NCBI GenBank assembly: GCA_964654465.1 | Contig: CAZZIO010000040.1 | Span: forward strand, 96,001-160,000 | Length of the DNA stretch: 64,000 nucleotides | Origin: an uncultured Dictyoglomota bacterium | GTDB taxonomy: Bacteria > Dictyoglomota > Dictyoglomia > Dictyoglomales > Dictyoglomaceae | Direction of reading: 5' to 3' | Shown here: piece by piece, positions 1 to 64,000 of the stretch | How positions within the stretch are numbered: position 1 is the stretch's first letter | Layout: every line of letters starts with the position of its first letter | Translations under genes and position numbers: made by a program | The notes under the pieces: generated by a model | Databases searched by the model: none | What the model saw: only the letters and a program-made list of their open reading frames with translations | What the model was told of the DNA's origin: nothing

Positions 1-2007
1 GTATTCAGCGCCAAAATTAGATGTCATTATTAATATGGTATTTCTAAAATTAACTCTTCTTCCATGTCCATCTGTAAGCTGTCCTTCATCCATTATTTGC
101 AGCAATATATTAAAAACATCACTATGGGCTTTTTCTATTTCATCAAATAGGATAACAGAATAAGGTCTTCTATGAACCTTTTCCGTTAACTGACCACCTT
201 CCTCATATCCTACATATCCAGGGGGAGCACCAATAAGTCTTGATACAGTATGTTTCTCCATATATTCAGACATATCTAATCTAATTAAAGCATTTTCATT
301 TCCAAAAAGGTATTCAGCTAAAGCTCTTGCTAGCTCAGTCTTTCCAACACCTGTTGGACCTAAGAACATAAATGCACCTATAGGTCTTCTTGGATCTTTC
401 AAACCAGATCTTGATCTTCTTATAGCCCTTGACACAACACTTACAGCCTCATCTTGAGAAATAATTCTCTTATGAAGTTCTTCTTCCATTCTGAGTAATC
501 TTTCTCTTTCTTCCATAAGAAGTTGTGCTACAGGTATACTAGTCCAGCTTGCCACTACCTGAGCTACATCCTCTGGAGTTACCACTCCTTCATTCTCAAT
601 AGATGTGGTAGCTAAGAAATTCTTAAGATATTCTTCAATTCTTCTTTCCTCATCTCTAAGTTGAGCAGCCCTTTCAAAAGCTTGATTTCTGATAGCTATT
701 TCTTTTTGTTCTCTTATTCTTGCAAGTTCCAATTCTAAATTACTATGAGCGGTAGATTTCTGTCTTTTCAGTCTGACCCTTGCAGCTGCCTCATCTATTA
801 CATCTATAGCTTTGTCAGGAAGAAATCTATCAGTGATATACCTTACAGAAAGTTTAACAGCCTCTTCTAATGTTTCATCAGAAATTTTAACCCTATGATG
901 AATTTCATATTTTTCTCTCAATCCCTTAAGAATTTCCAATGTCTCTTCTGGAGTTGGCTCATTAACTATAACAGGTTGGAATCTCCTTTCTAAAGCTCCA
1001 TCTTTTTCTATATATTTTCTATATTCTTGGGGAGTTGTTGCTCCAATAACTTGAATTTCTCCTTTTGCTAAAGAAGGTTTTAAAATATTAGCTGCATCTA
1101 CAGCTCCTTCAGCAGCTCCAGCTCCAACTAAGGTATGAATCTCATCTATAAACAAAACTACATCCTTTGCCATCTTTACTTCTTCTATTATTCTCTGCAT
1201 TCTTTCCTCAAACTCACCCCTATACTTTGTACCAGCTACTATGCTACCCATATCTATAGCTACAATTCTTTTATTTAACAATGTTTCTGGTACATCTCCT
1301 TCCACAATTTTTTGGGCTAATCCTTCCACAATAGCTGTCTTCCCTACTCCAGGTTCTCCAACAAGTACTGGGTTATTCTTAGTTCTTCTACTCAATATTT
1401 GAATTATTCTTTCTAATTCCTTTTCTCTCCCAATAACAGGATCAAGTTTGCCCTGTCTTGCAAGCTGAGTTAAATCTCTACCAAATTCATCCAAGGTGGC
1501 TGTTATAGCTCTCTTCTTCTTATTTGTATTCTGGGAAGCAATTTGTCTTCCCTTTACCTTTGCGGGATCAATTGGTTCTCCTAATAACTTAAGTATTTCT
1601 ACTGTAACATCCTCTATCCTTACTCCCATTCCCTCTAACACGTGAGCTGCCACACCTTCTCCTTCCTTCAACAACCCAAGAAGTAAATGCTCTGTACCAA
1701 TATAATTATGATTCAATTCTTGCGCAGATTCAGAAGCATACTCTAAGACCTTCTTGGCCCTTGAAGTAAAAGGAAGTGCTCCATAGGAGGTACCATCACC
1801 ACGACCTATTAGTCTCTCTATCTCACTCCTGAGGTAATTAAGATCAAGACCCAAGTTTATTAAAACTTGAGCAGCTATGCCTCCATCCTCACGGAGTAAC
1901 CCCAGGAGAATATGTTCTGTACCAACAGTAGAATAATTAAGCCTTCTTGCCTCCTCCTGTGCTAAGAGTAGTACTCTGTAAGCTCTTTGCGTCAACTTAT
2001 CCATCAT
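1..2007 (-). CDS. clpC: ATP-dependent Clp protease ATP-binding subunit ClpC (3' end runs off the window)
   Basis: Not in the ORF track; read manually. ATG at 2007 after SD AGGAGG gives [23 protein letters not shown]...GTEHILLGL (Clp N repeats). Walker A motifs GEPGVGKT and GPTGVGKT, plus [28 protein letters not shown]. Lies downstream of mcsA-mcsB. Confidence 0.96.
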
Positions 2008-2038
2008 TTTCTATACACCTCCTTAACATGACACCTCC

Positions 2039-3094
2039 CTAATCTATTTTATAATTTTTGAAAACATCATGCAATAAATCTGCCCTCACCCTATCCCTTT
2101 CTTCAGAATCCATTTCTCTACCTAATTTAACTTGTAAATGAGCAGGCAACGTTAATATCAATAACAAATCTAATAATTTGATTGGTAAATTTATTATTTT
2201 ATAAAAAATACCAAATCTAATATTAGAAAGTAAAGAGATAGCCTCCAAACTTTCTAAATATTTAGCATAATTTATAATACCCCATGCTCTTCCAAAAATA
2301 TCTTCTACCCATCTTCTCCTTTCCTCAAAAAGTAATTCTCGAGCCTTTATTTCTTCATTGACGATTTTTAAAGCTATTTCTTCCATTTTTTTTATTAACT
2401 CTTCTTCGCTACAACCCAGAGAGGATTTACTTGCAATTTGATAAAAACCAGCTATAGCCTTAGTATTCTCACCATAAAAACCCCTAATCAAAACCTTAGA
2501 AGATCTCAACCTCCTAAAAAGAGTTTTAATTTTCCCAGTAAAAGTTAGACCCGGTAGATGTACCAATAAAGATATTCTTAGGCCACATCCTAAATTTGTT
2601 ATACAAGAGGTAAGATAACCCATACTATTATCAAAGGCAAAATCAAAATATTCCGAAATGTGGTTTTCCAAAGATTGAAGCATTTTCCAACTCTCATTAA
2701 TTTCTAATCCGCCACTTAAAACCTGAATTCTGAAATGATCCTCTTCATTTAACCTAATACTCAATTTACCATCTTTTCTTACAATAAGACCTGTACCAGA
2801 TAGATTATTAAACTGATCTTCACTTATTAGGTGTTTTTCTATTAAAACTTCAGATACTAATTTAGGTAATTTCTCCAATCTTAAAAAATCGTAATCTTTA
2901 TTAAATTTAGTGTCATTTTTAAATACCCATTCAACCTTATTTATAAACCTTTTTCTTTGCGGTTCGGAAGCTTGATTTGGGAATGGAAATTCTCTAACAT
3001 TCCTCGCTAATCTTATCCGAGTACTTAATATTATATCTTTATGTAAATTGCCTTCTCCAATCCACTTAAGATACTTATAATAGAATTCTCTCAT
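2039..3094 (-). CDS. mcsB: Protein-arginine kinase McsB
   Basis: LSTRIRLARN, NEEDH and GYLTSC ATP:guanido phosphotransferase motifs; lies between mcsA and clpC. Confidence 0.92.
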   Translation of the reverse strand: MREFYYKYLKWIGEGNLHKDIILSTRIRLARNVREFPFPNQASEPQRKRFINKVEWVFKNDTKFNKDYDFLRLEKLPKLVSEVLIEKHLISEDQFNNLSGTGLIVRKDGKLSIRLNEEDHFRIQVLSGGLEINESWKMLQSLENHISEYFDFAFDNSMGYLTSCITNLGCGLRISLLVHLPGLTFTGKIKTLFRRLRSSKVLIRGFYGENTKAIAGFYQIASKSSLGCSEEELIKKMEEIALKIVNEEIKARELLFEERRRWVEDIFGRAWGIINYAKYLESLEAISLLSNIRFGIFYKIINLPIKLLDLLLILTLPAHLQVKLGREMDSEERDRVRADLLHDVFKNYKID

Positions 3095-3525
3095 CCACTC
3101 CTCTCATTCAATTTATTCAAGAAATCTCTTAACTTTGCTGCTTTTTCATAATCCTCTTCTTCTACTGCCTTCGACAATTCTATTTTATACCTAAGTATAT
3201 CTTCTTTTTTAGAAGTATTCTTAGGAATTTTTCCCTTATGTTCTTTGTTTCCATGATAACTCTTTATTATTTCTCCTAATTCATCCTTAAAAATAGAATA
3301 ACAATAATAGCAACCAACCATGCCTGTTTCTTCTATTTTCTTCCAGGTTCTTCCGCAATTAGGACATCTCTTTTCTTCCTTATCCTGAGAAAAGGCATTT
3401 TGAAAAAACTTCTTAATATATTCTTGCAAGCATTCTCCACAAAGGGAATATTTTCTTATTCCTTTCTCATCCTTTATCTCTAAAAGATATATAGCTAAAT
3501 TTTTATGGCAGAAATCACATTTCAT
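3091..3525 (-). CDS. mcsA: McsB activator McsA (CxxC zinc sites plus UVR domain)
   Basis: CDFC, CGEC, CPNC and GCYYC motifs, HKGKIP, C-terminal UVR motif [15 protein letters not shown]. Start trimmed from 3573 to ATG 3525 (MKCDFC) to reduce the overlap with pdxT. Confidence 0.9.
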
Positions 3526-4099
3526 TCCTTCCAATACACCTCTGTAAAAAATATTCGTGTATTCTTGTGTCATCCGTTAGCTCTGGATGAAAGGTTAATC
3601 CTAAAATACTTTTTTCTTCTACAAAAACAGGCTTTTCCATAAATACTCCAAGTACTTTGACATCTTTTCCTACATCTAATATCTGAGGTGCCCTTATAAA
3701 AACGGCCTCAAAAGGTTTATCTCCTATAGCTGGAATATCTAAATAGGTGGAAAAGCTTTCCCTTTGCCTACCGTACGCATTTCTTGAAACTGTAATATCT
3801 AAAACTCCCAAAGTTTTCTGATGAGGATGATTATCTATTCTTTTTGCAAGAAGAATTAAACCTGCACAAGTTCCCATTGCAGGAAGGCCAGCCTTTAGTG
3901 CATCCTGAAGTTTTTTAAATAATCCTGTATTTTCAAGGACAGTTAAAAAGGTAGTACTTTCTCCACCAGGTATAATGATTCCATCAATCTTATCCAAATC
4001 CTCAGGCTTCTTTATAAGAATAGTATCTACATCCAATTTTTTAAGCATATTTTTATGTTCAATTATGGAACCTTGAATAGAAAGTATACCTATTCTCAT
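3515..4099 (-). CDS. pdxT: PLP synthase glutaminase subunit
   Basis: [25 protein letters not shown] and FHPEL motifs. Start set at MRIGIL (4099), just after the pdxS stop. Confidence 0.95.
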
Positions 4100-4100
4100 T

Positions 4101-4988
4101 TTACCAACCTCTTGTCTGGAGTAATTCAGTTTCATTCAACTTCCTTATGTCAATACCAGGCATAGGTTCTCCTAAATCCTCAGAAATTTCAGCTAAAACA
4201 TAAGGATCATCATAGTAGGTTACTGCAAGAACAATTGCCCTTGCTCTTTTTCTTGGATCCTTAGACTTAAAGATTCCAGATCCAACAAATACACCATCTG
4301 CACCGAGATGCATCATTAAGGCTGCATCAGCAGGCGTAGCTATTCCTCCAGCAGCAAAATTTACAACTGGGAACCTACCAAGCCTTTTTGTTTCCATTAA
4401 CACCTCTAAAGGAGCACCTAACTCTTTAGCTTTTGTTACCAACTCATCATCAGGTATTAACACTAAAGATCTTATTTCATCCATAATTTGTCTCATATGT
4501 CTTACTGCTTCTACCACGTTTCCTGTTCCAGCCTCACCCTTAGTACGTATCATAGCTGCACCTTCCGCAATTCTTCTTAAAGCTTCTCCTAAATCTCTGG
4601 CACCACAAACAAAAGGAACTTTAAAAGCATGCTTATTTATATGATACTTTTCATCGGCAGGTGTCAATACTTCACTCTCATCAATAAAATCTACACCTAA
4701 GGCTTCAAGAATCTGAGCTTCTACAAAATGCCCAATCCTTACCTTAGCCATAACAGGTATACTAACAGCAGACATTATCTCTTTTATCTTCTTTGGATCA
4801 GCCATTCTCGCCACTCCACCCTGGGCTCTAATATCAGCAGGTACCCTCTCCAAAGCCATCACAGCAACAGCCCCAGCTTCCTCTGCTATTTCAGCTTGCT
4901 CAGCATTAGTAACATCCATGATAACTCCACCTTTTAACATCTGAGCAAGACCTCTTTTTACTTTATCTGTTCCTGTAAATATTTCCAT
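4101..4988 (-). CDS. pdxS: PLP synthase lyase subunit
   Basis: [26 protein letters not shown] and [13 protein letters not shown] motifs; SD AAGGAGG upstream. Confidence 0.98.
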
Positions 4989-5031
4989 ATTTCACAACCT
5001 CCTTTAAGGAAAAGGAATATATTTTTTAAAA

Positions 5032-5060
5032 TGTATACTCCTTTTATAAAAAATTGTCAA
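5032..5060 (-). promoter_or_regulatory. Candidate sigma70/A promoter for pdxS-pdxT-mcsA-mcsB-clpC
   Basis: TTGACA (5060-5055), 17 nt spacer, imperfect -10 TATACA (5037-5032). Confidence 0.5.
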
Positions 5061-5088
5061 AAGTTAAAGTATTAAAAATACTTTAAAG

Positions 5089-6879
5089 TTACCCATTAAA
5101 ATACATATATATCTTTTCAGCAACCTTTTCAGGAATTCCTGGTATGTTTTTTAGTTCTTCTAAAGAAGCCTTTTTTATGTCTTCTATAGAAGAAAAATGT
5201 TCCATAAGTATTTTCCACCTTTTCCGGCCAACCCCTGAAATTTTCATTAAGGAAGGCTCTAATATCTTTTTTCTATGAAGCTTTCTATGATAAGAGATTG
5301 CAAACCTATGAGCCTCGTCTCTTACATGTTGTAATAAATGAAGAGCATGGGAATCCTTTGGAAGAATAATTGGTTTTGATCTATTTGGAAGAAAAATCTC
5401 TTCATTTTCCTTAGCAAGAGCTATAATTAATTTAGGCTTTATACCTATCTCATTAAATACTTCCATAGCAGAGCTTAATTGTCCTTTTCCCCCATCAACG
5501 AGTACAATATCCGCCAAAGGATCTTCATCTATCATTTTTAATCTTCTTCTTAATACCTCTTGAAGCATTAAGAAATCATTTGGAAGTTCTTCTACGTACT
5601 TTATCTTATATCGTCTATACCTACCCTTATCAGGAAAACCTTTAAAAAAGAAAACTTTAGATCCTACAGCCTCCTTGCCTTGAAGATTTGAAATATCAAA
5701 ACCTTCTATGGACAATGGTATATCATCAAGCCCAAACAATTTTTGTAATTCTACGAGGGCTCCCCACACCTTCTCTGATTTTAAGCTTTCAATACTCAAA
5801 TCCTTTAAAGCCATTTCTAAAAGTTTACTTTCATCTTCATTTGCAGGTAGTCTTAAATTAACAGGTGCTCCTTTCTTCTCAGAAAGATACTTAATAATAT
5901 CAAAATCTTCATAAGATATTTCTTGAGGAATTATAATAATATCTGGAATTTCCCTATTAAGATAATACTGAAGAATAAAAGCTCTAATTATTTCATCTTT
6001 AACAAAATCATAAGAAAGATTTAAGACAAATATTCTTTTCTCTATTAATTTACCTTCCCTTACAAGATATACTAAAATTTTGGCCTTATGATCCTCAATA
6101 TATAACTGAATAAGATCTTTGTTTTCATTATTAAAAGAAATAATCTTTTGTCTTTCACCTAAATTCTGAAGAGTCTTTATCTTATCTCTCACTTTTGCTG
6201 CTTTCTCAAACTCTAAATTATCTGAATAATTCTTCATCTCTACAAACAATTTCTCAATTATCCTTTCATATTTACCTTCCAAAAAAGAAAGCACATCTTT
6301 TACCATATCCCAATACTCTTCCTTACTCACATATCCTTGACATGGAGCCTTACAGTTACCTATGTAATAATTAAGACAAGGCCTTTTAGGCTTGCTTTTT
6401 GGTAAGTTCCAATTACAAGATCTCAGATTAAATATTTTCTTAACGAGAGATATGGTTTCTCTTACAGTACTACTTTGAGGATATGGGCCAAAATATTTAG
6501 CCCCATCATCTTCAAATCTTCTTGCTTTAATCAGTCTTGGATATTCCTCATTTATGGTAAGTTTTAACAATGGATACTGCTTATCATCCCTTAGCTGTAC
6601 ATTCATTATAGGTTTATACTTTTTAATCAAAACGGATTCAAGAATTAAAGCTTCAGTTTCCGAATCGGTAACATAGTAGTTAACATCCTTAGATTTTCTT
6701 AATATATATTTCACTTTTGGAGAATCGTCAGTTAAATAGGACATTACCCTCTTTCTTAGATTTTTTGCCTTGCCCACATAAATTACTTTTCCATTATAAT
6801 CATTAAAAAGATATACACCAGGTGAATCTGGAAGATTCTCAATCTTTTCTTTTATTCTCTTATACATTTCCTCCATCAT
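5089..6879 (-). CDS. uvrC: Excinuclease ABC subunit C
   Basis: GIY-YIG domain (PGVY...YVGKAKNL), 4-Cys cluster, UVR domain, FDISN / DGGKGQ / RDEAHRFA RNase H-like domain, C-terminal HhH. Confidence 0.98.
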   Translation of the reverse strand: MMEEMYKRIKEKIENLPDSPGVYLFNDYNGKVIYVGKAKNLRKRVMSYLTDDSPKVKYILRKSKDVNYYVTDSETEALILESVLIKKYKPIMNVQLRDDKQYPLLKLTINEEYPRLIKARRFEDDGAKYFGPYPQSSTVRETISLVKKIFNLRSCNWNLPKSKPKRPCLNYYIGNCKAPCQGYVSKEEYWDMVKDVLSFLEGKYERIIEKLFVEMKNYSDNLEFEKAAKVRDKIKTLQNLGERQKIISFNNENKDLIQLYIEDHKAKILVYLVREGKLIEKRIFVLNLSYDFVKDEIIRAFILQYYLNREIPDIIIIPQEISYEDFDIIKYLSEKKGAPVNLRLPANEDESKLLEMALKDLSIESLKSEKVWGALVELQKLFGLDDIPLSIEGFDISNLQGKEAVGSKVFFFKGFPDKGRYRRYKIKYVEELPNDFLMLQEVLRRRLKMIDEDPLADIVLVDGGKGQLSSAMEVFNEIGIKPKLIIALAKENEEIFLPNRSKPIILPKDSHALHLLQHVRDEAHRFAISYHRKLHRKKILEPSLMKISGVGRKRWKILMEHFSSIEDIKKASLEELKNIPGIPEKVAEKIYMYFNG

Positions 6880-6885
6880 AAATAA

Positions 6886-6914
6886 ATTTTAAATCAGTGT
6901 AGATAAAAGTTCAA
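6886..6914 (-). promoter_or_regulatory. Candidate uvrC promoter
   Basis: TTGAAC (6914-6909), 17 nt, TAAAAT (6891-6886); 6 nt separate the -10 box from the ATG. Confidence 0.55.
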
Positions 6915-6927
6915 TTTTTACTAAAAG

Positions 6928-6956
6928 TTGCATCCTGAGAAGTTATAGGTTATATT
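6928..6956 (+). promoter_or_regulatory. Candidate argS operon promoter
   Basis: TTGCAT (6928-6933), 17 nt, TATATT (6951-6956). Confidence 0.55.
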
Positions 6957-6999
6957 ATTAAAATAGTTTTACAAAATAAATTATAGGGAGTAAAAAAGC

Positions 7000-8652
7000 A
7001 TGAGAAAACATATACAAAATTTAGTAGAAAAAGCCATAAAAAAATATGAAGAGACTGAGAATATAAGTACTGATGGAATTGAAATTATTATAGAGGTCCC
7101 AAAACAGAAAGAATATGGGGATTATGCAACAGCTGTAGCCCTTCAAATAGCCCAAAAAAATAAAAAACCCCCAAGATTAATAGCAGAAAAATTAGTTACA
7201 TTTTTAGATGGTTCTCCTTTTATTGAAAAAGTTGAAGTTGCAGGACCTGGCTTTATAAACTTTTTCCTAAATGAGAAGGCTCTATGGGAAACCATTAAAG
7301 ATATAAGAAAAAACATAGATAAGTTAGTAAAAATACCCCCTAAAAAGAAAAAAATACAGTTGGAATTTGGTAGTATAAATCCTACAGGACCTATGCATAT
7401 TGCTCATGCAAGAGGAGTTACTATAGGTGATTCATTAGCTAATCTATTTAGAAGAATAGGCTGGAATATAGAAAAAGAATTTTATATAAACGATGCAGGC
7501 ACACAAATTGATCTTTTAGGAGAATCTTTATATGCCCGGTATATGCAACTTCAAGGCAAGGATTATGAGTTACCAGAAGAAGGATATCATGGAATATACC
7601 TTATTGACTTAGCAAAAGAACTTCTCAATAAAAAGGAAGAAATTGAAAAACTATCTGTTAATGAAAAGAAAGAATTCTTTAAAAATTATGCACTAAAAAG
7701 AATGTTAGAGAATATAAAGAATACCCTGTTAAATTTTGGGGTCGAATATGATGTATGGTTTAGTGAAAAGACTCTTCACGAAAACGGAAAAATTAAAGAG
7801 ATACTTGATATTCTTGAAAAAAGAGGTTTTTCTTATTATAAAGATGGGGCTATATGGTTCGCATCTACAAAATTTGGAGATGAGAAAGATAGAGTTTTAG
7901 TAAAAAGTGATGGAAAACCTACTTACTTTCTTGCAGACATAGCCTATCACTTAAATAAGATTGAACGAGGCTTTGATTGGATAATAGATGTTTGGGGAGC
8001 AGATCATCACGGCCACGTAACAAGGCTAAAAGGAGCTATACAAGCCTTAGGCTATTCCAAAGATATCTTAGAGATAATTTTAGTACAAGTAGTTAAACTT
8101 ATGAAAGGCAACGAAGAAATAAAAATGTCAAAAAGAACAGGTGATTTTATAACTCTTGACGAAGTACAAGAGGAAGTTGGAAGAGATCCTATAAGATTTT
8201 TCTTTCTTTTAAGAAGTCCTGAAAGTCAATTGGATTTTGATTTGGAACTTGCTAAGAAACAATCCTTAGAAAATCCAGTATATTATGTTCAATATGCTCA
8301 TGCAAGATGTTGTAGTATTTTGAAAAATGCCGAATCTCAAGGTCATAACCTATCAGACCTTGATAATGCAGATCTCTCATTGTTAAAGGAAGAAAAAGAG
8401 AAAGAGCTTATACTTACTCTTTTGAGATATCCAGAAAAATTAGAAGATATAACAAGAACATTGGAAATTCATCAGTTACCATTTTATCTACTTAATTTAA
8501 GCTCTCTCTTCCATGGTTATTATGATTCCTATAAAGTATTGGTGGAAGATAAAGATCTTGCCTTAGCAAGATTAGCCCTAATTGATTGTATCAGAATAAT
8601 AATAAAAGATGCTTTAAATATATTAGGAGTTTCAGCTCCAGAAAAAATGTAG
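7000..8652 (+). CDS. argS: Arginine--tRNA ligase
   Basis: AGPGFINF, HIGH-like SINPTGPMHIAH, WGADHHG, KMSKRTG, YVQYAHAR and C-terminal APEKM. Confidence 0.98.
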   Translation: MRKHIQNLVEKAIKKYEETENISTDGIEIIIEVPKQKEYGDYATAVALQIAQKNKKPPRLIAEKLVTFLDGSPFIEKVEVAGPGFINFFLNEKALWETIKDIRKNIDKLVKIPPKKKKIQLEFGSINPTGPMHIAHARGVTIGDSLANLFRRIGWNIEKEFYINDAGTQIDLLGESLYARYMQLQGKDYELPEEGYHGIYLIDLAKELLNKKEEIEKLSVNEKKEFFKNYALKRMLENIKNTLLNFGVEYDVWFSEKTLHENGKIKEILDILEKRGFSYYKDGAIWFASTKFGDEKDRVLVKSDGKPTYFLADIAYHLNKIERGFDWIIDVWGADHHGHVTRLKGAIQALGYSKDILEIILVQVVKLMKGNEEIKMSKRTGDFITLDEVQEEVGRDPIRFFFLLRSPESQLDFDLELAKKQSLENPVYYVQYAHARCCSILKNAESQGHNLSDLDNADLSLLKEEKEKELILTLLRYPEKLEDITRTLEIHQLPFYLLNLSSLFHGYYDSYKVLVEDKDLALARLALIDCIRIIIKDALNILGVSAPEKM

Positions 8653-8665
8653 GGGGGTGAAACTT

Positions 8666-9304
8666 ATGAAGATAATATGGTATGGACATTCATGTTTTGT
8701 ATTCACAAATTCAGAAGGTAAGAAAATCCTTACCGATCCTTTTGATACCTCTGTAGGATATGAGATTCCTAAAGAAGAAGTAGATATTGTAACAGTAAGT
8801 CATTCTCACTTTGACCACAATGCAGTACATCTATTAAAAGGGAATCCTATTGTTGTAGAAGGAGAAGGAGAAACTACTATCCATAATGTTAAGATAAAAG
8901 GCTTTAATACATATCATGATGAGGAAAAGGGGCAAAAAAGAGGTATCAATACTATTTATCTAATAGAAACAGATGGAATAAAGATACTTCATTTAGGTGA
9001 TTTAGGACATCCTTTAACGGATGAGTATAAAGAAAGAATTGGAGATGTGGATATACTCTTTATACCAGTAGGTGGAATCTATACTATTGATGCTGATAAG
9101 GCTATAAAGACCTTAGAAATAATAAAGCCTAAAATTGCAATACCAATGCATTACAAGACCCCACATCTTAAATTTGATCTTGCTAGAGTTGACGAATTCT
9201 TAAATAAGGTAAAATATCCAATTAAAAAATTTGATGAAAAAGAGATAGAAATTACAAAAGATAAATTACCAACAAATACTGAAGTTTGGGTCCTTCCATA
9301 TTAA
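8666..9304 (+). CDS. Metallo-beta-lactamase fold hydrolase
   Basis: WYGHSCF, TDPF, SHSHFDH (HxHxDH), HLGD and IPMHY motifs. ATG at 8666 preferred over GTG at 8657. Confidence 0.85.
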   Translation: MKIIWYGHSCFVFTNSEGKKILTDPFDTSVGYEIPKEEVDIVTVSHSHFDHNAVHLLKGNPIVVEGEGETTIHNVKIKGFNTYHDEEKGQKRGINTIYLIETDGIKILHLGDLGHPLTDEYKERIGDVDILFIPVGGIYTIDADKAIKTLEIIKPKIAIPMHYKTPHLKFDLARVDEFLNKVKYPIKKFDEKEIEITKDKLPTNTEVWVLPY

Positions 9305-9327
9305 CATCTTTTAAGGGAGGTTCATAG

Positions 9328-9882
9328 ATGATATCAAGAGAAGAAGCTTTTAATAAACTAACAATATATGTGAAAAATAAAAATCTAATAAAGCATATGA
9401 TAGCAACAGAAGCTATAATGAGAACTTTAGCAAGAAAATTTGGAGAAGATGAAGAGAAATGGGGAATCACAGGACTTTTACATGATATTGATTATGAATT
9501 AACAGAAAAAGAACCTGAAAAACATAGTCTCTTAGCAGAAGAAATTTTAAAAGATGTATCTCTTCCTTCAGATATAATTGATGCTATCAAAGCTCACAAT
9601 GAAATACATGGCTTACCAAGAGAAACCCTTTTAGCTAAATCACTATATGCTGTGGATCCTTTAACAGGTCTAATTGTGGCTGCAGCCCTTATACATCCTG
9701 AAAAAAAACTTGCACCATTAGATACAAACTTTATTCTAAATAGATTTAAAGAGAAAAGTTTTGCCAGAGGAGCAAATAGAGAACAAATAAAATCATGTGA
9801 AGAAATAGGATTATCCTTAGAAGAATTTATATCCTTAGGCTTAGAAGCAATGAAATCTGTATCTAACGATTTAGACCTATAA
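9328..9882 (+). CDS. HD/HDIG domain predicted phosphohydrolase
   Basis: KH...EAIM, GLLHDIDY and C-terminal KEKSFARG; SD GGAGG upstream. Confidence 0.85.
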   Translation: MISREEAFNKLTIYVKNKNLIKHMIATEAIMRTLARKFGEDEEKWGITGLLHDIDYELTEKEPEKHSLLAEEILKDVSLPSDIIDAIKAHNEIHGLPRETLLAKSLYAVDPLTGLIVAAALIHPEKKLAPLDTNFILNRFKEKSFARGANREQIKSCEEIGLSLEEFISLGLEAMKSVSNDLDL

Positions 9883-9898
9883 GGAAAGAGGTGTTTCT

Positions 9899-10366
9899 AT
9901 GAACACAAAAAAGATCACAAGAATTGCTTTTTATGCAGTCATATACAGTGTTCTAACAATAGTGTTTTCTCCTATTAGCTATGGACCTATTCAAGTTAGA
10001 ATTTCTGAATTCTTAACTTTATTTCCTTTTTTAGATTATCTTGCAATTCCAGGGCTTTTTTTGGGATGTTTTATTGCTAATATATTTAGTCCCGTTGGTT
10101 GGATAGATATGATCTTTGGTAGTTTGTGCACTTTAGTAGCTGCATATTTAACAAGAAAGATGCCCAATATATATCTTGCTCCTTTACCACCAATTTTAGT
10201 AAATGCTTTTGGGGTTAGCCTTTATTTACATTTATTCTTTAACCTTCCATATTTTCTAAATGTTCTTTATATAGGAATTGGTGAAGCTATTGCTACTTAT
10301 GTAATAGGACTTCCAATTGTCTTATATATACTTAAAAGCCCACAATTAAAAAAATATTTTGAGTAA
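9899..10366 (+). CDS. queT: QueT-family queuosine-precursor transporter (ECF S-component-like)
   Basis: PISYGPIQVRISE signature, GLFLGCFIAN and DMIFGS; hydrophobic throughout. Confidence 0.85.
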   Translation: MNTKKITRIAFYAVIYSVLTIVFSPISYGPIQVRISEFLTLFPFLDYLAIPGLFLGCFIANIFSPVGWIDMIFGSLCTLVAAYLTRKMPNIYLAPLPPILVNAFGVSLYLHLFFNLPYFLNVLYIGIGEAIATYVIGLPIVLYILKSPQLKKYFE

Positions 10367-10378
10367 AGGGGTAGCAAA

Positions 10379-11593
10379 ATGAAAAGAGTAAGAATAGAGG
10401 AAGAATTAGAGATATTAACCTCTAACGTAGTTGAAATAATACCCGAAAATGGATTAGAAGAAAAGCTAAAAAAAGCAAGAGAAGAGGACAGACCTTTAAG
10501 AGTTAAACTTGGAGCAGACCCATCTGCTCCAGATCTCCATTTAGGACATGCTGTAGTGCTTAGAAAATTGAAACAATTTCAAGATCTGGGACATCAGGTC
10601 GTATTCATCATTGGTGATTTTACCGCAAGAATAGGTGACCCATCAGGAAGATCAGAAGCAAGAAAACCTTTAACACCTGAACAAGTAAAGAAAAATGCTT
10701 TAACTTATCAAGAGCAGGTTGGAAAAATTCTGGATATATCAAAAGCTGAGATAAGATACCAAGAAGAATGGTTTGGGGGAATGAAGTTAGAAGATGTTTT
10801 AGTCCTTACATCTAAATATACCCTTGCCAGAATGTTAGAAAGGGATGATTTTGCTCAAAGATTCAAAGAACAAAGACCTATATTTTTACATGAGATCATG
10901 TATCCTCTCCTTCAAGCCTATGATTCTGTAGCTATAAAAGCAGATATAGAATTGGGAGGAACTGATCAAAAATTTAATCTAATAGTAGGAAGAGAAATAC
11001 AAAGAGAGTATGGTTTAGAGCCTCAAGTAGCTATGCTTATGCCTATATTAGAGGGTTTAGACGGCAGACAGAAAATGAGCAAAAGTCTTGGAAATTATAT
11101 AGGTCTTACAGAACCTCCAAATCAGATGTATGGTAAGGTAATGTCAATACCCGATGAATTAATAATAAGATATTTTGAACTTGCCACAGAACTATCTAAG
11201 GAGGAGATCAGAGAAATAGAAAGAAAAATGAAAGAAGGAATATTAAATCCAAGAGATGCAAAAGCAAGATTAGCAAGAGAAATTGTGAAGATTTATCATG
11301 GAGAAGAAGCAAGTATAAGAGCAGAAGAAGAATTTAATAGAATATTCCGTAACAAAGAACTCCCTGAGGAAGTACAAGAAGTAATAATTAATGAACCTAA
11401 AATCTGGATAGTAAAATTATTGACCTTAGTAGGTGCAGCAAAAAGTAATAGTGAGGCAAAAAGATTAATATCTCAAGGCGCTGTAGAAATTAATGGCACA
11501 AGAATTGAAGATATAAATACAGATATAGAAATTGATAAACCCTTTATCTTGAGGGTTGGAAAACACTTTTTTAGGAGGATTAAAAGAGAGTGA
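10379..11593 (+). CDS. tyrS: Tyrosine--tRNA ligase
   Basis: GADPSAPDLHLGH, GDFTARIGDPSG, ELGGTDQ, KMSKS and a C-terminal S4 domain. Confidence 0.98.
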   Translation: MKRVRIEEELEILTSNVVEIIPENGLEEKLKKAREEDRPLRVKLGADPSAPDLHLGHAVVLRKLKQFQDLGHQVVFIIGDFTARIGDPSGRSEARKPLTPEQVKKNALTYQEQVGKILDISKAEIRYQEEWFGGMKLEDVLVLTSKYTLARMLERDDFAQRFKEQRPIFLHEIMYPLLQAYDSVAIKADIELGGTDQKFNLIVGREIQREYGLEPQVAMLMPILEGLDGRQKMSKSLGNYIGLTEPPNQMYGKVMSIPDELIIRYFELATELSKEEIREIERKMKEGILNPRDAKARLAREIVKIYHGEEASIRAEEEFNRIFRNKELPEEVQEVIINEPKIWIVKLLTLVGAAKSNSEAKRLISQGAVEINGTRIEDINTDIEIDKPFILRVGKHFFRRIKRE

Positions 11594-12438
11594 AAAGAAA
11601 AATAATCACCATAACTGTATTTTTAGGAAGCCTCGTAGTAATAACAACAGCAAAAATTATTGAAACTAATCTTTGGAATAAAAATTTGCATTTAAGACCT
11701 ATAAAAGAAATCATTATTGTTGATGGAAATAAAAGACCTATAAAAGTAAGAACAAATGCTGGTTTTGTTTGGGAAGTTTTAGAAGAAAAAAATATTAAAG
11801 TATCGAAATATGATATTGTTAGTCCACCCGCTCGTACTCCTCTTACAGCCAGAATAAAGGAAATTCGCATCACAAGGGTAAAAGAAGAAACAGTCCAAAA
11901 AATTAGAATCATAGAACCCAAGATTATCTTAAAAGTTAAAGCTGGAAATATTTATAAAGAAGAAATTCTTCAACCAGGAAAGATTGGAAAAATCCAAGAA
12001 ACATATAAAAGAAAATATATTAATGGAAAACTTGCAGAAGAAAAAAAACTATCCTCAAAAGAAATCCAAAAAATGACCCCTAAAGTAATAAATGTAATCT
12101 CTCCAGTACTCAAATATTTAAATCTAAAATCAGCAGAATATGAGGTAATAAAACCAATTACTGTAACTGCTACAGCTTATGAGCCTTGGACAGGAGGAGA
12201 TGGAAACAATATAACTGCTCTTGGATGGAAGGCCATGAAAGGAATAATAGCAGTAGACCCAAGATATATTCCCTTACGAAGTACTTTTTATATTCCTAAT
12301 TATGGATTTGCCATTGCAGGTGATACAGGGGGCTTAATAAAAGGATGGAAAGTGGACCTTTGTTATCCCACAGTTAGAGAGGTTATTAATTTTGGAAGAA
12401 GAAAAATCACTATTTATCTTTTAAAAAGAATATCTTAA
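11590..12438 (+). CDS. YabE-like G5/3D domain cell wall protein
   Basis: N-terminal hydrophobic anchor and a 3D domain (ATAY...IAVDPRYIPL...AGDTGGLIKG..VDL). Position before rsmA-ispE matches the yabE neighbourhood. GTG start. Confidence 0.82.
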   Translation: MKRKIITITVFLGSLVVITTAKIIETNLWNKNLHLRPIKEIIIVDGNKRPIKVRTNAGFVWEVLEEKNIKVSKYDIVSPPARTPLTARIKEIRITRVKEETVQKIRIIEPKIILKVKAGNIYKEEILQPGKIGKIQETYKRKYINGKLAEEKKLSSKEIQKMTPKVINVISPVLKYLNLKSAEYEVIKPITVTATAYEPWTGGDGNNITALGWKAMKGIIAVDPRYIPLRSTFYIPNYGFAIAGDTGGLIKGWKVDLCYPTVREVINFGRRKITIYLLKRIS

Positions 12439-13271
12439 TGGAATTAACCGATAAAAGCACATTATTATCACTATTAAAGAAACATAACATATTTTTAAAA
12501 AAAAGCCTTGGTCAAAATTTTTTAATAAACCCTTATGTTTTAAAAAAAATAGTAGATCAATTAGGTATAACAAAGGAAGACACTATTTTAGAGATAGGAT
12601 GCGGAGTAGGTACTCTTACTTTAGAACTTGCAAAAAGAGCAAAAGAAGTTATTGGAATTGAAGTAGATAAAAGATTTAAACCCATATTAGAGGAACTTTT
12701 AAAAGATTATAACATCAAACTTATCTTTGAGGATGTGTTAAAAGTAGATCTTAAAAAGATTATAACGCAACCCTATAAACTAACCGGAAATCTCCCCTAT
12801 TATATCTCAGGATCTTTTTTAGGAGAATACTTGAAAAAAGGACCTTATGCCCAGATAATGGTACTCATGCTTCAAAAAGAAATGTTTGAAAGAATAACTT
12901 CGAAAGCAGGCTCTAAAAAATATAGTCCTTTATCTATCCTTTTAAGTTTAAACTACAAATATGAATTAATAACAAAAGTCTCCCCTGATTCATTTTTTCC
13001 ACCACCAGAAATTGAATCAGTAGTCATAAAACTCATATATTCTCCTACACCTTATAATATTTTAGATAAGGATCTTTTTTATAACATATTAAGGATAGGC
13101 TTTACCCAAAGAAGAAAATATCTTATTAACAATCTACAAAGGTATTTACCTCAGATTGAATGGAAAGCTTTATTTAAAGATTTAAACATAGATTTAAAAG
13201 CAAGAGCAGAAGAGATACCACCAGAAATGTTTATCGAACTTGCTAATAAGGTGAAAAACTATGAAAATTAA
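12438..13271 (+). CDS. rsmA: 16S rRNA m6,2A dimethyltransferase
   Basis: KSLGQNFL, EIGCGVG, GNLPYYI, MLQKE and FFPPP motifs. Confidence 0.96.
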   Translation: MELTDKSTLLSLLKKHNIFLKKSLGQNFLINPYVLKKIVDQLGITKEDTILEIGCGVGTLTLELAKRAKEVIGIEVDKRFKPILEELLKDYNIKLIFEDVLKVDLKKIITQPYKLTGNLPYYISGSFLGEYLKKGPYAQIMVLMLQKEMFERITSKAGSKKYSPLSILLSLNYKYELITKVSPDSFFPPPEIESVVIKLIYSPTPYNILDKDLFYNILRIGFTQRRKYLINNLQRYLPQIEWKALFKDLNIDLKARAEEIPPEMFIELANKVKNYEN

Positions 13272-14121
13272 ACTGTTAACTTTTGCCAAGCTTACCCTTA
13301 TTCTTGATGTAATTGATAAAAGGACTGACGGATATCATAATGTTAAAATACTCCTACATAACATAAATCTGAGTGATTTTATGAGTATCAATTTAATTCC
13401 ATATCCCTATTTTATTTTAGAAACTAATCTCCATATACCCCCAAAAGAAAATTTAATATATAAGGGTTATAAAGCCTTTATAAAAGAGACAGGAATAAAA
13501 ATCGGATGCAAAATCTTTCTTCATAAAAGAATACCAAAAGAAGCAGGGCTTGGAGGTGGAAGTTCTAATGCAGCAGGTATAATATACGGATTAAATATAC
13601 TTACCAAAGCAAATCTTTCCTTAGAAGAAATGGCCAATATAGGAAAATTTTTGGGATCAGATATACCTTTCTTCTTTTATGGGGGATCCTCTGTTGCTGA
13701 GGGAAGAGGTGAAATAATTAAAAAAATTAAACATCAAAGATTAAAATTCCTTTTAATCTTTCCACCTTTTGGAATAAGCACTAAAGAGGTATACTCAAAA
13801 ATCTCTAAAGATCTATTAGGAAATCATATAGCTTTTGAACAAAAGGTTTCAGAATATACCAATGGAATCTACATTAAACCATATAATTTTTTAGAAAAAA
13901 TAACCTTTAATATGTATCCAGAACTTGCTATGATTAAGAAAGAAATAGAGAAAGTCACTGAATATGTTTCCATGACAGGATCAGGTTCAACCATTTTTGT
14001 AATGTTAAAAGATAAAGAAGAGGCAAAAAAAATCTTGGAAAGACTAAACAAATATATAGAAAAAGGGTATAAAATAAAATTGGTAGATTCAGCAGAACAA
14101 GGAATCAAAATCTTAAGATAA
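13261..14121 (+). CDS. ispE: 4-(CDP)-2-C-methyl-D-erythritol kinase
   Basis: DGYH, KRIPKEAGLGGGSSNAA (GHMP kinase), GSDIPF and MTGSGS motifs. Confidence 0.95.
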   Translation: MKIKLLTFAKLTLILDVIDKRTDGYHNVKILLHNINLSDFMSINLIPYPYFILETNLHIPPKENLIYKGYKAFIKETGIKIGCKIFLHKRIPKEAGLGGGSSNAAGIIYGLNILTKANLSLEEMANIGKFLGSDIPFFFYGGSSVAEGRGEIIKKIKHQRLKFLLIFPPFGISTKEVYSKISKDLLGNHIAFEQKVSEYTNGIYIKPYNFLEKITFNMYPELAMIKKEIEKVTEYVSMTGSGSTIFVMLKDKEEAKKILERLNKYIEKGYKIKLVDSAEQGIKILR

Positions 14122-14135
14122 AAGGAGTGTTTTAA

Positions 14136-15362
14136 ATGATAGGATTAAAAGATGTTGAGACCTCAAGGATGAGGATTTTACCCTATATCCACAAAACCCC
14201 CCTAACCTACTCCCAAAGTTTCAGTGATCTTACAGGTAAAGATATCTATTTAAAGTTTGAAAATCTTCAAAAAACAGGTTCCTTTAAAATAAGAGGAGCT
14301 ATGAACTACATATCCCAATTAAAAGACAAAAAAATAAACGGTATAGTTACCGCTTCCGCTGGAAATCATGCCCAGGGAGTGGCATATGCTGGAAAACTTT
14401 TTAACATTAAAACTATTATCGTAATGCCTGAAAATACACCACTAATTAAGATTATAACCACGAAAAGTTATGGGGCTTATGTTATTCTTCATGGGAAAAT
14501 ATATGACGAGTCTTATTCCTATGCCAAAAGTATTGCAGAAGCTGAAAAAATAGAATTTATTCCAGCCTTTGATGATGAAAAAATAATAGCAGGACAAGGA
14601 ACTATTGGTTTAGAAATTTTAGAAGATCTTGAAGATATAGACGCAGTAATAGTACCTGTTGGAGGAGGTGGCCTTTCTGCAGGCATTTGCATAGCTATAA
14701 AAGAAAAAAATCCAAAAATAAAAGTTTATGGAGTACAATCTATAGCTTTTCCTTATTTTTATGAGAAATTTAAAAATACAAAAATAGAAAATAAACCTTC
14801 TCAAACCATAGCAGAAGGGATAGCAGTCAAAAAAACTGGTGAAATTACTTATTCTATATTGGAAAAATATTTAGATGATGTCTTTGTCGTTGATGAAGAA
14901 AAAATTGCTCAAGCTATATTACTCTTTCTGGAAAGAGCAAAAACACTGGTTGAAGGAGCTGGAGCAACCACTCTTGCTGTTTTATTAGAATATGGGAATT
15001 TTATTCCTGAAAAGAAAATAGTACTCATATTAAGTGGAGGAAACATTGATGTAACCCTCCTCTCAAAAATAATCGAATACGGACTTATCGAAACTGGAAG
15101 ACTGGTACATATGATAGTAAAATTGCCTGATTTACCAGGACATCTTTCAAGAGTGATAAATGTAATATCAGAAGAAAAAGCAAATATAATAACAATTCAT
15201 CAAGATCCATCCTTACCTTTATTTCCTAAAATAGAGAGTACTGTAGAATTTACCTTAGAGACAAAAAACCCCGACCAAATTAGAAGAATTTTTGATAAAA
15301 TAAGAGGAATAGGATACGATGTTGAAATCTTAGAAAAAGGAGGTTTAAAGAAAAGTGAATGA
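14136..15362 (+). CDS. ilvA: Threonine ammonia-lyase, single C-terminal ACT form
   Basis: ENLQKTGSFKIRG (PLP lysine), SAGNHAQG, GQGT, VGGGGL and SGGN; about 80 aa ACT-like tail. Confidence 0.9.
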   Translation: MIGLKDVETSRMRILPYIHKTPLTYSQSFSDLTGKDIYLKFENLQKTGSFKIRGAMNYISQLKDKKINGIVTASAGNHAQGVAYAGKLFNIKTIIVMPENTPLIKIITTKSYGAYVILHGKIYDESYSYAKSIAEAEKIEFIPAFDDEKIIAGQGTIGLEILEDLEDIDAVIVPVGGGGLSAGICIAIKEKNPKIKVYGVQSIAFPYFYEKFKNTKIENKPSQTIAEGIAVKKTGEITYSILEKYLDDVFVVDEEKIAQAILLFLERAKTLVEGAGATTLAVLLEYGNFIPEKKIVLILSGGNIDVTLLSKIIEYGLIETGRLVHMIVKLPDLPGHLSRVINVISEEKANIITIHQDPSLPLFPKIESTVEFTLETKNPDQIRRIFDKIRGIGYDVEILEKGGLKKSE

Positions 15363-16416
15363 CTTATTACAAATGTTAAAAGAGATCACAGAAGCCAGTG
15401 GTGTTTCAGGATATGAAAAGGAAATAAGAGAGGTAGTTAAAAAATATCTTAGAGATTATGCAAGTTTAGAAGAAGATCGCTTAGGAAGTCTTATCTTTAA
15501 GAAAGAGGGACAAAACCCTTATCCCAAGGTTATGCTTGCTGCCCATATGGATGAAATTGGTTTTATGGTAAAGAGTATTACCACAAATGGATATATAAAA
15601 TTCTTACCTCTTGGTGGTTGGTGGGATCAAGTGTTACTTTCTCAAAGAGTAGTTATACATACTCAAAAAGGACCTGTTATCGGAGTAATCGGATCAAAAC
15701 CACCTCATATTCTTACAGAAGAAGAAAGAAAAAAAGTTGTAGAAAAGAAAGATATGTATATAGATGTAGGGGCTAAGAGCGAAGAAGAAGCTTTAAATAT
15801 GGGAATAAGACCAGGAGATCCTATAACTCCAAAAAGTGATTTTACTATTATGAATAATCCTGATTTGCTTATTGCAAAGGCATGGGATGATAGAGTTGGT
15901 TGTGCATTAATGATCGAAATTATTAAAGAACTAAAAAGTATAAATCATCCCAACACTGTATTCGGTGTAGCCACAGTACAAGAAGAAGTTGGTCTTAGAG
16001 GAGCAGTAACTTCTTCTTATGTAATAAATCCTGATGTTGCCATAGTCTTAGAATCGGATATAGCTACCGATATGCCAGGCACAGAAGAGGAAAAAAAGGT
16101 ATTTTTAGGAAAAGGACCTTCCATTATACTTTATGATGCTACCATGATCCCTAATATCAATCTAAGAAGAATTTTTATTGAAACTGCGGAAAAATTAAAT
16201 ATTTCAATCCAATTTTCAGCCTTAGAAAAAGGTGGTACTGATGGAGGAAGAATTCATATTCATGCTAAAGGTGTACCTTCCATAGTAATTGGTGTCCCAG
16301 CAAGATATATTCATTCCCATACAAGCATAATAAATATTCAAGATTTCCTAAATGCAAAAAGACTTATATTAGAAGTAATAAAAAGATTAGATAAAGAAAT
16401 TGTAGAAAATTTATGA
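15355..16416 (+). CDS. M42 family aminopeptidase
   Basis: AAHMDEIG, KAWDDRVG, QEEVGLRGA, GGTDG and YIHS motifs; GTG start. Confidence 0.93.
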   Translation: MNDLLQMLKEITEASGVSGYEKEIREVVKKYLRDYASLEEDRLGSLIFKKEGQNPYPKVMLAAHMDEIGFMVKSITTNGYIKFLPLGGWWDQVLLSQRVVIHTQKGPVIGVIGSKPPHILTEEERKKVVEKKDMYIDVGAKSEEEALNMGIRPGDPITPKSDFTIMNNPDLLIAKAWDDRVGCALMIEIIKELKSINHPNTVFGVATVQEEVGLRGAVTSSYVINPDVAIVLESDIATDMPGTEEEKKVFLGKGPSIILYDATMIPNINLRRIFIETAEKLNISIQFSALEKGGTDGGRIHIHAKGVPSIVIGVPARYIHSHTSIINIQDFLNAKRLILEVIKRLDKEIVENL

Positions 16417-17387
16417 GAAAAAGAGCCATATCCCTTCTATCAGGTGGATTAGATAGTATACTAGCAACATGGCTTATCCTTCAACAGGGGGTAGAAATAA
16501 TCGGAATATCTTTTTCTACCCCCTTTTTTGATACAGAAAAAGCCAAAAAAGCTGCTGAATTTCTCAATATCCCTTTGGAAATTATTGATGTGACTGATGA
16601 ATTTATACCTATATTATTAAACCCAAGATATGGTTATGGAAAAAACATGAATCCTTGTATTGACTGTCATGCTTTTATGATAAAAAAAGCAAAAGAACTA
16701 CTTAAAAAATATAATGCTGATTTCATTGTGACAGGTGAAGTTTTGGGAGAAAGACCCATGTCCCAAAATAAACAATCCTTAAAAATTGTAGAAAAATACT
16801 CTGAGGCAGAGGACATATTACTTAGACCATTATCAGCAAAAATACTTCCCCCAACAAAACCTGAAAGAGAAGGCTTAATAGATCGAAGCAAATTATTAGA
16901 TATAAAGGGCAGATCAAGAAAAATACAACTTGATCTTGCAAAAAGAATAGGATTAAAAGAAATTCCAACTCCTGCTGGTGGTTGTCTCCTCACAGAACCT
17001 AATTTCTCAAGGAGACTTAAAGATCTTATAGAACATCAAAAACTCATCTCAAAAAGAGATTTAGAACTTTTAAAATTGGGTAGACACTTTAGAATTGATG
17101 AGGTAAAAATCATTGTAGGGAGAAACAAAGAAGAAAACGAAAAATTGTTAGAATTAGCAAATCATGAAGATATAATTATAAAAGCAGAAGAACCGTCTCC
17201 CATAGTACTAATACCCCAGAAAATAGAAAATGAAATAATTTTAGAAATAGCAGGAAAAATTGCAGGATATTATAGCGATCATAGAAATAAAGAAAAGGTA
17301 ATAATAAAAATAAAACATGGAGAAAAGGAAAAAGAGTCAGAAATAGAACCATATAATAAAGAAAATTTTCCTTATAAACCTATATAG
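16413..17387 (+). CDS. ThiI/MnmA-like PP-loop tRNA thiolase candidate with DUF814-like C-terminus
   Basis: SGGLDS PP-loop at the extreme N-terminus, NPCIDCH, TGEVLGERPMSQ, PAGGCLLT, GRHFR and VGRNKEEN. Confidence 0.75.
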   Translation: MRKRAISLLSGGLDSILATWLILQQGVEIIGISFSTPFFDTEKAKKAAEFLNIPLEIIDVTDEFIPILLNPRYGYGKNMNPCIDCHAFMIKKAKELLKKYNADFIVTGEVLGERPMSQNKQSLKIVEKYSEAEDILLRPLSAKILPPTKPEREGLIDRSKLLDIKGRSRKIQLDLAKRIGLKEIPTPAGGCLLTEPNFSRRLKDLIEHQKLISKRDLELLKLGRHFRIDEVKIIVGRNKEENEKLLELANHEDIIIKAEEPSPIVLIPQKIENEIILEIAGKIAGYYSDHRNKEKVIIKIKHGEKEKESEIEPYNKENFPYKPI

Positions 17388-17390
17388 ATT

Positions 17391-19937
17391 ATGAAGGAAA
17401 AAATTCAATTGATTCTTTCTCATAACTACTTAGATTTTGATGCCTTATCCTCTCTCTATGCTGCAAAAAAACTATACCCAAAAGCCATAGCTTATACAAG
17501 CAAAAGCATGGAGAGAAAAGTTTATGAATTCTATTTATTATACAAGGATATCCTTAGGTTTCAAGAAAACTACGAGTATATTATTTCAAACAAAGACAAT
17601 ATAGAAAAGATCATATTAGTAGATAACCATTACGTAAACAGAATAGATAAAAATATTCAAGAAATATTCAAAGAAGGAAATTATATTATAGAAATTTACG
17701 ACCATCATGAAAGTGGAGACATAAAAGGAAATACTGAAATCATAGAAAGAACTGGGTCCACCACCACCATATTAGTAGAAAAACTAATAGAAAATAAAAT
17801 TCCTATAGATCCCATAGAAGCTACCATATTTCTAATTGGAATTTACCAGGATACAGGGAATTTTACCTTTGCAAATACTACTCCAAAAGATTTAAAAATA
17901 GCCAGCATTCTTTTAGAAAGAGGTGCTGATTTAAACATCATAAACTATTATTTACACGAAAAATTAACCGACGAGCAAAAAGAATTTCTTGATGAACTTT
18001 TACAGAACTCAAAAGAGGAAATTATAAGAGGTTATAAGGTTGTTATAAGCAAGTTAAAAAAGGAAAAATATATAGAAGGTCTCTCTATATTGGCTCATAA
18101 AGTTTTGGATGAAAAAGAAGGAGATATTCTTTTCATATTACTTCAAGTAAAGGAAAAAATTTATGTATTAGGAAGAACAAGACTTCCCAACATCGATCTT
18201 AGAGATATCTTGAAAGAATTTAATCCGGGAGGACATAAAAGTGCTACTACTGTAGTACTGAATAGCAATAGCATAGAGCTTGACGACCTTGAAAATTTTT
18301 TAAAAGAAAGATTACTAATTTCTTTACCTAAAGATTTTACTGCAAAAGATATAATGTCCTATCCAGTAGTCACAATAACATCAGATACAAGCATTCGTGA
18401 GGCCTTCAGAATAATGATGAAATATGGTTATGGTGGATTATGTGTTGAGGAAAATGGCAAGCTTATAGGAATTATAAGTAGAAGAGATGTAGAAAAAGCA
18501 ATAAATTTAAAACTAACAAAAAGAAAGGTCAAATCTTTTATGTCAAAACCAGTAATAACTGTCACACCTGAAACATCTATCTCTGAAATAGAAAGAATTT
18601 TAGTAGAAAAAAATATCGGAAGAGTTCCTGTAGTAGAAAATGGCAAGATAGTAGGAATTATTACAAGACAAGATATATTAAAGTTTAGATTTTTGAAATC
18701 ACAAACTTATGCACCTTTAGGAAGTATATTTCAGATCCAAGAAGAGAAAATAAAAAATTCGCCTTGGAAAGAGATTTTAGAAGAATTGAGAAATTTGACA
18801 TCACAGTATAACATTTCTATTTATGCCATTGGAGGTTTTGTAAGGGATCTTTTATTGGGAATACCTAATTACGATCTTGATCTAGTAGTAGAAGGAGATA
18901 TAAATATCGTTATATCAAAAATAATGGATAAATGGACTGGAAAAGTGAAAGTTCATGATGAATTTGGAACATCCGAAATTGTCATAGATGGAAAGAGAAT
19001 AGATATCGCTACTGCAAGAACTGAATATTATGAGGAACCTGGAAGCCTCCCAAAGGTAGAGAGAAGTTCTTTTTGGTTAGACTTAAAAAGAAGAGATTTC
19101 ACGATAAATGCTTTAGCAATGAGTTTAAATGAAGAAAATTTTGGAGAAATCATAGATCTTTATGGGGGATTAGAAGATCTTACAAGAAAAGAATTAAGAG
19201 TTCTCCATAATTTAAGTTTTATAGAAGATCCAACAAGAATTCTTAGAGGAATAAGATTAGAAGTAAGACTTTCCTTTTCCTTTGAAGAAAAAACATTTTC
19301 ATTATTGAAAGAAGCCATAGAGCATGGATTTCTTAAAAAGATTGGAAAAGAAAGATTAAGAGAAGAAATAATTCTAATCTTAAACGAAAAAGAACCAGTA
19401 AAAGTATTGAGAAGATTGGAAGAATTAAATGCTATAAACCAAATATTTCCAATTAAAAATCTTCCAAAGAATATAGAGAAAACACTTGATATTTTAAGAA
19501 AAGAGTATCCTGAAAATTATAAAATTCAAGTCTTAGATATAATTTCAAATGCCGACGAAAAAGATGGCACAATATGGTTAGAAGAATTACATTTTTCTAA
19601 AAAAACCATATATTATTTCTCTATACTGAAAAGATACATGGAAAAAGAGATACTTAATGAAAAAGACATTCTTTTCCTCTATGAACTTCCAATACACATA
19701 TTACTTCTTATTTCTGTCAATGCAAAAAGAAAAAAAGAAATTCTTAGAATAAAACTTCTAAAAGAGAAAAAAGTACCATATATAACTGGAGAAGAACTAC
19801 TTAGCCTTGGTATTAGAGGAAGAAAAATAGGAGAAACTCTAAAATTATTATTTTTGAAACATTTTAATAATGAGATAAAAGATAAACATGATGAAATAAA
19901 ACTTATAAATGAAATTATAAACCAAGCTCCTCAATAG
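17391..19937 (+). CDS. tRNA nucleotidyltransferase with DHH and CBS domains (A-adding or CCA-adding type)
   Basis: HNYLDFDA / YDHH / DTGNF DHH domain, tandem CBS pair, class II NTase motifs GGFVRD..DLD, RRDFTIN, EDPTR and ERLREE. Confidence 0.9.
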   Translation: MKEKIQLILSHNYLDFDALSSLYAAKKLYPKAIAYTSKSMERKVYEFYLLYKDILRFQENYEYIISNKDNIEKIILVDNHYVNRIDKNIQEIFKEGNYIIEIYDHHESGDIKGNTEIIERTGSTTTILVEKLIENKIPIDPIEATIFLIGIYQDTGNFTFANTTPKDLKIASILLERGADLNIINYYLHEKLTDEQKEFLDELLQNSKEEIIRGYKVVISKLKKEKYIEGLSILAHKVLDEKEGDILFILLQVKEKIYVLGRTRLPNIDLRDILKEFNPGGHKSATTVVLNSNSIELDDLENFLKERLLISLPKDFTAKDIMSYPVVTITSDTSIREAFRIMMKYGYGGLCVEENGKLIGIISRRDVEKAINLKLTKRKVKSFMSKPVITVTPETSISEIERILVEKNIGRVPVVENGKIVGIITRQDILKFRFLKSQTYAPLGSIFQIQEEKIKNSPWKEILEELRNLTSQYNISIYAIGGFVRDLLLGIPNYDLDLVVEGDINIVISKIMDKWTGKVKVHDEFGTSEIVIDGKRIDIATARTEYYEEPGSLPKVERSSFWLDLKRRDFTINALAMSLNEENFGEIIDLYGGLEDLTRKELRVLHNLSFIEDPTRILRGIRLEVRLSFSFEEKTFSLLKEAIEHGFLKKIGKERLREEIILILNEKEPVKVLRRLEELNAINQIFPIKNLPKNIEKTLDILRKEYPENYKIQVLDIISNADEKDGTIWLEELHFSKKTIYYFSILKRYMEKEILNEKDILFLYELPIHILLLISVNAKRKKEILRIKLLKEKKVPYITGEELLSLGIRGRKIGETLKLLFLKHFNNEIKDKHDEIKLINEIINQAPQ

Positions 19938-21054
19938 GATCCTTTAAAATTTCTCCATTAAATTTATAAACACTGCATAGCCTCTTTGCAGAACCAAACC
20001 CTGTTAATATTTCATAAGGAATAGTATTCGAAAGAATAGAAAGTTCTTGAGCATCTATTATTTTATCTCCTTCCTTTCCCATAATTGTTACCAAATCACC
20101 CGCTTTTATATCCTTATCCGTAACATTTACTGTAAATTGATCCATTGATATCCTTCCTACAACTTTAAAAAAATCACCTTTTATTATAACTTTAGCCTTA
20201 TTTGATAGTTCTCTTCTATATCCATCAGCATATCCTATAGGAATAAGTGCCAAAACCATATTTTTTTGTGTAATATATGTATGTCCATAACCTATTCCCC
20301 ATCCTGCAGGTACCTCTTTTATTAAAGTAACCCTCGCTTTGACTTCCATAACTGGCTTTAATTTCTTATCTCCATATCCATACAAAGAGATACCAGGTCT
20401 TACAGCTTGATAATGTAGTTCTGGAAAATTAAAAATTCCCCCTGTATTGGATACATGAAAATATATGTCATCATGATAATTTTTTAGATCATTATATATT
20501 TTCTGGCAAAGGTCCTTTTGAAATATATTATAAGGATCCTTTTTGTTTTCTGGAGTAGAAAGATGTGTAGACAAAGCCTCTAAATATAGTTCAGGATATT
20601 TACTTAATATATCCTTTATTTTATCTATATCAGTAGGAAGTATACCTTCTCTGCCCATGCCTGTATCTATAGCAAGATGAAATTTTAATCTCTTTCCTAA
20701 TTTCTTAGCGTATTTACCAAGTTCCTCTAAGAAAAACAAATCCGAAACTAATGGAATAAGATTAAATTCAAAAAAATAAGGAATAGAATAATAAAGCTGG
20801 GGAGATAAAATTAATATCTCCCCAGTTATACCTATGTTTCTTAACTCAATTCCTTCTTCTATGTGAGCAACAGCAAATTTTTTAATTCCCTCTTTTTGCA
20901 AGAATCTTGATACTACTTTTGCTCCATGCCCATAAGCATCAGCTTTAACTACAGCTATTATTTCAACTTTTTCTCCTACTTTTTCTTTTATAATCTTTAA
21001 ATTATTTAAAAGAGCAGATAAATCAATTTCTCTCCAAGCCAATTTATTTTCCAT
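19915..21054 (-). CDS. alr: Alanine racemase
   Basis: VKADAYGHG (PLP lysine), DTGMGR, VRPGISLYG, GYADG and GRISMDQ. Confidence 0.96.
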   Translation of the reverse strand: MENKLAWREIDLSALLNNLKIIKEKVGEKVEIIAVVKADAYGHGAKVVSRFLQKEGIKKFAVAHIEEGIELRNIGITGEILILSPQLYYSIPYFFEFNLIPLVSDLFFLEELGKYAKKLGKRLKFHLAIDTGMGREGILPTDIDKIKDILSKYPELYLEALSTHLSTPENKKDPYNIFQKDLCQKIYNDLKNYHDDIYFHVSNTGGIFNFPELHYQAVRPGISLYGYGDKKLKPVMEVKARVTLIKEVPAGWGIGYGHTYITQKNMVLALIPIGYADGYRRELSNKAKVIIKGDFFKVVGRISMDQFTVNVTDKDIKAGDLVTIMGKEGDKIIDAQELSILSNTIPYEILTGFGSAKRLCSVYKFNGEILKDPIEELGL

Positions 21055-21660
21055 TTATGATTCCTTTAATCTTAACAACCTAAAGAAATTTCCTCTTTCT
21101 AGTTCTTCTAACTTAACTGTAATAAGTTTTATGGTTTCCTCAATTTGAGGAATCAATTTATATTCTAAGGCATTAACTCTTCTCTTGGTCCTCTCTATCT
21201 CTTGAAGAAGAGAAAGAATATATCTTTCTTTATTAGCTAAAGCCACTAATTCATCTAACAATTCAGACCATAAACGTGAAAGCTCGTCTAAATCAGCAGG
21301 AGTTTCTATCAAGCTATAAGATGGAAAATAAAGGTTAGAAATTGATAGTTCCTTAACAGGAATATTCATCTTCTTTTCATATTTTTGGTACAAAAGACTT
21401 TTTCCATCATTCATAAATACAAGTAAATCCCATATAGGCCCAGAAGTTTTTATATATACAATACCTCCGAGAGCCAAGAATTCTAAAAATTTCTCCTCTG
21501 TAAGTTCTCTTAAAGTTCTATAGCTTTGTATCTCTTCCATAAATCTTTGGATCAAACCTTCTAATTTATCTTCCAACAATTTATGCCCTCTCCTCGCAAT
21601 AGCAAGTCTTTTTTTAAGTCTTAAAAGTTCCATTCGGTTAGGATTAACTCTAAGAGGCAT
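21055..21660 (-). CDS. ntpD: V/A-type ATP synthase subunit D
   Basis: [20 protein letters not shown] and TKRRVNALE; start set at MPLRV (21660). Confidence 0.95.
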
Positions 21661-23032
21661 CTTCCTTCCCCCAGAATTCATCAAGATATTCAGGTCTCAC
21701 TCTCTTGAGACTGGATCTTGGCAATTTTCTAAGTAGCTTCCAACCTAAATCTAAGGTCTCAAATATACTTCTATTTTCATATTCACCTTGTCTTATAAAT
21801 TTATCCTCAAATTCCTCTGCAAATTCTAAAAACTGCAAATCCTCTTCAGTAAGGGCTGCTTCTCCTAAAACTACCGCTAACTCTTTAGCCTCTAATCCAC
21901 GTGAGTAGGCGGCATAAAGCTGGTTAGAAAGATCACCATGATCTTTTCTTGTTCTTCCTTCTCCTATTCCACCTCTCATAAGCCTTGATAAAGATTGAAG
22001 AACATCTATAGGTGGATAAATTCCTCTTCTGTAAAGTTCTCTACTTAGGAATATCTGACCCTCCGTAATATAACCTGTGAGATCTGGTATAGGGTGAGTT
22101 CTATCATCTTCTGGCATGGTAAGAATAGGTAGTAGAGTGATAGATCCTTTCTTACCTTTAATTCTTCCTGCCCTTTCATATAATGTGGCAAGATCTGTAT
22201 AAAGGTAACCTGGATAACCTCTTCTTCCTGGGACTTCTTTTCTTGCAGCTGATACCTCTCTTAATGCTTCTGCATAATTGGTCATATCACTTAATATGAC
22301 TAAAACATGCATGTCTAAGTCAAAAGCTAAATATTCAGCACAGGTTAACGCAAATCTTGGGGTTGCAATTCTTTCTATAACTGGATCATTGGCAAGATTT
22401 ATAAAAAGAACACTTCTTTCAAGAGCTCCCGTTTCTTTAAAGTTTTCTATAAAGAAATTAGCTTCTTCAAAAGTAATACCCATAGCTCCAAAAACTACTG
22501 CGAATTTTTCTTCCTCATTCAAGAGTCTTGCTTGTCTCGCTATTTGTGCCGCTAATGTAGCATGGGGTAGTCCAGATCCTGAAAATATAGGAATTTTCTG
22601 TCCACGTACAATAGTATTCATTCCATCTATCGCAGAGATACCAGTTTGAATAAATTCCGATGGATAGGCTCGAGAATAAGGATTAATTGGACTACCATTT
22701 ATATCCATCCTCTTATGAGGAATGATCTCAGGACCACCGTCTCTTGGACGCCCCAGACCATCAAAAGTTCTTCCAAGGAGAGAAGGAGAAAGATTTATTT
22801 CAAGAACGTGCCCCAAAAACTTAATTCTCATACCTTTTAAAGATAAATCTTGTGTGCTTGCAAACATCTGCACTAAAGCAGCACCTTCTTGAGCTTCGAG
22901 AACTTGCCCCTGTCTTATTTCTCCATTAGAAAGCTTTACTTCAACAACCTCTCCATATTTGACATTTTCTATATTCTCCACCAAAACTAAAGGTCCACTT
23001 ATTTTTGATACAGAGGTATATTCTTTAAGCAT
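21650..23032 (-). CDS. ntpB: V/A-type ATP synthase subunit B
   Basis: [29 protein letters not shown] and [15 protein letters not shown]. Confidence 0.98.
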
Positions 23033-24794
23033 ATTCCTTTGTCCCCTCCTTTATACCACGCAACTTCTGAGCAACCTCAAAAAGTAGATCTTCTAACTCC
23101 TTCCTCCTATCCTCTGGTATAAATTTCATTCGGGCTATCTTTTCCCTTTCTGGCATTCTTAAAATATCATCTAAAGGATAACCTTCTTCTATTAACTTTA
23201 AAGCTACATTATGAAAATTCATTATGTTTTTAAGCATAAGATATTGCTTATACAATGAAGTATAGGTGTCAACCTCATGAAGTGCATTTTGATGTAAGAA
23301 ATCTTCTCTTATAGATCTTGCCGTTTCTAAAGTTAATCTATCTTGAGGTGATAAAGCTTCCATTCCTACTAATCTTACAATATCTTGAAGTTCCGCTTCT
23401 CTTTGTAGAATTGCCATAGCTTTTTGCCTTAATTCATAATAATCTTCAGCTATTTTTTCTCTCCAATACTTACTAACAGGCTCCAAATATAAAGAATAAC
23501 TTACAAGCCAATCTACTGCAGGAAAATGTCTACTAAAGGCAAGTCTTGCATCTAGTCCCCAGAATACTTTAGCAACTCTCAATGTGGCCTGTACAACAGG
23601 ATCAGATAAGTCTCCCCCAGGAGGAGACACGGCTCCTATAATACTTACTGAACCTATCTTTTCATCTTTTCCTAAACATCTTACTAAGCCTGCTCTTTCA
23701 TAAAATCCTGCTACTCGAGAGGCTAAATAAGCAGGATAACCTTCTTCTCCTGGCATTTCTCCAAGTCTTCCAGAAATCTCTCTCATTGCTTCTGCCCAAC
23801 GTGATGTGGAATCAGCCATTAATGCTACATGATATCCCATATCTCTAAAGTATTCTGCTATTGTAATACCTGTAAATACAGAAGCCTCTCTTGCTGCTAC
23901 TGGCATATTAGATGTATTTGCTATGAGAATTGTTCTTTCCATTAATGGTTTTCCTGTTCGAGGATCTTTTAACTCAGGAAATTCTATCAACACTTCGGTC
24001 ATCTCATTCCCTCTTTCACCACAACCAATATAAACTACAACTTCTGCATCTGCCCATTTAGCTAATTGGTGCTGAATAATTGTCTTTCCACTTCCAAAAG
24101 GTCCAGGAACACAAGCGGTACCACCTTTTACCAATGGAAAGAAAGTATCCAATACCCTCTGTCCTGTTATCAAAGGTATTTGAGGAGGAAGCTTTTCTTT
24201 AACAGGTCTCTGGTATCTTACTGGCCATTTATGCATTAACTTTAATTCTACTTTATCCCCATTCTCTTCCTCTAATATTCCTATAGTATCATCTACCGTA
24301 AAACTACCATTTTTAATTTCTAAAATTTTCCCTTTTAGCTTAGGAGGAACTAAAATTCTATGTTGTAATGCTGATGTTTCTTGCACAACTCCTAATATAT
24401 CTCCACCTTCCACATAATCCCCTACCTTGACTCTTGCCTCAAAATTCCACTTTTTGTTTCTATCTAAGGCTGGGAAAGAAAGTCCTCTACTTAAAAAATC
24501 TCCACTAATTTCGGCCAATCTATTTAATGGCCTTTGGATTCCATCATAAATCTGACCAATAATTCCAGGTCCCAGTTCAACAGAAAGAGGCTCACCTAAT
24601 GCATATACGGGCTCTCCTGGTCCTATCCCTTGAGTTTCTTCATATACTTGAATATATACTAAATCATTATCCAAACCAATAATTTCACCAAAAAGCTCTA
24701 AGTTTCCTACCCTTACCATCTCATACATCTTAACATTTGCAAGCCCTTTCGCTACAACTAAAGGACCTGCAACTCTAACTATCTTTCCTTCCAT
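23025..24794 (-). CDS. ntpA: V/A-type ATP synthase subunit A
   Basis: GPFGSGKT P-loop, [19 protein letters not shown] and [11 protein letters not shown]; no intein-sized insertion. Confidence 0.98.
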
Positions 24795-24798
24795 ATTA

Positions 24799-25110
24799 CT
24801 ATCCCTCTCCTTCAGAAAGTATATCTATTCCTAAGGCTTTTTCAGCCATATCTCTTAAAATCTCTTCCCCTAATTTTCGTTGTGAAAATGTATCGGGTAA
24901 AATAAGAGGAATCTTATCTTTTACATTTTCTAAAATCTTTCCAGAAACACTTTCCAAAACTATAATCAAAGAATATTCCTTATCAGATAATCTATTAAAA
25001 ACATCAAAGGCTTCTTTTTCATTTTTTACAGGAAAAACATCTACACCGTATATCTTAAATATTTCTACCAAACTTTCCAAACCTATAATAGCAATTTTAC
25101 CTTCAAGCAT
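24799..25110 (-). CDS. ntpF: V/A-type ATP synthase subunit F
   Basis: KIAIIG N-terminus and EKALGIDI C-terminus; size and position before subunit A. Confidence 0.88.
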
Positions 25111-25966
25111 TTGTCTTCAACAACCTTCTTTCCCAAAAAGCTTTTGGAATATTATTCTTTTTACTCTCTAAAAGGAGAATTAAATCTTCTAATTCCCACC
25201 ATTTGTTATAGAAATAAAAAATAACAACTTCAGGACCACTAATCACATTTTTAAAATTCATTGTCATATAATTTAAAAGATATTTTTTAATCAAAAAGTC
25301 AAAGTCAACATTTTCAGCCTCTTTTAAAACCTCTTGATAAATCCCAGATGTTTTCTCATGAAAAGATTCAATAGAACTCAGATTTATACCATATTTTTTA
25401 AATATATCTATATTTATATTTAATCTTTGAAGTCTTGAAATAATCTTTAAAACATAAAGATCTGTCCTTAATTCCCAAAATTTCTTAATATTAGGCAAAC
25501 TAAGATTTTTTGTAAGCTCTTGTGAATACTTTACTACCTCCAAATCGATATATATATTTAAGAGGTTTAAATCATTAGTATCTTGCCAAAATCTAAACGC
25601 TCTATCTAATATTCTCTTTTTTAATTGATCATAAACAGCGCCATATTTGACATCAAAGGTCCCTAAAAAATCCTGTTGTATATTACTCTTTAATAAATTC
25701 GCCCTTACATCATGAACCATTAAATCAAAAAGCATAAGATCTAAATATGGAGACTTAACAGTCATCCTTATGTTTTTAAGATCGTCGTTTAGAATTTTTA
25801 TAATTCCCACATATCCTTCTAAAAGGCTCCCATAATTATTATTCCTTAAAAAATCAACTAACTCTTCTATAGAGGAATTTATTAACTGCTCCCATGTTGC
25901 TTTATCTATGAATTTAGGAAACTTAGCCTTTAAATTTGTAGATAAAAATAGATATTCTGCATACAT
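25103..25966 (-). CDS. ntpC: V/A-type ATP synthase subunit C (divergent)
   Basis: Position between E and F; C-terminal GPEVVIFY..K..E..L motif; helical composition. Confidence 0.75.
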   Translation of the reverse strand: MYAEYLFLSTNLKAKFPKFIDKATWEQLINSSIEELVDFLRNNNYGSLLEGYVGIIKILNDDLKNIRMTVKSPYLDLMLFDLMVHDVRANLLKSNIQQDFLGTFDVKYGAVYDQLKKRILDRAFRFWQDTNDLNLLNIYIDLEVVKYSQELTKNLSLPNIKKFWELRTDLYVLKIISRLQRLNINIDIFKKYGINLSSIESFHEKTSGIYQEVLKEAENVDFDFLIKKYLLNYMTMNFKNVISGPEVVIFYFYNKWWELEDLILLLESKKNNIPKAFWERRLLKTNA

Positions 25967-25968
25967 AA

Positions 25969-26535
25969 TTACATTTCACCACGCAATATTTTAGCAATAT
26001 CAAGAATATTATTATTCACAAGCTCTTCCAAAATTGTGTCTAAGGTAAGATCTATAATCACATTTCCTTTTTCAATTATAAATCCACCCATCCCTTCAAC
26101 TCTTTCTTCTCTCAGTATAAGATTAAATTCCTTTGAGAGAGTTTCAATATCCAGACTATCTTCGCCCTTTGTCAACAAAATACTACCCTCATTAATCTTT
26201 TCCCTTAATAAAATAGATCTCCATATGTCTGTATACTTATCTTTTGAAAGCTTCTTTACTCTTTTTAAAAGTTCAGATTTCAAATTGTATACAACTTCAG
26301 TCTCAATCTTAGCTGATTCAGTTAAATACTTCAGTTTAATCTGAGACGTTAAAGTCTCTTCCTCTTTCTTCAATCTATTTTCCAACTCTCTCTTAATCTG
26401 TTCCTTCCACTCTTCAAACTCTTTTTCTTTTTTTGTCACAAAATCAGTAAATTCCTTTTCCTTCTTCTCTCTTAACTCTTCAATTTTAAATTCTTTTTCT
26501 TTTTCAAGCCTTTCTAATACTTTCTCTATAGACAT
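25969..26535 (-). CDS. ntpE: V/A-type ATP synthase subunit E
   Basis: Coiled-coil N-terminus, GGFII...IDLT C-terminal motif, operon position. Confidence 0.85.
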   Translation of the reverse strand: MSIEKVLERLEKEKEFKIEELREKKEKEFTDFVTKKEKEFEEWKEQIKRELENRLKKEEETLTSQIKLKYLTESAKIETEVVYNLKSELLKRVKKLSKDKYTDIWRSILLREKINEGSILLTKGEDSLDIETLSKEFNLILREERVEGMGGFIIEKGNVIIDLTLDTILEELVNNNILDIAKILRGEM

Positions 26536-27008
26536 TAGATCTTCACTCCAAAGAATAAGAATATTATTGAGGTAATTAAAGAAAGAATAGCGTAGGTTTC
26601 AACTAAAGCAGGAATAATAATAGCCTGACCAGAAGTTTGTGGTTTTTGGGCTACCATTTGCAATGCTGCGGCACTTGCTCTACCCTGCCAAATTCCACTC
26701 ACAAATTCACCAATCATAAGAGGAATACTTACAGCAAAAACCATAAGCCCCTGCTCAAGGGTTAAATTAGGGACATTACCCCCAAGAAGCCCAAGCCTCA
26801 TTAAAATAAGAAATGCTCCTATAAATCCATAAAATCCCTGTGTACCAGGAAGAGCTTGTAGTATAAGAACAGTACCAAAAAGCTCTGGTTTTTCTGCTAA
26901 TACTCCTCCTGCGGCCTCACCAGCAATACCAACTCCTTTACCAGAACCTGCTGCTGCAAGACCAGCACCTAAAGCAGCGCCTATAAGGGCAATTGCTAAA
27001 CCCAACAT
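26535..27008 (-). CDS. ntpK: V/A-type ATP synthase subunit K (four-helix proteolipid)
   Basis: LQALPGTQGFYG, SGIWQG and ALVETYA match Enterococcus NtpK-type motifs. Confidence 0.95.
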   Translation of the reverse strand: MLGLAIALIGAALGAGLAAAGSGKGVGIAGEAAGGVLAEKPELFGTVLILQALPGTQGFYGFIGAFLILMRLGLLGGNVPNLTLEQGLMVFAVSIPLMIGEFVSGIWQGRASAAALQMVAQKPQTSGQAIIIPALVETYAILSLITSIIFLFFGVKI

Positions 27009-27013
27009 ACTTC

Positions 27014-28984
27014 TTACCTCCCATTAGATTGTTTCTTTAATTTAAAATACTTACCTTCCACTCTATAAATAGAGAACCTTCTGCCACCATCAACAAAGAA
27101 CCTTCCATACATTTCTAAAAATTGCAATCTGGTAGAATGAACAAAGGCTGAAAGAGCACTTAAAACAAAATTTAATACTTGGCCGAAAACCCATACTAAT
27201 GGCAACAATATAAAACCTAAAACTGGAATCCCTTTAATCATATTAGCTAGTTGTGTTATCACGAAACCAAATATTGAACCTACTAAGTTCAAAGCAAAAA
27301 GTCTTGAATAGGAAAGAATATCTCCAACAAATGAGGTCAAGCCATATCCACCTAATATTCCGTATATACTAATTAATCCCACAATAAATCTTGCTACACC
27401 CTTATTATCCCTTCCTTGAGTTAACACAAGACCTATCAAGCTTAACCAAATTAGATATTTAAATATTTGTAAGTATGGAATATTTATTTTTAGTGCATTT
27501 CCTCCAAAATATATAAGGATTGATCCTAAAAAGAGTATCCAAAGTCCAGCATCATAAAAAGCCCCTTTATAATCCTTTACCCTCCAACAAGAAATAAATC
27601 TTAAAATTAAAGCATAAAATTGAGATATTACACCAATGAGAAGTGCAATTCCTAAAGCGGTTATTAAGTCCTGACTTGGATTTATAATAGGGAATATCCC
27701 TATAAATTTACCGTCAGGACCTAAAAATATCTGATTACCAAAAAAACTCCAAGTAATTATACCAACTAAAATAGATGGGAAACTTAGAATAGTTAATAAA
27801 TCCAACAATTCCTTAGTTTCATCTTCGGGTTTATAAACTTTCTTTATCCATATTGTAGAGATGAGTAAAAGAAGTCCATAACCCACATCCCCCAAACAAA
27901 TACCAAAAAATAACATATAAAAAGGTACCATAAAGGGAGTAGGATCTATAAATCCATAAGGAGGAAGTCCATAAAGCTTCGTTAAAAATTCAAAGGGTTT
28001 TATAAATTTAGGATTATCTAAAAGTACAGGTGGATCCTCATCGGGTAATGGATCTCTACTCTCAAAGCCAAAATCGGTAAGTCTTTTTTTAACAATATTT
28101 AGAAATTCGTTTTTATCCTTTTTAGGTATCCAACCAGAAAAAACAGAAAAATATTTACTTCTATAAGAATACTCTTTATAACCCAACTCTCCTACCTTAG
28201 AAAGGTAATAATCATACCAGGCAAGTATGTTTTTCTTTCTAGTATATAGATCTTTAGCCTTCTCAAAAAGTTCGGAAAGTTCTTTTTTTAATTTTATTAG
28301 AAAATTACTTATCTTCTCAAGGGCAGTTTTTGGATAATGTTTTAAATAAGGGATTCTTTTATTCTCAAAATTATATTTTGTTAACAGGGATTCAAAATAG
28401 AATATTTTATCCTTAGGTATAAGGATAACTATCCTTACTTCACCGTTTATTTCAAAATACTTATACCAACTTTCCTCTAATATATCACTTGCTTCCCTCA
28501 CAAACTCGGAAAAATCATCCTTTTTAAAACTTCCGCTATACAGGTTAAATCGCTTAAAGGTTCTGGGAAAATTTAATTCTGAATCCAGAAATTCCCAATA
28601 TTTAGTTTCCTCATACAAAGCAGTCAAAATTTTCTCTTTTTCTTCTATTACTGAAAGCTTTTTTTCTAAACTTTTTGCTTCCTTATATAAACTTTCTAAG
28701 GAGACCTCACTCCTTAATTTTTCAAACTCTTCTTCAGAAATTTCCTCTCTACCAGCAAAAAAAGCTTCTAAAAAACCCTTTTTTTGTGGATAAAATATAT
28801 TTATAATCCTTAGTATATCCTCTATTCTTGAAATTTCGTTATCATATGGGTTTCCTTTTTCTGGGGTCTCCTCATCTCCTAATTTCTCCCAATGGATACG
28901 GGGGAACTCTTTGAATATATCTCTCAATATACTCTCTTCATTCTTAGGAACAATTAACCAAAATTTCTCTACATCTAAAATCAT
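27014..28984 (-). CDS. ntpI: V/A-type ATP synthase subunit I
   Basis: DPTPF..PFY..FFG..LGDVGYG, DILSYSRLFAL and HSTRLQFLE. Confidence 0.96.
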   Translation of the reverse strand: MILDVEKFWLIVPKNEESILRDIFKEFPRIHWEKLGDEETPEKGNPYDNEISRIEDILRIINIFYPQKKGFLEAFFAGREEISEEEFEKLRSEVSLESLYKEAKSLEKKLSVIEEKEKILTALYEETKYWEFLDSELNFPRTFKRFNLYSGSFKKDDFSEFVREASDILEESWYKYFEINGEVRIVILIPKDKIFYFESLLTKYNFENKRIPYLKHYPKTALEKISNFLIKLKKELSELFEKAKDLYTRKKNILAWYDYYLSKVGELGYKEYSYRSKYFSVFSGWIPKKDKNEFLNIVKKRLTDFGFESRDPLPDEDPPVLLDNPKFIKPFEFLTKLYGLPPYGFIDPTPFMVPFYMLFFGICLGDVGYGLLLLISTIWIKKVYKPEDETKELLDLLTILSFPSILVGIITWSFFGNQIFLGPDGKFIGIFPIINPSQDLITALGIALLIGVISQFYALILRFISCWRVKDYKGAFYDAGLWILFLGSILIYFGGNALKINIPYLQIFKYLIWLSLIGLVLTQGRDNKGVARFIVGLISIYGILGGYGLTSFVGDILSYSRLFALNLVGSIFGFVITQLANMIKGIPVLGFILLPLVWVFGQVLNFVLSALSAFVHSTRLQFLEMYGRFFVDGGRRFSIYRVEGKYFKLKKQSNGR

Positions 28985-28994
28985 TTTTTCTTCC

Positions 28995-29321
28995 TCAACC
29001 TTCTAAAAGTTTTTGGAAGAGAAAATCTAAGGCTTTAGGTAAGTTACCTTCCAATTTTTCTTTATGTTGTTTTAATTTTAAATCGTACTCTTTTGCTATC
29101 TCAGCTATCTTTCTTTCTATTTCCTCTTTTCTTACTTTCTCTATCCCTTTTATCTCCCTTAAATATTCTTGTCTCTTTTCCTCTTGTTTTAAAAGAAACT
29201 CTTCTATTTTTTTGTTAAATATAATTTCTATGTTTATTTTTTCCTTTTCTATTTGGGCTTCTAATTCTTTTTCCTTTTCATGAATATAAGAAATTACATC
29301 CTTAACTTTTTCTTCCCTCAT
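28995..29321 (-). CDS. V/A-type ATP synthase subunit G/H (peripheral stalk)
   Basis: 108 aa Glu/Lys-rich coiled coil directly upstream of subunit I. Confidence 0.7.
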   Translation of the reverse strand: MREEKVKDVISYIHEKEKELEAQIEKEKINIEIIFNKKIEEFLLKQEEKRQEYLREIKGIEKVRKEEIERKIAEIAKEYDLKLKQHKEKLEGNLPKALDFLFQKLLEG

Positions 29322-29324
29322 AGC

Positions 29325-29516
29325 TTATACAACCTTCTGTACCTTTCCAGCCTTTAAGCATCTGGTACAAACTTTTATTGTTTTAACCTTTCCATTAACT
29401 AAAGCACGAACCTTATGAAGGTTGGGAAGCCATCTGGTTTTTGTCCTACGATGAGAATGGCTTACTTGTAAACCTACCCAAGGTCCCTTTCCACAAATCT
29501 CGCACCTTCTTGACAT
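29325..29516 (-). CDS. rpmB: 50S ribosomal protein L28 (Zn-binding, CxxC-containing form)
   Basis: [23 protein letters not shown]...VCTRCLK; SD GGAGG upstream. Confidence 0.96.
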
Positions 29517-29624
29517 ATTTTCATCCTCCCTTCTCTAAATATAGAATTTTAAGAAACTTTCTTTAAAACCATATTAAAACTTAGAATTTCTATTTTATTC
29601 AAAAATCGGTTATAATTATATCAT

Positions 29625-30443
29625 ATGAAAGACAGAATACCATATGTAGCAGGATACTTTTATCCTGCTGACGAAAGAGAACTAATAAGCCTTATATCCA
29701 AGTTTATTATAAAGACAGATGAAAAAATATCTGCCATAGGATGCGTTGTTCCTCATGCAGGATATATTTACTCTGGAAAAGTTGCAGGTAAAGTATATTC
29801 AAGCATAAAAATACCTAACAATGTTATAATTTTAGGTCCCAACCACAATGGCTTAGGGGCACCTGCATCAATATATAAGGAAGGTAAATGGTTAACTCCA
29901 CTAGGTAAGGTAGATATAAACAACGATTTATCTGAAAAGATACTCAAACACTCTAAGTATTTAATTGAAGATCTTTATGCTCATAGATATGAACATTCTA
30001 TAGAGGTTCAAATTCCCTTCTTGCAATTTTTAAACCCCAATATAAGTATAGTTCCCATCACAATAGTGGATTATAGAACCCCCATATTATATGATTTAGC
30101 AATAGCCATCTATAAAGCCATATTAGAAACTAACGATCCAATTCTTGTTATTGCAAGTTCTGACTTTTCTCATTATGAACCTCTGACCATAGCTAAGGAA
30201 AAAGATTTCTATGCTATAGAAGCCATATTAAATTTAGATGAAGAAGAATTTATGAATCGAGTAAGAGAAGAAGATATTAGTATTTGTGGATCAGGTCCTA
30301 TTTTCGTAACAATAACAGTAAGTAAATATTTAGGCGCTTCAAAGGGAGTACTTATAGACTATAGTACTTCTGGAGATATCACGAAAGACTATTCAGAAGT
30401 AGTAGGATATGCAGGAATAGTTTTTCTAAAAGAAAGTGGATAG
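29625..30443 (+). CDS. Memo-family protein (AmmeMemoRadiSam protein B)
   Basis: VAGYFYP, PHAGYIYSG, GPNH, EHSIEVQ, SSDFSHY, CG and VVGY motifs. Confidence 0.92.
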   Translation: MKDRIPYVAGYFYPADERELISLISKFIIKTDEKISAIGCVVPHAGYIYSGKVAGKVYSSIKIPNNVIILGPNHNGLGAPASIYKEGKWLTPLGKVDINNDLSEKILKHSKYLIEDLYAHRYEHSIEVQIPFLQFLNPNISIVPITIVDYRTPILYDLAIAIYKAILETNDPILVIASSDFSHYEPLTIAKEKDFYAIEAILNLDEEEFMNRVREEDISICGSGPIFVTITVSKYLGASKGVLIDYSTSGDITKDYSEVVGYAGIVFLKESG

Positions 30444-31014
30444 ATTAGGAATAATTGGATTAGGAAATCCTGGAAAAGAATATGAAAACACACGCCATAA
30501 TGTTGGTTTTATGGTAGTGGATTATTTATACGATTATTTCTCCTTTAATAAATGGGAAAAAATAGAACTAAATTTTGTTTCTGAAGGCTTTATAGAATCA
30601 TCTAAAATATACCTTGTTAAGCCCCAAACATATATGAATTTAAGCGGTAAAGGAGTAAAAAATTTTCTTGATAATTATAATCTTGAACCACAAGAAATTT
30701 TAATAGTACAAGATGATTTAGATCTCAATTTAGGATCTATAAGAATTAGGTTTAATGGAAAAGATGGAGGACACAATGGAATAAAATCTATTATACAAGA
30801 AATTCAAACCTCTAATTTTTATCGCTTAAGAATTGGAATAGGAAAACCAATAGATAAAGCTGAAACAATAAATTACGTATTAGGAGAGTTTACAGAAGAA
30901 GAATGGAAAATCTTATCAAAAGTATTAAACAAAATGCCAGAAATAATTAATACTATTTTAAAGGAGGGATGGGATAAGGCTCAGAATCTTTATAATAGAA
31001 GATGGCTCTTTTAG
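30436..31014 (+). CDS. pth: Peptidyl-tRNA hydrolase
   Basis: GLGNPG..Y..TRHNVG, KPQTYMNLSG, GGHNG and RLRIGIG; GTG start. Confidence 0.97.
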   Translation: MDRLGIIGLGNPGKEYENTRHNVGFMVVDYLYDYFSFNKWEKIELNFVSEGFIESSKIYLVKPQTYMNLSGKGVKNFLDNYNLEPQEILIVQDDLDLNLGSIRIRFNGKDGGHNGIKSIIQEIQTSNFYRLRIGIGKPIDKAETINYVLGEFTEEEWKILSKVLNKMPEIINTILKEGWDKAQNLYNRRWLF

Positions 31015-34000
31015 AAAAATTTATTAGAAGTAAAGAGTTTAATAAATTAAAATATCTTATCAATGAGGGAAAAAACTTAAAAATTTTTGGGATTTATAAA
31101 GGTATATATCCTATACTACTTGAATCTTTACTTAACCTTGAAAGGCCTATTCTATGGATTACCAATAATGATGAAAATTTAACATTATGGGAAGATTTAA
31201 AAAATGAGATCGATATTTTAGAAACATTTCCTTCTTACGTTCATTTACCTTATGAAAAACCTTTAAGATCTGTACAAAAAGAAGGAAAAAGATTAAGGGT
31301 TCTTACTGATCTCTTATTAAATCCGAATCATACAGTTATAGCTTCTTTAAAATCTCTTATCTATCCATTAACCTCAAAATATAAACTCTCAAACAATTTC
31401 ATAGTCTTAGAGGTAGGTAAAGAGATAGAGAGAAATCTTTTAGAAAATTTTCTTCAAAGAAATCAATATGAGAAGAATACTCAAGTAGAGAAAATAGGAG
31501 AATATAGTGTTAGAGGTGGAATTTTGGATATCTTTCCATCTTCCTCTGAATATCCTATAAGATTAGAATTTTTTGGAGATGAAATAACATCAATAAGATT
31601 TTTTAGTATCGAAGACCGAAGGTCTATAAAAAATTTAACAAAATTTATTTTAACCCCCTTATATGAACTTGATAAAAATTTAGATGAAGAAAAATATTTC
31701 TTGAAACATAACGAAGTAATAGACTATATTTTCTCCTTCTTGTCCTCCAAGACCCTGATCGTATTTGAAAATTTAGGAGAAAGTTTAGCTCTCTTAGAAA
31801 AATGGGAGGAAAAAGGAAAAGAAAATTATAATAGAAGATCATCAAAAGAAAAGTTACCACCTAATCTTTTTCTTACAAAAGAAAGATTATTAGAGAATTT
31901 AGGTAAATATCAATATTTAGATCTTCACAATTATGAACCTGACATTAATTTTACTATCTACTCTCCCCCAACATTTAAGGGTACAGGAGATTTTTTAGAA
32001 AAGACATTAAAAAGTTATAAAGAAGATGGTTGGGAAATTTACATTTCCTCTGAACATGAAGATATATTAAAAATACGCTTAAAAAACATAGATTTGAAAT
32101 ATTTAAGAGGAGAAAAAATAAAAGAAGGCTTTTTATGGGAAAATGAAAAAATATTGGTATTAACAGATTATGAAATTTTTGGAAAGAGAAGAAAAAGAAA
32201 AGTTATAAAAACAGAAAAAGGCTTAAAACCTAAAGATTTATCATTATTAAAAGATGGGGATTATGTAGTACATGTTAATTATGGTATAGGTATATTTAGA
32301 GGTCTCAAGAAACTAAAAATAGAAGGAATCGAGAATGAATTCATAACTATAGAATATGCAGATAAAAGCTATTTATATGTACCTTTGGAAGAGATGCATC
32401 TTATTCAAAGGTATATATCATCTTCTCAAACTCCTCCTCAGATAAGCAAACTTGGTACGAAACAATGGGAGGAAACTAAAAGAAAAGTCAAAGAATCAGC
32501 TAAAGAAATTGCTGAAGAATTGTTAAAAATATATGCTCAAAGGGAAATTTCTCAAGGTTTTGCCTTTTCTAAAGATAATTTTCTACAAAAAGAACTGGAA
32601 GCAAGTTTCCCTTATATTGAAACCGAAGATCAAATTAAAGCCCTAAACGAAATCAAAAAGGATATGGAATCGAACAAACCTATGGAAAGAGTACTTATTG
32701 GAGATGTGGGTTTTGGAAAAACAGAGCTTGCTTTAAGAGCAAGTTTTAAAGCAGTATTAGATGGAAAACAAGTGGCTATTCTTGTACCCACTACTATTTT
32801 AGCATTTCAGCATTGGAGAGTTTTTAAAGAAAGACTTGAAGTTTTTCCCGTGAATATTGAGATTTTAAGCAGATTAAAACCAAAATCGGAACAAAAAAGA
32901 ATTTTGGAAAAAATTAAAAAAGGAGAAATAGATATTATTATAGGAACCCATAGAATCCTTCAAAAGGATGTTCAATTTAGAGATTTAGGACTTATCATAG
33001 TAGATGAAGAACATAGATTTGGAGTATTGCAAAAAGAACATTTTAAAAAGAAATACCCCAATGTAGACATTCTCTATCTTTCTGCAACTCCTATTCCTCG
33101 CACCCTTTCTATGATTCTTTCAGGAATAAGGCAATTTTCTATTTTAGAAACACCACCTGAAAACCGATTACCTATACAAACTTTTGTATTAGAATATAAT
33201 CCTCAAATCATCCAAGAAGGGATAAGAAGAGAATTAGAAAGAGGAGGTCAAGTATATTATGTCTGCAATGATATTCCAAAACTTGAAAAAATAAGAGAAT
33301 TTCTTACTCAATTAGTTCCAGAGGCCTCTTATGGTATCATTCATGGTCAAATGGCAGATGAAAAGATTACGGAAATAATGAATGATTTTTACAACGGAAA
33401 AATAGATGTGCTTATAGCTACCACAATAATCGAATCAGGAATAGATGTACCTAACGCCAATACACTTTTTGTAGAAAATGCAGAACACATGGGTCTTGCC
33501 CAGTTGTATCAACTTAGAGGTCGCATTGGACGGTCAGATAGGCAAGCTTATGCTTATTTTCTCCATGCTCCAATTAAAAAACTATCTGAAGAAAGTATAA
33601 AAAGATTGGAAGCATTAAAAGAATTTTCAAGTTTGGGGTCTGGCTTAAGACTTGCATTGCGTGATTTAGAGATAAGAGGAGCAGGTAAAATATTAGGCAA
33701 AGAACAACATGGACATATTGACTCGGTAGGATTCTACCTCTACCTACAACTTTTAGAAGAGGCCATTAAAGAATTAAAATCACAAGAAAAAGAAGAGAAA
33801 GAAAAAAATTGTAAGATAATACATCCCTTCTCTATTTCTATACCAGAAGACTATATAACCTCAAGCAGTGATCGTATCTACTATTATCAGAAACTTGCTC
33901 ACTTAAAATCCCTTTCAGAATTAGATGATATTAAGAGGGAGATGGAAGATATCTATGGACCAATTCCTGAAAGTTTAAATAATCTCTTTTTGTTTTCTAA

Positions 34001-34172
34001 AATAAAATTCTTGGCAGAAAATATGAATATTGAAAAAATCGAAATCTCTACAAGATTAAAATTACACCCAAAAGATGGAAAAATTAAAGAGCTATCTCTT
34101 CCTCAAGGAACAATCACCAAAAAACTTGTATTTATTTATAATTTTCTAAAAGATCTCTCCAATATAAGATAA
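31002..34172 (+). CDS. mfd: Transcription-repair coupling factor
   Basis: RGGILDIF, CarD-like VVHVNYGIG, GDVGFGKT, DEEHRFG, SATPIPRTL, QLRGRIGR and DLEIRGAG. Confidence 0.97.
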   Translation: MALLEKFIRSKEFNKLKYLINEGKNLKIFGIYKGIYPILLESLLNLERPILWITNNDENLTLWEDLKNEIDILETFPSYVHLPYEKPLRSVQKEGKRLRVLTDLLLNPNHTVIASLKSLIYPLTSKYKLSNNFIVLEVGKEIERNLLENFLQRNQYEKNTQVEKIGEYSVRGGILDIFPSSSEYPIRLEFFGDEITSIRFFSIEDRRSIKNLTKFILTPLYELDKNLDEEKYFLKHNEVIDYIFSFLSSKTLIVFENLGESLALLEKWEEKGKENYNRRSSKEKLPPNLFLTKERLLENLGKYQYLDLHNYEPDINFTIYSPPTFKGTGDFLEKTLKSYKEDGWEIYISSEHEDILKIRLKNIDLKYLRGEKIKEGFLWENEKILVLTDYEIFGKRRKRKVIKTEKGLKPKDLSLLKDGDYVVHVNYGIGIFRGLKKLKIEGIENEFITIEYADKSYLYVPLEEMHLIQRYISSSQTPPQISKLGTKQWEETKRKVKESAKEIAEELLKIYAQREISQGFAFSKDNFLQKELEASFPYIETEDQIKALNEIKKDMESNKPMERVLIGDVGFGKTELALRASFKAVLDGKQVAILVPTTILAFQHWRVFKERLEVFPVNIEILSRLKPKSEQKRILEKIKKGEIDIIIGTHRILQKDVQFRDLGLIIVDEEHRFGVLQKEHFKKKYPNVDILYLSATPIPRTLSMILSGIRQFSILETPPENRLPIQTFVLEYNPQIIQEGIRRELERGGQVYYVCNDIPKLEKIREFLTQLVPEASYGIIHGQMADEKITEIMNDFYNGKIDVLIATTIIESGIDVPNANTLFVENAEHMGLAQLYQLRGRIGRSDRQAYAYFLHAPIKKLSEESIKRLEALKEFSSLGSGLRLALRDLEIRGAGKILGKEQHGHIDSVGFYLYLQLLEEAIKELKSQEKEEKEKNCKIIHPFSISIPEDYITSSSDRIYYYQKLAHLKSLSELDDIKREMEDIYGPIPESLNNLFLFSKIKFLAENMNIEKIEISTRLKLHPKDGKIKELSLPQGTITKKLVFIYNFLKDLSNIR

Positions 34173-34177
34173 AATTG

Positions 34178-34186
34178 TGATATAAT
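34178..34186 (+). promoter_or_regulatory. Extended -10 promoter for the prsA-like gene
   Basis: TGATATAAT (TGn-TATAAT) just after the mfd stop. Confidence 0.6.
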
Positions 34187-34237
34187 CGCAATCAGATTGC
34201 TTATAAAAAATCTTTACAGGATATGAGGTGAACAGCA

Positions 34238-35305
34238 ATGAAGGGTAATAGTGTTCTAAAAATCGTATTTCTTGTATTTATTGTTCTTTTTATATTAGGC
34301 GGTGCTTTTGTTGCCTTTGTTTATCATCAGATGAAAAACTATCCCGTAATCAAAGTAAACAATATCCCCATAAGCAGACAGGAATACAAGGACAGATTAA
34401 ATTTTATGAAAACCCAATATGCCATATTATACAATATTGATTTTACAACAACCGATGGACAGAAACTCTTAAGTAAGGTAAAAGAAGAAACTATAAAAGA
34501 TTTAGCTCGTTGGAAGATATTACAAGAAGAGGCTAAAAAAAGAGGGATTAGTCTCTCCAACCAAGAGGTAGAACAGAGATTAAAAGAGATAGAAAAGGAA
34601 TTTCCAAATACTCTTCAATTTGAGATGGCTCTTGCCCAATACGGTTTAGATAGAAATACATTTAAAGAGGAATTAAAGAAAAATCTCCTTTATAGAAAAT
34701 TGATGAATGAAATTGGTAAGGATGAAAAAGTTTCAGAGGATGAAATTAAAAAATATTATAATGAAAACATAAAACTTTTTGAACATCCCAAAGAATATAA
34801 AGTGCACTTGATACTTGTAAAAGATGAGAAAAAAGCAAACCAAATATATAACGATTTAGTAAATAATAAAATAACCTTTACTGAGGCAGCTAAAAAATAT
34901 TCTGAAGACACAACTACAAAGGACAAGGGTGGAGAATTAGGATTTGTTATAGAAGGAACATTACCAGAAGAAGTAGAAAAAGTAACAATAAAACTTCCAA
35001 TCAATCAAATAAGTAAACCTATTAAAACACAAGATGGTTATTATATTACTAAGGTTTCAGAAATTAAAGAGGCCTATACAACACCATATTTCCAAGCAAA
35101 AGCAGAAATTGAAGAAAAACTTCTTACTGATAAAAGAGGCAAAGTCATAAACAAATGGTTAGAAGATCAATTAAACAAAGCAAAAATTGAAAAAGATTTT
35201 TCAGACAAAGATCTCTGGATAGTAATATGGAGAAAGTTAATAGAGATACAACAGTTTTTCTATAGAAAAGAGGCAAAAACACCTCTTCCAAAAACAGATG
35301 AATAG
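34238..35305 (+). CDS. PrsA/SurA-like parvulin peptidyl-prolyl isomerase, membrane anchored
   Basis: N-terminal TM helix, SurA N-like region, HLILV...AKKYSED..KGGELG parvulin domain; standard position after mfd. Confidence 0.88.
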   Translation: MKGNSVLKIVFLVFIVLFILGGAFVAFVYHQMKNYPVIKVNNIPISRQEYKDRLNFMKTQYAILYNIDFTTTDGQKLLSKVKEETIKDLARWKILQEEAKKRGISLSNQEVEQRLKEIEKEFPNTLQFEMALAQYGLDRNTFKEELKKNLLYRKLMNEIGKDEKVSEDEIKKYYNENIKLFEHPKEYKVHLILVKDEKKANQIYNDLVNNKITFTEAAKKYSEDTTTKDKGGELGFVIEGTLPEEVEKVTIKLPINQISKPIKTQDGYYITKVSEIKEAYTTPYFQAKAEIEEKLLTDKRGKVINKWLEDQLNKAKIEKDFSDKDLWIVIWRKLIEIQQFFYRKEAKTPLPKTDE

Positions 35306-35381
35306 GATTTTTATGAGTTTATAGAACATAGGTAAAATCTTATTCAGAAACATTCAAGATAGAAAAATTTAGCTTGAATAC

Positions 35382-35409
35382 TTGCTTTTTTTCAAGTTGG
35401 TGCTATAAT
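35382..35409 (+). promoter_or_regulatory. Candidate promoter for mazG-hup
   Basis: TTGCTT (35382-35387), 16 nt, TATAAT (35404-35409) preceded by TGC (extended -10). Confidence 0.65.
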
Positions 35410-35449
35410 CTTAGTGAAAATCAAATTTTTACAGATAAGAAGAAAGGCG

Positions 35450-36226
35450 ATGAATAGAAAAGAGGATATATGTAAAGAATTTATAGAATTATATAATGTT
35501 GTTGAGAGGGTAAGAAAGGAATGCCCATGGGATCAAAAACAAACCCCTCAGTCATTGATTCCTTATCTATTAGAGGAGACCTATGAATTGATTGAAGGGT
35601 TAGAAGAAAATAATTCTGAGAAGATAAAAGAAGAGTTAGGAGATGTACTATTACATATCCTTATGCAAAGCGTTATGGGAGAGGAAGAAAAAAAATTTAG
35701 TTTTGCAGAAGTATGTAAAAATTTAAGAACCAAGTTAATAATAAGACATCCTCATGTTTTTGGAAATGTGGAAGTTAATGGAGTAAAAGATATTTTAACA
35801 AATTGGGAAAAAATTAAAAGTCAAGAAAAAGAAGAAAAAGGTATATTAAGTGGTGTACCATTGAACATGCCATCCCTTTTATCTGCCTTTAGAATTCAAG
35901 AAAAGGCTTCTCATGTAGGATTTGATTGGGAAAAGACTGAAGATATATTACCAAAACTAAAAGAGGAATTTAAAGAATTAGAAGAAACAATCACTAACAA
36001 GAATAAAGAAAAAATAGAAGAAGAAATTGGAGATATCCTTTTCACTATAGTAAATATATCGCGTCATTTAAACATAGAACCCGAAGAAGCATTACGCAAA
36101 ACTAACAAGAAATTTATTAAAAGATTTGAGTTTATAGAGAAAAAGATAAAAGAGTTAGGAAAAGATTGGAAAAATCTTACCTTAAAAGAATTAAATGAAC
36201 TTTGGGAACTTTCGAAAACTTCATAG
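35450..36226 (+). CDS. mazG: Nucleoside triphosphate pyrophosphohydrolase MazG
   Basis: CPWDQKQT, EETYE, EELGD, RHPHVF, GFDW and EEIGDILF; ATG at 35450 after AAGG preferred over GTG at 35414. Confidence 0.95.
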   Translation: MNRKEDICKEFIELYNVVERVRKECPWDQKQTPQSLIPYLLEETYELIEGLEENNSEKIKEELGDVLLHILMQSVMGEEEKKFSFAEVCKNLRTKLIIRHPHVFGNVEVNGVKDILTNWEKIKSQEKEEKGILSGVPLNMPSLLSAFRIQEKASHVGFDWEKTEDILPKLKEEFKELEETITNKNKEKIEEEIGDILFTIVNISRHLNIEPEEALRKTNKKFIKRFEFIEKKIKELGKDWKNLTLKELNELWELSKTS

Positions 36227-36266
36227 ACTTATGATATAAATCCATTAAGAAAGGGGGTGAATAAGG

Positions 36267-36542
36267 ATGAAAAAGGCCGATTTCATCGCAAAGGTAGCAG
36301 AGAAGGCAAAAATCACAAAGAAAGAGGCAACTAAAGTAGTAAATGCTGTATTAGAAACTATAACCGAAGCATTATCTAAGGGGGATACAGTTCAATTTGT
36401 AGGATTTGGTACTTTCTCTGTAAGAAAGAGAGCAGCTAGAGAGGGAAGAAACCCTCGTACACAACAACCAATTAAAATACCAGCAACAAAAGTTCCTGTA
36501 TTCCGTCCCGGAAAAGAGCTTCGCGAAGCAGTAAAGAAATAA
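36267..36542 (+). CDS. hup: DNA-binding protein HU
   Basis: GFGTF..RKRAAREGRNP.T...IPA..VP.FRPGK. Confidence 0.98.
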   Translation: MKKADFIAKVAEKAKITKKEATKVVNAVLETITEALSKGDTVQFVGFGTFSVRKRAAREGRNPRTQQPIKIPATKVPVFRPGKELREAVKK

Positions 36543-36547
36543 ATCTA

Positions 36548-36590
36548 AAGTCCCAGGCTGGCTAATTCCAGCCTGGGACTTATTATTTTT
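36548..36590 (+). terminator. Intrinsic terminator-like hairpin after hup
   Basis: Perfect 14 bp stem AAGTCCCAGGCTGG / CCAGCCTGGGACTT with a 6 nt loop, followed by ATTATTTTT. Confidence 0.8.
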
Positions 36591-36602
36591 AGGAGTGAAA
36601 AA

Positions 36603-37700
36603 ATGGCAAAGAGGCTATTTTTAGAGGATGAGCATAAAAAATTAAAGGCTAAGTTTTTTGAGTTTGCAAATTGGTGGATGCCCTTAGAATATGTAGGAAC
36701 AGTAAAAGAACACCTTGCTGTAAGATATGAAGTAGGAATTTTTGATATATCCCACATGGGAAGAATTGTAGTTAATGGCAAAAACTCTAAAGACCTCCTT
36801 CAATATACAACTTCTAACGACATTAATAAATTACACCCAGGAAAGGCTCAGTATTCTTTAGTTTTAACCCCTCAAGGGACAATTATGGATGATATTCTCG
36901 TATATATGATTTCAGAAGAAGAATTTCTATTAATAGTAAATGCTATTAATACAGAGAAAATATTTAATTGGCTATTAGAAAATAATAAAAAGTTTAATGT
37001 CTATATTGAAGATATAACCTTTCAAACAAATCTATTAGCTATTCAGGGACCAGAAGCTGAGAAAATTGTTCAAAAATATACAAATTATCCTCTAAATAAT
37101 ATTCCATATTATTATTTTGTAAAGGACAAAATAATAAATAAAAATGTTATAATATCAAGAACTGGATATACAGGAGAAGACGGTTTTGAGATTGTTGTAT
37201 CTATAGAGGATGTGAAAGAAATTTTTAACATCTTTATACAAGAAGAAAAAATAACACTTTGCGGGCTTGGAGCAAGGGATACCTTAAGGTTAGAAATGGG
37301 GTATCCCTTATATGGTCATGAATTAGATGAAAACACAACCCCTTGGGAAGCAAATTTAGGATGGGTTGTAAAGTTGGAAAAAGGTGAATTTATTGGAAAG
37401 GATGCTTTGATTGATAAAAGAGATAAAAAAACAAAAACCCTAAATGGATTTGAGCTTTTGGAAAATGGTATTCCGAGAGCAGGATATGAAGTCTATAGTT
37501 ATGAAGAAAAAATAGGTTATGTGACAAGTGGAAATTATTCCCCTATATTGAAACGAGGAATTGGATTATTATATAATAATTCAACTCATGAAGAAGTAAG
37601 AATTAAAGCAAGAGATAAATTTTTAAAAGCTAAAATTGTCAAGCCCCCCTTTGTTAAGAATACATCTATAAAGAAAGGAGAGAAGAAAAATGTATCCTGA
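36603..37700 (+). CDS. gcvT: Glycine cleavage system T protein
   Basis: [32 protein letters not shown] and GYVTSG. Confidence 0.97.
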
Positions 37701-38067
37701 AAATCTTAAATATTCAAAAGAACATGAATGGGTAAAATTAGAAGGAAATATTGCAATTGTTGGTATCTCTTTTTATGCTCAAGAAGAACTTGGTGATATT
37801 GTTTACGTAGATCTACCAGAAATAGGTAAAACTGTAAAACAAAATGATGTATTAGCTGTAATTGAATCTGTAAAATCTGCTTCCGATGTATATTCACCCA
37901 TATCAGGTAAGGTAATAGAAGTAAATGAAAAACTTAAAGAAAAACCAGAAATAATAAATGAAGATCCCTACAATGACGGCTGGATCGCAAAATTGGAAAT
38001 TAGTGATCCTAAGGAATTAGACACACTAATGAATGCAGAGGAGTATAAAAAATTTATAGGAGCTTAA
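37690..38067 (+). CDS. gcvH: Glycine cleavage system H protein
   Basis: YSKEHEW, LGDIVYV, lipoyl-lysine motif ESVKSASD and NEDPYNDGW. Confidence 0.98.
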
Positions 38068-38069
38068 AT

Positions 38070-39428
38070 ATGGCTTATATCCCCCATACTTCAAAAGAAA
38101 TTTTAGAGATGCTAAAAGCCATAGGAGTAAGTAGTACTGAGGAGTTATTCAACGATATACCAGATGATATTAAGAAAAAAGCGAAAGAGAATTTTATTTT
38201 GCCTCCCCCAATATCAGAAATAGATCTTATCAACGAGATACAAAATTTAGCTCAAAAAAATAAAGGCGAAAAATTTATATCCTTCTTAGGGGGTGGTGCT
38301 TATAAACACTATATACCCCCCTTTGTTAAAATAGTAGCTCAATTTCCCAACTTCTATACTTCCTATACTCCATATCAGCCTGAAATTAGTCAGGGAGTTT
38401 TACAATCCATATTTGAATATCAAAGTCTTATATGCGATCTTACTCAGATGGATGTAGCTAATGCTTCCCTTTATGAAGCAGGCTCAGGTATTTGTGAAGC
38501 AGTTCTCATGGGAGTAAGGATAAATGGTAAAAAGGAAGTTTTAGCATCCGAAGGGTTACATCCAGAATATTTAGAGACACTTTATACATATTTAGGGGCT
38601 CAAGAAATTAACATTGTAAAGATTCCACTTAATAAAAATGGTGAAACAGATATTGATTTTCTAAAAGAAAAAGTATCCAATAATACTTCCTCTGTAATTA
38701 TTCAAAACCCTAATTTTTTTGGAGTTATAGAAAAGGAATTAGAAGAAATAGAAAAAATAACCCACCAACATGATTCTTTACTAATACTTTCCATATATCC
38801 TATATCCTTAGGAATTTTAAAAGCTCCAGGAGAGTACAATGTGGATATTGTAGTCGGAGAAGGCCAATCCTTAGGTATACCATTAGGCTTTGGTGGGCCA
38901 TATTTAGGTATCTTGGCTACAAAAAGAGAATATATAAGGCAAATGCCTGGGAGAATTGTAGGAGAGACAAGGGATATAAATAATAAGAGAGGATTTGTAA
39001 ATACTCTTCAAACCCGTGAACAACATATAAGAAGAGCAAAAGCCACATCCAATATATGCACAAACGAAGCTCTCACAGCAATAATGGCTGCAGTATATAT
39101 GTCTCTTTTAGGCAAGAAGGGTATTAGAAAAATTGCCGAAATTTGTTTCTCTAGAACTCATTATTTAAAGGATTTTTTAACTAAAGAAGGTTTTGAATTA
39201 ACCTATCCTAATTCCTATAATTTTAACGAATTTGTTTTAAAAACTCCAATAGATAGTAATATAGTTATAGATGCACTCAAGAAAAAAAATATTATAGCAG
39301 GAATTCCTCTTAAAAGGTTCTATCCTGAAAGAGAAAAAGAAATCCTCATTGCAGTTACTGAGATGAATTCATTAGATGATATTAGCTTTTTAGTAACTTC
39401 TTTAAAGGAGGTCATATATAAAAATTGA
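38070..39428 (+). CDS. gcvPA: Glycine dehydrogenase subunit 1
   Basis: [18 protein letters not shown] and [17 protein letters not shown]. Confidence 0.98.
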
Positions 39429-40867
39429 ATAAAGAAATACCTCTCCTAAAAGATTTACATGATAATAACAGACCTACAATCAATCTTCCAGATCCTTTAG
39501 AAGATTATCTTCCAGAGAGGATCTTACCTGAAAAATTAATAAGAAAAGACATACCTATTCCTCAAATAAGTGAGCCAGAAGTAGTGAGACATTTTACCAA
39601 TCTTTCTCAAAGAGGTTATGGGGTTGATACAGGTTTCTACCCTTTAGGTTCATGTACCATGAAATATAATCCCAAAATAAATGAAGAAATAGCAAGCTTT
39701 CCATCATTTGCTAATTTACATCCCTATACTCCAGAAGATTTATCCCAGGGAAGTTTAGAAATTATCTATAAACTTGGAGAATATCTATCTAATATAACAG
39801 GCATGGATAAATTTACTTTTCAACCTTCTGCAGGAGCTCATGGAGAACTTACAGCATTGTTAATTATTAAAGCATATTTTAAAGACAAAGGAGAGAAAAG
39901 AAAAATTGTATTAGCTCCAGATTCAGCCCATGGAACAAATCCTGCAAGTGCAACAATGGCAGGATTTGAAACTATAGAAATACCATCTGATGAAAGAGGA
40001 CTTGTAAATCCTAATATATTAGCAAAATATCTAAATAAAGATGTGGCTGTTTTAATGCTAACTAATCCAAACACTCTTGGTCTTTTTGAAAAAGATATAT
40101 TGAAGATTTCCCAAATGGTACATGAGACAGGAGCTCTTTTATATTATGATGGAGCAAATTTAAATGGTATCATGGGATATGCAAGACCTGGTGATATGGG
40201 ATTTGATGCTGTCCATATAAACCTTCATAAAACTTTTTCCACTCCCCATGGAGGTGGAGGCCCAGGAGCAGGTCCTGTAGGTGTAAAATCATTTTTAAAA
40301 GATTATTTACCAAAACCAACAGTAGAATTTGATGGAGAAAGGTATTATCTTAATTATGATATCAAAAAAAGTATAGGAAGAGTAAGAACGTTTTATGGAA
40401 ATTTTTTAGTACTTCTAAAAGCTTATTGCTATATTAGACTTCTTGGATCTGAAGGTTTGAAGAATGTTACCGAAATAGCTGTATTAAATGCCAATTATTT
40501 AAAAGAAAAATTAAAAGATCTTTTCCATCTACCTTACCCTGATCTCTGTAAGCATGAATTTGTTCTCTCTGGTAAAAAACAAAAAGAAAAAGGAATTAAA
40601 GTACTTGATATAGCTAAAAGACTACTTGATTATGGAGTACATTCTCCTACAATATATTTCCCTCTTATAGTAGAAGAAGCTTTAATGATTGAGCCTACAG
40701 AAACTGAAACCAAATATACCTTAGATCAATTTGTAGAAATTTTAAAAACTATTATTAAAGAGAGTGAGGAAAATCCTGATATATTAAAATCAGCCCCTCA
40801 TAATACACCTGTAGGTAGATTAGATGAAGTATATGCAGCTAAAATGCTAAAGGTAAACTGGAGATGA
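39425..40867 (+). CDS. gcvPB: Glycine dehydrogenase subunit 2
   Basis: [35 protein letters not shown] (PLP lysine) and [11 protein letters not shown] start. Confidence 0.98.
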
Positions 40868-41667
40868 TATCAGTAAAACCTATTAGAACCCTTCCACTAA
40901 GTATCACAGGGGAATGGTGTGCTTTGCAATGTGATCATTGTAAGGCTCACTTTTTAAAAAATATGACAAATATAGATCATCTTTCAAAAAAGCTTGAGTT
41001 AAATTATTTTAAAAGTATTTTGGTTAGTGGCGGATATAATAAAAAAGGCTATCTTCCCCTCTCAAAATCCTCTATAAATCTTATGAAAAAATTAAAAGAA
41101 TCAGGATATAAACTAAACTTTCATATGGGTCTTATAGATGAAAAAACAATTAAACATTTAATATCACTACCAGATATGGTTTCATATGATTTGATGTTAG
41201 ATGACTTTGTTATTAAAAATATTTTTCATCTTAAGGATAAGAATAGTAACGATTTTAAAGAAGAATACTTTATGATAAAAGAATATTTTCCAATAAGTCC
41301 TCATATCTTAATGGGAGCTAATTATGGAAAGATAGAAAAAGAATATGAAGAAATAGATTTTTTATCTAAAGATCCTACTCCTGAGAAAATTATATTCATT
41401 GTGATTACTCCCATTCAAAACACGTCTTTCCAAGAAATATCTTTACCTTCTATAAAAGAAGTTGAAGAACTTTGGAATTATGCTAAGAAAAAATTACCTA
41501 ATACTAAGTTTTATCTTGGATGTGTACGCCCAAATGGTAATTATAGATATGAATTAGACTCTCTAGCCATAGACCTTAACTTTCATGCTATTGTTAATCC
41601 TCACCCTGAAGCTATAAAATCCCAGAATAATATAAAAATCTTTGAAGAATGCTGTGCCCTATTATGA
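40864..41667 (+). CDS. lipS1: Radical SAM protein, LipS1-type lipoyl synthase component
   Basis: [12 protein letters not shown] (CX3CX2C), LGCVRP and C-terminal ECC; ATGA overlap with gcvPB. Confidence 0.78.
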
Positions 41668-42617
41668 GATTTGGAATTTCTTCAGGTAGTTTGGAAGTAC
41701 TTAAAAGAAAATATATAAAAGAAGATTCACCAACAACTTTATATCTTATGACACTACAAAAATGTCTCAATAATTGTGCCTTCTGCACTCAAGCAAGAGG
41801 AAGTCACGTTGATGTTTTTATGCTTTCAAGAATTACATGGCCTCTCATAGAAATAGAAGATTTAATAAACCTATTAGAGGAATATAATCCTTTTAAAAGA
41901 TTATGTTTTCAAGTGACAAATCATCTAAGTTGGGAAAAAGAATTAGTTGAAACTATAAAACTATTTAAAATCTTCAATTTACCTATTTCTATTTCTGCCC
42001 CCTTCAATAACATATCTCATATAGAAAAATTCTTCGAATTAGAAATTGATAGAATAAACATATCTATTGATGCGGTAGGAAAAGATCTTTTTAGAAAAAT
42101 AAAATATGGAGAATTTGAAGAAAGATTAGAGTTTATTAAAGAAGCAAGTATAAAGTTTCCTTCCCAAATCACATCTCATATAATTGTAGGATTAGGAGAA
42201 GAGGAAAAGGAGTTAGTTTACATTATAGATAAGTTATCAAAATGGAAGGTAACAGTAGCTTTATTTGCATTTACACCTTTAAGTGGAACTCGTCTTGAAA
42301 ACATGAACCCTCCTAATTATTACAAATACAGAAAAATACAACTTATCACTTTTCTTTTACAGAGAAATTTAATCTCTTTTGATGAATTGTCATTTGATAA
42401 AAATGACAATTTATTAATTACGGAGGATATTTTATCATTAGCAGAGCCTTTTTTTGAAATAATTTTTAAAACGACTGGATGCCCTAATTGCAATAGACCT
42501 TATTATAATGAAAGCCCAAGAATAGTACCTTATAACTTCCCAAGAAATTTAAAAGATATAGAGATTGAAGAGATAAAATATCTACTAAGAAATGGAAGGG
42601 CAAGAATTAATTTATAA
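41664..42617 (+). CDS. lipS2: Radical SAM protein, LipS2-type lipoyl synthase component
   Basis: CLNNCAFCTQAR, LSRITWP and TTGCPNCNRPYYNE. Start set at 41664 (ATGA overlap with the upstream gene). Confidence 0.82.
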   Translation: MRFGISSGSLEVLKRKYIKEDSPTTLYLMTLQKCLNNCAFCTQARGSHVDVFMLSRITWPLIEIEDLINLLEEYNPFKRLCFQVTNHLSWEKELVETIKLFKIFNLPISISAPFNNISHIEKFFELEIDRINISIDAVGKDLFRKIKYGEFEERLEFIKEASIKFPSQITSHIIVGLGEEEKELVYIIDKLSKWKVTVALFAFTPLSGTRLENMNPPNYYKYRKIQLITFLLQRNLISFDELSFDKNDNLLITEDILSLAEPFFEIIFKTTGCPNCNRPYYNESPRIVPYNFPRNLKDIEIEEIKYLLRNGRARINL

Positions 42618-43992
42618 AACGTTAAAAATAGTACGTGATTATGCCAAAGCTAATCATTTAAAAATCTATATAGTAGGTGGTTTTGTAAGGGATTACCTTA
42701 TTGGAAAAGAATTAAAGGACGTAGACTTTTTAGTTTACCCTTTAAATTATAATTTTTTATTTGATCTAACTAACCTTTTTAACGGTAAACTTATCAAATT
42801 AGATGAGGAGCGAGAGTATTACAGAATAATTATAAATAATAATGATGGAGACATCATTTTAGATTTTACCCCCATATATGAAAACAATTTACTATTAGAA
42901 CTTCTAAGGCGTGATTTTACTATAAATTCTATTGCATTAAATCTTTTCAGCTTTAAAATAATTGATCCTTTAAATGGCTTAAAAGATTTAGAAAGAGGAA
43001 TACTAAGAATATCTTCACCTAACTCCTTTAAGGAAGATCCTTTAAGGATTCTAAGAGCTTTTAGATTTTTAGGATATGGTTTTAAAATAGAAAAAAATAC
43101 TTATGAGAAGATTATAGAAGATAGAGAAAAATTAAAATCAGTGAAAGCAGAAAGGATACACGACGAAATTTACAAAATACTAATTTCGTCATTCTCAAGT
43201 TATCTATGGATTAAAATGGTAGAAACAAAAGTTTTAGAGGTTATTTTACCAGAGCTTTTTGTATTAAAAGATATTCCATGGAGTAATCCCCACCATGAAG
43301 ATCCATTGAGGCATTCTATAACTTCTTTATCTGTTCTTGAAGATTTAATATACAATATAGAATCTATTTTTCCAGACTCATATCAACAAATCTTAGCATA
43401 CTTAAATGAAAAATTCTTTTCAAACTATACAAAGCTTGAAACTCTAAAATTAGCAGTATTACTTCATGATATAGGTAAATCTGAAACTTTTTCTATCGAT
43501 GAAGCCTCTTTAGTTCATTACTATGGACATTCACAAAAAGGAGTTGAACTTTTAGATAATATAGGAGAAAGATTGAAGTTAAGTAAAAAAGAAATAATTT
43601 TTTTAAAAAAACTTATTGGGACTCATATGTACCCTTTAAGCTTCATACAAAATCCAGTATCAGACCCTATTTATAAACTCATTTTAAGAGTAAAAGATGA
43701 TGTGCCTGCTTTGATACTACTCTTTATGGCTGATCAAATATCTATTAAAGGTAAAATAGAAAACTTGAATTGGTATAGGAAAATATTAAATGAATTTTTC
43801 AAAATAAAAAATATTCCTAAACCCTTATTAACAGGTAATGAAATCATGGAAATATTTAATCTAACCCCGTCTCCCCTAATAGGTAAATTAAAAGAAAAGC
43901 TTATAGAAGCACAGATGAATAATAAAATATCTACAAGAGATGAAGCCATAAGATACCTTGAAGAAATATTGAAAAATGAAACCAATAGCTAA
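42592..43992 (+). CDS. Class II tRNA nucleotidyltransferase with HD domain (likely CC-adding)
   Basis: GGFVRD..DVD, RRDFTIN, EDPLR, ERIHDE, LLHDIGK and LLTGNEIM; short segment before RRD. Confidence 0.87.
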   Translation: MEGQELIYKTLKIVRDYAKANHLKIYIVGGFVRDYLIGKELKDVDFLVYPLNYNFLFDLTNLFNGKLIKLDEEREYYRIIINNNDGDIILDFTPIYENNLLLELLRRDFTINSIALNLFSFKIIDPLNGLKDLERGILRISSPNSFKEDPLRILRAFRFLGYGFKIEKNTYEKIIEDREKLKSVKAERIHDEIYKILISSFSSYLWIKMVETKVLEVILPELFVLKDIPWSNPHHEDPLRHSITSLSVLEDLIYNIESIFPDSYQQILAYLNEKFFSNYTKLETLKLAVLLHDIGKSETFSIDEASLVHYYGHSQKGVELLDNIGERLKLSKKEIIFLKKLIGTHMYPLSFIQNPVSDPIYKLILRVKDDVPALILLFMADQISIKGKIENLNWYRKILNEFFKIKNIPKPLLTGNEIMEIFNLTPSPLIGKLKEKLIEAQMNNKISTRDEAIRYLEEILKNETNS

Positions 43993-44674
43993 AAAAATAA
44001 TTGAATTTACTATGAAAGATCTTTTTTATAAATTAAATTTTCCTTTTGAGTGGGGAAGAGAAAGTTTATATCAATTATATTTTTATGAAAAAGGAGAAGA
44101 ACGAATAATAGAAGAAAGTTTCAAAAATTATAAAATCTTTCAGAAATGGATGAATTCACATAACATTATTCTCTCTGATTTTATAGAAAAACTAAAAAGC
44201 ATTAGAGATATAAGGAGTGATTTTTTAAGCTTTAAACGTTCTTCTCTTAAAGATTTAATTAGAGATTTATACAATATTATAGACGATATCAGAATATTTA
44301 TTGGAAAAAATAGCATACCTTTACCTCAAGATATCTATATACCAGATATTAACATATTAGGTCCTGAAAATTTTACATGGGAAGTTCTCTCTTTTTATAT
44401 CAAGTCTATAAGGTTTATTACATTCTCTATCAATTTTTTTAATTATCCCCAAATATCTGAAGAAATAATTCTTTATAACAACAGAAGATATTTTCCCGAA
44501 CATTCTTACAAGTTAATAGATGAAAAAGTATATCTTCAAGACTTAATTCTATCTTGGTCGGGAATACCTTCTCAAAACTATATAAAAGAATTTTATCTTC
44601 CAAAAGATATAAAGTTAGAAGATGGACTTGAATATTTTACAATAAAAAACAAAATATTTATCTTTCATAAATAA
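43976..44674 (+). CDS. Hypothetical protein
   Basis: 232-codon open frame in AT-rich DNA overlapping the upstream stop; no motif recognised. Confidence 0.65.
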   Translation: MKPIAKKIIEFTMKDLFYKLNFPFEWGRESLYQLYFYEKGEERIIEESFKNYKIFQKWMNSHNIILSDFIEKLKSIRDIRSDFLSFKRSSLKDLIRDLYNIIDDIRIFIGKNSIPLPQDIYIPDINILGPENFTWEVLSFYIKSIRFITFSINFFNYPQISEEIILYNNRRYFPEHSYKLIDEKVYLQDLILSWSGIPSQNYIKEFYLPKDIKLEDGLEYFTIKNKIFIFHK

Positions 44675-45149
44675 TCAATTCCAATTTCTTTAACCAAAAT
44701 TCCCCACTTGCATCCTTCTCAAGAATTATCTCTATAATATTTGTTTGACCTACTATCCAGTACTTTGTAACATCAAAAGAAGGAGTAATATAATATTCAC
44801 TGCCAAAATCAAAACCTGAAATCACATTTTTTGAGTTTACATATATGGAAATAGGAGCCCATGTTTCTTCAGTCATAAAAGAAGAACTCATACCTGTAAT
44901 CTTTAAAACTACTCTTTTGGGATTAAAAAGAGGAGTTACTGGAGTATATAACTTCAACTGTCCTTCTGCCCTTAACATAGCCAAATGATATTCCCCATTA
45001 CTTCTTTCTAATACTACTCCTTTTCCCATCTCAAAAACTAAATTTCCCTTGGGAGGATTTTTAGAGAAATCAATGGTAAAACTTTGTTTTGCAAGTCCTA
45101 TATTTAGTAAAAATAAAAGCATTATAAAAAGAGACATATATCTTTTCAT
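44658..45149 (-). CDS. Hypothetical exported protein
   Basis: Strong SD AAGGAGG; signal-peptide-like MKRYMSLFIMLLFLLNIGLA; beta-rich mature part. Confidence 0.75.
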   Translation of the reverse strand: MKRYMSLFIMLLFLLNIGLAKQSFTIDFSKNPPKGNLVFEMGKGVVLERSNGEYHLAMLRAEGQLKLYTPVTPLFNPKRVVLKITGMSSSFMTEETWAPISIYVNSKNVISGFDFGSEYYITPSFDVTKYWIVGQTNIIEIILEKDASGEFWLKKLELIIYER

Positions 45150-45163
45150 GCTTAAACCTCCTT

Positions 45164-46060
45164 TTATTCTTCTTTTTTAGCTCTTGGATGAGCCTTTGTG
45201 TAAATATTTCTTATCTGTTCTGAAGTAAGATGAGTATAAATCTGAGTTGTAGAAATTCTTACATGACCCAGAAGCTCTTGTACATACCTAAGATCAGCTC
45301 CTCCTTCTAAAAGGTGTGTGGCAAAGGTATGTCTTAAAATATGAGGAGAAACCTTTTTTTCTAAAAATTTAGTATATCTTTTCAAAATTAACCTTACTCC
45401 ACGATCTGTAATTCTTTCTCCTTTAGCATTTAGAAAAAATGCCTTTTCAGGTTTCTTCAATAGTTTAGACCTTACATGATCATTATAAAGCTGTAATATC
45501 TTTAAAGTATTTTCTTCAATTATCACTACTCTTTCTTTAGCCCTTTTTCCAAAAACTCTTATCTCTCCATAATTCCAATTAATATCTTCCTCATTTATAC
45601 CTACAAGCTCACTTACTCTTATCCCTGTAGCATATAGAGTCTCTAAAATAGCTCTATCTCTTATACCCAAAAGATTATCTAAGGATGGAGCATCGAGAAG
45701 TTTATATACCTCATCAATAGATAAAAACTGAGGCAATCTTTTCTCTATTTTAGGTATAGGAATGAAAACAGTAAGATCTTCTTTAATTTTATCATAGGTA
45801 AGAAGATATTCAAAAAAACTTCTTAAAGAAGTTAATTTTCTTGCAATAGTACTCTTCTTATAGTTTTTTTGAGCAATATTTTGTATGTAAGACCTGATCA
45901 CTCTTTTATTCGTAAAATCCAAATCTCTCTCTTTACAATAATTATAGAAATCCAAAAGATCAATATTATAACCTCTCAAAGTATTTGGAGAATAATTACG
46001 TTCAAATCTCAAATAATTAAGATATCCTTCTATTTCTTTTTTTAAATCCAATTTTGTCAT
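45164..46060 (-). CDS. xerC: Tyrosine recombinase XerC
   Basis: [27 protein letters not shown] and TQIY, ending in HPRA; follows topA-trmFO. Confidence 0.9.
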
Positions 46061-46062
46061 TT

Positions 46063-47382
46063 CTATATATTGATCGCAAACCTCCTTATCATATCCTCAA
46101 GATCCCTTAATGCTCTCTCGGCATATAATCTATTTCTCATCTTCCTATCTTTAACAGGCATATCTAAGGGAGTCAAAATTCCAAAATTAGCATTCATAGG
46201 CTGAAAATTCTTTACAGGTACTTTAGTAGTCACATAACCAATAAGAGCCCCTATCATTGTAGTATGAGGTAATATTATAAGTGGTTTTCCTTTATATAAA
46301 CGAGCTGCATTTATTCCAGCTATTATTCCCATACTCGCAGATTCCATATATCCTTCTACACCAATAACCTGACCAGCAAAAAATATTCTCTCGTCTTTAG
46401 CAAATTGTAAGGTTGGTTTTAAAAATTTAGGGGCATAGAAATAGGTATTTCTATGCATTACCCCATATCTTGCAAATTCAGCATTTTCAAGTCCAGGAAT
46501 TAATCTAAAAACCCTCCTTTGCTCTTGAAATTTAAGTCTTGTCTGAAAACCCACCATGCTATAAAGGGTTTTTTGTATATTTTCTGGTCTCAATTGAACC
46601 ACAGCATAAGGCTCTTTGCCTGTTTTTGGATCTGGAAGACCAACAGGTTTCATAGGACCATAACGTAATGTATCTATACCTCTTCTTGCCAAAATTTCTA
46701 TAGGAAGACATCCCTCAAAATATTTTTCTTCACCAGGGAAATGTGATTCCACTACATCGGCATTTATCAATTCATTCACAAACCTTTTATATTCTTCCTC
46801 ATTCATAGGACAGTTTAAATATGCCTCTTCCCCTTTACCATATCTTGAAGCACTATAAACCTTCTCAAAATTTATACTATCAGCATAAATAATAGGTGAT
46901 ACTGCATCATAAAAATACAGAGAATCCGTATCTAATATTTCAGTTAAATATTGAGCAAAATCAGAAGAAGTTAGAGGTCCCGTAGCCACAATAACAACTC
47001 CATCAGAAGGAATTTTTTTGACTTCCTCTCTTATTATAGTTACATAAGGATTTTCCATTAATATCTGTTGCACCTTTTTAGCAAAGAGTTCTCGATCAAC
47101 GGCCAAAGCAACACCGGCTGGAACCTTCGTTTCTTCAGCAACTTTAAGAACTAAGGAATCAAGCCTCCTCATTTCCTCTTTTAAAAGTCCTGAGGCATTT
47201 GTAATCTCTGTAGATTTAAAGGAATTACTACAGACAAGTTCAGCTAAATATTCCGTTTTATGAACAGGAGTCATAACTTGTGGTCTCATTTCGTATATCT
47301 CTACAGGAATTTTTCTTTTAGCAAGTTGCCAAGCAGCCTCAGCTCCTGCAAGTCCTCCACCTATGATTTTGACTTTTTCCAT
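46063..47382 (-). CDS. trmFO: Folate/FAD-dependent tRNA m5U54 methyltransferase
   Basis: [32 protein letters not shown] and RYGVMHRN. Confidence 0.97.
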
Positions 47383-49451
47383 TTTCTATTCCTCCCTTTC
47401 TTCCATAATATGTAGTTACAATCATTATTACTACATTTTTTAAATCTGTTGCTCTCTAAAAGAGTACTACCACATATTGGACACTTTTCGTGAGTAGGCT
47501 CATAGGGCGATGCAAAAGTACATTTAGGATAATTTAAGCATCCCCAAAAAGTCTTTCCTTTTTTAGATCTTTTTTTAACAACAGTACCTCCACAGAGAGG
47601 ACATTTGCCTTTTGCTTCATCATATATTGGTTTCGTATACTTGCAGTCTGGATATCGTGAACAAGCATAATATTTACCATTTTTATTTTCTCTAAGTTGC
47701 AAATCACTTTCACAAATGGGACATTTTTCATCAGTTTTTTCAGCAATTTGTACCCTATCTGAATTTTTATAAACTTCCTCTAACTCTTCTTTAAATTTTG
47801 GATAAAACCTCTTCAAAACATCTATGGCTTCGACTTTTCCTGTCTCAATTTTATCTAGATCTTCTTCCATCTTTGCTGTAAATTTCACATCAATTAGATT
47901 AGGGAATTTCTCGACTAAAAACTCATTAACAACTTTTCCTAAGGTAGTAGGTACTAAAAATCTGTCCTTAACAACCACATATTCTCTTTCTTTTAACGTT
48001 TCTATGATAGTAGCATAGGTGCTTGGCCTTCCTACTCCAAATCTTTCTAAGGTTCTCACCAAAGTAGCCTCAGAATATCGAGATGGAGGTTTTGTAAAAT
48101 GCTGTTCCGGATATAGATTAAGAAGATTTAAAAGATTACCTTTTTCTGGAATATATTCTACTTGTTTATCAGTTTCAGATTCTTCCTCCTCTTCATGATA
48201 AACTGACATAAAACCAGGAAATTTAAGTTTCCTTCCTTTTGACAAAAATAGATACTTATTTCCTTCCACATATATTTCTACCACATCATAGATAGCTGGA
48301 GCCATTTGACTTGCGATAAATCTTTCCCATATAAGTTTATAAAGCTTAAATTGATCTTCTGAAAGATAAGGCCTCACCATTTCTGGTAATCTAAAGACTG
48401 AAGTTGGCCTTATAGCCTCATGAGCATCTTGAACACCAAGTTTCTTCTTCGTCTTTTTCTCCCCTCCGATAAATTCTTTTCCAAAATTCTCTTCTATATA
48501 TTTAATAGCCTCCATTCTTGCTTCAGGAGCTATTCTGGTAGAATCGGTTCGCATATAAGTTATAAGTCCTATTCTCTCTTCTCCAATATCTATACCCTCA
48601 TAAAGAGTTTGAGCAATTTTCATAGTCTTTCCAACAGGAAAGGCATATCTTCTTGAGGCCTCTTGTTGTAAAGTACTTGTTATAAAAGGTTGAGGCGAGG
48701 ACTTTTTCTCTTCCTTTTTAATTACATCTTTTACTATATAATTTATTCCTTTTAACTCTTCTAATATCTTATTCACTTCTTCTTCATTTTTTAAATTGAC
48801 TTCTTTACCTTCATATGATATGAGTCTTCCATATATTTTCTTATTTGTTTTATCTGAAAACTCTCCCCATATATACCAATATTCTTGGGGTATAAATTGC
48901 TCAATCTCCTTTTCTCTTTCACAAATAAGCCTCAGAGCTACTGATTGTACTCTCCCGGCAGAAAGTCCTCTTTTAACCTTTTTCCATAAAAGAGGACTAA
49001 GTTCATACCCAACTAATCTATCCAAAATTCTTCTTGCTTGTTGGGCTTCTACTTTACTGATATCAAGATCCCTTGGATTATTTATTGCTTCTTGTACTAC
49101 CCTTGGAGTTATCTCATGAAATTCTACTCTTGAGAATTTATCTTTTGGAATATTTAATACATTAACAAGGTGCCATGCAATAGCTTCTCCTTCTCTATCA
49201 GGGTCTGTAGCTAAGTAAAAATGATCTGCTTCTTTTAATAGTTCCTTTAGATTCTTAACAACTTCTTTTCTTGAAGGGATGATTACATATTTAGGCTTAA
49301 AATTATCCTTTATGTCTACCCCAAGTTCCTTCTCGGGTAGATCTCTTACATGACCATAAGAAGCAACTACTTTGAATTCTTTACCAAGTATTTTTTCAAT
49401 TGTTTTTGCTTTAGCTGGAGATTCAACTATTACAATCTTTTTATTTTTCAC
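47361..49451 (-). CDS. topA: DNA topoisomerase I
   Basis: VESPAKA, DPDREGE, SAGRVQ, ITYMRTDS, GRPSTYA and C-terminal Zn ribbons; GTG start. Confidence 0.98.
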   Translation of the reverse strand: MKNKKIVIVESPAKAKTIEKILGKEFKVVASYGHVRDLPEKELGVDIKDNFKPKYVIIPSRKEVVKNLKELLKEADHFYLATDPDREGEAIAWHLVNVLNIPKDKFSRVEFHEITPRVVQEAINNPRDLDISKVEAQQARRILDRLVGYELSPLLWKKVKRGLSAGRVQSVALRLICEREKEIEQFIPQEYWYIWGEFSDKTNKKIYGRLISYEGKEVNLKNEEEVNKILEELKGINYIVKDVIKKEEKKSSPQPFITSTLQQEASRRYAFPVGKTMKIAQTLYEGIDIGEERIGLITYMRTDSTRIAPEARMEAIKYIEENFGKEFIGGEKKTKKKLGVQDAHEAIRPTSVFRLPEMVRPYLSEDQFKLYKLIWERFIASQMAPAIYDVVEIYVEGNKYLFLSKGRKLKFPGFMSVYHEEEEESETDKQVEYIPEKGNLLNLLNLYPEQHFTKPPSRYSEATLVRTLERFGVGRPSTYATIIETLKEREYVVVKDRFLVPTTLGKVVNEFLVEKFPNLIDVKFTAKMEEDLDKIETGKVEAIDVLKRFYPKFKEELEEVYKNSDRVQIAEKTDEKCPICESDLQLRENKNGKYYACSRYPDCKYTKPIYDEAKGKCPLCGGTVVKKRSKKGKTFWGCLNYPKCTFASPYEPTHEKCPICGSTLLESNRFKKCSNNDCNYILWKKGRNRKWKKSKS

Positions 49452-50536
49452 TATAAATTATCACTCCTTCTCCCATATCTATTCCCTGGAAATTCTTCTA
49501 CAAGGCCTTTGGCTTGTAAAGAAACTATTATAAACATTAATCTTGATATATCCATGTTTAATTTGATCATTAAATCCTCAATAAATATAGGATTAAAATT
49601 TAAAAATTGCAATACCTTTTTTTCATCTTCTGTTAAAATAACATCTCTTTTAGGTTTATAAATAAAAGGTATGTGAAATTCTTCTAATATATCTATTATA
49701 TCTAACACCATTTTTGCTCCTTCTTGAATTAACTTATTTGTTCCTTTACTTCTTTCATCTATTATTCTCCCTGGAACAGCAAAAACCTCTCTCCCTTCAT
49801 TCAATGCAAAACTTGCTGTTATTAGAGCCCCACTTTTCTCTCCTGCTTCAATTACAAATACTCCCTCAGATATTCCGCTAATAATCCTATTTCTTTGTGG
49901 AAAGGTATATCTTGTAGGTCTTGTACCTAAAGGATACTCACTTATTAAGGCTCCATTTTCTACTATTCTTTCTGCTAAAATTCTATTTCCAGAAGGATAT
50001 ATAAAATCTAAAGAACTACCAAGAATCCCATATGTTCTTCCTCCACCCTCTAAAGCTCCTTTATGAGCATATGTATCTATCCCATAAGCAAGACCACTTA
50101 CTATTATAAATCCATATTTTACTAATTCTCTTGAGAAATACTCAGAGATTTTAATTCCATATTGGGTGGGTCTTCTTGTTCCTACAATAGCTATATATCT
50201 TTTACCAATAATATTTCCTCTATATGTGAGAAATAACGGAGGATTTTTTATCTCTTTGAGTAAAGGTGGATATTCTTCGTCCCATAAAGTTGTAAGTTTA
50301 TAGTCTTTTTTAACAAGTTTTTCCCACAAGTCTTCCCAAGAAATCTTTCTTTTAAAAATTATAAATTCTTGGATCAAGGAAGAATACGAGAATCTTTCAA
50401 GAATTTCCTTATCTGACAAAAGGAAAAGTTCTGGTGGCGAAATAAAATCTATCCATTCCCTCCATCTTCTATATAAAGGAGGAAAATAACTTAAAGAATA
50501 TATAAATGGTTTATCCTTGGGATTATAATTATACAT
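49451..50536 (-). CDS. dprA: DNA processing protein DprA
   Basis: AIVGTR, VSGLAYGID, FPQRNRIISG, SGALITA and C-terminal winged helix; exact start uncertain because no SD is visible. Confidence 0.94.
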   Translation of the reverse strand: MYNYNPKDKPFIYSLSYFPPLYRRWREWIDFISPPELFLLSDKEILERFSYSSLIQEFIIFKRKISWEDLWEKLVKKDYKLTTLWDEEYPPLLKEIKNPPLFLTYRGNIIGKRYIAIVGTRRPTQYGIKISEYFSRELVKYGFIIVSGLAYGIDTYAHKGALEGGGRTYGILGSSLDFIYPSGNRILAERIVENGALISEYPLGTRPTRYTFPQRNRIISGISEGVFVIEAGEKSGALITASFALNEGREVFAVPGRIIDERSKGTNKLIQEGAKMVLDIIDILEEFHIPFIYKPKRDVILTEDEKKVLQFLNFNPIFIEDLMIKLNMDISRLMFIIVSLQAKGLVEEFPGNRYGRRSDNL

Positions 50537-50545
50537 TAATTATCA

Positions 50546-50582
50546 AAATATTAGGGGGACTAAATAATCCCCCCTAATATTT
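50546..50582 (-). terminator. Terminator-like hairpin after the NCS2 permease
   Basis: 13 bp stem AAATATTAGGGGG / CCCCCTAATATTT with an 11 nt loop, 3 nt after the stop; T-run at the stem base. Confidence 0.72.
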
Positions 50583-50585
50583 CTT

Positions 50586-51908
50586 TTAAAGAATAAAGTA
50601 AAGAATAAATAATACAGCCAATATTATTAACACTGGATTTAATTTTTTAATTTTCCCTGTAAGAAGGTTTAATATTACATAAGAAAGAATACCAAATATT
50701 AACCCATTCGCTACCGAATAGGTAAAAGGCATAGCCACTATAGTAATAAAAGCAGGAAGAGCTTCCCCTATTTCCTTTAAATTGACTTTTAATATAGGTT
50801 CCATCATAAGGAAACCGACAATAACTAAGGCAGGAGCAGTAGCGGAAGATGGTATAATCCCAGCAAGAGGCCAAAAAATTACAGATAAGAGGAAAAGCAA
50901 TCCTACTACTAATGAGACAGCTCCTGTTTTACCTCCTTCTGCTATTCCTGCTGCAGATTCAATATATGTAGTTATAGTTGAGGTTCCACACAATGCTCCA
51001 GCTACAGTTCCTACCGCATCAGAAACTAAAGCTCTATCAGAACCCTCAAAACTTCCATCCTCCCTAAGCATATTAAGCTTAGCTGCAAGTCCCGAAATAG
51101 TACCTACAGTATCAAACATATCTACAAAAGTAAATGTAAAGATTATAGAAAATAATCCCCATTTTAGAGCCCCTAAAATATCTAATGCTAAAAAGGTTTT
51201 AGAAAACTCTTCCCAATTAGGAAGGGCTATTATATTTCCTGTAAAATAGGTGATAGGTTGACCATTGGAACCTTTTACAAAAATGCCTATAAATGTAGTA
51301 ATTAATATCCCTAATAATATATTTCCTTTAACGTTCAATGCCATAAGTAAAGCAATAATAATAATCCCAAAAATAGAAAGCAAGGTTTCTGGAGATCCTA
51401 AATTGCCTAAGGATATTAAAGTAGCATCATTCTTTACTACAATCCCTGCAGATTTTAATCCTATAAGAGCTATAAAAAGTCCTATACCTACTGAGGTTGC
51501 CATCTTAATATTAAGTGGTATAGCTTGTACAATCCATCTTCTTACTGGAAGAATCGATAAAATTAAAAAAATGATCCCATCTATAAATACTGCTCCTAAT
51601 GCAACTTGCCAAGGAAGACCTATTCCTTTACATACAGAATAAGCAAAATATGCATTAAGTCCCATACCAGGAGCCAAAGCAAAAGGAAGTTTTGCATACA
51701 ATCCCATAGTCAAAGTAGCAATTCCAGCCCCAATAGCGGTTGCCATCAAAACAGCACCTTTTGGCATTCCTGCATCTCCTAATATGTTGGGGTTTACAAA
51801 CAAAATATAAGCCATGGTAATAAAAGTAGTAAGCCCTGCAATGATCTCGTTAGACCAATTAGTCTTAAATTTCTCAAAGCCAAAATATCTCTCCAAAGCT
51901 TTAATCAA
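50586..51908 (-). CDS. NCS2/AzgA-type purine permease
   Basis: AGLTTFITMAYILFVNP, APGMGLNA, DMFDTVGT, YIESAAG and PFTYSVANG; TTG start after GGGG. Confidence 0.92.
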   Translation of the reverse strand: MIKALERYFGFEKFKTNWSNEIIAGLTTFITMAYILFVNPNILGDAGMPKGAVLMATAIGAGIATLTMGLYAKLPFALAPGMGLNAYFAYSVCKGIGLPWQVALGAVFIDGIIFLILSILPVRRWIVQAIPLNIKMATSVGIGLFIALIGLKSAGIVVKNDATLISLGNLGSPETLLSIFGIIIIALLMALNVKGNILLGILITTFIGIFVKGSNGQPITYFTGNIIALPNWEEFSKTFLALDILGALKWGLFSIIFTFTFVDMFDTVGTISGLAAKLNMLREDGSFEGSDRALVSDAVGTVAGALCGTSTITTYIESAAGIAEGGKTGAVSLVVGLLFLLSVIFWPLAGIIPSSATAPALVIVGFLMMEPILKVNLKEIGEALPAFITIVAMPFTYSVANGLIFGILSYVILNLLTGKIKKLNPVLIILAVLFILYFIL

Positions 51909-51932
51909 TACAAAAACCCCCTTTCATTAATT

Positions 51933-53453
51933 TTAAAGATTGGAAACAAAATCCTCTAAACCTCGAAAGGTTAGAGCCTCAATCAAATGACTTTCTTTAA
52001 TCTCTTCACTACTTTCTAAATCTGCTATAGTTCTTGAAACCTTTATAATTCTATCAATAGATCTCATAGATAATTTCATTCTTTCAGCTGTATTTAATAA
52101 TAAATCCCTAATTCTTGGATTTAGGCTAACATATTTTTTGATAAGTTTTGGAGTTAATTGGGAATTTAAATATATTTTCTCGGATTTATATCTTTCATAT
52201 TGAATCTCTCTTGCTTTTTTTACTCTTTCTCTAATCCTTTCTGATGATTCCTCAAGATTATCATTAAAGATCTTTTCTTTCTCTACTCTATTCACATAAA
52301 CCCTTATATCAATTCTGTCTAAAAGTGGACCTGATACCTTACTCCAATATTTTTTTACATCATAAGGAGTACAAGTACATTCTTTCTCTTTATCACCAAA
52401 ATATCCACATTTACAAGGATTCATACCAGCCACTAAAACAAATTGAGCTGGATATGTAACAGTATACTTAGATCTTGAAATTACAATCTTCCCCTCTTCT
52501 AATGGCTGTCTTAATCCCTCCAAAACATCTCTTCTAAATTCTGGTAGTTCATCTAAAAATAAGATTCCTTTATGGGCAAGAGTAATTTCCCCGATTTGAG
52601 GAGAGACCCCTCCCCCTAAAAGTCCAGCATAAGATATAGTATGATGAGGATTCCTAAAAGGCCGTTTTTGTATTAAAGAATCTTCTACTAATAAACCTGC
52701 AGCACTATATATTTGAGTAACTTCAAAAGCCTCTTCATAAGTCAATGGGGGAAAAATGGAAGAAAAGGCCTTTGCCAAAAGAGTCTTACCTGTACCCGGT
52801 GGACCTACTAAAAGAACATTATGTCCACCAGATGCCGCTACTTCTAATGCTCTTTTAGGTAAATAATGCCCTTTTATAAAAGAGAAATCTTCTTCATAAA
52901 CTGGATTATATTCAGGATATTGAAATTTAACAGGAGATAAATTTATTTCCCCTAAAAGAAATCTCACAATTTGGGAAAGATGAGAAACATGATAAATTTC
53001 AATCCCATCTATTAAACTACATTCAAATTCATTTTCCTTTGGTACAAATACTTTATTGTATCCATTATTTTTCAAACCATATACAATAGATAAAATCCCT
53101 TTTCCTTTTCTTATCCTTCCATCAAAAGCAAGTTCACCTAAGAAAGCAGTCTTTTCATTATCAAAGTGAAAATTCATAAATGTGGAAAGGATTCCTATAG
53201 CAATTGGTAAATCAAATAAGGGTGTATCTTTTTTTAAATCCGCAGGGGCTAAATTTATAGTCACTCTTTTTAAAGGAAATTCAAAACCAGAATTTTTTAA
53301 TGCAGATCTTACCCTCTCCTTAGATTCTTGCACTTCTTGTTCAGCCAATCCTACTATGTTAAAGCTTGGAACTCCAGAAGTAATATCTACCTCAATTTCA
53401 ATATCATAACATTTCAATCCCCATAAAGTAGCAGATTTAACCTTAGAAAGCAT
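51933..53453 (-). CDS. comM: YifB/ComM family AAA+ ATPase (Mg-chelatase-like)
   Basis: TINLAPAD, GPPGTGKT, PFRNPHH, LFLDELPEF, NPCKCG and SGPLLDRID. Confidence 0.92.
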   Translation of the reverse strand: MLSKVKSATLWGLKCYDIEIEVDITSGVPSFNIVGLAEQEVQESKERVRSALKNSGFEFPLKRVTINLAPADLKKDTPLFDLPIAIGILSTFMNFHFDNEKTAFLGELAFDGRIRKGKGILSIVYGLKNNGYNKVFVPKENEFECSLIDGIEIYHVSHLSQIVRFLLGEINLSPVKFQYPEYNPVYEEDFSFIKGHYLPKRALEVAASGGHNVLLVGPPGTGKTLLAKAFSSIFPPLTYEEAFEVTQIYSAAGLLVEDSLIQKRPFRNPHHTISYAGLLGGGVSPQIGEITLAHKGILFLDELPEFRRDVLEGLRQPLEEGKIVISRSKYTVTYPAQFVLVAGMNPCKCGYFGDKEKECTCTPYDVKKYWSKVSGPLLDRIDIRVYVNRVEKEKIFNDNLEESSERIRERVKKAREIQYERYKSEKIYLNSQLTPKLIKKYVSLNPRIRDLLLNTAERMKLSMRSIDRIIKVSRTIADLESSEEIKESHLIEALTFRGLEDFVSNL

Positions 53454-53808
53454 TTGTTATATGCTCCCATTTATCTACTTTCCCTAAAGGAGAAATATAA
53501 ATACTTATAACATCAAACCTTACACCTTTCATTTTCTGAAATCTATTCTTAAATTTTGCCATAAAAACTTCAGCTATCATCCTTATCCTCTCTTGTTTTT
53601 TCAAATCTACTGCTTCAATAGGTAAACCATACTTATTTGATCTTCTTGTTTTAACCTCCACAAAAACTAAAATTCCATTTCTTTCAGCTACAATATCTAT
53701 CTCTCCTAAAGACATTCTTAAATTTCTATATAATATAGAATATCCTTCCTTCTCTAAAAGATTTACAGCAAAATCTTCTCCTAATTTTCCAATATCTTGA
53801 TTACTCAC
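53443..53808 (-). CDS. yraN: YraN family putative endonuclease
   Basis: G..GE, GEIDIVA, FVEVKTR, RFDV and terminal NAF; GTG start. Confidence 0.93.
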   Translation of the reverse strand: MSNQDIGKLGEDFAVNLLEKEGYSILYRNLRMSLGEIDIVAERNGILVFVEVKTRRSNKYGLPIEAVDLKKQERIRMIAEVFMAKFKNRFQKMKGVRFDVISIYISPLGKVDKWEHITNAF

Positions 53809-54416
53809 AAAAGTCTAAATCTCCTTCTGTGGATATCAAGCACTCCTAACGATTTTATCTTTTCTCTATGTTCCTTAGTTGCATAACCTTTATGTTTTCC
53901 AAATCCATAATCAGGATATTTTTCATCAAGAGTCCTCATATATCTATCTCTCAAGACCTTAGCCACGATAGAAGCAGAAGCCACATTCAAACAATACCTA
54001 TCTCCTTTAATCACCGTTTCTTGTGGTATATCTAAATCTGGAATACTAATATTACCATCTACTAAGATATACTCAGGCTTTACCCTAAGGCTGTCTATAG
54101 CTCTTTTCATTGCAAGAAGAGTGGCTTTCAAAATGCCAAACCTTTCTATCTCTTCCACATTAGCAAAACCGTAACTCCAACAAACAGCCTCTTCTTTAAT
54201 CTTTTCAAAAAGAATTTCCCTTTCTTCTGGCTTTAACATTTTGGAATCTTTAACGGTAATATTAGAAAAAGGAGGTAAGATTACAGCTCCAGCATATACA
54301 GGACCTGCTAGGGCTCCCCTACCTGCCTCATCTACTCCCGCTATATATTTGAAATAACTCCAAAGTCTTCTCTCTATGTCTCCTATTTCACCAACCCTAT
54401 TCTTTGGGGTGGCCAT
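53805..54416 (-). CDS. rnhB: Ribonuclease HII
   Basis: GVDEAGRGALAGP, DSK, LVDG, ASIVAKV.RD and HKGY; start uncertain (34 nt overlap with lepB). Confidence 0.95.
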   Translation of the reverse strand: MATPKNRVGEIGDIERRLWSYFKYIAGVDEAGRGALAGPVYAGAVILPPFSNITVKDSKMLKPEEREILFEKIKEEAVCWSYGFANVEEIERFGILKATLLAMKRAIDSLRVKPEYILVDGNISIPDLDIPQETVIKGDRYCLNVASASIVAKVLRDRYMRTLDEKYPDYGFGKHKGYATKEHREKIKSLGVLDIHRRRFRLL

Positions 54417-54946
54417 AAAAGTAACACCGCTTTTCCCACTAAATTTTTCTTAGGTACAAATCCCCAATATCTACTATCCACACTCACAGGCCTGTTATCC
54501 CCTAATACAAAATAACTATCCTTTGGTACTTGTATTGGTCCATAATTATCACTACTTTTATTTTTTACATAATATTCATCTAAAGCTCTACCATTCACAT
54601 ATACTATTCCATTTTTTATCTCTATGGTATCCCCAGGAAGACCTATTAACCTTTTTACATACTCCTTAGTAGGATCTTGGGGGTATTTAAAAACTATAAC
54701 CTCTCCCCTTCTTGGCTCTCTAAAATAATAAGGGATTCTTATAACCAAAACTGCTTCCTTTTCATTTAAAGTAGGTATCATAGAACCAGTAGGAATGTAA
54801 GATATCTGCAATATAAATGTCTTTATTAAAAAGGCTAATATAAAAGCAAATATAATAGTTTCAAGAAGATCGTACCATTCATGCTTCTTCAATTCTTGTC
54901 TCTTACTAAGTATAAGATTCCAAAATTCCAGTAATTTATCCTTCAT
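54383..54946 (-). CDS. lepB: Signal peptidase I
   Basis: [18 protein letters not shown] and LGDNR..S.DSRYWG. Confidence 0.96.
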
Positions 54947-55292
54947 TTTCTACCCTCTCAGCAATCTTGGCACTCTTACCTTTTCTTTCTCTTAAGTAAT
55001 AAAGCTTAGCTCTTCTAACCTTTCCTCTCTTTACTACTTCAATCTTTTCCACAAAAGGTGAATGAATTGGAAAAATTCTTTCCACACCTATTCCTTGTAC
55101 AACCTTTCTTACAGTAATAGTTTCTCTAATACCACCATGCTTTTTAGCAATAACAACCCCTTCATACACCTGAATTCTTTCTTTATCTCCTTCTACAATA
55201 CGATAATGAACCCTAACAGTATCACCAGGCCATATTTGTGGTAAATCCTTTTTCATAAATTCTTTTTCAAGATTTTGAATTATAAGATCCAT
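54936..55292 (-). CDS. rplS: 50S ribosomal protein L19
   Basis: PGDTVRV, GVERIFP and [12 protein letters not shown]. Confidence 0.98.
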
Positions 55293-56031
55293 TTTTTACC
55301 TCCTCTCTTAGTTCTCTTTTAATTTCTTCTAACAATGAAAAATCTTCTTCAGAAAGTCTTGTTTTCTGGAGTAAATCAGGCCTTCTAAGTAGTGTTCTTC
55401 TTAAGGCTTCTTTTCTTCTCCATCTCCTAATCTTTTCATGATCCCCAGATAACAATACTTCTGGTACTTTTAAGCCTTCAAAGTCTCTGGGATGAGTATA
55501 ATGAGGATATTCCAAAATTCCCCATTGAAATGATTCTTCTCTTAAAGAATTAGGATCTCCTATAGCCCCAGGAATAAGTCTTACTACTGCATCAACTATA
55601 ACCATAGCAGGAATTTCTCCACCACTTAAAACATAGTCTCCTATGGAAACTTCCCTGGTTATTATAGTTTTTACTCTTTCATCTATGCCTTCATATCTTC
55701 CACATATGATTATTAGATGACTTTTTTGTGCAAATTCTTCTGCCAATTTTTGATTAAAAAGATCTCCTGATGGCGAAAGAAGTATTACTTCTGAATCCTC
55801 TTTCTTTAAGGCTCTCACAGCTCTAAATATAGGCTCTGGTTTCATTACCATTCCAGAGCCACCACCATAAGGGTAATCATCAACTGATCTATGCTTATCA
55901 GTAGTATAATCCCTTAAATTGTGGATAGAAATATCCACCAACCCTTTTTCCTTGGCTCTTTTTATTATGCTTACATTAAAAGGGCCTTCAAACATCTCTG
56001 GAAATATGGTAATAATATCGATCTTTATCAT
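55267..56031 (-). CDS. trmD: tRNA m1G37 methyltransferase
   Basis: [31 protein letters not shown] and LEYPHYT. Confidence 0.98.
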
Positions 56032-56033
56032 AA

Positions 56034-56543
56034 CTAATACTCTTGCATTTTTTTAATAATAATTTTTCCTTCCTTTAGATCTACTTTTACTACTACATCC
56101 TTAATAGCAGGAATACAAATCTCTTCTTCTCCCTCCACCACGAAAACATCATTGCTTCCTGTTTCTAAAATCTCCCTCACAGTTCCCAAATATTTTCCTT
56201 CCAATTCATATACAGGAAGCCCCATTATTTGGTAAGAATAAAAATAACCTTCTGGAAGAACCGGTAAATCTTCTTCTTCTAATAGAAGCCAGTTTCCTTT
56301 TAGTTTTTCTGCATCTGTTCTATTTGTTATTTCAGTAAAATAAACAACAAACCCTTTGTTATGTTTTCTTATATATTCCAATGATAGTTCCTTCTTTACA
56401 ATAAGGGTATCTCCCCAAGACAAATATATCCTTTGTCCCTTCTTTAAATCTAAAAGATAGTCGTAGAAGGGCCATATCTTTAATCCACCTTTTATTCCAA
56501 AAGGCTCTCCTATCTTAGCTATTCTTACCAAACGAGAAGCCAT
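56034..56543 (-). CDS. rimM: Ribosome maturation factor RimM
   Basis: [15 protein letters not shown] and IPA; conserved position. Confidence 0.93.
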
Positions 56544-56546
56544 CCC

Positions 56547-56783
56547 TCATTGTAGTACTTCTATGACCACCTTTTTACCCTTCTTAAGACCCGCTACTCT
56601 TATTATCGTCTGTAAAGCCTTAACAGTTTGTCCCTGCTTTCCAATAACTCTACCCCTATCCTCTGGGGCTACTTTTACTTCAAGTATTACTGACTTAGTT
56701 CCTTCTACTTCTCTGACCTCAACCTCTTCAGGTTTCTGAACAATAGCTTTAACAATATACTCTAATAACTCTTTCATTAACAA
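56547..56783 (-). CDS. khpA: KH domain RNA-binding protein KhpA
   Basis: D.GRVIGKQG KH motif between rpsP and rimM; start may be the ATG at 56777. Confidence 0.92.
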   Translation of the reverse strand: MLMKELLEYIVKAIVQKPEEVEVREVEGTKSVILEVKVAPEDRGRVIGKQGQTVKALQTIIRVAGLKKGKKVVIEVLQ

Positions 56784-56792
56784 AAGCCCCCT

Positions 56793-57074
56793 TTATGCAG
56801 AACTTTTAACAGTTCTCTTTAAGGCAAGGAACTTATCCCAAACGCCATACTTCTTGAGCAAACTAAGAACAGTATCGGTAGGTTGAGCTCCTTGACTTAG
56901 CCAATATAATATTCTTTCTTCTTTTAACTGTACAGTGGCTGGATCAGTCTTAGGATCATAATATCCTAAGATCTCTAAATGTTTACCATCTCTTGGTTCT
57001 CTACTATCCATAGCCACTATTCGATATGCTGGACTATTTTTTGCTCCAATCCTTGTTAAACGAATCTTTACCAA
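56793..57074 (-). CDS. rpsP: 30S ribosomal protein S16
   Basis: VKIRL.R.G, YRIV..DSR..RDG and GAQPTDTV; TTG start after AGGAGG. Confidence 0.98.
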   Translation of the reverse strand: MVKIRLTRIGAKNSPAYRIVAMDSREPRDGKHLEILGYYDPKTDPATVQLKEERILYWLSQGAQPTDTVLSLLKKYGVWDKFLALKRTVKSSA

Positions 57075-57102
57075 AATTCTTCACCTCCTTCTTAGATTTA
57101 TT

Positions 57103-58413
57103 TTATCTTAAAAATGGAAAGAAAGATTTTTTACCTTTATTTAATTGTTTTATCAAATCTAAAGTTTGAAAATACTGTTTTAATAATCTATTTACATCTT
57201 GTACTGTAGTACCACTACCTTTGGCAATTCTTAATCTTCTACTTCCATTTATTATGGAAGGATTTCTTCTCTCTTCTGGAGTCATCGATTCTATTATAGC
57301 AAGAAATTTTTTAATTTCCTTTTCTCCTACTTCTGGTTTAATTTTATCTTTTGGTACATAAGGTAACATATCTAAAATCTGATCAAATGATCCTACTTTT
57401 TTGAGTTCTTTAAGTTGTATATAGAAATCTTCAAGATCAAATTTTGACTTTTTAAGCTTTTCTTCTAATTTTGCCATTTTTTCCATTTCAATATTTTTTT
57501 CTATACGCTCAACTAAGGATGTGAGGTCGCCCATTCCAAGGATTCTTGACGCAAATCTATCAGGATAGAAATATTCTAAATCTTCAACCTTTTCTCCTAC
57601 TCCAATAAACTTTATAGGTTTACCTGTTACAGCTTTTATAGATAAAGCTGCACCACCTCTTGCATCACCATCTAATTTAGTAAGAATTACACCTGTAATT
57701 GGTAAAAGTTCATTAAATTTTTCTGCTATATTCACAGCATCCTGCCCTGTCATCCCATCTACTACTAAGAGAATCTCTGAGGGTTCAAAGTTTTTATTTA
57801 AATCCCCTAATTCCTTCATCATCTCCTCATCAATATGTAGCCTACCAGTAGTATCTACAATCATCACGTCTGCCAATCTTTCTTGTGAAAATTTTATCGC
57901 TCCTTCAATTACTTCTTGTGGGGTTTTACCATCTATATAAACCGGTACCTTTATTTTTTCCCCTAAAACCTGTAGCTGTTTTCCAGCTGCTGGTCTAAAA
58001 GTATCTGCGCCTACAAGTACCACTCTTCTTTGTTCCTGCAAAAGCCTATATGCAAGCTTTGCAGCTGTAGTAGTCTTACCAGATCCTTGAAGTCCTACTA
58101 AGAAAATAATCCCTGGTTTTCTACCCCCAAGATTAATATTAGCCCTATCTCCTCCAAGAATGTTTATTAATTCATAATAAAGAATTTTGATAATTTGCTC
58201 AGCAGGTGTAACACTTCTAAAAACTTCTTCCTGTAATGCTTTAGCCTTTACATTATTAAGAAGCTCTTTAACTACTTTGTAATGAGCATCTGCCTCTAAG
58301 AGAGCTTGTCTTATCTCTCTTAGAGCCTCTTCAATATCTTTCTCTGAGAGCCTTCCTTTTCCTCTCAGTCTTCTAAAAATATCCTGCAATCTACCTGTTA
58401 AATTCTCAAACAT
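57103..58413 (-). CDS. ffh: Signal recognition particle protein Ffh
   Basis: GLQGSGKTT, DTTGR, TKLDGDARGG and M domain SMT..ER..P. Confidence 0.98.
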   Translation of the reverse strand: MFENLTGRLQDIFRRLRGKGRLSEKDIEEALREIRQALLEADAHYKVVKELLNNVKAKALQEEVFRSVTPAEQIIKILYYELINILGGDRANINLGGRKPGIIFLVGLQGSGKTTTAAKLAYRLLQEQRRVVLVGADTFRPAAGKQLQVLGEKIKVPVYIDGKTPQEVIEGAIKFSQERLADVMIVDTTGRLHIDEEMMKELGDLNKNFEPSEILLVVDGMTGQDAVNIAEKFNELLPITGVILTKLDGDARGGAALSIKAVTGKPIKFIGVGEKVEDLEYFYPDRFASRILGMGDLTSLVERIEKNIEMEKMAKLEEKLKKSKFDLEDFYIQLKELKKVGSFDQILDMLPYVPKDKIKPEVGEKEIKKFLAIIESMTPEERRNPSIINGSRRLRIAKGSGTTVQDVNRLLKQYFQTLDLIKQLNKGKKSFFPFLR

Positions 58414-58457
58414 CTTTATCTTTCTTCCCCATAAATTTAAATTTTCACACTTAGCAT

Positions 58458-58486
58458 ACTATAGACAATATAGAATTTATTGTCAA
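58458..58486 (-). promoter_or_regulatory. Candidate promoter for the ffh-rpsP operon
   Basis: TTGACA (58486-58481), 17 nt, TATAGT (58463-58458). Confidence 0.75.
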
Positions 58487-58492
58487 TAATCT

Positions 58493-60238
58493 CTATTTTT
58501 CCCAAAAATCTGGAATCTTTTTCCATCTTTCTTTCACGAAATGAGCTGCCATTTTAGGTTGTCTTTGCCTAGTAAATATTCCTTTCCTATTACCAAGAAC
58601 CCTTCTTACTTCTTGTTTTGTCATAAAATCAGCAAAATTCCAAATATGCTCACCTATTACAAAGTCTAATCTATCTAAGGTTTCCATAAAGCGCCTTAAC
58701 ATCTCCCATTGGTATTCTTCAGTAAACATTAAAGGAGGATCACTATGAAATCCAGTAATAGTATCAGCACCAAATTCTGAAAGTATAATAGGTTTTCCAA
58801 ATTTATCATACCAATTTTTCAATTCTTTTTCTAATTGATATTCTATAATATCTAAATTTCCAGAATCAGTATACCAGGAATAATAGCGATTAACACAAAT
58901 AATATCCACATATTTACTTACTTTTGTATCTTTATAAGAAGTACTTTCCACAATTGTTACCGGTCTTGTTGGATCAAGCTTTTTTATCTCCTCTATAACC
59001 TTTCTAAAATATTCCTCAGATTCTTCCTCAAAAGTTGCAGCTTCGTTTGCCACACTCCACATAACAACAGAAGGATGATTTTTATCCCTATCTATCATTT
59101 CTTTTATGACTTGCAGATGGTGTTCTAAAGTCCTTTCATCAATTCGCCCTTTCCTAAAAACCTTATTCTCTGGATTCCATAAATTCATACCAACTGCAGG
59201 TGCTTCCTCTATAACCGCTATACCATACTTATCAGCTAAAAAAAGCACTTCGTCGCTGTAGGGATAATGTGATGTTCTAAAAGAATTAGCACCTATCCAT
59301 TTCAATAAATTGAAATCTTTTATATTTATTACGTGGTCTAACCCTTTTCCTCTTATATCAGAATCCTCATGTTTACCAAAACCCTTAAAATAAAAAGGTT
59401 TATTATTAATTAGAAATCTTTTGCCATCAATCCTTATAGTTCTTATTCCTATATCTAATCTATAGCAATCTATAAGTTTCTTATCTAAAAAAATTTTCAC
59501 TTCAAGTGTATATAAATAAGGATTTCCTGGTTCCCATAAATTAGCATTTCTAACCTCTAACATACCATTAAAAGAATTAGATGAAGCTACTAAATTTCCA
59601 TTTACATCCCTTAAATTTATTATGATATTATCTATTTCTCCCTCTAAACTTACTTTGTATTTTACCAATCCGTCCTTTCCTTTAATATCTGTTTCTAACT
59701 TTATATCTTTTATATAAGTCATCGGGGTTGTATATAACAAAACAGGCCTATGAATCCCCGAATAATTAAAGAAATCAAAATAGTATTCCAATACTTTACA
59801 TTCTTTTGGATGCATCTCATCATTTATTATTTTCAACTCTCCAGGTGGAAGAATATCCCAGCTTAAAGTATTATCAACAGATATTAGTATCTCATTTTCT
59901 CCTCCATATTTTAGTAGAGATGAAATTTCACCCTCAAAAGGCAAAAATCCACCTTTGTGCTCCATAACTTTTACATTATTTACATACACTTCTGAAAAAT
60001 GGGTTGCAGATCCTATTCTTAGGAAGACCCTATTTTCTCTCCAACTAATCGGTATAAAAGTCCTCTTTCTATACCAAACCTTCCCAACATAATCTCTAAG
60101 AGTTATATCTTGAGTTACATCATTGTAACTTGCAGGAACAGGCATGAGAATAAAACTATCTTCCCCATCACGCTTAAAATCCCAAATCCCTGAAAGGTCC
60201 TTTACTTCTCTTGTCTCCGTTTCTATAGGATAAAGCAT
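58493..60238 (-). CDS. uidA: GH2 beta-glucuronidase
   Basis: MLYP N-terminus, DFFNYSGIHR, GFGKHED, FRTSHYP, WSVANE (acid/base), SEFG (nucleophile) and GNRKG (N-x-K motif). Start at 60238 after GGAGG. Confidence 0.93.
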   Translation of the reverse strand: MLYPIETETREVKDLSGIWDFKRDGEDSFILMPVPASYNDVTQDITLRDYVGKVWYRKRTFIPISWRENRVFLRIGSATHFSEVYVNNVKVMEHKGGFLPFEGEISSLLKYGGENEILISVDNTLSWDILPPGELKIINDEMHPKECKVLEYYFDFFNYSGIHRPVLLYTTPMTYIKDIKLETDIKGKDGLVKYKVSLEGEIDNIIINLRDVNGNLVASSNSFNGMLEVRNANLWEPGNPYLYTLEVKIFLDKKLIDCYRLDIGIRTIRIDGKRFLINNKPFYFKGFGKHEDSDIRGKGLDHVINIKDFNLLKWIGANSFRTSHYPYSDEVLFLADKYGIAVIEEAPAVGMNLWNPENKVFRKGRIDERTLEHHLQVIKEMIDRDKNHPSVVMWSVANEAATFEEESEEYFRKVIEEIKKLDPTRPVTIVESTSYKDTKVSKYVDIICVNRYYSWYTDSGNLDIIEYQLEKELKNWYDKFGKPIILSEFGADTITGFHSDPPLMFTEEYQWEMLRRFMETLDRLDFVIGEHIWNFADFMTKQEVRRVLGNRKGIFTRQRQPKMAAHFVKERWKKIPDFWEK

Positions 60239-60275
60239 TAAATCTCCCTCCATAAATATTAAAATCTATTTTAAA

Positions 60276-60284
60276 ATTATACCA
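60276..60284 (-). promoter_or_regulatory. Extended -10 promoter for uidA
   Basis: TGGTATAAT on the minus strand. Confidence 0.6.
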
Positions 60285-60309
60285 AAAATTTAAAAGTTTT
60301 AAGTTTTTT

Positions 60310-60330
60310 ATGTTAAAATATCATTAACAT
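60310..60330 (+). promoter_or_regulatory. Extended -10 (TGTTAAAAT) overlapped by an inverted repeat; candidate ArsR operator
   Basis: ATGTTAA-N7-TTAACAT, 25 nt upstream of the arsR-like start. Confidence 0.5.
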
Positions 60331-60355
60331 TTTTCAAGAAAGGAGGGTATAAAAT

Positions 60356-60664
60356 ATGGAAAACAAAGAAATTTATTCTTATGAAACATTACAAAATATG
60401 AGCGACCTTCTAAAAATATTAGCTCATCCTATAAGAATCAAATTATTACTTCTGCTTTCTAAAGAACCTAATACTGTCTCTGAACTACTTAAGATTTTAG
60501 ATTTAAGACAACCTAATCTTTCTCAACATCTTACTTTATTAAAAAGGATCAAAATATTGAAGACAAAGAGAGAAGGTAAGTCTGTATATTACTATATAGC
60601 TCATCCAGAAATCCAGGATATTATAAGGAAAGTAAAAGAGTTATCAGAAAAAATAGCAAAATAA
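60356..60664 (+). CDS. ArsR/SmtB family transcriptional regulator
   Basis: LAHPIR, TVSEL, Q..LSQHL..L and REGKSVYY; SD AGGAGG. Confidence 0.93.
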   Translation: MENKEIYSYETLQNMSDLLKILAHPIRIKLLLLLSKEPNTVSELLKILDLRQPNLSQHLTLLKRIKILKTKREGKSVYYYIAHPEIQDIIRKVKELSEKIAK

Positions 60665-60674
60665 GGAGAAAAAG

Positions 60675-61349
60675 ATGGGAACAATCTTCAATGCTATTGC
60701 TGTAATAATTGGGGGAACCATAGGAACAATTTTTAAAGAGAGAATTCCTTCAAGTTTACAGAAGTTACTTATGGATGTATTAGGATTAATATGTTTACCT
60801 TTAGGTATGGAGATGGCTATAAAAGGAGAAAAATTTTTAGCATTGGTTTTTAGTATAGTAATAGGAGGTATAATAGGTGAATTAATAGGAATTCATGAGG
60901 GTTTAGAAAAATTTTCAAATATGATAGAAAGAAGGTTTACAAAAGAGAAAAATACATTTGCAAAGGGATTTCTGACTGCAACACTTCTCTATTGTATAGG
61001 ACCCATGACCATAATGGGATCATTACAAGATGGATTAGGACAATCTCCTCAAATTCTCTATACTAAGTCCCTACTAGATGGAACTGCTTCCATAGCTTTA
61101 GCTTCAGCCTTAGGTCTAGGTGTTATATTTTCAGCCATATCTGTATTAGTAGTCCAAGGGAGTATCACTTTATTCGCAAAATTCATCAGTACATTTTTCA
61201 CAGACATAATAGTACAAGAAATGACAGCAGTAGGTGGAGTATTAATATTAGGTATTGCATTAAATCTGTTAAATATTAAGCAAATTAAAGTTGCTAATTT
61301 ATTACCTGCCCTATTTCTTATTCCAATTTTTATACATATTTTTCCTTAA
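60675..61349 (+). CDS. DUF554 (YdfK-like) membrane protein
   Basis: MGTIFN, LYCIGPM.I.GS..DG, KS.LDG, QG and VANLLPAL. Confidence 0.88.
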   Translation: MGTIFNAIAVIIGGTIGTIFKERIPSSLQKLLMDVLGLICLPLGMEMAIKGEKFLALVFSIVIGGIIGELIGIHEGLEKFSNMIERRFTKEKNTFAKGFLTATLLYCIGPMTIMGSLQDGLGQSPQILYTKSLLDGTASIALASALGLGVIFSAISVLVVQGSITLFAKFISTFFTDIIVQEMTAVGGVLILGIALNLLNIKQIKVANLLPALFLIPIFIHIFP

Positions 61350-61987
61350 AATCCTAATTCTTCATTTACTAATACAATTGAAAAAGGTGTTTTAGCTGGA
61401 GGAGCTTCGATAATAGTAGTAATTCTACATATTTTTTTAGGGTGATTACAATCAATGCAATAACCCTCTTCTGCACAAGGAAGTTCAAGTTTTAATCTTT
61501 TTGCATTAAGGGGTGTTACTACGTTCTTAATTCTCCATATAGCGGTTTCCAGATTAATAACTAACTTATTCTTACCTACTACTACAATTACTTTTTTAGG
61601 ACCAAAAATTTGTGCTGCTATCCTATTTCCAATTGCTTCCATATTTACAATCTCCCCTGAAAAAGTCAAAGCATTAACACTGGAAAGGAAAATATCAGAT
61701 AACAACTCTTGTCTTCTTATTTCTAAATCCTCCTCAGGAGATAATCCTTCCTTCCAATGATGAATAACCTTGTTACCTCTTCTCTCTAACTCTTCAATAA
61801 CCCCTATTTCTCTAATAGTAACACTCCCACCTACTCCTACTTTAGCATTTTCAGGTATCATTTTAAGAACTAAATCTCTTGCTTCATGTCTATCATTTAC
61901 TAAAAAAACTTCAAAACCCCTTTCTTTTAAAAGATTTGCTGTTCTTTTAAGTTGTTTCTCTTCTAACCATCCCTTAAGATCCCCCAT
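61346..61987 (-). CDS. LUD-domain (lactate utilisation-like) protein with Cys cluster
   Basis: GGSVT, SSVNALT..GE.VN, GNR, GKNK, PC...GYCIDC....IC and terminal LGF. Confidence 0.82.
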   Translation of the reverse strand: MGDLKGWLEEKQLKRTANLLKERGFEVFLVNDRHEARDLVLKMIPENAKVGVGGSVTIREIGVIEELERRGNKVIHHWKEGLSPEEDLEIRRQELLSDIFLSSVNALTFSGEIVNMEAIGNRIAAQIFGPKKVIVVVGKNKLVINLETAIWRIKNVVTPLNAKRLKLELPCAEEGYCIDCNHPKKICRITTIIEAPPAKTPFSIVLVNEELGF

Positions 61988-61999
61988 AAATAAACCTCC

Positions 62000-63523
62000 T
62001 TACTCCCATTCTATAGTTGCTGGCGGTTTATCCGTTAAATCATAAACCACCCTATTAATACCTTTCACCTCATTAGTAATTTTTCTTGATATCTTACCAA
62101 GTATATCATAAGGTACTTCTACAAAATTAGCTGTCATCCCATCTTCACTCTCTACAATCCTTAAAGCTATAACATACTCATAAGATCTAAAATCTCCTTT
62201 AACTCCCACTGTTCTAATAGGTAGAAGTACAGCAAATGATTGCCAAATTTTTTCATATTCACTCCACTTTTGTAACTCTTCCTGTAATATATTTTCAGCC
62301 ATTCTAAGAATCTCTAATTTATCCTTTGTTACCTCTCCTAAGATTCTTACAGCAAGCCCTGGGCCTGGAAATGGTTGTCGCTTAATAATAAAATCAGGGA
62401 TATTTAAAATCTCAGCAATTTTTCGTACCTCATCTTTAAAAAGATATCTAAAGGGTTCTATTAATTCAAATTTTAAATTTTCAGGAAGGCCCCCCACATT
62501 ATGATGTGTCTTTATCTTAGCAGCCATACCTGTAGATGAAGCAGCACTTTCTATAACATCAGGATATAGAGTTCCCTGAGCCAGATATTTAAAAGGACCT
62601 CTTTTCTTTGCTTCCTCAAGAAAGACTTCTATAAACTCATGTCCAATAATTTTTCTCTTCTCTTCAGGATCTGTTACTCCTTTTAATCTATTTAAAAATC
62701 TATCTTCCGCATTAACGACTATTAAATTCACTCCTAAGGATCTCAACGCATTACTTACCTCTTCTTTTTCACCTTTCCTCAATAAACCATGATCCACAAA
62801 AATAGCAGTTAACTTATCTCCTATAGCTTTCTGTAATAATACCGCCAAAGTTGAAGAATCTACTCCTCCACTGACAGCGAGCAAAACTCTATCTTCTCCC
62901 ACTCTCTCTTTTATCTCCTTGATCTTTTCTTCAACAAACCTTCCTAAATCCCAATTTTTCTTAGCCTTGCAAATTTCAAAAGCAAAATTCTCCAATACCT
63001 TTTTCCCATTTTCTGTATGGGTAACTTCTGGATGAAACTGCACCGCAAATAGAGGATTTGTTTGGGACTGAGCTGCAGCAATATAATTATTTTCAGAATA
63101 AGCCAAAACCTCAAAAGAAGGTGGTAATTCTTTCACCACATCATAATGACTCATCCATACCTTTTCCTCTTCAGCTAACCCTTTAAATAATAATGAGTTT
63201 TTAACAATTCTTATTTCAGTTAAACCAAATTCACCTTTTTCGCCTTTTTCTACCTTCCCACCAAGAATTTGAGCCATTAATTGAAAGCCAAAACATATGC
63301 CCAATACAGGAATCTTTTCAGAAAAAATATCCATATCAAAATTTAAGTTAAAATCGTATACACTGTTAGGTCCTCCTGAAAGTACTATACCTTCTACATC
63401 TTTGTTTTTTAGTTCTGAAAATTTCACTGTTGGCGGAAAGATCTCTGAATATACTCCCATTTCTCTAAATCTACGGGCTATAAGCTGAGTATATTGAGAG
63501 CCAAAATCTATAACACCGATCAT
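62000..63523 (-). CDS. guaA: GMP synthase (glutamine-hydrolysing)
   Basis: [37 protein letters not shown] and KPPATIEWE. Confidence 0.98.
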
Positions 63524-64000
63524 AGATTACCAAACTCCCTTTCTAAAATTTTTTCAATCTCTGAAATAACAACTCTCAATGGTATACCCTCTTTTTCGGC
63601 GATTTTTCGGCAATCCTCATACTCAGGATATGTTTTTTCAATATCTCCATATTTAGAAAATTTAACCCTAACTTTACCCCAAGGTGTAACTATCTCTTTA
63701 ATCTCCCTTATCATAAATCTCTTATCTACATAATATTTTCTTATTCCTAAAGTGGTTGTCTCTCTAAAAATAATTTCAGATAATTTTCCTTCATATATAG
63801 GATTTGCTATGACTGTAAGTAGAACTCCAGGCCTACCCTTTTTCATATATACAGGAGTTAAGAAAACATCAAGAGCCCCTTCATTAAACAACTTTTCAGT
63901 TAAATATCCATAAATCTGTGGATTCATATCATCAATATTAGTCTCCAAAACTATATTTTTTTCATCCAATACCATATTTTCGTCCTTTTCTCCTAAAACT
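63520..64000 (-). CDS. larC: LarC family nickel-insertion protein, C-terminal part (5' end outside the window)
   Basis: [31 protein letters not shown] and PEYEDC. The frame stays open to the window edge (VLGEKDEN...). Confidence 0.88.

Follow-up and report, generated by a model that had tools for sequence, protein, structure and literature searches.

Locus organisation

The window analysed here, a single stretch of 64,000 nucleotides, comes from a hot-spring Dictyoglomus bacterium and carries a glycine-cleavage operon with lipS1 and lipS2 at its end (Table 1). The four gcv genes gave Pfam and NCBIfam matches at E values from 1e-49 to 1e-221, and all six genes from gcvT to lipS2 were found again exactly where the original prediction had placed them.

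Table 1. Genes and features of the glycine-cleavage operon region (window positions).
Feature	Position	Strand	Evidence or remark
GC-rich hairpin, 14 bp, terminator-like	36548..36581	+	after hup, 21 nt 5' of gcvT start; z = -4.64
gcvT, aminomethyltransferase	36603..37700	+	NF001567 439.8 bits vs cut-off 300; Pfam GCV_T
gcvH, lipoyl carrier H protein	37690..38067	+	NF002270 182 bits vs 117
gcvPA, glycine dehydrogenase subunit 1	38070..39428	+	NF001696 596.5 bits vs 364
gcvPB, glycine dehydrogenase subunit 2, TTG start	39425..40867	+	NF003346 735.8 bits vs 441
lipS1, 267 aa	40864..41667	+	NF053742 245.8 bits vs 230
lipS2, 317 aa from ATG at 41664	41664..42617	+	NF053743 310.8 bits vs 270
cca-type tRNA nucleotidyltransferase	42592..43992	+	Pfam PolyA_pol + HD

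Successive ATGA overlaps had been proposed to link these genes, and they are present at the gcvPB/lipS1 junction (40864-40867) and at the lipS1/lipS2 junction (41664-41667, provided that the ATG at 41664 is the start of lipS2), but not at the three upstream junctions, where gcvT and gcvH overlap by 11 nt, gcvH and gcvPA are separated by a gap of 2 nt, and gcvPA and gcvPB share a TTGA on whose TTG gcvPB starts. The longest lipS2 open reading frame begins at 41649 and would encode 322 amino acids; the ATG at 41664 is kept in 10/10 loci of relatives, while the upstream start varies there between ATG, GTG and TTG. Downstream, cca overlaps lipS2 by 26 nt and lies 3' of it in 9 of the 10 family loci (the tenth contig stops short), and it is a conserved neighbour, probably co-transcribed with lipS2, that has no part in lipoylation.

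An Rfam search of positions 35000-45500 revealed neither a glycine riboswitch nor any other family, its only two matches (E 0.49 and 0.74) falling far below the gathering scores. A sigma-70 promoter scan gave 49 sites compared to a mean of 50.3 in shuffled sequence, and hence no operon promoter is proposed. At the place of the hairpin upstream of gcvT, a second Dictyoglomaceae genome (L045) has a hairpin of other sequence. RNA-library contigs of a relative (approximately 90-93% identical) span the gcvPB/lipS1, lipS1/lipS2 and lipS2/cca junctions, which gives a weak hint of operon expression, weak because DNA can occur in such libraries. Depth in these libraries drops along the operon, but as the values are contig means they were not used to rank expression.

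Family assignment of LipS1 and LipS2

LipS1 matched NF053742, the LipS1 equivalog, over residues 6-264 (E 5.7e-73) by a small margin of 16 bits over the cut-off, and LipS2 matched NF053743, the LipS2 equivalog (E 9.5e-93). No Pfam match to LipS1 was obtained at E <= 0.01, and the LipS1 family alignment lacks any conserved stretch of 7-10 columns. The expectation that such genes would be annotated only as radical SAM holds for the names given to the Dictyoglomus homologue, but not for NCBIfam release 20, whose models score both proteins above cut-off. The LipA model TIGR00510 matched LipS2 at only 20.4 bits (cut-off 310.25) and did not match LipS1.

Regular-expression searches recovered all of the motifs named in the original prediction, namely a CX3CX2C in each protein (CALQCDHC at residues 19-26 of LipS1 and CLNNCAFC in LipS2), GCVR at 219-222 and CC at 263-264 of LipS1, and TTGCPNCNRP in LipS2; the LipA CX4CX5C motif, which had been said to be missing, is absent from both proteins, as is RSS[YF]. 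The consensus offered for the two families needed some revision, as our alignments support GCxRP with CC for LipS1 and GCPx(1 or 7)CNRP for LipS2, while the first T of the proposed LipS2 motif is a variable residue. The motif strings that had been called established were not found in the available portions of the literature.

In LipS1 the CX3CX2C radical-SAM cluster is formed by Cys19/23/26, invariant in an alignment of 18 sequences, and candidate auxiliary-cluster residues, invariant in 18 homologues, are His147, Cys220 (within GCVR) and Cys263/264. The corresponding LipS2 residues, numbered from the ATG at 41664 and invariant in 10 homologues, are Cys34/38/41 for the radical-SAM cluster (CX3CX2C) and, as auxiliary-cluster candidates, Cys81 and Cys273/276 (within GCPNCNRP). 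The available text of Neti 2022 (PMC9585515) lists C27/31/34 with C230, C276 and C277 as ligands of T. kodakarensis LipS1, in which H159 is fully conserved, and C39/43/46 with C85, C276 and C279 as those of LipS2, from mutagenesis in T. kodakarensis. All of these mapped positions are kept in the window proteins, equivalence being judged by pattern and position and not by direct alignment to the T. kodakarensis proteins; numbered on the longer reading frame, the LipS2 residues become C39/43/46, C86 and C278/281, close to the T. kodakarensis numbering. AlphaFold2 modelled LipS1 as a BioB/HydE-like barrel (pLDDT 94.8), the LipS2 model had a pLDDT of 81.8, and LipS2 is approximately 38% identical to a Thermococcaceae homologue. 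A prediction of the LipS1 and LipS2 complex from family alignments scored 0.00 and returned no answer, so that it speaks neither for nor against a heterodimer.

In the phylogenetic analysis, one branch (SH-aLRT 96) sets apart 28 LipS2 sequences, the window LipS2 included, and another (SH-aLRT 79, unstarred) sets apart 26 LipS1 sequences with the window LipS1 among them. In a larger tree LipS2 separates from LipS1 at 100, with a Thermococcaceae sequence (L076) among the LipS2 members. Archaea were represented in these trees by LipS2 from a Thermococcaceae metagenome-assembled genome and by other archaeal sequences. The stem of the Dictyoglomaceae LipS2 clade is long (0.64), and support for any sister group is weak (88, unstarred). 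Within the LipS1 clade the Dictyoglomaceae lie near the base, beside very long outgroup branches. The proposed identity of the two proteins was thus borne out by scores above both NCBI equivalog cut-offs, by retention of the Fe-S ligands and by the phylogenetic check, which puts each inside its own clade (with archaeal LipS2 represented by the Thermococcaceae metagenome-assembled sequence).

Other lipoylation genes in the genome and family

No lipA over cut-off was found in the genome, which is 99.97% complete; the best match (19 bits compared to 310) is LipS2 itself, in agreement with the absence that had been expected. The gcvH product is a GcvH equivalog, and no other GCV_H match occurs in the genome. 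Lys62 of this protein lies within IESVKSASD, in which SVK is what we take to be the lipoyl-lysine motif; GcvH is presumed to be the direct substrate of LipS1 and LipS2. Besides this one GcvH the genome encodes one E2 catalytic gene, one Lpd, one further lipoyl domain and an ACP. The only LplA-B_cat (PF21948) gene in the genome is lipB (TIGR00214, 152.6 bits compared to 83.55; NF010925, 170.2 compared to 155), which is unlinked to the gcv operon. The archaeal-type lipoylation route suggested by the original prediction therefore applies to the sulfur-insertion half, carried out by LipS1 and LipS2, but not to octanoyl transfer, for which there is a bacterial LipB encoded elsewhere.

Among 11 Dictyoglomaceae genomes, lipA over cut-off was found in none, lipB in all 11 and LipS1 in 10, the genome lacking a LipS1 match being 72% complete. 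The gene order gcvPB-lipS1-lipS2 is kept in all 10 loci with LipS1.

Proposed pathway and alternatives

Taken together, we consider it very probable that lipS1 and lipS2 encode a two-protein radical-SAM lipoyl synthase that is coupled to the gcv genes and fed by LipB. Translational coupling of lipS1 and lipS2 to the gcv genes would mean that the enzymes building the cofactor are produced together with their substrate GcvH. In the proposed pathway, the unlinked LipB would transfer octanoate from octanoyl-ACP onto Lys62 of GcvH, and probably also onto the 86-aa free-standing lipoyl-domain protein belonging to the split E2 of a 2-oxoacid dehydrogenase, so feeding LipS2. By analogy with the T. kodakarensis enzymes, LipS2 would first insert sulfur at C8 of the octanoyl-lysine and LipS1 would then insert sulfur at C6 of the resulting 8-mercaptooctanoyl-lysine, each making use of its own auxiliary [4Fe-4S] cluster. 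Where bacteria have been examined by experiment, LbpA proteins are served by LipS1/S2 and GcvH by LipB/LipA, according to the accessible part of a preprint, and so we infer the action of LipS1/S2 on a true bacterial GcvH, and likewise on the E2 lipoyl domain. Extended further, it is likely that the whole phylum Dictyoglomota uses a hybrid path of ACP-dependent LipB with LipS2/LipS1 as the sole synthase, acting on GcvH and the split-E2 lipoyl domain.

It could be argued that LipS1 and LipS2 lipoylate GcvH only, with relay or salvage supplying the E2 domain, or with a 2-oxoacid dehydrogenase that is not lipoylated at all. The genes do indeed lie with gcvH, the E2 locus being on another contig, and lipoylation in Bacillus passes via GcvH first (as described in the literature available to us in part). 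We regard this as unlikely, as the one LplA/LipB-family gene is lipB, whose product is an all-purpose transferase according to the portions of Tanabe 2023 (PMC10332631) available, and the PF21948 search gave no LipL, LipM or ligase candidate in the genome.

A different reading makes the pair a biotin synthase, or some other BioB/HydE-like enzyme inserting sulfur or carbon, that only happens to adjoin the gcv genes. This would fit its fold and its closest solved structures (BioB, HydE and PylB), and the genome has a probable biotinyl-carrier domain yet no bioB over cut-off. The reading is very improbable: the BioB model TIGR00433 scored LipS2 at only 38 bits (cut-off 225) and did not match LipS1, while the equivalogs that were matched are those of LipS1 and LipS2. 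There is no bioD match in the genome and therefore no dethiobiotin for the pair to act on, the tight coupling across the family is to gcvPB, and other phyla have lipM-like and lpdA genes beside this pair. Service to a sulfur-oxidation LbpA/sHdr-type system, with the place beside gcv incidental, hardly deserves credence, although no other role of LipS1/S2 in bacteria has been studied by experiment according to the available literature, because the single GCV_H-family match in the genome is a GcvH equivalog, no lipoate ligase was found, and the available part of a 2023 census gives no LbpA or sHdr for Dictyoglomus.

Novelty and implications of a proposed LipB-fed LipS1/LipS2 synthase

Both the LipS1/LipS2 enzyme family and the gcv operon layout are already known, and a 2022 report, in the part available, had already linked bacterial LipS1/S2 to H-protein genes. 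The layout with the substrate genes, from which the original prediction read co-expression, is kept family-wide, but it is not unusual, being common in Bacillota and Chloroflexota. What is modestly new is the presence of a lipoyl synthase in Dictyoglomota, scored as having none by the 2023 census, and that the presumed partner of LipS1/S2 here is LipB and not LipM or a ligase. In its available text that census gives Dictyoglomota GcvH in 100% of genomes with neither LipA nor LipS1/S2, and has no category for LipB combined with LipS1/S2.

The finding removes an apparent anomaly, namely a phylum with lipoate-dependent enzymes and LipB that had no sulfur-inserting enzyme in the census. It also shows that LipS1/S2 escaped the census models in this phylum at least, and LipS2 in several Bacillota. 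If the hybrid path is phylum-wide, bacterial counts of divergent LipS1/S2 pairs are too low, and such pairs may be hidden in other lineages seemingly without a synthase. Knowledge of the LipS1/LipS2 mechanism is unchanged, but the phylum offers a natural and directly testable case in which octanoyl-proteins made by LipB would be the substrates of LipS2/LipS1.

Comparison with known systems

LipS1 (TK2109) and LipS2 (TK2248) are said to have been described first from Thermococcus kodakarensis, by Jin in 2020 (AEM). The Dictyoglomus proteins share with them the curated-HMM families, the CX3CX2C motif with the auxiliary Cys/His pattern, the lack of the LipA CX4CX5C and RSSY motifs, and the BioB-like fold. 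According to the accessible literature, more than 130 genes separate lipS1 from lipS2 in T. kodakarensis, where a heterodimeric ligase attaches the octanoate, whereas here the genes are adjacent and translationally coupled in the gcv operon and the sole transferase is LipB, using ACP.

The 80 best LipS2 loci, gathered with a LipS2 alignment, include 23 that carry the complete gcv-lipS1-lipS2 set; these were mostly from Bacillota, and also from Chloroflexota. Anaerobic Bacillota (for example Desulfitispora, Thermincola, Halothermothrix, Pelosinus and Sporomusa) and Anaerolineae have the same order from gcvT through to lipS2. In these the next gene encodes a protein with the LplA catalytic domain only (LipM-like) in 16 of the 18 loci tested, followed by lpdA in 4/4 tested, whereas in Dictyoglomaceae cca comes next after lipS2, and LipB and lpdA are encoded elsewhere.

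The sLpl(AB)-LipS1/S2 path of Hyphomicrobium denitrificans and Thioalkalivibrio, as given in the accessible text of Tanabe 2023 (PMC10332631), uses the same synthase pair, but a lipoate:protein ligase carries out its first step, its target is LbpA, and LipB/LipA are present alongside it, while no ligase, LbpA or LipA was found in the Dictyoglomus genome. With the E. coli LipB/LipA path the Dictyoglomus system would share its first step, LipB acting with octanoyl-ACP; in E. coli the single enzyme LipA then inserts sulfur at C6 followed by C8, whereas here two enzymes would be expected to do so at C8 followed by C6.

Identity of the two radical SAM proteins

The original prediction had read the two radical SAM genes that follow gcvPB as a non-LipA lipoyl synthase pair, LipS1 and LipS2, and this call was right by curated models, ligand residues and trees. 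The first product has no Pfam match at E ≤ 0.01 and scores 245.8 bits on the equivalog model NF053742 "LipS1 family lipoyl synthase" (cut-off 230), while the second reaches 310.8 bits (cut-off 270) on the corresponding model NF053743 "LipS2 family lipoyl synthase". All the motifs noted in both proteins were recovered by motif search, and LipA motifs were absent from both, as had been predicted. The second protein was rejected as BioB (38 bits versus a cut-off of 225) and as LipA (20 bits versus 310).

In Thermococcus kodakarensis the LipS1 radical SAM cluster was placed by mutagenesis at C27/C31/C34, with an auxiliary [4Fe-4S] cluster at C230, C276 and C277 and a fully conserved H159, and the LipS2 residues are C39/C43/C46, plus C85, C276 and C279 (Neti et al. 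2022, PMC9585515). The LipS1 of the window has exactly six cysteines (C19/C23/C26, C220 and C263/C264), which with H147 are invariant in an 18-sequence alignment (identity down to 29%), and in LipS2 C34/C38/C41, C81 and C273/C276 are invariant among 10 sequences (identity down to 27%). C220 lies in GCVR, already flagged as a departure from the LipS1 consensus; this form is found in Dictyoglomaceae and one other aligned sequence, the remaining members having GCMR or GCER. Two distant LipS2 sequences have seven residues, not one, between the cysteines of GCPxCNRP.

A quick IQ-TREE of 91 LipS2 and 7 LipS1 sequences separated the families at SH-aLRT 100, placed archaeal LipS2, one from Thermococcaceae included, in the LipS2 family, and grouped the 11 Dictyoglomaceae LipS2 together (100), with a long branch of 0.64 leading to them. 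With three other radical SAM proteins of the source genome added as outgroup (57 rows), 28 LipS2 rows came together (96) as did 26 LipS1 rows (79, unstarred), the window proteins lying inside these two groups. Very long outgroup branches make the apparent place of the Dictyoglomaceae near the LipS1 base unsafe. AlphaFold2 modelled LipS1 with confidence (pLDDT 94.8), the closest solved folds being HydE and BioB (TM 0.61-0.67, ~12% identity), and the LipS2 model (pLDDT 81.8) is weak around the GCPNCNRP loop only; no solved structure of any LipS1/LipS2 relative was detectable by sequence search.

Operon layout and expression

ORF calls, Pfam and NCBIfam bore out the predicted order of gcvT-H-PA-PB followed by the two radical SAM genes (the window, on contig C40, has a GC content of 31.7%). 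The "successive ATGA overlaps" held for the gcvPB/lipS1 and lipS1/lipS2 junctions and not for the earlier ones. LipS2 was taken as 41664-42617 (317 aa), because the ATG at 41664 is kept in 10/10 relatives' loci and the upstream alternative start varies among them (ATG, GTG or TTG).

Features of the gcv-lipS operon in the window
Feature	Position	Strand	Assignment	Junction with next gene
Hairpin	36548-36581
gcvT	36603-37700	+	Pfam + NCBIfam, unambiguous	11-nt overlap
gcvH	37690-38067	+	Pfam + NCBIfam, unambiguous	2-nt gap
gcvPA	38070-39428	+	Pfam + NCBIfam, unambiguous	TTGA
gcvPB	39425-40867	+	Pfam + NCBIfam, unambiguous	ATGA
lipS1 (267 aa)	40864-41667	+	NCBIfam NF053742	ATGA, provided lipS2 begins at ATG 41664
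lipS2 (longest ORF, 322 aa)	41649-42617	+	NCBIfam NF053743

Downstream, in the region 42592-44674, lipS2 and cca share 26 nt, and cca is in turn overlapped by a 232-aa ORF, which gave a weak 20-bit KamC match and none in a Pfam search. Both lie 3' of lipS2 in the two named Dictyoglomaceae MAGs, so the transcription unit may extend to 44674.

Immediately 3' of hup and 21 nt 5' of the gcvT start codon there is a strong GC-rich hairpin of 14 bp, followed by a U-rich tail; the equivalent position in another Dictyoglomaceae genus (L045:1894-1922) also has a hairpin, unlike it in sequence. The operon may be transcribed by read-through from hup, or the hairpin may act in RNA processing or stability; an Rfam family search of 35000-45500 found no riboswitch before or within the operon. 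Near-identical copies of this stretch occur in hot-spring metagenomes. In one metatranscriptome library, contigs of a relative ~90-93% identical cover 36598-42659 in eight pieces and span the gcvPA/PB, gcvPB/lipS1, lipS1/lipS2 and lipS2/cca junctions, which is compatible with transcription of the entire set without proving it.

A possible lipoylation route

The absence of lipA, put forward as a check, was found in the source genome (1.91 Mb, 99.97% complete), where the top match was LipS2 itself at 19 bits versus 310. The only gene with an LplA/LipB catalytic domain is LipB (TIGR00214, 152.6 versus a cut-off of 83.55), unlinked to the gcv operon on contig C65, and ACP is encoded. A biotin-synthase reading of the pair, whose LipS1 model does resemble BioB in fold, is weakened since nothing exceeded the bioB cut-off in this genome and bioD was not found in it at all.

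The predicted lipoyl acceptors are a single-copy GcvH and an 86-aa stand-alone lipoyl-domain ORF on contig C49, between a 794-aa ORF, taken as E1-like by position only, and a 231-aa E2 catalytic-domain ORF; the 2-oxoacid dehydrogenase E2 appears naturally split. This region (C49:25278-28650) is outside the window; the 86-aa ORF, with its lipoyl-domain match at 27690-27905, ends in TAA, and the 231-aa ORF has its own RBS-like GGGGG and a TTG start. C49 also carries a dihydrolipoyl dehydrogenase gene. In the region C49:2106-5554, likewise outside the window, the three ORFs before that gene look, judged by their N-termini, like one membrane protein of the YeeE/YedE type and a pair of small sulfur carriers of the DsrE/DsrF type.

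Given this complement without lipA, with its single LipB, ACP and these acceptors, the simplest route would be LipB first, then LipS2 (at C8) and then LipS1 (at C6), the C8-then-C6 order being carried over from the Thermococcus enzymes (PMC9585515).

Conservation and comparison with known systems

The nearest named homologue is a "radical SAM protein [Dictyoglomus]" (61% identity), and named Dictyoglomaceae MAGs have the same operon. LipS1 exceeds its cut-off in 10/11 family genomes (the exception is 72% complete), lipB in all 11 and lipA in none. The order gcvPB-lipS1-lipS2 is contiguous in 10/10 LipS1-bearing loci, with cca next in nine; the remaining contig stops before it. With the nearest relative set aside, identity to the corresponding window protein is 45-62% for LipS1 and 75-83% for GcvPB (L014-L024), so by these figures LipS1 changes much faster than its neighbour, which may explain its being overlooked by census HMMs and Pfam.

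Bacterial LipS1/S2 were established by Tanabe et al. 2023 (PMC10332631), who report that LipM accompanies LipS1/S2 in Thermotogota, Synergistota and Schekmanbacteria; their text mentions neither Dictyoglomota nor gcv operon linkage. In their species table Dictyoglomus thermophilum, D. turgidum and three adjacent rows have LipB=1, LipA=0, LipM=0, LipS1=0, LipS2=0, E2=1 and GcvH=1. The phylum table gives Dictyoglomota LipA 0, LipS1+LipS2 0, LplA 0.2 and GcvH 1, and among the categories examined LipS1/S2 are paired with LipA, Lpl, LipT or LipM, none with LipB. Tepidibacter thalassicus, Pelosinus fermentans and Paraclostridium sordellii are entered as LipS1=1, LipS2=0.

Our LipS2-alignment scan, with one genome per species, gave 584 relatives, and the best 80 were taken; these are the most query-like, a non-random sample with many loci cut by contig ends, and the counts are lower bounds. 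Among them LipS2 was found in T. thalassicus and two Pelosinus MAGs, and since the pair is also present in Dictyoglomota, the 2023 census under-called LipS1/S2, totally so in this phylum. At least 31 of the 80 loci have gcvT, gcvPA or gcvPB, at least 23 the full gcvT-H-PA-PB-lipS1-lipS2 set and at least 6 more only a gcvH-like gene. Full sets are chiefly in Bacillota (Desulfitispora, Thermincola, Halothermothrix, Pelosinus, Sporomusa, Acidaminococcaceae, Symbiobacterium, Desulfitobacterium); Anaerolineae have lipS1-lipS2-gcvT-H-PA-PB. In five Peptostreptococcaceae loci (L060, L061, L070 of T. thalassicus, L102, L123) a gcvH-like gene lies ~2-3.5 kb 5' of lipS1-lipS2, with no gcvT or gcvP within the locus. 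Of 39 ORFs 3' of lipS2, 22 were scanned, namely the first ORF at 18 loci outside the Dictyoglomaceae and the second at 4: 16/18 first ORFs (269-299 aa) align solely with the catalytic portion of lipoate ligases and look LipM-like, with scores below cut-offs, and the second is dihydrolipoyl dehydrogenase in 4/4.

No paper in the collection searched joins Dictyoglomus with lipoyl synthase, and among the matches listed for LipS1, LipB and glycine cleavage the titles were only those of Tanabe, Neti, a 2026 preprint and general LipA papers; PDF supplements (Neti networks, Tanabe figures) may show gcv-linked cases. Neighbourhood networks place bacterial LipS1/S2 alongside genes for H-protein and lipoate ligase (Neti 2022, PMC9585515), and according to the preprint model bacteria use LipS1/S2 for LbpA and LipB/LipA for GcvH. 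Already known are the enzymes, the curated models for them and their gcv-linked layout, and the additions made here are modest: a phylum to which the reference census wrongly assigned no lipoyl synthase, and LipB as the probable partner transferase in Dictyoglomaceae. Compared with the Bacillota-type gcv-lipS operons, that of the Dictyoglomaceae is without lipM and lpdA, and the transferase would instead be LipB.
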